Shown here: positions 1-64,000 of the stretch, in pieces
How the letters are laid out: every line of letters begins with the position of its first letter
How positions within the stretch are numbered: position 1 is the first letter of the stretch
From: Ruditapes philippinarum
Taxonomy: Eukaryota
Direction: 5' to 3'
Length of the DNA stretch: 64,000 bases
NCBI RefSeq assembly: GCF_026571515.1
Contig: NW_026857187.1
Location: 1 to 64,000 of the forward strand
Notes under the pieces: model-generated
What the model saw: the letters and a program-made list of their open reading frames with translations, nothing else
Told to the model about the DNA's origin: nothing
Database searches by the model: none
Made by a program: the position numbers and the translations under genes

Positions 1-1135
1 TGGATATTCCCAAAAAAAGTTTTTAAGGGTTTAATTAAACAAATAAAATGAAATTAGGGAAAAGAAAGGGGCCAAGTATGGCCTTTTTAATTCAGGATAT
101 AGGGAAATCCGTTTTCCCCCCTAAATTGTTTTGCAAAAGGGCGGAGCGTTATCGATAAATGCGGGTTTTACGCAAATTTAGAGATCCAAAATTTAGTATG
201 GAAAATTTTTAAAAAATTTTTTAAAAAAAACACATTTTATTTGGCTAACTGCTTAAAAAAATTTAAAAAATACGAATGGGGTTAAAAAAAGGTTGAAAAA
301 ATTACTTAGAAAAATTTTCTCATTTGGGTTTTTAGTATAATTGCCCTTCCGTTTTTAAATTAAAATTTGATTGTTGATGTAAAAAAAATTTTTTAAAATT
401 TTTTAAACGAAAAATTAAAAGGTTTTATTCTTAAATTTAAATTTTGGCTTTTTAAAAAAAAAAAGAAAATTGTTATGTTTTTTGATTTTGTTGTAGGTTT
501 TCGAATTTTTTCAAATGAACTAAGTACAACTGCTTCATCCAAATTTCCATAGGATAATTAACTCATTGGAGTACAACAATACCTAATGTTTTGGGCAATG
601 ATGTGTGAAATATTTTTTCAATGATCGCCAACCCCTGATATCGGACCGAACCCCGTTATTTGTAACTTCGCCCTTTTTCCTCACTTTGATATTGATGGTT
701 AATGTGAATCCTTTTGACCAGTGAATGTAACAACAATTTTTCTTATTGTCGATAATAAACCATTTGGTGTTTTTCGGATTATTTTCGTTTTTTTTAAATT
801 GCTTTTTCTAATTTTGTTGTTAAACGTTTAAAGAATTGTCTATTATTTCCCCCTGAAATTGGCTGGTAAGCCAAACCCATTGAATTTCCCCGCTGGTTTT
901 TAAAAAATTATTGTGTTCATGTGGACATAGTGTCACCTTGCCTCTCTCAGTTTCTAAACGAGCAGCTGATACTTTACATTACTTAAATTTACTTTATTTA
1001 TTCATTTAAACTATTTTGGTATATCTTGGAAATTAAAGATTGAGAATGGTTGGTCTTGCTTTTAAACTATTGATACATTTTACTGAGTCACAATTGGGCA
1101 ATGCCTAACAACATCTTTTTTACTTGACATTCTAG

Positions 1136-4100
1136 TTGAAAGATGGTTCTTTTGTTTTACCTGAAGGATATGGACAGCAGTGTCTACAGAGTCAAATTGA
1201 GAAAAGTAAGATTTTCACACTCTTTCACCTATTTATTCTTAAGTTGAATAATTATTTTTAAAAAAAAAGAAGCTTCATTTGCAACTTCTTATAATGAATA
1301 TGACCGTTTGTACTTTTTGTTCCAGACATATAACAAACGTTAACTATTTTTCTAAATCGTACTACTGATAAATTTTTTATGGACATGGATATGAATTCGG
1401 AACTATTTGTTAACATTTTAAAGTGTAATAAGCTATATCTAATGAAATATAAAATGCCTATGATATTTAACACACATGAATAATGTTCGTTTACAAAATA
1501 ACATGTCTGGGAAAAAAATGTCATACTGCCTTTTTAAGTAGGACTTTAGCCATTTTGTATTGATTTTAATCTCTTCACACAAATTTCTTTCATGCATGTA
1601 TTTTGGAACTATTCTGTTTTCATAATTCAAACAATAAATATATAGCTTTATACACTTTAAGGGTTCTTTTAATATTTTTAAAAAATGTGCAAAATCTGGT
1701 CAGATTTAAAAGAAGTGAAAAACTGACCTGGTTTGACGTTTGTGGTAAAATTAAGTCATTATCAGTGCATGCTATCAACAATTTTAAAGTACCGGGGTAT
1801 TTGTAATAAGGAAGTTGTTGTATGATAGAATAAGACTTCTGTTCTTTCAATGTCTTGATCGTTCCTATGTACAGTATCTTATTTAAAGCATAACATTAAA
1901 GGTATAAATGTTTTCTTTAAATTTTTATACGGTTGTATGGTTTGAGACTGGTAAATAACAAATTGTGTACTTGGTATAATATTAAATGGCGGTTAATCCT
2001 TTTTTTCTTTTCTCAGATCTTAAGAAGGACTTAATACAATTCAACAAAGATATACATGGCACGATACCTATCTCTCCGTTGTTTGAAGATATTGACATGG
2101 CAATTCCCGACGTTTATGTCCAGCCTACAATCAACAGGGTTTTGTCGGGCTGCCAAAACGCCAACAAAGGCCAAAGAACAGCACGTATATCATCTTTGAG
2201 AGAAATATTTCATGGTCAGAACAGACCTTATCGTGAAATATATTTGTGTGCAGAAACCGGGCTTGGAAAATCGGTGTTTGGAAAACGGTTAGCTTTGATA
2301 TGGAGCCAAGCGAACGAATCTGACAAAATTCAGAGAAGCTTTACCCAGGACGAAATCGACGCAATCAGTTATTTCGATTTTGTATTTTACATTTCCTTAA
2401 AAGAATCTGATCAGACTCATCTTGATGTTGATGAAATGATAAAACAACAGATCATTAGATATCTTGCGCATGCGTCACAATACAAAACTGAATTTCTTGA
2501 ACATATCTTATCAGAGAGAAAATGTCTGATTATTCTAGATGGTCTCGACGAATGGTCACATGAAAAAGGGAATATTCCAATGAGAAGACCCAGGCAGTCT
2601 TGCACATTTTTAACCACCACTCGCCCTTGGAGATATACAGTGGCTAGAATAAAACAAAGTAAGATTGATCTACAGCTAGAAATGACAGGTATTGATAAAG
2701 AGGGTAAGAAAGCTTTAATAACAAACATATTAAAACAGTTCGGTAGTTGTGACGATCAATCGGAGTTGGAGAACAGTTTGAAGGAATTTGAGAAAAAAGT
2801 TGCAAGAAGAAACGTCAATGACCTGGAGACTAGTCCAATGTTATTATTATACATGATATGTCTCTGGCAGGATGGGAATCCATTAGGTGATTCTCGTTGT
2901 GATTTATACTGTAACATCTTAGAGATGCTACTACAAAAGGTGGCACAACGACAGCAACAGGAGGTAGAAATTAACCAGAATGACAGTACTTACAAACCAG
3001 AATGCTTCAAGGGAAAGGAGCATTGTTGTAAGAACATTCATTTCGTGAAGAAATTGTCGCATCTTGCTTTCCTTACTCTCTTCAATCAAAGTTCAGCAGA
3101 AAATAGGCTGGTATTTAATGAAGACATAGCAAAGAAAAACATGTCAGAAAGCTGCATTGAATTTTGGCTGAAGACCGGCATTATAACTCAGATAGTACGG
3201 AGTAAAGGATTAACATTCCGTGATATAAGGATATCCTTTATACACAAAACTTTTCACGAGTTCTTCGCTGCTCTCCATGTAGCATTTAACCAAAAAGAGA
3301 CAGACATTGTGATTAAATCATGTCCAGATATAAATTCAGTTTTACTGAACGCAAGCTGTTTACAGAATCTATGTGGGCTCAGTCCAATTGCAAGTCAAAC
3401 AGTTCTAAACGGGATAGCAAATGTTATTTCAAACAGTTGTCAAACAAAAAGCCTCCGGAGAAATACGTACGCTTTCGCAGACTACTGGGAAATGTGTGAT
3501 TTAAAACAAGATTTCCAGAATGTAATGGTAGCGTGTGTGAATGAATGTAGAGACAACGGGTACGAACCTCGTTATCAGTTGGAAGATTTGTTTCTGAATT
3601 TTGATGGTGAACCTGAAAGTCAGTATGTATCATCATTGATTGATTTATTAAGACACTCAGATGTAAAATCAATCAAATTCGGACGCGCCCTTTCCCGCAA
3701 AAGTGTCCATGATCTAAGTCTGCGACTGGAAGTGGAAAAAATGAAATCGCTGCAAAAACTGGATATCTGGGGTCATCCTTGTAGTAAAGATGTTGAAATG
3801 ATGCTAGGGGCGTCTCCAGACACATTAGAGTGTCTTCTTCTTCATGGCTGCAAAATAAAAGGAACGGACAAAAATGAAAAGTACATTGAAGTATCTGAGG
3901 AAAGTGTCAATAAACTGCTGTCTTTAAAGGTTTTGGAAAGCATCGACCTTTATCGTATATCAATGAATCATGGTCAGATAGAAAAAATAGTAAAGTGGAT
4001 AGAAGGTAGGAAGTCGATGAAACAAATTAAAATAGCCCGGGTAAAATGCCTAGATCATGAGAATAACAATTGTTTTGCGCGTATACTGGATCTTTCGGAA

Positions 4101-4652
4101 CACATGCAACTTGATGTCATTGGTGTTGGAAACATGTGCGCTGATCAGGTAAAGGTCAACCCCTTATCAATACGGGAATTTTGGGGAGAATGCAACCAGG
4201 CTATGGTCATTTCATTCTTGACCGACTATGCTTCGTCCGCCATAAATATTCATACATTAGTTATTGAATTTATAGATTCATACGAAACTGTCAAAAAGAT
4301 ATTAAGTACATTAACTGATTTGCAACACTTAGTTAACCTACAATTGAAACGTCTTGACCTGCAAGAAAATGAACTGATATTGTCGAGACACAAAACTGTT
4401 GAACACGTGCGACTTATTGAAATAACTATGGAGAATCAAGCACTACGAAACTTGATTGAACAGTTAAGTACATATAAACATAGTGTTACAGTAGAAATCG
4501 CATCGTGTGAGGTGGAGCATGAGAACGGTGCCGAAAGTTATGAAGAGCTAAGACAAAAAATAGAGATGTCACCTGAAAAATACTCTGTAATTGCCAACCT
4601 GAAATGCTCCGGACACGACAATGCTTTTGCGTTCAGAACAATGCCTTCGTAA
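1136..4652 (+). CDS. NLR-like NACHT-LRR gene, copy 1 (partial: last two coding exons 1136-1205 and 2017-4652; N-terminal exons lie upstream of the window)
   Basis: Exon 1136-1205 (ttctag|TTG...AAAA|gtaag; LKDGSFVLPEGYGQQCLQSQIEK, phase 1) joins in frame to exon 2017 (tctcag|). Open frame runs to TAA 4652. Motifs: Walker A AETGLGKS, Walker B CLIILDGLDEW, sensor-1 TTTRP, WHD FIHKTFHEFFAA, LxxLxL-type C-terminal repeats. Confidence 0.9.
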
Positions 4653-5199
4653 CATGATCGTTGTGTCATTCGAATGGTGACACAGAGATTAACAAGGATG
4701 ACATTCCTAGACGAGAGTTGGAGTTCAAGGTAAAAAGAATAAAATATTTCAGTATTATATCTTCAGCATTCATGGCAATAAAACATAACAAAAACAAAAC
4801 AATCATTTATTTCAAACAGGAGAAAGTATATATGACGTAAATGAATGTGCCATGTCTATCATGGTTATCATAAAAATAGTTTGGAAAACATTTATGTCTG
4901 GATTGTAATCTAATCGTATTTTCATTGTGATCCATATTTCCATTAGTCAGGTCTTCAAGAAATAACTGTATTTCGGTGCAAGCTCTTTTAACAAATTATG
5001 TCTATAATAAAGAAAATGTTTTTCATTATCCCTATAATGTCTATAATAAAGAAATTGTTTTTCATCATCACTATAAATAGCCTAAATGAAATTCCAAATT
5101 GTGGAAATCATTAAACTTGATGCAGTTTGTTTGTTTCTTCACAGAAAACTAAATTTGTGATTATGATTTTATCTAAGTGAATTCGATATGAGTATTTTT

Positions 5200-6325
5200 A
5201 AGTGTGTTTAACTACGTGTTATGTTAGTGTATTGGATACGCGTGATGGTCAATCTCATTTGAAACGCGTAGGGTAAGTGTATTTGATAAATGTGACAGGT
5301 ACGTGTATTTGATCTGCTAGTTAGTTTAGTTAGTTAATTGTATTTGATACACATGCTATTTAAATGTATTTGATGCAAGTGAAAGTCAAGTGTATTTGAT
5401 ACGCATGTTACGAGTATTTAATAGTATTTACTGTATTTGATACACATGTTCATGACATTTAATTTGTATGTTAATCTAATATACTTGACACACATGCTAC
5501 TTCAGTAAATTTGATTCACGATATAAGTGTATTTCATGCGTAGGTTATTTAAGTGTATTTGATACGAATGTTATTTAAGTGTATCTGGAACCGACGTTAT
5601 TTAAGTGTATTTGATACGCAGGTTTCTTCAATGTATTTGATACGCATGTTATTTAAGGGTATCTTGTAGCCAGGTATTTTAAGTGTATTTGATACGCAGA
5701 TTACTTAAGTGTATATGATACGCATGTTATTAATGGGTATCTTGTACCCACGTTACTGAAGTATATTTGGCAGCAGGTTACTTATGTGTATATGATAAGC
5801 ATGCTATCTAAGGGTATCTGATACCCACGTTACATAAGTGTATTTGATATGCAGATTACTTGTATGTATTTGACACTCATGTTATTTAACTGTATTTGAT
5901 ACCCGCGTTACTTTAGTGAATGTAATACGTAGGTTACTTAAGTGTATTTCATACGCAGGTTACTTAAGTGTTTTTCTGGTACCCACGTTACTTAAGTGCA
6001 TTTGATACGCAGGTAACCTAAGTGTATTTGATACGCAGGTTATTTATGTGTATCTAGAACCAACCTTACTTAAGTGTATTTGATGAGCAGGCTACTTAAA
6101 TGTTTTTGGATACGCAGGTTATTTAATTTATCTTGTAGCCATGCTTCTTAAGTTACATAAGTGTATTTGATATGCATGTTATTTAAGTGTATCTGGTTCC
6201 CACGTTACTTAAGTGCATTACGCAGGTTATTTAAGGGTTTTTGATATGCATGTTATTTAAGTGTATCTGGTGCCCACGTTATTTAAGTGTTACTTAAGTG
6301 TATTTGATACGCAGGTTATTTAAAA
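5200..6325 (+). repeat. 26-bp minisatellite (consensus ttaagtgtatttgatacgcaggttac), unit 1
   Basis: Direct 26-bp periodicity with an interspersed variant (tctggtacccacg core). Confidence 0.9.
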
Positions 6326-7116
6326 GAATAATCATGAGTTTTGAATTTTATTGCAATGACTGTCTACGTTTATGTTTAAACATTCCAGGAATACTCATAC
6401 ATGAAATGTGCAATCAAATTGGTATGTTAATGTGTAGTTTATGTTAAAAACATAATATGAAGGCTTATGTGACAAATAGTAGATGTATACTGCTTGAAAA
6501 TAAACACCAATATAAATATTTTTGTTTTACTTCTTTTATTGAATTTTGATAGAGCTAATTGTGCATCTCTCAGACTAAAAAAGAAAAGTTAAACTGATAA
6601 CATAATTGGTTACAAAACAAAAACGTTAAATTGAACTTCAGTAAGTCGAAGTAAAATAATCTTGTATAAAACCTTCATGTCATCGGGACTGCGACCTTCA
6701 TTTATTTATTATAGTTATACATTATACATGTATATGTGTGAGTCACGACAAAAGAGATACATGTTCAGCAAGCGGAGCGTTGTATAATGTGGGGTTCCGC
6801 CTACTGTATTTGGCTATTTATATTATATGTCATACCATACACATAAATTACCAGATTATTCAATAAATGAGAGAGGTAATCGTATAAACATTATATTATA
6901 ATGTCATCTGATATTGATTGTAAAAAATTACACATACAGTGAGAAATGTCTTGATATAGTGACACTCATGGAAAGTCCCCATTTTTCCGTCTTCAAGTAT
7001 TTTCCCCCATAACTACTCCACCTTCTTAACATGAATTATGTAGAAAACGCTTGCAAACGTTAGGGATGCAATCAAGTCGTATTCAGTTCAGTTGTTTTGA
7101 AAAGTTGTTTTGTTTT

Positions 7117-7680
7117 TATTTGTTTGGGTCGTCAGACCAAACAAATAATGGTAGCGAAATTTCAGACCCTTATGTCCTTATTTGCAAAAGTAGTCCAAAC
7201 TCCTCGAAGCGGTTACTTCCCTTTATATGTACACTAACGCAAACAAATTTAAAGGGCGTTAAATGTGTAAAGATTGTCAAATGACATGCGCATTAATTTT
7301 CAAACCTTCTCGGGGAAGAAAAAGTAGTTCCCGATTGATCGAATATTTCTAATATTTTGCTATTCTTTATAGATATACATGCTTATATTAAGCTCCATGA
7401 TTATTTACATCAGTGTTAAACAACAGGTTGACCGTGAACAAAATATATCGAAATTAATAAGGGTTACAAACCCTAAATTAGAATGACGTGGTTTTCTTCA
7501 GGCTGTTATCTTATAAATTCCCTGTGGTCAAGGGTTTTACACGCTCGCTTTGGAAGCGAGAGGTCCGGAGTTCAAGTCCCAGTTAAGGCAACAAATGTTT
7601 TTTTGTTTGTTTTTTTTAATCTCACAACTGTCTGACATTCTGAGACCCAAACAAATTCAGCGCCTTCTGTGCTTTGATTT
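7117..7680 (+). mobile_element. Non-autonomous Helentron-like element containing a tRNA-Pro-like fragment
   Basis: 5' hairpin atttgtttgggtc-gtca-gaccaaacaaat; 3' gacccaaacaaat followed by a short imperfect palindrome. Inserted in a T-run; absent from the paralogous site in unit 2. Confidence 0.65.
7518..7590 (+). pseudogene. tRNA-Pro(UGG)-like pseudogene or SINE head
   Basis: ctcgc-tttggaa-gcgag anticodon arm and ggagttcaagtcc T-arm match eukaryotic tRNA-Pro; the acceptor stem does not pair well. Confidence 0.6.
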
Positions 7681-8062
7681 ATTCCCTCTGCAAGGAACGC
7701 GCATATTCACCATACGCTGCTGGAGAGCTTATTACCGGAAACATTTCTAGTACATACATATACATTATAGTTGGAACGTTTATTTTCCTCACTTGCCTGT
7801 CACGCAGATAATATCTGAAAGAGAAAGAAAATGTGTCGGAGATTATCAACATTACTGCAGTTTGGGACGTTATTAGGTTTCAAAATAACTTTGAATTCAA
7901 AAAATGCGAGATATGTTACTTGGCGAGGATTATATTGATTATTACACAGTCTCAGGTCAGTGTGATTTGTTTGCAGGCTAGGAATGTTGAACGTGAGCGG
8001 CTTGTAGCAGTTTTGTTTAATAATTGTACTGTGCAATACAACCAGCATAGAATCTAATAGAA

Positions 8063-9500
8063 AACAAGATTGCATTTGAGAAAAATGCTATGCCACCGCA
8101 TTAATACCTAAGCTCTAGGCCTTTTGGGCATTTACAAGAAGGTATTTTAAGTTTTTGAAGCCTTGTACCTTGTACCTACAGACAATAAGATTTTTTTATT
8201 TTTTACTATATGTATATATTGAAAATCAATGACCCCCGGGCCGGGGGCAATTTTGACCCCAGGGCTATAATTTGAACAATCTTGCTAGAGGTTCACTACA
8301 CAATGTTTCATGCAAAATATCTAACCTCTAGCATTTGTCAATTGCTAGAAGAAATTTTTTTAAAGTTTTTACTATATACATATAACGAAAACCAATGACC
8401 CCCAGGGCAGGGCCGATTTTGACCCCAGGGCTATAATTTGAACAATCTGGGTAGAGGTCTACAACACAATGCCTTATGCTCTAGGCCTTTTGGGTCTTTA
8501 CAAGTAGGTATTTAAAGTTTTTACTATATGTACATATAGTGAAAATCAATGGCCCCCGGGGCGGGGCCGATTTTGACCCTAGGGCTATAATTTGAACAAT
8601 CTTGGTAGAAGTCTACCAGGCAATGCCTTATGCAAAATATCTAAGCTCTAGGCTATTTGGGTCTTTACAATAAGGTATTTTAAGTTTTTACTATATGTAC
8701 ATATAGTGAAAATCAATGACCCGGGGCAGGGCCGATTTTGACCCCAGGGCTATAATTTGAACAATCTTGGTAGAGGTCTACCAGACAATGCCTTATGCAA
8801 AATATCTAAGCTCTAGGCCTTTTGGGTCTTTACAAGAAGATTTTTTAAATTTATTCTTATAATTCCTTTTTGGTTGCCATGGCAACCAGATTTCTGTATG
8901 GAATGAAATTCTTTGAACAACTTTGGAAGCCCTTCACCCAAGGATCAATCCTGCCAAGTTTGGTTGAATTGGACTATTGGTTTTTCACAAGAAGATTTTT
9001 TTACGTTCACTATATAATCTATATAACAATGACCCGGGGCGGGGCCTATTTTGACCCCAGGGCTATAATTTGAACAATGTTGGTAGAGGTCTACCAGACA
9101 ATGCCTTATGCAAAATATCTAAGCTCTAGGCTATTTGGGTCTTTACAATAAGGTATTTTAAGTTTTTACTATATGTACATATAGTGAAAATCAATGACCC
9201 CGGGGCGGGGCCGATTTTGACCCCAGGGCTATAATTTGAACAATCTTGGTAGAGGTCTACCAGACAATGCCTTATGCAAAATATCTAAGCTCTAGGCCTT
9301 TTGGGTCTTTACAAGAAGATTTTTTAAATTTGTTCTTATAATTCCTTTTGGTTGCCATGGCAACCAGATTTCTGCATGGAATGAAATTCTTTGAACAACT
9401 TTGGAAGCCCTTCACCCAAGGATCAATCCTGTAAAGTTTGGTTGAAATTGGACTACTGGTTTTTCACAAGAAGATTTTTTAAGTTCACTATATAATCTAT

Positions 9501-9552
<52 letters not shown>

Positions 9553-9617
9553 AACACACACACACACAGGTGAATCGCTATATGCCACCGCATCGCAGAT
9601 GCTGCGGTGGCATAAAA
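8063..9617 (-). mobile_element. Helentron/pearl-type non-autonomous element, family A, with ~166-bp tandem array and (CA)n
   Basis: Subterminal repeat atgccaccgca at both ends; terminal stem-loop atgccaccgca...tgcggtggcat; array units at 8261, 8427, 8581, 8746, 9059, 9225; internal ~480-bp duplication; empty A-run site near 27731. Confidence 0.85.
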
Positions 9618-10251
9618 ATATTTCTTACGTAGTTCTGGCTTCCAAAACTATATAAGACGCTTTTTAACATTTTTGTTTTTCGTCTGATGCGGTATTATGT
9701 CATGTCATCGTATATAAACTGGTACGCTGAAGACCTTAAGCTACTTACTACGGAGCTGTGATATACGTGGCCATTGAAAATAAGGTGTATTTTGGTATAC
9801 GCGTGTTTTTTCCGGGACAATTGACGTTATTGATAGTCTCGTCATTTTAGAATGTCAATTATAACTCGATAAATTCTTATGTTGAATAAGATAATTATTC
9901 ACAACTGAGTAGAGAATTAATGAATGTTTTAAAGCACTATTGTAACATATTCATTGCCAGGAAGTTCACAGATCAAAATTTGACTAGAATGTGTGTTTCC
10001 GATACTCCTTTAGATTATTTTATAATTTGGACGTGTATACGTTTCAGAAAGATCCTTTAGATTATTATACTAATTTAAGAATGGCCAGTGGAAATTCTGG
10101 GTTTCAGTTTGCAATTTTAAAATGCCCATTCAAAATCCTTTAAATATTCAGTTCTTCCCTATACATTTTAAAGCAAGTCAAACCAATCTCAGACCGACTT
10201 CGTCCGAATAAATGTGGCAGCGTACGCTACAGTACATGACACGATGATCTT

Positions 10252-10296
10252 TTTTATGCCACCGCAGCATCTGCGATGCGGTGGCATATAGCGATT

Positions 10297-10360
<64 letters not shown>

Positions 10361-11622
10361 TGTGTGTGTGTTATATAGATTATATAGTGAACTTAAAAAA
10401 TCTTCTTGTGAAAAACCACTAGTCCAATTTCAACCAAACTTGGCAGGATTGTTCCTTGTGTAAAGGGCTTCCAAAGTTGTTCAAAGAATTTCATTCCATG
10501 CAGAAATCTGGTTGCCATGGCAACCAAAAGGAATTATAAGAATGAATTGAAAAAATCTTCTTGTAAAGACCCAAAAGGCCTAGAGCTTAGATATTTTGCA
10601 TAGGGCATCATCTGGTAGACCCTTACCAAGATTGTTCAAATTATAGCCCTTGGGTCAAAATCGGCCCCGCCCCTGGGGGAATTGATTTTCGCTATATGTA
10701 CATATAGTAAAAACTTAAAACACCTTCTTGTAAAGACCCAAAAGGCCTAGAGCTTAGATATTTTGCATAAGGCATTGTCTGATAGACCTCTACCCAGATT
10801 GTTCAAATTATAGCCCTGGGGTCAAAATCGGCCCCGCCCCAGGGGTCATTGGTTTTCCGTATATGTATATAGTAAAAACTTTAAAAAAATTCTTCTAGCA
10901 ATTGACAAATGCTAGAGGTTAGATATTTTGCATGAAACATTGTGTTGTAAACCTCTAGCAAAATTAGCCCCGCCCTTGGGAGCCATAGGTTTATCGTATA
11001 TGTATATAGTTAAAACTTAAAAAATCATCTTCTCTAAATTTACAAAGGATAGAGTTAAGATATTTTGCATGAAACATTGTGTAGTGAACCTCTAGCAAGA
11101 TTGTTCAAATTATAGCCCTGGGGTCAAAATTTGTTCCGCCCCGGGGGTCATTGATTTTCATTATGTACATATAGTGAAAAAAAATTTTTGTCTGAAGGTT
11201 CAAGGCATAGAGCTTTGATGTTTGATATATAATATCATCTATAGGTCCTCTACCAAAGTTGTTCAAATGTCAAAAATTGGCCCTGCCCGGGGGCAGTGGT
11301 TCTCATTATGTACACAAATATTTTCTGAATGGGAGAAAGCTATAGCTTAGATATTTGACTTGAAATGTTGTTTGGTGGACCTGTATCAAGATTGTTATTA
11401 AACCCTTGGGTCAAAATAATGCCTTGCCCAAGGGGACAGTGACCTACTTTCTGGTCCTTTGATGTACAGCAATGACATTTTGACCATGTGCACAGTTTTA
11501 GTTGTAAAATTGAACTTTGACCTAGATTTTGATGATGTGACCTACTTTCTTGTCCTTTGATGTACAGCTATGAAATTTGAACCATGCGGTGGCATAGCAT
11601 TTTTCACAAATGCAATCTTGTT
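10252..11622 (+). mobile_element. Helentron/pearl-type element, family A (inverted relative to 8063-9617)
   Basis: Same termini in reverse complement; (TG)n/(GCGT)n microsatellite; ~166-bp units; empty T-run site near 28388. Confidence 0.85.
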
Positions 11623-12451
11623 TTTTTTATAAATTATACAATTATTCAACAAAATAGAATTTATTACATATATATAATAAATGCCTGTCACGAGGATAGC
11701 ACACTTTTAAATGAGTCATAATAAAAACATAATTGTAGTTAGACTCTTTGATTAACTTACGACGGAGCTTATTTGCTTCCTTTTCTAATATCTTGTGTAC
11801 AGCTATTTGATGAAATAATTATTTTCTTTTTTTCAATTTTAAATGAGTTATTGTTTAAATGAAAATTCATGTACTTTCTATTACATTTTATATGAATTAC
11901 AGCGCCTTTTTTAAAGAGTTCCTGTCAAGGAGCCCCTTGTGTTTTTAAAGCTGAATACCTCAAGATTCATGATAATTTTGGGAGAAGTCTTGAATGTTCA
12001 TATTCATAACGGATTCTGAATCTCAATATTATTCTAAAGTCATTGTCAACACAAATTACAAGTATTATTAGTTTGGACGATTTACAATAATAATGCCAAT
12101 CGCAACTTTACGGCACCTTCCGTCGAACTCCGGAGAAAAACCTCGAATACAGCAGTAAGTATCTAACGTACGCTAAGAAACTAAACATGTAAACAAATAG
12201 TAAATTAATGCTGGGGGAACTTGTTGGTTAATTTTACTCCAATACTTAATGTTCATTTCAACGACTTTATATAAAAAATTACTATCCACAATAATTAAAT
12301 GTTGGGAGTTGTTGGTTAAGTTTACTTCATTGACAAACCAGATTTAACGACTTTTTATAAAAAGAAATCCTATCCACAAAACACATTGAAATTCAATCCA
12401 TTTCCCAATATTTTATTACATAATTGTGTTCATTGACGCAGTACATGTTAT

Positions 12452-13630
12452 TATATTTTATTTTATGCTTTTCAGTGGATTACTGATTTATCCGTGAAAA
12501 TTATATTTGATAATTTCACAGTGAAAATTATCAAAATATAATTTCACACTTTTCAATGACGAAACTACTTTTTTAAGATAATCCCCATGTGGTACCTCAA
12601 TTTTATTTTTGCTGACTATTCCGACAATGTCAGGCTGCTTAAAGAAAAGCAAAGCTGAAATTGATAAATAACTTACATATCAAAATTAAAAAAAAGAAGA
12701 AAACTTACAGTATGTCACTTCTATTCATTCAAATTACCAATCACCAAATATCGTCTCTTTAATTTTTTGTTTCATTTTTACAGTCTGAAAAATACATTCC
12801 TTCAACATGCAAAACTGCTCTTGATGACATTTGGGAATATTTAAGTATCCTACGAGCAATAACTGCCGTATGCTTTATGAAAACATTATGAAAAAGCAAT
12901 GGCAGCTTTCACTCGAAGAATATGTAAACAACCCAGCGTTCGTAAGGCTTCCAAGTTTTCCAATTTCCTATCCACTTTTTTGAATGTTTACACATCTGTC
13001 AACACTTATTTATTGTCTGTTACAATCCTCCAATAAGTTTTCTTTCTTTTAAAAAGGTGTATGACTAACAAATCCAAATGATATCCCTCTGAATCAAACA
13101 CAATTATTTTCCTCCAGTGAAATACACAACTTTAAAAATGGCGGCCGTTTACATTTAACAAAGCCAGGTCTAATATAAATTCGCAGTCAGTAACAGAAAT
13201 ATGGATGGATGGTTGGACTTTTTCTCCTACTAGAATTGTTTGTTTTTATTATTAAAACAAGCGATCAGACATATTTTTTTAATAAAATGAATACTATCAC
13301 TACCTTTTAACATTGATTGTGGAACTTATTTTTCAGCCCATGACTTCTTGTATTTAATGAGAAATTAGACTTTTTTTAGGCTCTCAATGGGGAAAACAGA
13401 TTTTAATATTAACGTAAATATTAAGGAAATTTCGTTTTAACCTGTTTTTAAGCATAAAATAAAAAGAAAATTTGTTTGTTTGTTGTGTAAGATGTAATTT
13501 ATTTCATCTCGTGAACTTTAAAAACAGTATTCTCACTCGTGGCTACGCCACTCGAGCGAATACTATTTTTAAAGCCCACTCGATGAAATAAAATATCATC
13601 TTACACACAAACAAACAAATATCCTCTATA
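12452..13630. mobile_element. ~1.2-kb insertion ending in a ~150-bp foldback palindrome (13471-13619)
   Basis: Absent at the paralogous site near 30380. Arm tttgtttgtttgttgtgtaagatg pairs with catcttacacacaaacaaacaaa; central gtggctacgccac hairpin. Confidence 0.65.
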
Positions 13631-14096
13631 TATTATGTTATATTATATCATATTATACATATTTGTGTTGTATTTATATCTTTCTAATTGGTCGGAAATC
13701 AATTGGTGATGATACTGTCCGCTTCTGAATGACATCCAAAACAAGGAAGTTCAATTGTTATGGTTAAATGGAAAATAGTGCATTATAGGTTCGTTTATAT
13801 ATTTTCCGCTGCATAAGAATGGATTAATTTGTTTTTACAAATCTGTGTTAATTGTGTTAAACTGAGCATGTTTTAAACGTTTATGTTTAATTTTATGCCA
13901 ATCTAGCAGGCAAAAGAAAGGATATAATACATTACACTTTGCCAAAATGTTTGTTTATAATCTGATTCACGTTTATTTATTAACATGTTGTCGATTGCTT
14001 TGTGTCTAAATATATTTAATGTGGACGCATTTTCTTCTGAAATATTGCCAACTTTCTTGGGGTTAACATTTTATTTTGTCACATAAACTTATATCA

Positions 14097-14325
14097 TGGC
14101 TGGCGCATCTTTATAACATAGTATGTTTGCGACCAGCAGGGATCCAAACCAGCCTGCGCATCTGCGTAGTCTGATCAGGATCCATGCTGTTCGCTATCAG
14201 TTTCTCTACTTGTAATAGGGTTGGTAAGCGAACAGCATGGATTCTGATCAGACTGCGCGGATGCGCTTGTCTGGATCCATGCTTGTCGCAAACGCATTAC
14301 GTTGGTTTTGTCGTGACGCGGCTCA
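14097..14325. mobile_element. Palindromic MITE
   Basis: Long inverted arms (tttgcgaccagca...tgcttgtcgcaaa; gatccatgctgttcgct...agcgaacagcatggatt). Absent near 30885 in the paralog. Confidence 0.8.
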
Positions 14326-14560
14326 TACATTTCTTAACATGAACGGAACATCCCTTAAAATGATAAATAATGAGATTGCTAATTGGTTTGACGGAATTAT
14401 CAAACAATACTCGTGTTTTTTCTTTCTTATTTCTGATAATACATAGCGTGCGAATGAATTTATGCACATGTAAAAGGTTTATCTAGAAACAATATAGTTG
14501 TTTCTCCTAGTACATGTATGATTGTGTCTTTTCAGTTCAGTTAATGGGCAGGAAACGAAG

Positions 14561-17500
14561 ATGTCGTACTATACGTCTAAACTGACAAACAAGGACTGTC
14601 TTAACTGGGTCAGGGCGCACCTTGCTGTATCTGAAGCCAAAGCTGGCTTACAGGATGTCGTCTGCGACACGTTGCAAGTTCGTCATCAGAAGATTATTAA
14701 GCCTGTCACAACTCAAACTCTCAGTAACTTCCGGTGCTCAAGTTGCTACACTCAGACAATTATTTGCTGTTCATTATACACTTGTAATCGCGTTGGAAGA
14801 AAGTGATCGAAGCATCAACAATTTAGACCGTGCCCAAATGGAGTGTGTGACAAGATACGGGATAGAATTATAACAGATCATAGACACTCCAATCCTTCCT
14901 GGAAGAATACTCGTGCAGAACTTTGGAACACATCCTACTGGGAGTATGCTAAATGTTTTATGCCCCTTGAGGGGTATTCCGACAAAAATGCCTATTCAGA
15001 AACAGACCTAAATGGAATCATAAGTATATTGTTAAACCAGAATGATTTTGTTAACGAAGTCGACGATTCCATTTGTCATAAGGTAACGAAACGGTATTAT
15101 TTAGAATTTATACTCTCTTTCCACACTTTAAAGTGACATTATGCCCATCCAAGGGTATAAATGAGTGGACAGGTGGAAGTCAAAAAATGTTTTCGTTTTG
15201 CCATAATTCATTTTAATATAAACATTTACTTTACATTAACAATAAACAACGCACGGATCCAAATGAATTTATCGTAGATATTCATTAGAATTTACCTGTA
15301 ATGTTCAGTATATAAAAAGAGTGGGGTAGTTTTTTTTATATTTTAGGCAGATTTAATTTTTTCAATATGTACTGTGGTCAATCACCATTTTAACAGCCAA
15401 TCTTTTGAAATATATAGTCAGTTCATCTCAACTTGACTATAAAAATATGAGCATAATTTTACTTTAAAGGTTCGCAAATTTTGTTTGTCTATAAGCCTTT
15501 CCATTATAATTAACACTCGGAATTTTAAATTTTAGAATATCTTTAAATATGTTAAATTCACAATCGCAACTTTTCGGCCCTTTCCGTCAGTCTTCGGATA
15601 AAAACCTCGAACTCAATAGTATGAATACACAAAACGGATACGGTATTTCGGTCTAACCTACGCTAACGATTATTTTTTACAGTAAATATAGTTAGTTTCT
15701 AATAATGTACATCTACAAACTGCAAATTTATTGTAAAATTGTATCAAAACGCTATAATTCATATTTTTAAACTCACTTTCTCTCACTTTCGTCAAAAAGT
15801 CATATTCGTATTTAAGCCAAACCCGAGGGAAACAGGCGGTAAAAAGGCTACTTTTTACTTTTCACCGGTCGACGGGCGACATGCGGTACGATATTTTCTA
15901 AAATGTCGCTTCGCATTGTCGAGCGCCGTTTGAGATTGTCGCATGTCATTTGAAATTTTCGCGCGTCGACCCTCAAACAAAACCGCGACACGCGACATAC
16001 GATATGACATTTGGAAAATGTCGCTTCGCATTGTCGACTGTCGTTTGAGATTGTCGCTTGTCGTTTGATAATGTCGCCGTCGCATTTGCATGGTCGACAC
16101 ACGACAACGCGAAGTGACATAGCGACAATGCGATACGACACTTGACAATGCAAAGCGACATCGCGATATATCGTGCTTTTAAAGGCGACATCTTAAATGG
16201 ATATCGCGATATTATCGTTTGAGATTGTCGCCGTCGTTTATGATTGTCGGGTGTCACTTCGTAATATCGCTATGTCATTTCGCGTTGTCGTGTGTCGACC
16301 ATGCAAACGCGACGGCGACGTTATGAATGACTCCAACAGGATTCCGTATAAATGAATAAAATTTAGTATGTATAACAATGAATTACATGTTTACAAATCG
16401 CGCATTATGCCAGCTTAATACATCCAAACACTGTTTTCATATGACCCCCTTAACATTTTGTGCAGTATAATGTCAGAAAATACTGAAGTACATAATGATA
16501 AATACATATAATGTCAGAAAATAAACAATGACGATAAGTTTATTAAAATGTTCAAATTGCACGATTTACACAGGCACGACATTTATTGAACAATTTGAGA
16601 CACAATTCAGATATGTTACTTAGTGACCAGATGTTAGAAGATGTCGTCTGCACACTACAACAACTTCTGTCCTGTTGTGAGAGTTTCAAGAATTATTCCA
16701 AGACCTCAGACGCTCGAGCCAAATTAGAACAGGTTAATACAGTATTGTTGTTGATGGTGCATGGTGTGTTGTTTTTTTTTGTTTTTTTTTTTTGTGTGTG
16801 TGTTCGTGTTTTTATTTTAGTTTTTCATCAATAACGATGTTTGAAACATTTATCTCCCTTAAAATGCTTAAAGGTCCAATATTCAAAAATTACCAGGAGT
16901 ACCAAGTCTGTCTATATAAAACAGCACACTTCATATACCACTTATTATGGTTAAGTACTATATCAATGAAATACACGCATACATGTAGTTTGTGACAACT
17001 GATTCAAAGACTGTTCAACATTAACTTAAAGAGGAACTTATAAGGAAGAGGAAGTTAAATTAATTGTTGATGTAAAACACAAATTGTTATTATTATAAAA
17101 CGAAATGTTATGATTATTATGTAATAATTATGCCTCTTTTAAATAAAAATGTGTATATTGTTATGCAATAGTCTGTCTGTCGGTTCCGATCAATAACTAG
17201 AAAATCATTTCACCTACATCCTTCAAATTTCATAGGATAATCACCCTTATTAAGTAGAAGTACTCGAATGTTTTGGGCAATGATGCTTGAAATTATTTTC
17301 AATGATTGCCAACCCCGATATTGAGACCTCCCTGTTATTATGTAACTCGACCATTTTCTCACCTTGATATTGATGTGCATTGTTATCGCTGAATCCTTTT
17401 GACACGTGATGTAAACAACAATTGTCTTAGTTTTACGATAAATAACCAGTTCGTGTTTTTCGATATTTTCTTTTTTTTTAATCCTTTGTAATTTTGATGT

Positions 17501-20500
17501 TTACATTTAAAGAAATGTCTATTGTCGCCCTTGAAATTGCAGTGATAAGCCAACCATTGAATTTCCCGCTGTTTTTAGAACAATTATTGTGGTCATGTAA
17601 CATAGTAGTCACTCTTGCTCTCTCAGTTTTCTTAATGAGCAGTTGATACTTTACATTACTTAAATTAACTTTATTTATTCATTTAAACTATTTTGGTATA
17701 TCTTGGAAATTAAAGATTGAGATTGGTTGATCTTGTTTTAAACTATTGATGCATCTTTTGAGTCACAAATTGGCAATGCCATACAACATTTTTAACTTTC
17801 CATTCCAGTTGAAAGCTGGTTCTTTTGCTTTACCTGAAGGATATGGACAGCAGTGTCTACAGAGTCAAAGTAAGATTTTCACACTCTTTCACCTATAAGT
17901 TATTCTTAAGTCGAATAATTATTTTAAAACATTTGAAGCTTCATTTGCAACTTCTTAATTAGAATGAATATGACCGTGTGTGTTTCTTTTCCAAGCATAC
18001 ATGTATAACAAACGTTGACTATTTTTGGCCGGGTTGCACATGTGCAAACCGGGTTATAGTATGATGAATGATGGGCGGTTGACGGGCGGCGGGCGGGCGG
18101 GGAAAAATTTTCGTAACAGTTTTCTCAGCAGCTTCTTATCACAACCTCTTGATATTTAGCATACAGCATCAACACATGGTCCCATACTGTGGGATTCGAT
18201 TTCAGGTCTGTCGCTCATCCACTTCCTGTTTGTCGACTTAGTTAAATTTTCTACATTAATGGTCAATAGTAAGAAATTTGCGTAACAGTTTTCTCAGCAA
18301 CTACTATTCACAGCCTCTTGATATTTGGCACACAGCATTAACACATAGTCCCATACCGTGGGATTTGATTTCAGGTCTGTCGCTCATCCACTTCCTGTTT
18401 GCCGACTTAGTTAAATTTTTAACATTAATGGTCAATAGTAAGACATTTTAGTAACAGTTTTCTCAGCAACTACTTATCACAGCCTTTTGATATTTGGTAT
18501 ACAGCATCAACACATGGTCTCATATCGTGGGATTCGATTTCAGGTCTGTCGCTCTTCCACTTTCAATTTGACTTAGTTAAATTTTCTACATTAATGGTCA
18601 ATGATAGGAAATTTTCGTAACAGTTTTCTTAGCAATTTCTTATCACAGCCTTTTGATATTTGATATACAACATTAACACATGGCCCCATACCGTGGGATT
18701 CGATTTCAGGTCTGTCGCTCATCCACTTCCTGTTTGCCGACTTAGTTAAATTTTGACATTAATGGTTAATTGTTGGAAATTTTCGTAACAGTTTACGCAG
18801 CAACTTCTTATCACAGCTTTTTGATATTTGGTATACAGCATAAACACATTGTCCCATACTGTGGGATTTGATTTCAGGTCTGTCGCTTATCCACTTCCTG
18901 TTTGCCGACTTAGTTAAATTTTGACATAATTAATGATCAATAGATAGTAGGAAATTTTCGTAACAGTTTTCTCAGCAACTACTTACCACAGCCTCTTGAT
19001 ATGTGGTTCACAGCATTGACATGTGGTCCCATATTGTGGGATTCCATTTCAGGTCTGATGCTCATTCTTTTCCGGTTTACCAACTAAGTTAAATTTTCAA
19101 CATCAATGGTCAGACAGTGGTAGAAAATTTAAGTAACATCACAGCCTCATGATATTTTGTATACATTTGCAACCCGGCCTTTTCTGTCTCTGACCCATTT
19201 TTCTAAATCGTTCTACTGATAAATTTTCATAATGGACATGCAGTGATATGAATTCGGAAATATTTGTTCACATTTTAAAGTTTAATGAGCTATATCTACG
19301 TCTCTGTTATTCAACACACATGAATAATATTCGTTTACAAAATAACATGTCTGGGAACAAAATGTCATACTGCCATTTTAAGTAGGACTTTAGCCATTTT
19401 GTATTGATTTTGTCTCTTCACACAAATTTCTTTCATGCATGTATTTTGGAACTATTCTGTTTTCATAATTCAAACAATAAGTATATATCTTTACACACTG
19501 TAAGGGTTCTTTTAATATTTTTAAAAATGTGCAAAATCTGGTCAGATTTAAAAGAAGTGAAAAACTGACCTGGTTTGACGTTTGCGGTAAAATTTAGACA
19601 TTATCAGTGCATGCTATCATCAATTTTAAAGTACCGGGGTATTCGTAATAAGGAAGTGATTGCATTATAGAATAAGACTTCAGTTCTTTTAATGTCTTCA
19701 TCGTTCCTATGTACAGTATCTAATTTAAAGCATAACATTAAAGGTAAAAATGTTTTTTTATACGGTTGTATGGTTTGAGACTGGTAAATAACAAATTGAG
19801 TAGTTGGTATAATATAAAATGGCGGTTAATCTTTTTTTTTTTTCTCAGTTCTTACGAATGACTTGATACAATTCAACAAAGATATACATGGAACGATACC
19901 TATCTCCCCGTTGTTTGAAGATATTGACATGGCAGTTCCCGACGTTTATGTCCAGCCTACAATCAACAGGGTTTTGTCGGGCTGCCCAAACGCCAAAAAA
20001 GGCCAAAGAACAGCACGTATATCATCTTTGAGAGAAATATTTCACGATCAGAACGGACCGTATCGTGAAATATATTTATGTGCAGAAACCGGGCTTGGAA
20101 AATCGGTATTTGGAAAACGGTTAGCTTTGATATGGAGCCAAGCGAACGAATCTGACAAAATCCAGAGAAGCTTTACCCAAGACGAAATCGATGCAATCAA
20201 TTATTTCGATTTTGTATTTTACATTTCCTTAAAAGAATCTGATCAGACTCATATTGACGTTGATGAAATGATACAGCAACAGATCATTGGACATCTTGCG
20301 CATGCGACACACTACAGCCCTGAATTTCTTGAACATATCTTATCAGACAGAGACAGAAAATGTCTGATTATTCTAGATGGTCTCGACGAATGGTCACATG
20401 AAAAAGGGAATATTCCAATGAGAAGACCCAGGCAGTCTTGCACATTTTTAACCACCACTCGCCCTTGGAGATATACAGTGGCTAGAATAAAACAAAGTAA

Positions 20501-22514
20501 GATTGATCTACAGCTAGAAATGATAGGTATTGATAAAGAGGGTAAGAAAGCTTTAATAACAAACATATTAAAACATTTCGGTAGTTGTGACGATCAGTCG
20601 GAGTTGGAGAACAGTTTGAAGGAATTTGAGAAAAAAGTTGCAAGAAGAAACGTCAATGACCTGGAGACTAGTCCAATGTTATTATTATACATGATATGTC
20701 TCTGGCAGGATGGGAAACCATTAGGTGATTCTCGTTGTGATTTATACTGTAACATCTTAGAGATGCTACTACAAAAGGTAGCACAACGACAGCAACAGGA
20801 GGTAGAAATTAACCAGAATGACAGTACTTACAAACCAGAATGCTTCAAGGGAAAGGAGCATTGTTGTAAGAACATTCATTTCGTGAAGAAATTGTCGCAT
20901 CTTGCTTTCCTAACTCTCTTCAATCAAAGTTCAGCAGAAAATAGGCTGGTATTTAATGAAGACATAGCAAAGAAAAACATGTCAGAAAGTTGCATTGAAT
21001 TTTGGCTGAAGACCGGCATATTAACTCAGATAGTACGGAGTAAACGATTAACATCACGTGATATAAGAATATCCTTTATACACAAAACTTTTCACGAGTT
21101 CTTGGCTGCTCTCCATGTAGCATTTAACCAAAAAGAGACAAACATTGTGATTAAATCATGTCCAGATATAAATTCAGTTTTACTGAACGCAAGCTGTTTA
21201 CAGAATCTATGTGGGCTCAGTCCAACTGCAAGTCAAACAGTTCTAAACGGGATAGCAAATGTTATTTCAAACAGTTGTCAAACAAAAAGTCTCCGGAGAA
21301 ATACGTACGCTTTCGCAGACTACTGGGAAATGTGTGATTTGAAACAAGATTTCCAGAATGTAATTGTAGCGTGTGTGAATGAATGCAGAGACAATCGGCA
21401 CGAACCTCGTTATCAGTTGGAAGATGTGTTTCTGAATTTTGATGGTGAACCTGAGAGCCAGTATGTATCATCATTGATTGATTTACTAATGCACTCAGAT
21501 GATGAATCGTTAAGGCACACAGGTGTTAAATCAATCAAATTTGGACGCGCTCTTTCCCGCAAAAGTGTCCATGATCTAAGACTGCGACTGGGCGTGGATA
21601 AAATGAAATCACTGCAAAAACTGGATATATGGGGTCATCCTTGTAGTAAAGATGTTGAAATGATGCTAGGCGCGTCTCCGGACACATTAGAGTGTCTTCT
21701 TCTCCACGGGTGCGAAATGAAAGGAACAAAAGAAATTGAAAGGTACATTGAAGTATCTGAAGAAAGTGTTAATAAACTGATGTCTTTAAAGGTTTTGGAA
21801 AGCATCGACCTTTATTGTATATCAATGAATCATAGACAGATAGAAAAAGTAGTAAAGTGGATAGAAGGTAGGAAGTCGATGAGACAAATTAAAATAGCCC
21901 GGGTAAAATGCCTAGATCATGAGAATAACAATTGTGTTGCGCGTATACTGGATCTGTCTGAACACATGCAACTTGATGTCATTGGTGTTGGAAACATGTG
22001 CGCTGACCAGGTAAAGGTCAACCCCTTATCAATACGGGAATTTTGGGGAGAATGCAACCAGGCTATGGTCACGTCATTCTTGACCGACTACGCTTCGTCC
22101 GCCATCAATATTCGTACATTAGTTATTGAATTCATAGATTCATACGAAACTGTCAAAAAGATATTAAGTACATTAACTGATTTTGAACACTTAGTTAACC
22201 TACAATTGAAAGGTCTTGACCTGCAAAGAAACGAACTTATATTGTCGAGACACAAAACTGTTGAACACGTGCGACTTATTGAAATAACTATGGAGAATCA
22301 AGCACTGAGAAGCTTGTTTGAACAGTTAAGTACATATAAACATAGTGTTACAGTAGAAATCGCCTCGTGTAACGTGGAGCATGAGAACGGTACCGAAAAT
22401 TATGAAGAACTAAGACAGGAAATAGAGATGTCGTCTGAAAAGTACTCTGTAATTGCCAACCTGAAATGCTCCGGACACGACAATGCTTTTGCGTTCAGAA
22501 CACTGTCTTCATAA
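14561..22514 (+). CDS. NLR-like gene, copy 2: CXorf38/DUF4559-like (HEPN-like) domain + NACHT + degenerate LRR; ~1135 codons with one in-frame TGA at 14804-14806 (possible young pseudogene or allele)
   Basis: Exons 14561-15082, 16574-16732, 17809-17869 and 19849-22514 all have GT-AG ends and compatible phases (3408 nt total). The N-terminus NWVRAH...WEYAKCFMP..GY...TDLNGIISILLN...NNLRHNS resembles CXorf38 (recalled NWVKAG...WEVAKAFMP...RNEIMHS). NACHT motifs as in copy 1. Confidence 0.85.
15132..15463. mobile_element. TTAA-flanked MITE (Kolobok-like termini)
   Basis: TTAA|agtgacattatgcccat...atgagcataattttact|TTAA; absent from the copy 3 intron. Confidence 0.7.
15820..16350. mobile_element. 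TGTCG/CGACA-rich non-autonomous element fragment
   Basis: Dense tgtcg/cgaca motifs with internal duplications; ends ttccgta; absent from the copy 3 intron. Confidence 0.55.
18027..19197 (+). mobile_element. Helentron/pearl-type element, family B, with ~169-bp tandem array
   Basis: 5' ggccgggttgca-catg-tgcaaaccggg hairpin; (gggc)n; six units from 18112 to 18959; 3' tgcaacccggcc; empty T-run sites near 1346 and 33667. Confidence 0.85.
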
Positions 22515-22982
22515 CATGGTTTGGTTGTTGGGTCCTTCGAATGGTGACACAGAGATTAACAAGGATGACGTTTCTATACGAGAGGTGGAGTTTAAGTTTG
22601 AGAGTACAAAATATTTCAGTATTATATCCTCAGCATTCAGATATTAAAACATATATAAAACATACATTTATTTCAAACAATAGAACGTTTTTATGATGCA
22701 AATGAATATGTCCTATCAATCAGCATTACTTATCATGGTTATCATAAAAGTGGTTTGGAAAAATTCAAGTGTGGACTGTTATCTAATCATATTTCCATTG
22801 TGATCCATATTTCCATTAGTTAGATCTTGGCCTTCCGGAAAACTGCATCTCTGTGCAAGTTTTTTCAAAAAATTATGTCTATTATGAAGAAAATGTGTCC
22901 CTCATCACTATAAACAGCATAAAACAGATTCAAAATTGATTAAGTTTGTTTGTTTCTTCACAGAATACTAACTTTATGATAA

Positions 22983-23260
22983 GGGGGCGTCCGTGGCCGA
23001 GCGGTTAAGGTCGTTGACTTCAAACCACTTGCCCCTCACCGCTGTTGGTTCGAATCCCGACAGGGACTTTGGATTCTTTCATGTGAGGAAGCTATCCAGC
23101 TAGCTTACGGAACGTCGGTGGTTCTACTCAGGTGCCCGTTCGTGTCTGAAAAAATGCACGGAGGGGCACCTGAGGTCTTCCTCCACCAGTAAAGCTGGAA
23201 CGTTGCCAAATGACCTATACTGTTTTGGTGTGACGTAAAACCCAAATCAAAACAAAAACA
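22983..23260 (+). mobile_element. Full-length tRNA-derived SINE
   Basis: A box gtggccgagcgg, B box ggttcgaatcc, (caaa)n tail, 11-bp TSD aacttt(a/g)tgat; empty site near 5150. Confidence 0.88.
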
Positions 23261-23499
23261 AACTTTGTGATTGATTATATGTATCTGAGTGAATTAAAAA
23301 ATGCATGTTTAATGTATTTATTTTGCTTATTAAAGGGATTTGACTGTGTGCATTAAATTATTGGGTCCTTTTATTTTAACCATTTAAACGTTAGGGTAAA
23401 ATTTATGTGATAAAATTTACGAAACCGAAAAAACTTATTTATCAGCAAAATTTAGTTATATTTTTTTTAACATTATTTATGTATTTGAAAACCGGAAAG

Positions 23500-24100
23500 T
23501 TAAGTGTATTTGATACACATGTTACGAGTATTTAAGAGTATTTGACAAGCATTTTCATTGTATTTTGTTCACATGTTCAGTGCATTTAATATGTAGTTTA
23601 GTTAAATGAATTTGATATGCATATTAGTTTAGTAGTGTATTGATACGCAGGTTATTTAAGTGTATTTGATACGCATGTTATTTAAGTGTATCTGAAACCC
23701 ACGTTATTTAAGTGTATTTGATACGCAGGTTACTTGAGTGTATTTGATACGCAGGTACTTCAGTGTATTTGATACGCAGGTTATTTACGTGTATTTGATA
23801 CGCATGTTATTTAAGAATATTTGTACCCACGTAATTTAAGTGTATTTGATACACAGGTTACTTAAGATTATATGATACGCATGTTATTTAAGGTTATCTG
23901 ATACCCACGTTACATAAGTGTATTTGATACGCAGGTTACTTAAATGTATTTGATACTCAGGTTATTTAAGGGTATTTGATACCCGTGTTATTTTAAAGAA
24001 TGTAATACGTATGTTACTTAAGTGTATTCATACGCAGGTTACTTAAGTGTTTTTCTGGCACCACGTGTTACTTAAGTGTATTTGATACGCAGGTTATTTA
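23500..24100 (+). repeat. 26-bp minisatellite, unit 2
   Basis: Same consensus; period measured from 23641 to 23667. Confidence 0.9.
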
Positions 24101-24666
24101 AAAAAAATTATGAGTTTTGAATTTTATTGCAATGACTGTCTACTTTTATTTTTAAACATTCCAGGAATACTCATACATGAAATGTGCAATCAAATTTGTA
24201 TATCCTATTGCTATGTTCACGTGTAGTTTATGTTAAAAACATAATATGAACGCTTATGTGACAAATAGTAGATGTATACTGCTTGAAAATAAACAACAAT
24301 ATAAATATTTTTGTTTTACTTCTTTTAATTGAATTTTGATAGAGCTAATTGTGAATCTCTCAGAATAAAAAGAAAAGTTAAACTGATAACATAATTGGTT
24401 ACAAAACAAAACAAAAGTAAAATTGAACTTCAGTAAGTCGAAGTAAAATAATCTTGTATAAAACCTTCATGTCATCGGGACTGCGACCTTCATTTATTTA
24501 TTATAGTTATACATTATACATGTATATTTGTGAGTCACGACAAAAGAGATGCGTGTTCAGCAAGCGGAGCGTTGTATAGTTGGGGATTCCGCCTATTGTA
24601 TTGTTAAAATGTAATTGGCTATTTATATTATATGTCATACCATACACATAAATTACCAGATTATTC

Positions 24667-25695
24667 CATGGAAACCATTGACTGTCTTATAATTATAATC
24701 CTAAATGTTGTTATGTCTATATAGCAATATATTGAGTCAACCTTTCCTTATACAATGTGCTCTCATTAATATATCATGTGGATCCATCTTAATATGTAGT
24801 CAACTGAACAATATATGATGTCAACGTGTTTTTATATGATGTCAATCTATCATTATACGTTGTGCATTTTTTAATATATTATGTAGAGCCATCCTTATAT
24901 AAGGTTAAAATAACAATATATGATGTCAATTTGTCCTTATATGATGTCAGTCTGCCATTATATGATGTGAAATTATGAATATATTATGTGGAATAATTCT
25001 TATATAGATTCAACATTATATGATGTCAACGCGTCCTTATATGATGTCAATCTATCATTATATGATGTGCATCATTATATGATGTGCATTTTTCAGTATA
25101 TTATGTGAAACCATCCTTATATAGAGTAAACTTAACAATATATGATGTGTATGTCCTTATATGATGTCAGTCTTTCATTAAATGATGTGCAATTACGAAT
25201 ATATTATGTGGAACCATTCTTATATAGAGTCAAAACAACACTATATTATGTAGAATTGTCTTTATATAGAGTCAGCTTAACAATATATGATACTTTTTAC
25301 TTTGAGTTTTCCCGCTGTTGCCACGAACGGTGCATAGTGAGATATAACCCGGTAAATTTAACCCCATCAGTATAATGACAGAAGCACACGATATTATGAT
25401 GTTTGCACTTCATATAAAGCAGCGGTCGTATAACAATATATGCACATCGTATAATGAAAGATTGACATAATACATATATATTGATAAGTTGACTGTATAT
25501 AATGATGCAACCACATAATATATTCATAAATGCACATCGTATAATGATTGGTCGACATCATTTAAAGAGTCATTGACATCATATATTGTTCAGTTGAATT
25601 CATATAAGGATGCATCCACATAATATATTCATGAATGCACATTGTATAAAGAAAGAGTGACACAACAACGTTCATAGACAGTCAAGGCTTTCCAT
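24667..25695. mobile_element. TIR MITE with short internal atatgatgt repeats
   Basis: TIRs atggaaaccattgactgtct / agacagtcaaggctttccat; TSD attattc; empty site near 6856. Confidence 0.8.
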
Positions 25696-25947
25696 ATTAT
25701 TCAATAAATCAGAGAGGTAATCGTATAAACATTATAGTATAAGGTCATCTGATATTGATTACGCATTTTTGTTTAACAGTGAGAAATGTCTTAATATGGT
25801 GACACTCATGGAAAGTCCCGATTTTTTCCGTCTTCAAGTATTTAACTTCTCCACCTTCTCAACATGATATATGTAGAAAACGCTTGCAAACGTTAGGGAT
25901 GCAATCAAGTTGTATTCAGTTCAGTTGTGTTGAAAAGTTGTTTTGTT

Positions 25948-55007: not shown

Positions 55008-57039
55008 TCAAGACTTTGTTAAATCTGTTTCTATGTTCATGTCAGTTTTTCTGTCTCTCTTGTTATGTGCATTGTTCTTTTCAGAATCAATTTCTACTGA
55101 CTCCTCCTCCTCTTCATTATCATCCTCGTCATCGTCATCATCATCCTCGTCGTCGTCTTCATCGTCGTCATCTTCATCACCCTCATCATCATCAGAGGGA
55201 TATCCTCGTATAAATGCCCTCACATCAAGACCGTTGCATTCCTCTTCTAGGCCTTCTATGCCAGTTTTACCAACCAGAATGTAATCTAGACCCTGAAATA
55301 AAATGTACTTATGTTATAACAGTGAACATGTTTAATATTAAATACATGTATACAAATTTGGAATAGTCCATTATTAATGTAAAGGGTAATATTTAAGGTC
55401 ATGTTGTAGCTATTACTGAAAGAGTAAGACCCAATAAAACCCTCAATGTATCATTTACTGTAAAGGCATCACTCATGAGCCTGCTAAACCATGCTTATTA
55501 TAAACCACTAACCATTTAACTTTGCTGGAACTAAAACTGATTTTGCAGCACAATCAAACTAGGCTCTATACTGTTGGCTGACAAACATTCAATTTTCATC
55601 TTGATACCCTAATATTACTTATAATGGACAAATCCAAAAAATGTCAATTGATCAAGTCAGAATGTTAACTTAAGGTTTAAAAAAGGTACCAAGTCTTGAA
55701 GTTGGATTAAAATCCATGGTGGCTATTGAAATATGCTTCTATAATGAAAACATTTAAGTTTATTTAACATAAGAAAAATAATTGATAATTTAAGCCCGAA
55801 ACAATTCATTTTCATCAATTAACACAATTTTATTCATTTACAAAAAATAATTATAAAGTTTGGTAATAATTTGGCTTAAACAGCATGCATGCAATGAATA
55901 TTTCAGAAAAAAGTAATTTCAGCAATACATAAAGTTCTTTCAAATGAATACAAGGCAGGTATAATAAGACTGTTTAAAAATTTCTTTAACAAGGAAAGAT
56001 GCTATTAAGAAGAGCTGTCCGTAAGACAGTGAGCTCGACTATTCTCAGTGCTTTAGAGTAAGAAAAGGGGCACAACCCTATAAAAAAGGTAACTTAGAGT
56101 TATTGGACCTGTGCCAATCATTTTAGATAATCACAGAGAATAGTGTGTGAAGTTTCAATCCATTTCATTCAGTAGATTTTGAAAAACTTAACAAAAATTT
56201 GACAGTGATGCCAACACCAAAGCCAGGGTGATAACAGTAGCTCTTCCTTTTCATTGAATAGCCGTGAAACAATTGAAAATGATAAAAAGAATTAACACTG
56301 TGTTTACCTTCCAATGGTCAGGTTTATCCTGTATTGCATTATCCCGTAGATCAAATTTTGTGAGCTTCGCCAGAGCTAGAAGTGTATCATCACTTACAGA
56401 CATCACCTCATTTCCTGTCATATGTAATGACATCAACTCAACACAGTCTGTTAAACACTCTGGTATTGATGAAAATTTGTTCCTATTTAAATCTAAATAA
56501 ACTAATGACTTCAGATTTGAGAATTGTTTAGGAAGTGAGTCTAATATGTTATTTGCAAGGCAACACCATCGTAACATTTTGAGATCACCAAATGTTGACG
56601 GTAATGATGTCAATCTATTCCCTTTCAAGCTCAGAGTTTGTAGACTAGAGAGACATCCAATCTCTTCTGGAATATTGATAAATTCACATTCAACAAGCCA
56701 CAAATGTGTCAATGAAGTAAGCTGACCTATTTCTGGGGTCAAAATATTCAATGGATTATGACAAACACTGAGAAGTTTTAAATTTGTCAACTTTGATATT
56801 CCTGTTGGTAGCATGGTGAAGTTATTGTTGTCTAAAGTTAACTCCTCTAATTGGACTAGGGTCATGATCTCTGAAGGTGGCATCAATAGCTTGTTATCAT
56901 TAAGTAATAGTTTCTTCACTTTACATAGCTGATGTATATTACTTGGTAAAATCGTCATATTTCTGTTACTCAGATTAAGTAACTCTCTTTCATTTGCTAT
57001 GGCTTTCTTCAGAAGATTCTCTATCTCCAGTAAGTCCAT
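55008..57039 (-). CDS. Leucine-rich repeat protein (~338 aa, ~9-10 SHOC2/Scribble-type 23-aa LRRs) with Asp/Glu-rich C-terminal tail
   Basis: Exon 57039-56308 has regular LxxLxLxxNxLxxLP repeats and ends AAG|gtaaac. It joins in frame (phase 0) to exon 55292-55008 (ttcag|GGT; GLDYILVGKTG...DDDEGDEDDDDEDD...). An in-frame stop upstream of the ATG at 57039 supports this start. Confidence 0.85.
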
Positions 57040-57399
57040 TCTAGAGTCATTCTAGACATGTCAACATGGTGTGGACATCATCCCTCTATCTCTGCAAACA
57101 ATTACAACAAAAGAAAATTTAAAACATATACTGTAAGTATTCTTATCACAATTTAGTCCATGGTGGTTATACCTGCCATGTTATGTTTTTTTAACTTTTT
57201 TTATCAGTGACCTACATAAAGACAGGTGTAAAGCTTTAACGAAATACCTTGAATGACTGTGAAGATCAAGCAGGTGAAGAACGAACTTACAAGCAAAATC
57301 TCAACATTCACAATGGGTAATAATTTAATAAATTTTAATAATTAAACTAAAATCTATGATAGCTTATTTGAATTTATATTGTTGATTTATATTGTTGGA

Positions 57400-57572
57400 A
57401 GAAAGACCTCATGTGTACCTTCTTTAGTTTAACCACCAACCTTTCGTAAGCTAGCTGGATATCTTCCTTTCAGGAAAGAATTGAAAGTTTCTAACAGGAT
57501 TCATACCAACAGCAGTGAGGGGCCAGTGATTTTAAGTCAGCAACCTTTAAACCACTCCGTCATGGAGGCCCT
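57400..57572 (-). mobile_element. Degenerate SINE copy
   Basis: Reverse-complement similarity to the 22983 SINE (cgtaagctagctggata; aaccactcc). Confidence 0.6.
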
Positions 57573-58499
57573 AGATCTATGGTTAAGTTATCGCCTTATG
57601 GGTCTTGGTCAGTGACAGAATAAGGGCATGAATATATGTAAAAAAATTCATGTGAGTACAGCGAATAAACTTGCTAGCGAAACAAGCAATGTTCTAAACT
57701 CAAAAGAATATGATTCTATTAAAATCTATGCTTAAGTAATGTGTCTTAAAAGTGATCTATAATAATATCCCTAAGGACATGTGTGAGATTTCAAGTGAAA
57801 AACCTTAGCAGTTCATAAGTTAATTAAGTTATAAATGCTAGAAAAAATGTAAGGAAGCAAAAGTTACACACATTCAATGCCTGGCCAAATAGAATAGTCA
57901 CATTATACTTTAAAAAGTCAATCTTGAAAATATTCACACATTTCATGATAGGTTTTATTGGAATAAAGATTCATAAATGCCTTGGTTGCACATTTTAAAT
58001 TTTTCCTTTATTAGGGATAAATAATTTATTCAGGATGTTAATGCCAGGACATAAACAAATCAAATAGCATACAAATGTATTTGGTTGATAAAAGAATTTA
58101 CAGGAATATAATCAGACAAAATCTCTTTGTTCATTCTGCCATAACCTAACTGAAGAAAGTGTTGATATAAATAAAGTTAAGATCTCAGACTTATATACCA
58201 ATATTTTTCTACAATTCCGTTTTATGAATTCTTTGAATATGAATACTGTTAAATTTAAAAACATGGCCAGAAACCACATACTGCTGATTGTAAATGTCAA
58301 GGCCACCATTTTGTGTAAACAGTGACTTTGGACTGCATGCTCGGTAAAATCAAGTTACATGTATTAAATAGGGGTACAATAACAAACTTTTAGCAAAAGC
58401 AAAAATCTTCAAGTTGAAGCAACAGTTTATTGGTGATATATTGCATATATTGACAGTTGCAAACATTGACAGTATTGTGGTGAAGTATGGTAGTGTAAC

Positions 58500-58670
58500 C
58501 GTAATCCGGAACATACGTTCCCGGAAGGTATGAGATCTAGTCCGGGCAAGACGAGGACGATTCCTAGCCGCCATCTTGGAAGAAGGTAATTTAGAACAGC
58601 AAGATAAATCCGAAGAATCTGAGAGATATAAATAGTCATCCGTACTGGGAAAGTGTTTCAAGGTAAGCAG
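58500..58670. promoter_or_regulatory. Probable CpG-rich promoter/first-exon region of the LRR gene, possibly bidirectional
   Basis: CpG-rich patch with aagatggcggc (YY1-like) on the - strand and ccggaa motifs; - strand donor gtatgt at 58516; + strand donor caag|gtaagc at 58663. Confidence 0.45.
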
Positions 58671-59076
58671 AACACTTTAGTATTTCAGGACCCCTATAAT
58701 TGACGAGATTTTTGCAACATACAAAATGTGTTGTTTTACCCACATCTAGGTAGATTTTGGGCTTCAGCACAAAGAATTGCAACTTTTATAATTCACTGCT
58801 TGACAACTGTAAATGGGATAATTTCATTAAATTTACAATGTTATGACTGTAGTGATAACAAATATTTCTTTAGCGGCGTGGTTGAGTGTCTGCCATGTAG
58901 GCCTATTCAAAAGGTTCAAGGTTTAAATCTTGGTTGTTGCCTGATGATTTTTAGCTTTACAATATCATGAATATGACATACATGTTCTCAATAAAATGTG
59001 TCTTATATTTCCATGCTGTGTAGTTTGGGATCATTATTACCAGACATATTGCCTTTATGATGATGGCAGGAACTTG

Positions 59077-59608
59077 AAATTTAGCAAACTCCTCGCAGCG
59101 GTTACTTCCCCTGATCTGTACAGTAACCACTGCCACCACAAGTAAATTCGGTCGAATATAGCCGGATATATTTTTTTCACTTTTAATTTTAAAACAGAAT
59201 ACGTTATATCATTTTAGTTTTCTTTCGTTAAATAGTTATGCTTAATGTACAAGAAAGTAAAAAATTATACGTATAAAAATTATTTTGTAAACATAACGAA
59301 AGATATTTTCACTGTGACACCGTATGCATAGTAAACAATGGCAGAATATAATCAGTTTTTGAACGATTGCACAAAAATATTTGATCCGGCACTTGTTTTA
59401 AAGTGATAACAAATTGTGTGTCTTGAACTTATTTTGTCTGGTAAGGATGTAATTATAAATCTGCCAGTTTGATATGGGATCCTTGGCGTTCTGAAACTGG
59501 CCGCCATGTTTTTGTCACATGATACAACTATCATCACGTGATTTCAGTGGTGGCAGTGGTTAAAGTAGCAAAGCGTGACGTAACCGCTGTGAGGAGTTTG
59601 GAAATTTA
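59077..59608. mobile_element. TIR MITE
   Basis: Inverted pairs aaactcctcgcagcggttac / gtaaccgctgtgaggagttt and taaccactgccaccac / gtggtggcagtggtta. Confidence 0.65.
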
Positions 59609-60359
59609 GTTTGACCAGAGGCAGAGACATGCAAAATCAATAAGCGTCCAGGTAACATTGATAATTAAATGTACATCTATATACATAATACGGTGTTTGT
59701 GTGGTGTAAATCGAGAAATCAAACCAATATTTTTGCTCACCATTTAAGAATATTGCTTGAAAATCTTGATTAGTTAAGAAAACATTCTTTTGAACAAGAA
59801 AATAATTGACTTGCAGGTAAATAATATTACGATAAAGATCGTTGCTGGGGACGCTTGAAATTTTTGTCTTGGTTAAACTCTGTTTTACCCGTATTATATT
59901 TCAGGCACTCAATTTTATTCGATGTTGGTTTGTTGATCAATATTAATATTAATAATAATCAATATTATTTAAAGTGTACATCTTGTATGATATGTGCATT
60001 GTTTGTTTATGTAAAATAAAGAATTATTGCAAAGGAAAAATTGTTCAGCTTTTTACAGGTTTCGCGTGATTAACCTTGATTACATGGAGTGATGTTTTTA
60101 AGGTAAGATAAGAATTAAGACAAGATAATCTTGATAAGTTGTCAAGGCCTAAGAACAATGCAGCATATTAAGCTTTAAGATTTAGATTGATAGGAAACGT
60201 ATATCTTTAGATTGAATGATTTGCAGAATGTATATACAGGGAACAATATGTTTAAATTGGTGCTTTTCACTAGTTCAATCTGATATGTGTAATATTGTCA
60301 ATGGTCATGAGTCACGCTCAGTGGCATATCCAAATGTTTCGGTTTAAGGTTTAAATTTG

Positions 60360-60635
60360 TTTTTTGTTTGTTTGAATTTTCAGTCCCACTGATTGCAACT
60401 TTCCAGCGTCATTGTTGGGGGAAGACCTCAAGCGCCCCCTATTTTGCCTTATTACAAGCACAAGCTGGCACTTGAGAGTAGAACCACGTACCGATTGACT
60501 TTCCGTAACCTTGCTGGTCCAGTGGATACATGTAGTTTCCTCACATTAAAGAATCTAAAAGTCCCCGCCCGGACTCGACCCCACAGTGGTTTGGGCCGAG
60601 AGGTAAGTAATGTGAAGTCGGTGAACTTAACCAAT
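60360..60635 (-). mobile_element. Degenerate SINE copy
   Basis: (tttg)n tail; ggaagacctca, gtagaaccac and cctcacattaaagaatc match the 22983 family in reverse complement. Confidence 0.65.
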
Positions 60636-61923
60636 AGGTGAATAAAATAGCTTATTGCAATTTTAAATATATTCATATCAATTATAATAAACAATGATTC
60701 TGAGGAACAGAAAAAATATAACGACACTGAAAATTCTCTTTTTATATAGAGGCAAATACGTTCAAACACTGTATCAAGACAAATGAAATAAGCTTAAATT
60801 TCAAAATATCAGTATCTTTAACAAGTTTCAAACAAAAATGTACTGAAAACCATCGAAACATTCTCCAGATCATAAAAAGCTCATGAATACAAAAAGGCGC
60901 GATAAAAGGCGACACCCAACAATAAAAAGACAGATAACATACAGAAAAGAGGAAGATACGGAGAAACATGAACAAAAAAATAATGAATACATAGATCCAA
61001 AAATACGTCTGCCAAATTATCGATAATTATTTTTTTTATTAAACACAGAGACTATTATTACAGAAATATAGCTCTGTAGTGAACAAAAATACTTCATGTA
61101 TACATATATAGTATTGTGCAACATTTTAACAGTTGCCGAACATTACTGTGACCAGAAAGAGAGATGCTAAAAACGTTAAACACAGAAATGTTCTAAAGCG
61201 TTTTCTGCAAAATTCTAGTTGATAGGTTAACGCATCACAGAAACCATAGTAATTCGATTTTATTTTCATTATCTCCCCGCAAGATTTCAAAATTAGCATT
61301 TTACAAACATAGATGTATAACATATATCATATTAACGATTTTTATCATGCTTTAATTAAAAAAAAGACACACAAAAAAACATTATGAAATAAACCTAAAA
61401 ATAAGCGACCATACAAAAATACAGCTCACAAAAGTCACGGTTTACTCGAAATAATTAGTTATTTTACATTTAAAATACATCTCTTTTAATCAAACATGCA
61501 TTAGCCATTATAATTCTTCTCGCACATGTGTATTTTCTCATATTACGCTATATACGTGAATCAGCTTCTTATACTTTTAGATTGATTTTTCGACTTTTAT
61601 TTTTTACTAACAGTCAAATCAATGGTTCCGTTGCAACTTTGTTGTGAAATTGTGTGAACAAAATATAAATACAAAGATCAAAGAAGAGCTGCGTATGTGG
61701 ACGTTCAGCCACTTAAGACTAACGGAAATGCGCCCGGTCTAGGGCGCCTAACAGAAACGCGCAAAATACGGGAAGACTAGTAACATTTCAAAATAATTTT
61801 CCATTTTAAGTCAAACCAGATATCTTGAACATCCGCTCAAACATGGATACAATACATTTTTTTGGAGGTGCGTCAATGTCTATTAATAATAGTCAATTAA
61901 GTGAGTCAATTGAAATATTTCTT

Positions 61924-62520
61924 GTTGCCCATTTTTTTTAAAGAAGGGCGATATAGAAATAACCGTCTGACGTCTGCCCCCTACATGTCTGTCCGTGTTT
62001 CACAAGTCTTGTCGGGTCCATACCACAGCCATCCATCAAGGATTATGAAATAACTTGGCACACATGTCCACCATAATAAGACAACGTGTCGTGCGCAACA
62101 CTCAAACGCCCACCTCATAGGTCAAGATCACACTTGGAGATTAAAGGTCAATTCTGTCTGATGACGGGTAAATGTCATGTCTGCAGTTAATTACTTTTAC
62201 AGCAATTCAGGGATCTTAACAAATAACTTGGCACAAATGTTCATCATATTACGAAGACTATTCATGCGCACCACCCAAACCTTTACCATGTAAGAACATG
62301 CCCACACTTAATTAGAGGCCAAAGCTTCACATGGTCTGTTATAGGGACTGTATTGTGTCCGGTCCACAACTTTTCCATTTATCAAAGGTTTTGAAAAAGG
62401 CTTGCACCATATTAATACAATTGTCGAACACAACAACAGATTCATACCATAAACACCACTTTTGAGGTCACACTATGAGTTAAATTCTTAACATGGTTTA
62501 TATTTTCCTTGTCCGGAGAT
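61924..62520 (+). mobile_element. Degenerate Helentron-type element with decayed tandem units
   Basis: gccc...gggc hairpin; gtctgtcc microsatellite remnant; repeated aacttggcaca units. Confidence 0.5.
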
Positions 62521-62778
62521 TTTTTAACTCCAATGTAATAAAATATATTCCAGTGAAACTTAAACACTAAATTTATATATAACAGTGAAATGGGTGCATT
62601 GCAATTAAGAGAGCCATAACTTTATTTTAAATAATCTCCTTTTATGAATTTAGTTTCAGTAAAAACTGCTCAAATGTATTTTTATTGACAAATTCAATAA
62701 AGTTATTTCATGAATTGATTGTGCAGATATAGCAAATATCTTGTTTTTGTACTGAAAGTCCAGAGACATCAAACTTAA

Positions 62779-63360
62779 CCCTTTACTTCATGAGCATATT
62801 GTGAAAAATGAAGACCCTCCTATTACAAGTTCAAACTGCTATGAAACTATGAAAAATGCTTCAATACTGATAAAACTTGGCACATACAATGTATGTTGAC
62901 TGAACCATAGCCTCTGTCACAGTATGCTCAATCTTAAATTTCCTGTTACCATGGCAACGGAAGGACGTCTCAAAATTGCCAAAAAACACTATTTTGCATT
63001 GTTTTTTTCCCATAAAAACTGATTTCAAAGTGCTGCAACTTCTCAATGGATTGAGATAGAGTAAAAGGCTTTTCAGCGTTTATCAAAAGTTATATTACGA
63101 CCGACCTGAGGCCATTTTAGCCTGTTACTTGTCCAAAATTTTCTTGGCGAAAAAGAGGGCACATCCCCCTTCTGGCAACCTCTTGATGTACCTTTTTGTT
63201 AACGGGCGGCGCCGAAAAAGTGATAACATTTTATCAACAATTCTCAAACGAAAAACTGTGTTTGTGGCATTTTTTTAATGTTCGAGGCCTCCAAAAAGAG
63301 AAAAAAGGGGGGGGGGGGGGGGCGAAAAGCTGTCAAAACACATCTATATGAAGTAAAGGG
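62779..63360 (+). mobile_element. Complete piggyBac-like MITE
   Basis: TTAA|ccctttacttcat...atgaagtaaaggg|TTAA: perfect 13-bp TIRs and TTAA TSD. Confidence 0.88.
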
Positions 63361-64000
63361 TTAAAAGAGATAATTTAATTTTACTAGTGTGTGCTTCTTG
63401 TGAAACTTCCCTTACCACATTGGTAACACTGTAAAATTTATTGTTGTACTAGAAAAAAGTGCAGTACAGACTACAGAGTATATTGTTTGATAGAATTCTC
63501 ATATAGAAACAGGATCTATATATTAAAATAAATATAATGAAAGTCCTTGAACGAGTCATCCATTGAAAAAAATGAAAATGTATGTTGCATATTTTTATAA
63601 TTCTACTTATTGATTATTAATTATGCCTTAATGCCAGCATCATAAAGGAGTAAAACAAGGTACGTGCATAAATTGATTTTCTCGATCTAATCCTATAATT
63701 ATAGAACGGTCTCATATTTTTAGGAACAGATTTTATCAAAGAAATTATCAATGCTACTTCCGGTTAAAAAGTAACTTCCGGTTAAGACAATTTAGACAAA
63801 ATTTATGATTTCTTAGCATTTTAGCGAATTCGATGGATTCATATGACATACTTGCAAATCAGCCTGTTGTCATAGACAATGTAAGAATCGATTAACTTTA
63901 TATTGTTGTGCAATTTTGAGAGATATTGTCTTTTATTTGACGAATGAGTCATGATCGGTTTTCTTTGATTTTTGTCTGCAGCCGCAGCTGTCATACAAAA

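Follow-up and report, generated by a model that had tools for sequence, protein, structure and literature searches.

The 64,000-nucleotide window analysed here (Ruditapes philippinarum, contig NW_026857187.1, forward strand) very likely holds a tandem array of bivalve-expanded innate-immune receptors of the NLR (STAND) type, which carry a HEPN-family head and whose mechanism would be gated by oligomerisation. In gene B (LOC132749026 in the NCBI annotation; 14561-22514, + strand), a Cys-rich DUF4559/CXorf38 domain of ~227 aa is followed by a short linker and then by a NACHT-HD-WHD-LRR body. An initial annotation, made from the DNA letters, had read the region as a tandem NLR-like cluster, and three units in the window, Pfam matches to both DUF4559 and NACHT and an NLR fold agree with it. 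Its interpretation was largely right, with the domain combination itself already published.

In the mechanism that we propose, the LRR-like part would act as the sensor, and the sensing of a ligand would release autoinhibition. Oligomerisation driven by the NACHT domain would gather the N-terminal domains, and the gathered heads may build either a composite site that cleaves host or viral RNA or a platform for signalling. The activity of HEPN domains typically depends on dimerisation, as in RNase L, Ire1, Cas13 and Csm6, which is why N-terminal domains brought together in this way would be expected to form a composite RNA-cleaving site.

Structure of gene B and its NACHT-LRR body

Gene B has four coding exons on the + strand, with GT..AG at every intron border and a coding length of ~1135 codons. 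Exon 1 (14561-15082, 174 codons, donor GTAACG) was located by tblastn to residues 1-173 of the Mercenaria protein P0002, and it contains the start codon, HEPN helix 1, the Cys-rich insert with its predicted Zn ribbon, and the core as far as the TDLNG helix. Exon 2 (16574-16732, 53 codons, acceptor CAG, donor GTTAAT), located by tblastn to P0001 and P0002, encodes the HEPN motif helix (ARHLLNNLRHNSD) and then further helices. Exon 3 (17809-17869) is a 61-nt linker exon of phase 1 that matches residues 94-114 of P0001, the NCBI model of gene B, at 100%. Exon 4 (19849-22514; ORF 19863-22514, 883 aa) encodes the NACHT domain, the helical and winged-helix domains and the LRR-like C-terminus. Exons were searched singly, and whole-domain tests used naturally intact orthologs and paralogs. 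The assembled protein is colinear with the Mercenaria orthologs P0002 and P0003 (1145 and 1146 aa), with 53% identity end to end. This confirms the gene structure, and with it the proposal that an N-terminal domain of ~230 aa is fused in frame to the NACHT body.

RNA contigs from runs X1 and X2 contain the exon 1-exon 2 splice of gene B (joint 15080(+2)->16572(+2), GT..AG), and RNA depth across the exons is low. The junction check called for by the initial annotation thus came out in favour of the exon 1-exon 2 joint, the one junction with direct read support; the exon 2-3-4 joints were not directly seen and are taken from the NCBI model P0001 and from ortholog colinearity.

The 883-aa ORF of exon 4 scores 32.8 bits against the Pfam NACHT model (PF05729; cut-off 26.7) and carries the Walker A motif GLGKS and the Walker B motif LIILDGLDEW. 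Among 55 sequences, the NACHT residues G77, G79, K80 and D172-E176 show little or no variation. In the AlphaFold2 model of exon 4 (pLDDT 87.4, pTM 0.87), strand/helix units alternate over residues 557-880. The top Foldseek match of this model is NLRC4 (4kxf; E 2e-23, TM 0.53, ~1000 columns, full length), and the next are NOD2, NLRP9, NLRP3 and NAIP5. Pfam LRR models gave no match to the C-terminus at E<=1, and Atlas returned weak LRR leads (0.85); as modelled, the C-terminus is LRR-like. The NACHT-WHD-LRR-like body of the initial annotation is therefore upheld by the above-cut-off Pfam match and by the likeness of the model to NLRC4, the LRR part coming from the structure model. Gene B shares its NBD-HD1-WHD-HD2-LRR body with vertebrate NLRC4, NOD2 and NLRP3 (Foldseek E 2e-23 to 1e-15, TM up to 0.53), but their effectors are CARD, PYD or BIR and not HEPN, and their sequence identity with exon 4 is only 12-15%.

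The tandem array and the nonsense codon of gene B

The exon-4 units of copies A (2017-4652), B and C (34286-36955) are 95-96% identical, so the unit is indeed triplicated, with copy A lacking exons 1-2 in the window and copy C broken. Exons 1-2 of copy A are absent because the window begins at contig position 1. Its exon 3 (1136-1205, +) was placed by tblastn and splice sites, and its exon 4 (+) has an intact NACHT-LRR ORF (1986-4652, 888 aa) with 92% amino acid identity to P0001. In copy C, also on the + strand, exon 1 (31148-31668) is broken twice, by a TAA (31406-31408) and, near 31556, by the deletion of 1 bp, exon 2 (32419-32577) and exon 3 (33476-33545) were found by tblastn, the end of the latter being placed by analogy with copy A, and exon 4 is pseudogenised by a stop codon (35779-35781) and, near 36790, by a frameshift (tblastn break 36789/36791), which leaves ORFs at 34210-35781 and 35803-36813. 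Copy C, with two stops and two frameshifts, is a pseudogene. Sliding identity shows its exon 4 to be a mosaic, nearest to A at the 5' end and to B and D at the 3' end. Copy D, the fourth copy, lies on a separate contig, and in copies A and D every exon seen is intact. The dN/dS of exon 4 is 0.27-0.30 among A, B and D (0.28 for A vs B), and that of exon 1 is 0.44 for B vs D, values that speak for constraint. Duplication, gene conversion and pseudogenisation would together describe how the array has evolved.

In the reference, exon 1 of gene B carries an in-frame TGA (14804-14806, +) in place of a Zn-ribbon Cys codon that is almost invariant and which aligns with a Cys in P0002 and is TGC in copies C and D. 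Position 14806 is A in the reference and C in all covering RNA of three runs that belong to different studies (depth 27.4/27.4 in X1 and 61.7/61.7 in X2, and 9/9 reads in X21). An origin of the TGC reads from a paralog was considered and rejected, because some of the reads over 14806 are identical to gene B apart from that base. The assembly has only two other copies of exon 1, those of C and D (93% and 92% identical to that of B), and both differ from B at many places near 14806, including a 9-nt deletion in D. Because TGC is found in every covering RNA read and contig of the three runs, other animals probably have an intact gene B, and the nonsense codon is probably polymorphic (or misassembled). 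A protein made from the reference haplotype would be without helix 1 and the Zn ribbon. The NCBI model of gene B, labelled 'uncharacterized', starts at an internal Met and omits the first 133 codons; because it is truncated at the reference stop, the NCBI record shows NACHT alone.

Two other readings of the locus were weighed against a functional four-exon gene. One holds that exons 1-3 are a gene for a small DUF4559 protein and exon 4 a separate NACHT-LRR gene; databases do contain many short proteins with DUF4559 only (160-350 aa), and the exon 3-exon 4 joint is absent from the read data. But both domains are present in single proteins of the orthologs and of dozens of paralogs, the exon phases of gene B are compatible (0, 0, then 1 completed by exon 4), P0001 joins exons 1-4, and copies C and D repeat the same four-exon layout, for which reasons we rejected a division into two genes as highly improbable. 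It is also improbable, if slightly less so, that the cluster is decaying DNA in which B and C are both pseudogenes of an array that no longer serves a function. The TGC (Cys) codon in all covering RNA of the three runs, in reads unlike C or D, the spliced exon 1-2 contigs, and an exon 4 that is open in A, B and D with dN/dS ~0.28 led us to reject a dead cluster, in spite of the reference TGA in exon 1 of B, the four lesions in copy C, the 133 codons missing from P0001 and the low RNA depth, all of which speak for it.

The DUF4559/CXorf38 head and its HEPN motif

The Pfam DUF4559 model (PF15112) matches the exon-1 piece 14843-15133 with E 1.2e-8 and 35.3 bits (cut-off 27), and it scores 52.2 bits on P0002, 60.5 bits on P0003 and 66.6 bits on P0096, a protein of the window subtype. 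Exon 2 alone and the first exon 1 piece gave no DUF4559 match because these pieces are too short. Six Cys residues (C66, C69, C83, C91, C104 and C109, P0096 numbering) vary little or not at all across 51 sequences, and in the AlphaFold model of P0096 they lie in a non-helical insert (residues 63-107) that separates helix 1 from helix 2. Gene B keeps all of them except one, which is replaced by the TGA in the reference. The insert is predicted to be a Zn ribbon within the helical core. That a Cys-rich DUF4559/CXorf38 head stands in the place of CARD, PYD or DD, as had been suggested, is thus supported by a PF15112 match above the gathering score and by conservation of the Cys insert.

The motif of gene B, RHLLNNLRH, has the form R-x7-H with a second Arg at -1, and the canonical Rx4-6H is absent. 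Arg is likewise missing from positions -5 to -7 in 71 of 76 related bivalve sequences, where Leu, Val, Gly, Ser or Thr stands instead of Arg(-5), and position -4, position -1 or both are repeatedly basic in this clade. Other clam DUF4559 paralogs retain RNExxH (RNE[IT][FLY]H). Asp162 of the TDxNG helix, Arg189 (-8) and His197 (P0096 numbering) hardly vary, if at all, among the 51 sequences compared. The motif of human CXorf38 is RNEIMH according to a 2026 preprint. Loss of the canonical Arg across the bivalve clade of gene B may be unreported. Because this Arg is missing in gene B and in most of its clade, RNase activity of the head is uncertain.

Searches at the level of fold and profile were also made. 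A Foldseek search of the P0096 model (DUF4559 plus linker helix, pLDDT 87.3) against the PDB returned nothing at E<=0.001, and the VIA-align wide and second-look match lists for P0096 were dominated by the 60-residue linker helix. Its best domain-wide nuclease match, AbiF (8vz6_A; Z 4.9, 156 residues, rmsd 5.1), falls within helical-bundle noise. Neither the NACHT ORF nor P0096 had a phmmer match among PDB sequences. When DUF4559 was aligned by hhalign with the DZIP3-HEPN heads of paralogs, the His-bearing helices fell in register (E 0.001-0.006, at a probability of only 6-21%). The canonical RNExxH clam paralogs gave sub-threshold matches on the motif helix to HEPN_Swt1, HEPN_Apea and HEPN_RiboL-PSP (E 0.14-0.29), whereas the window-type sequences gave no sub-threshold HEPN matches. 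Of the nuclease/HEPN reading put forward initially, the HEPN assignment of CXorf38 is that of the published work (PMC3710099), and the nuclease part is a prediction, weakened by the non-canonical Rx4-6H of gene B.

What such a head does may be read in two ways, each of which we hold only tentatively. It could be a non-catalytic HEPN derivative, that is, a Zn-binding oligomerisation or adaptor module with death-fold-like recruitment and no RNA cleavage. The disappearance of Arg(-5) from 71/76 clade members, set against the RNExxH of other clam paralogs, points this way, as does the contrast in sub-threshold HEPN matches between window-type and canonical sequences, and inactive HEPN versions are listed for several families (Anantharaman et al. 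2013, PMC3710099). On the other hand, near-invariance of His197, Arg189 and Asp162 is unexpected in a decayed site, the basic residue at -4 and/or -1 could replace the lost Arg, and the human site is built, in the proposal of the 2026 preprint, around a His-Asp dyad and not around the Arg. On balance an adaptor role is possible, though we do not favour it. A little more doubtful still is the idea that the clade has rewired its HEPN active site, with Arg(-5) lost, Arg(-8), His and the TDxNG Asp kept and a new basic residue at -1 and/or -4, and that the head is still an oligomerisation-gated RNase; if true, these would be the first animal NLRs shown to have a direct enzymatic (RNase) effector, and the site would be a new catalytic HEPN variant. 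The motif shift could be of consequence: should most bivalve DUF4559-NLRs be without this Arg, they would either not be RNases at all or show that the Rx4-6H rule understates the plasticity of HEPN catalysis. Natural pairs for a test exist in the clam genome, where canonical RNExxH paralogs occur beside those of the LRH/VRH type.

Relation to known systems and spread of the family

CXorf38 was assigned to the HEPN family, with an inserted Zn ribbon, by Anantharaman et al. (2013; PMC3710099), who reported its fusion to NACHT/Death in cephalochordates and cnidarians (Branchiostoma, Nematostella) and already proposed an immune and antiviral role. The locus therefore does not give CXorf38 a new immune context, contrary to what the initial annotation had believed. 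Gene B shares with these CXorf38-NACHT proteins the N-terminal family, the Zn ribbon in the HEPN core, the NACHT partner and the proposed defence logic, but it comes from Mollusca (Bivalvia) and its C-terminus is LRR-like; the CXorf38 family is listed there as 'active', whereas the clade of gene B is without the canonical Rx4-6H Arg.

Among bivalves, DUF4559 is present in 45/99 NLRs of Corbicula fluminea (2021 genome paper, PMC8298618), which belongs to the same order-level group and shows the same architecture and lineage expansion as gene B; that paper counts domains and does not go into the HEPN assignment, the motif, the structure of loci or the state of alleles. The HEPN(DZIP3)-NACHT expansions of pearl oyster, published in 2022, likewise combine an N-terminal HEPN with NACHT and repeats in tandem arrays with copy-number and haplotype variation, and the window's NACHT paralogs P0007, P0008 and P0012 carry exactly this DZIP3-type head. 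The pearl oyster heads belong to another HEPN family (PF18738), are without a Zn ribbon and, unlike the clade of gene B, have a typical Rx4-6H in 194/202 genes. RNase L/Ire1 KEN and bacterial STAND (Avs-type) sensors follow the same logic, in which a sensor drives oligomerisation and so switches on a dimer-dependent nuclease effector, HEPN or other, but homology to gene B stops at the HEPN superfamily or the STAND class, and the activity of gene B is predicted.

Since the prediction of HEPN-headed NLRs, including the CXorf38 type, dates from 2013 and the bivalve counts of them from 2021-2022, the conceptual gain is small. The gain is one of annotation: a full DUF4559(HEPN)-NACHT-LRR gene with its exon structure, the state of its nonsense codon and the birth-and-death dynamics of its array.

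The family is large, with at least 128 PF15112 exon matches in the R. philippinarum genome, nearly all open, and 809 representative proteins at E<=0.001. DUF4559 and NACHT also occur in one protein in Mercenaria (P0002, P0003) and Mya, so that, together with Corbicula (PMC8298618), similar fusions do exist in other bivalves, as had been anticipated. In sister NACHT paralogs this N-terminal place is taken by a DZIP3-type HEPN or by HEPN together with CARD, which fits an interchangeable effector slot.

Gene model and tandem copies

Using tblastn with the NCBI protein model of gene B (P0001, LOC132749026) and its Mercenaria ortholog P0002, and reading the splice sites, we placed the coding sequence of B in four exons (14561-15082, 16574-16732, 17809-17869 and 19849-22514) with GT..AG at all intron borders, consistent phases and ~1135 codons in total. 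Its extent is exactly the span 14561-22514 proposed in the initial annotation. The Mercenaria orthologs P0002 and P0003 (1145 and 1146 aa) align end to end to B at 53% identity. The piece of exon 1 lying 3' of an in-frame stop matched Pfam DUF4559 (PF15112) with an E-value of 1.2e-8 and 35.3 bits, above the cut-off of 27, and the N-terminal head is thus a DUF4559 member, as had been suspected. Whole-domain tests were run on natural orthologs and paralogs; the Mercenaria orthologs, which bear NACHT too, cover profile positions 1-235 of DUF4559.

Exon 4 of B scored 32.8 bits against Pfam NACHT (cut-off 26.7), with intact Walker A and B motifs, and no LRR was matched in it at E<=1 among the Pfam LRR models. 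The AlphaFold2 model of its 883-aa ORF (pLDDT 87.4, pTM 0.87, 55 homologs in the alignment) has full-length NLRC4 (4kxf) as its best Foldseek match (E 2e-23, TM 0.53), followed by NOD2, NLRP9, NLRP3 and NAIP5, and the last ~320 residues alternate between strand and helix as in an LRR solenoid. The label 'NACHT-WHD-LRR-like' first given to this region is correct because of the Pfam NACHT match, the NLR fold of the model and this alternation.

Self-comparison of the window, positions 1-64000 of contig C5674 in a Ruditapes philippinarum assembly, revealed a ~2.65-kb exon common to three units. It is exon 4 of copies A (2017-4652), B and C (34286-36955), open in A (888 aa) and B and broken in C, and the three are 95-96% identical. 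From A to B the units are 17.8 kb apart and from B to C 14.4 kb; the contig start truncates copy A. Four lesions break copy C: two are stops (TAA at 31406-31408, and one at 35779-35781), one is a 1-bp deletion near 31556 and one a frameshift near 36790. Its exon 4 is a mosaic, with the first ~750 columns nearest A (97-100%) and the last ~1000 nearest B and D, which suggests gene conversion or unequal crossing-over. The fourth copy, D, lies on the minus strand of contig C9072 (L023; exon 1 at 8342-7821, exon 4 at 5124-2470), shares the four-exon layout with every exon open, and is ~96% identical to C; it may represent the intact allele of C on a haplotig, or a further paralog. Since exon-4 dN/dS among A, B and D is 0.27-0.30 at a dS of ~0.1, with the NACHT and LRR halves alike, and exon-1 dN/dS between B and D is 0.44, purifying selection acts on the open copies.

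Each of the three NACHT exons is followed, ~0.9-1.1 kb 3', by a 26-bp satellite (5524-6290, 23579-24101 and 37635-38591; ~70-77% matches, 15-23 copies) that belongs to the duplicated unit. Tandem arrays of a ~165-bp repeat in both orientations (8478-9506, 10550-11102, 26178-27261 and 53389-54108) are dispersed between the gene copies and past them. A 262-aa ORF on the minus strand at 56251-57039 (LRR_14, E 2e-22; LRR_8, E 2e-21) is a separate LRR-protein exon with no relation to the NLR copies.

Transcripts and the in-frame stop of gene B

Four sequencing runs were mapped to positions 14450-20400 (5,951 letters); X21 and X23 are registered as RNA-seq, and X1 and X2 are contigs whose RNA nature is only guessed. 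The proposed splicing was borne out in part. A joint from 15080(+2) to 16572(+2) with GT..AG ends, present in the X1 and X2 contigs, is the exon 1-exon 2 splice of B, but in the four runs over this interval neither an exon 2-3 nor an exon 3-4 joint passed the threshold for listing, and these junctions therefore rest on the NCBI model and the orthologs. Read depth on B was modest over exons 1 and 2 and thin over exon 4. Over a tandem repeat of 169 bp in intron 3 (18105-19112) and over short segments of intron 1 (15128-15159 and 15561-15600), RNA or contig depth rose to hundreds or thousands, with numerous loose ends; these stretches are members of abundant transcribed repeats found elsewhere in the genome, and the signal is not expression of B.

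The in-frame TGA of B (14804-14806) sits at a Cys that is nearly invariant across the family and is encoded by TGC in copies C and D. At position 14806, C replaced the reference A throughout in X1 (27.4/27.4), X2 (61.7/61.7) and X21 (9/9 reads), and some of these reads were otherwise identical to B. In the assembly, exon 1 has just two further copies, C and D, which are 93% and 92% identical to B; because both differ at many neighbouring positions, the reads derive from the B locus itself. What the reference carries at this codon is thus either a nonsense allele or a base error, and B is probably open in other animals. The NCBI model begins at an internal Met, bypassing the stop, and thereby loses the DUF4559 call.

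The DUF4559 head as a probable HEPN domain

Anantharaman et al. (2013, PMC3710099) described the Cxorf38 family as a HEPN with an inserted Zn ribbon, with predicted activity and a suggested part in defence against RNA viruses. According to a 2026 preprint, the motif reads 162-RNEIMH-167 in the human protein, with a His-Asp dyad. Consistent with the insert, the model of P0096, a DUF4559 protein of the window's subtype (pLDDT 87.3), places a conserved Cys cluster between helices 1 and 2, in an insert that is not helical. Some clam paralogs keep the motif as RNE[IT][FLY]H or RN[AD]xxH, and gene B has the non-canonical RHLLNNLRH. Counting upstream from the motif His, 71 of the 76 related sequences with a locatable motif lack Arg at -5 to -7 and bear one at -1, often together with Arg or Lys at -4, in a census of the 150 best representatives and the first search's matches that is biased towards the window's clade. 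Across 51 sequences, Arg(-8), the motif His and the TDxNG Asp are almost invariant.

Fold searches with the P0096 model were uninformative because its 60-residue linker helix swamped the lists; the best domain-wide match of nuclease type was the HEPN toxin AbiF (Z 4.9, not significant for a helical bundle). Aligning DUF4559 to DZIP3-type heads by hhalign set two conserved helices in register, but with low confidence (E ~1e-3, probability 6-21%). On the motif helix, the canonical clam paralogs gave three sub-threshold matches to families of the HEPN clan, and window-subtype sequences gave none to these families, even sub-threshold. We accept homology of the head to HEPN on published grounds, to which our own tests add weak support. 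The HEPN-like head first proposed thus stands through the published assignment, but its defining motif is non-canonical and the fold matches are not significant; RNase activity of heads in the window's clade is putative.

HEPN domains in RNase L, Ire1, Cas13 and Csm6 form a composite site upon proximity-driven pairing. Architecture, expansion, selective constraint and partial splicing are the features demonstrated for the locus. In a proposed mechanism, the LRR would sense, the NACHT would oligomerise and the heads would pair through proximity. The output would be RNA cleavage or, if the site is inactive, signalling via a non-catalytic head.

Family size and known architectures

At least 128 exons in the R. 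philippinarum genome match PF15112, a lower bound from the 129 of 485 candidates scored, and stops are absent from nearly all of them. Searching with a profile of clam exon-1 sequences recovered, at E<=0.001, 809 cluster representatives, of which many are 1000-1700 aa long. The nearest NACHT paralogs carry, in the same N-terminal place, either DUF4559 or a DZIP3-type HEPN (PF18738), and one has HEPN plus CARD, so that the N-terminus seems to behave as an exchangeable effector slot.

Every element of the interpretation given in the initial annotation is already in print: the Cxorf38 HEPN with Zn ribbon was reported fused to NACHT, as in B, in 2013 (PMC3710099). The similar fusions it anticipated in other bivalves do occur, in the Mercenaria orthologs with both domains and in Corbicula, where 45 of 99 NLRs have DUF4559 as B does (2021, PMC8298618). 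Pearl oyster has HEPN-NACHT tandem arrays with haplotype variation, and keeps Rx4-6H in 194 of 202 DZIP3-type heads (2022). The B locus is a better-resolved example of this known architecture. That most of the window's bivalve clade has lost the canonical Arg is the sole point for which we found no report in the literature, and it merits attention.

A second clam DUF4559 subfamily (L007:1501-2301 and 2973-3575; L013-L016, L018 and L019, on other contigs) has the canonical RNExxH and a single exon for the bulk of the domain. Its open frame continues into a hydrophobic, TM-like segment, and an NPHP3_N/NACHT-like P-loop NTPase exon (Pfam E 3e-12) follows 200-700 bp downstream on the same strand. 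The hydrophobic stretch may be a translated intron; should these exons form one gene and the TM helix be real, the membrane would lie between head and NTPase, which would be unusual. Some DUF4559-NACHT/LRR proteins among the database representatives (P0133, P0150, P0154, P0172 and P0143) have two tandem Cys-rich Zn-ribbon inserts, as two ...C..C...C.FH...RPCP..C modules N-terminal to the HEPN core.
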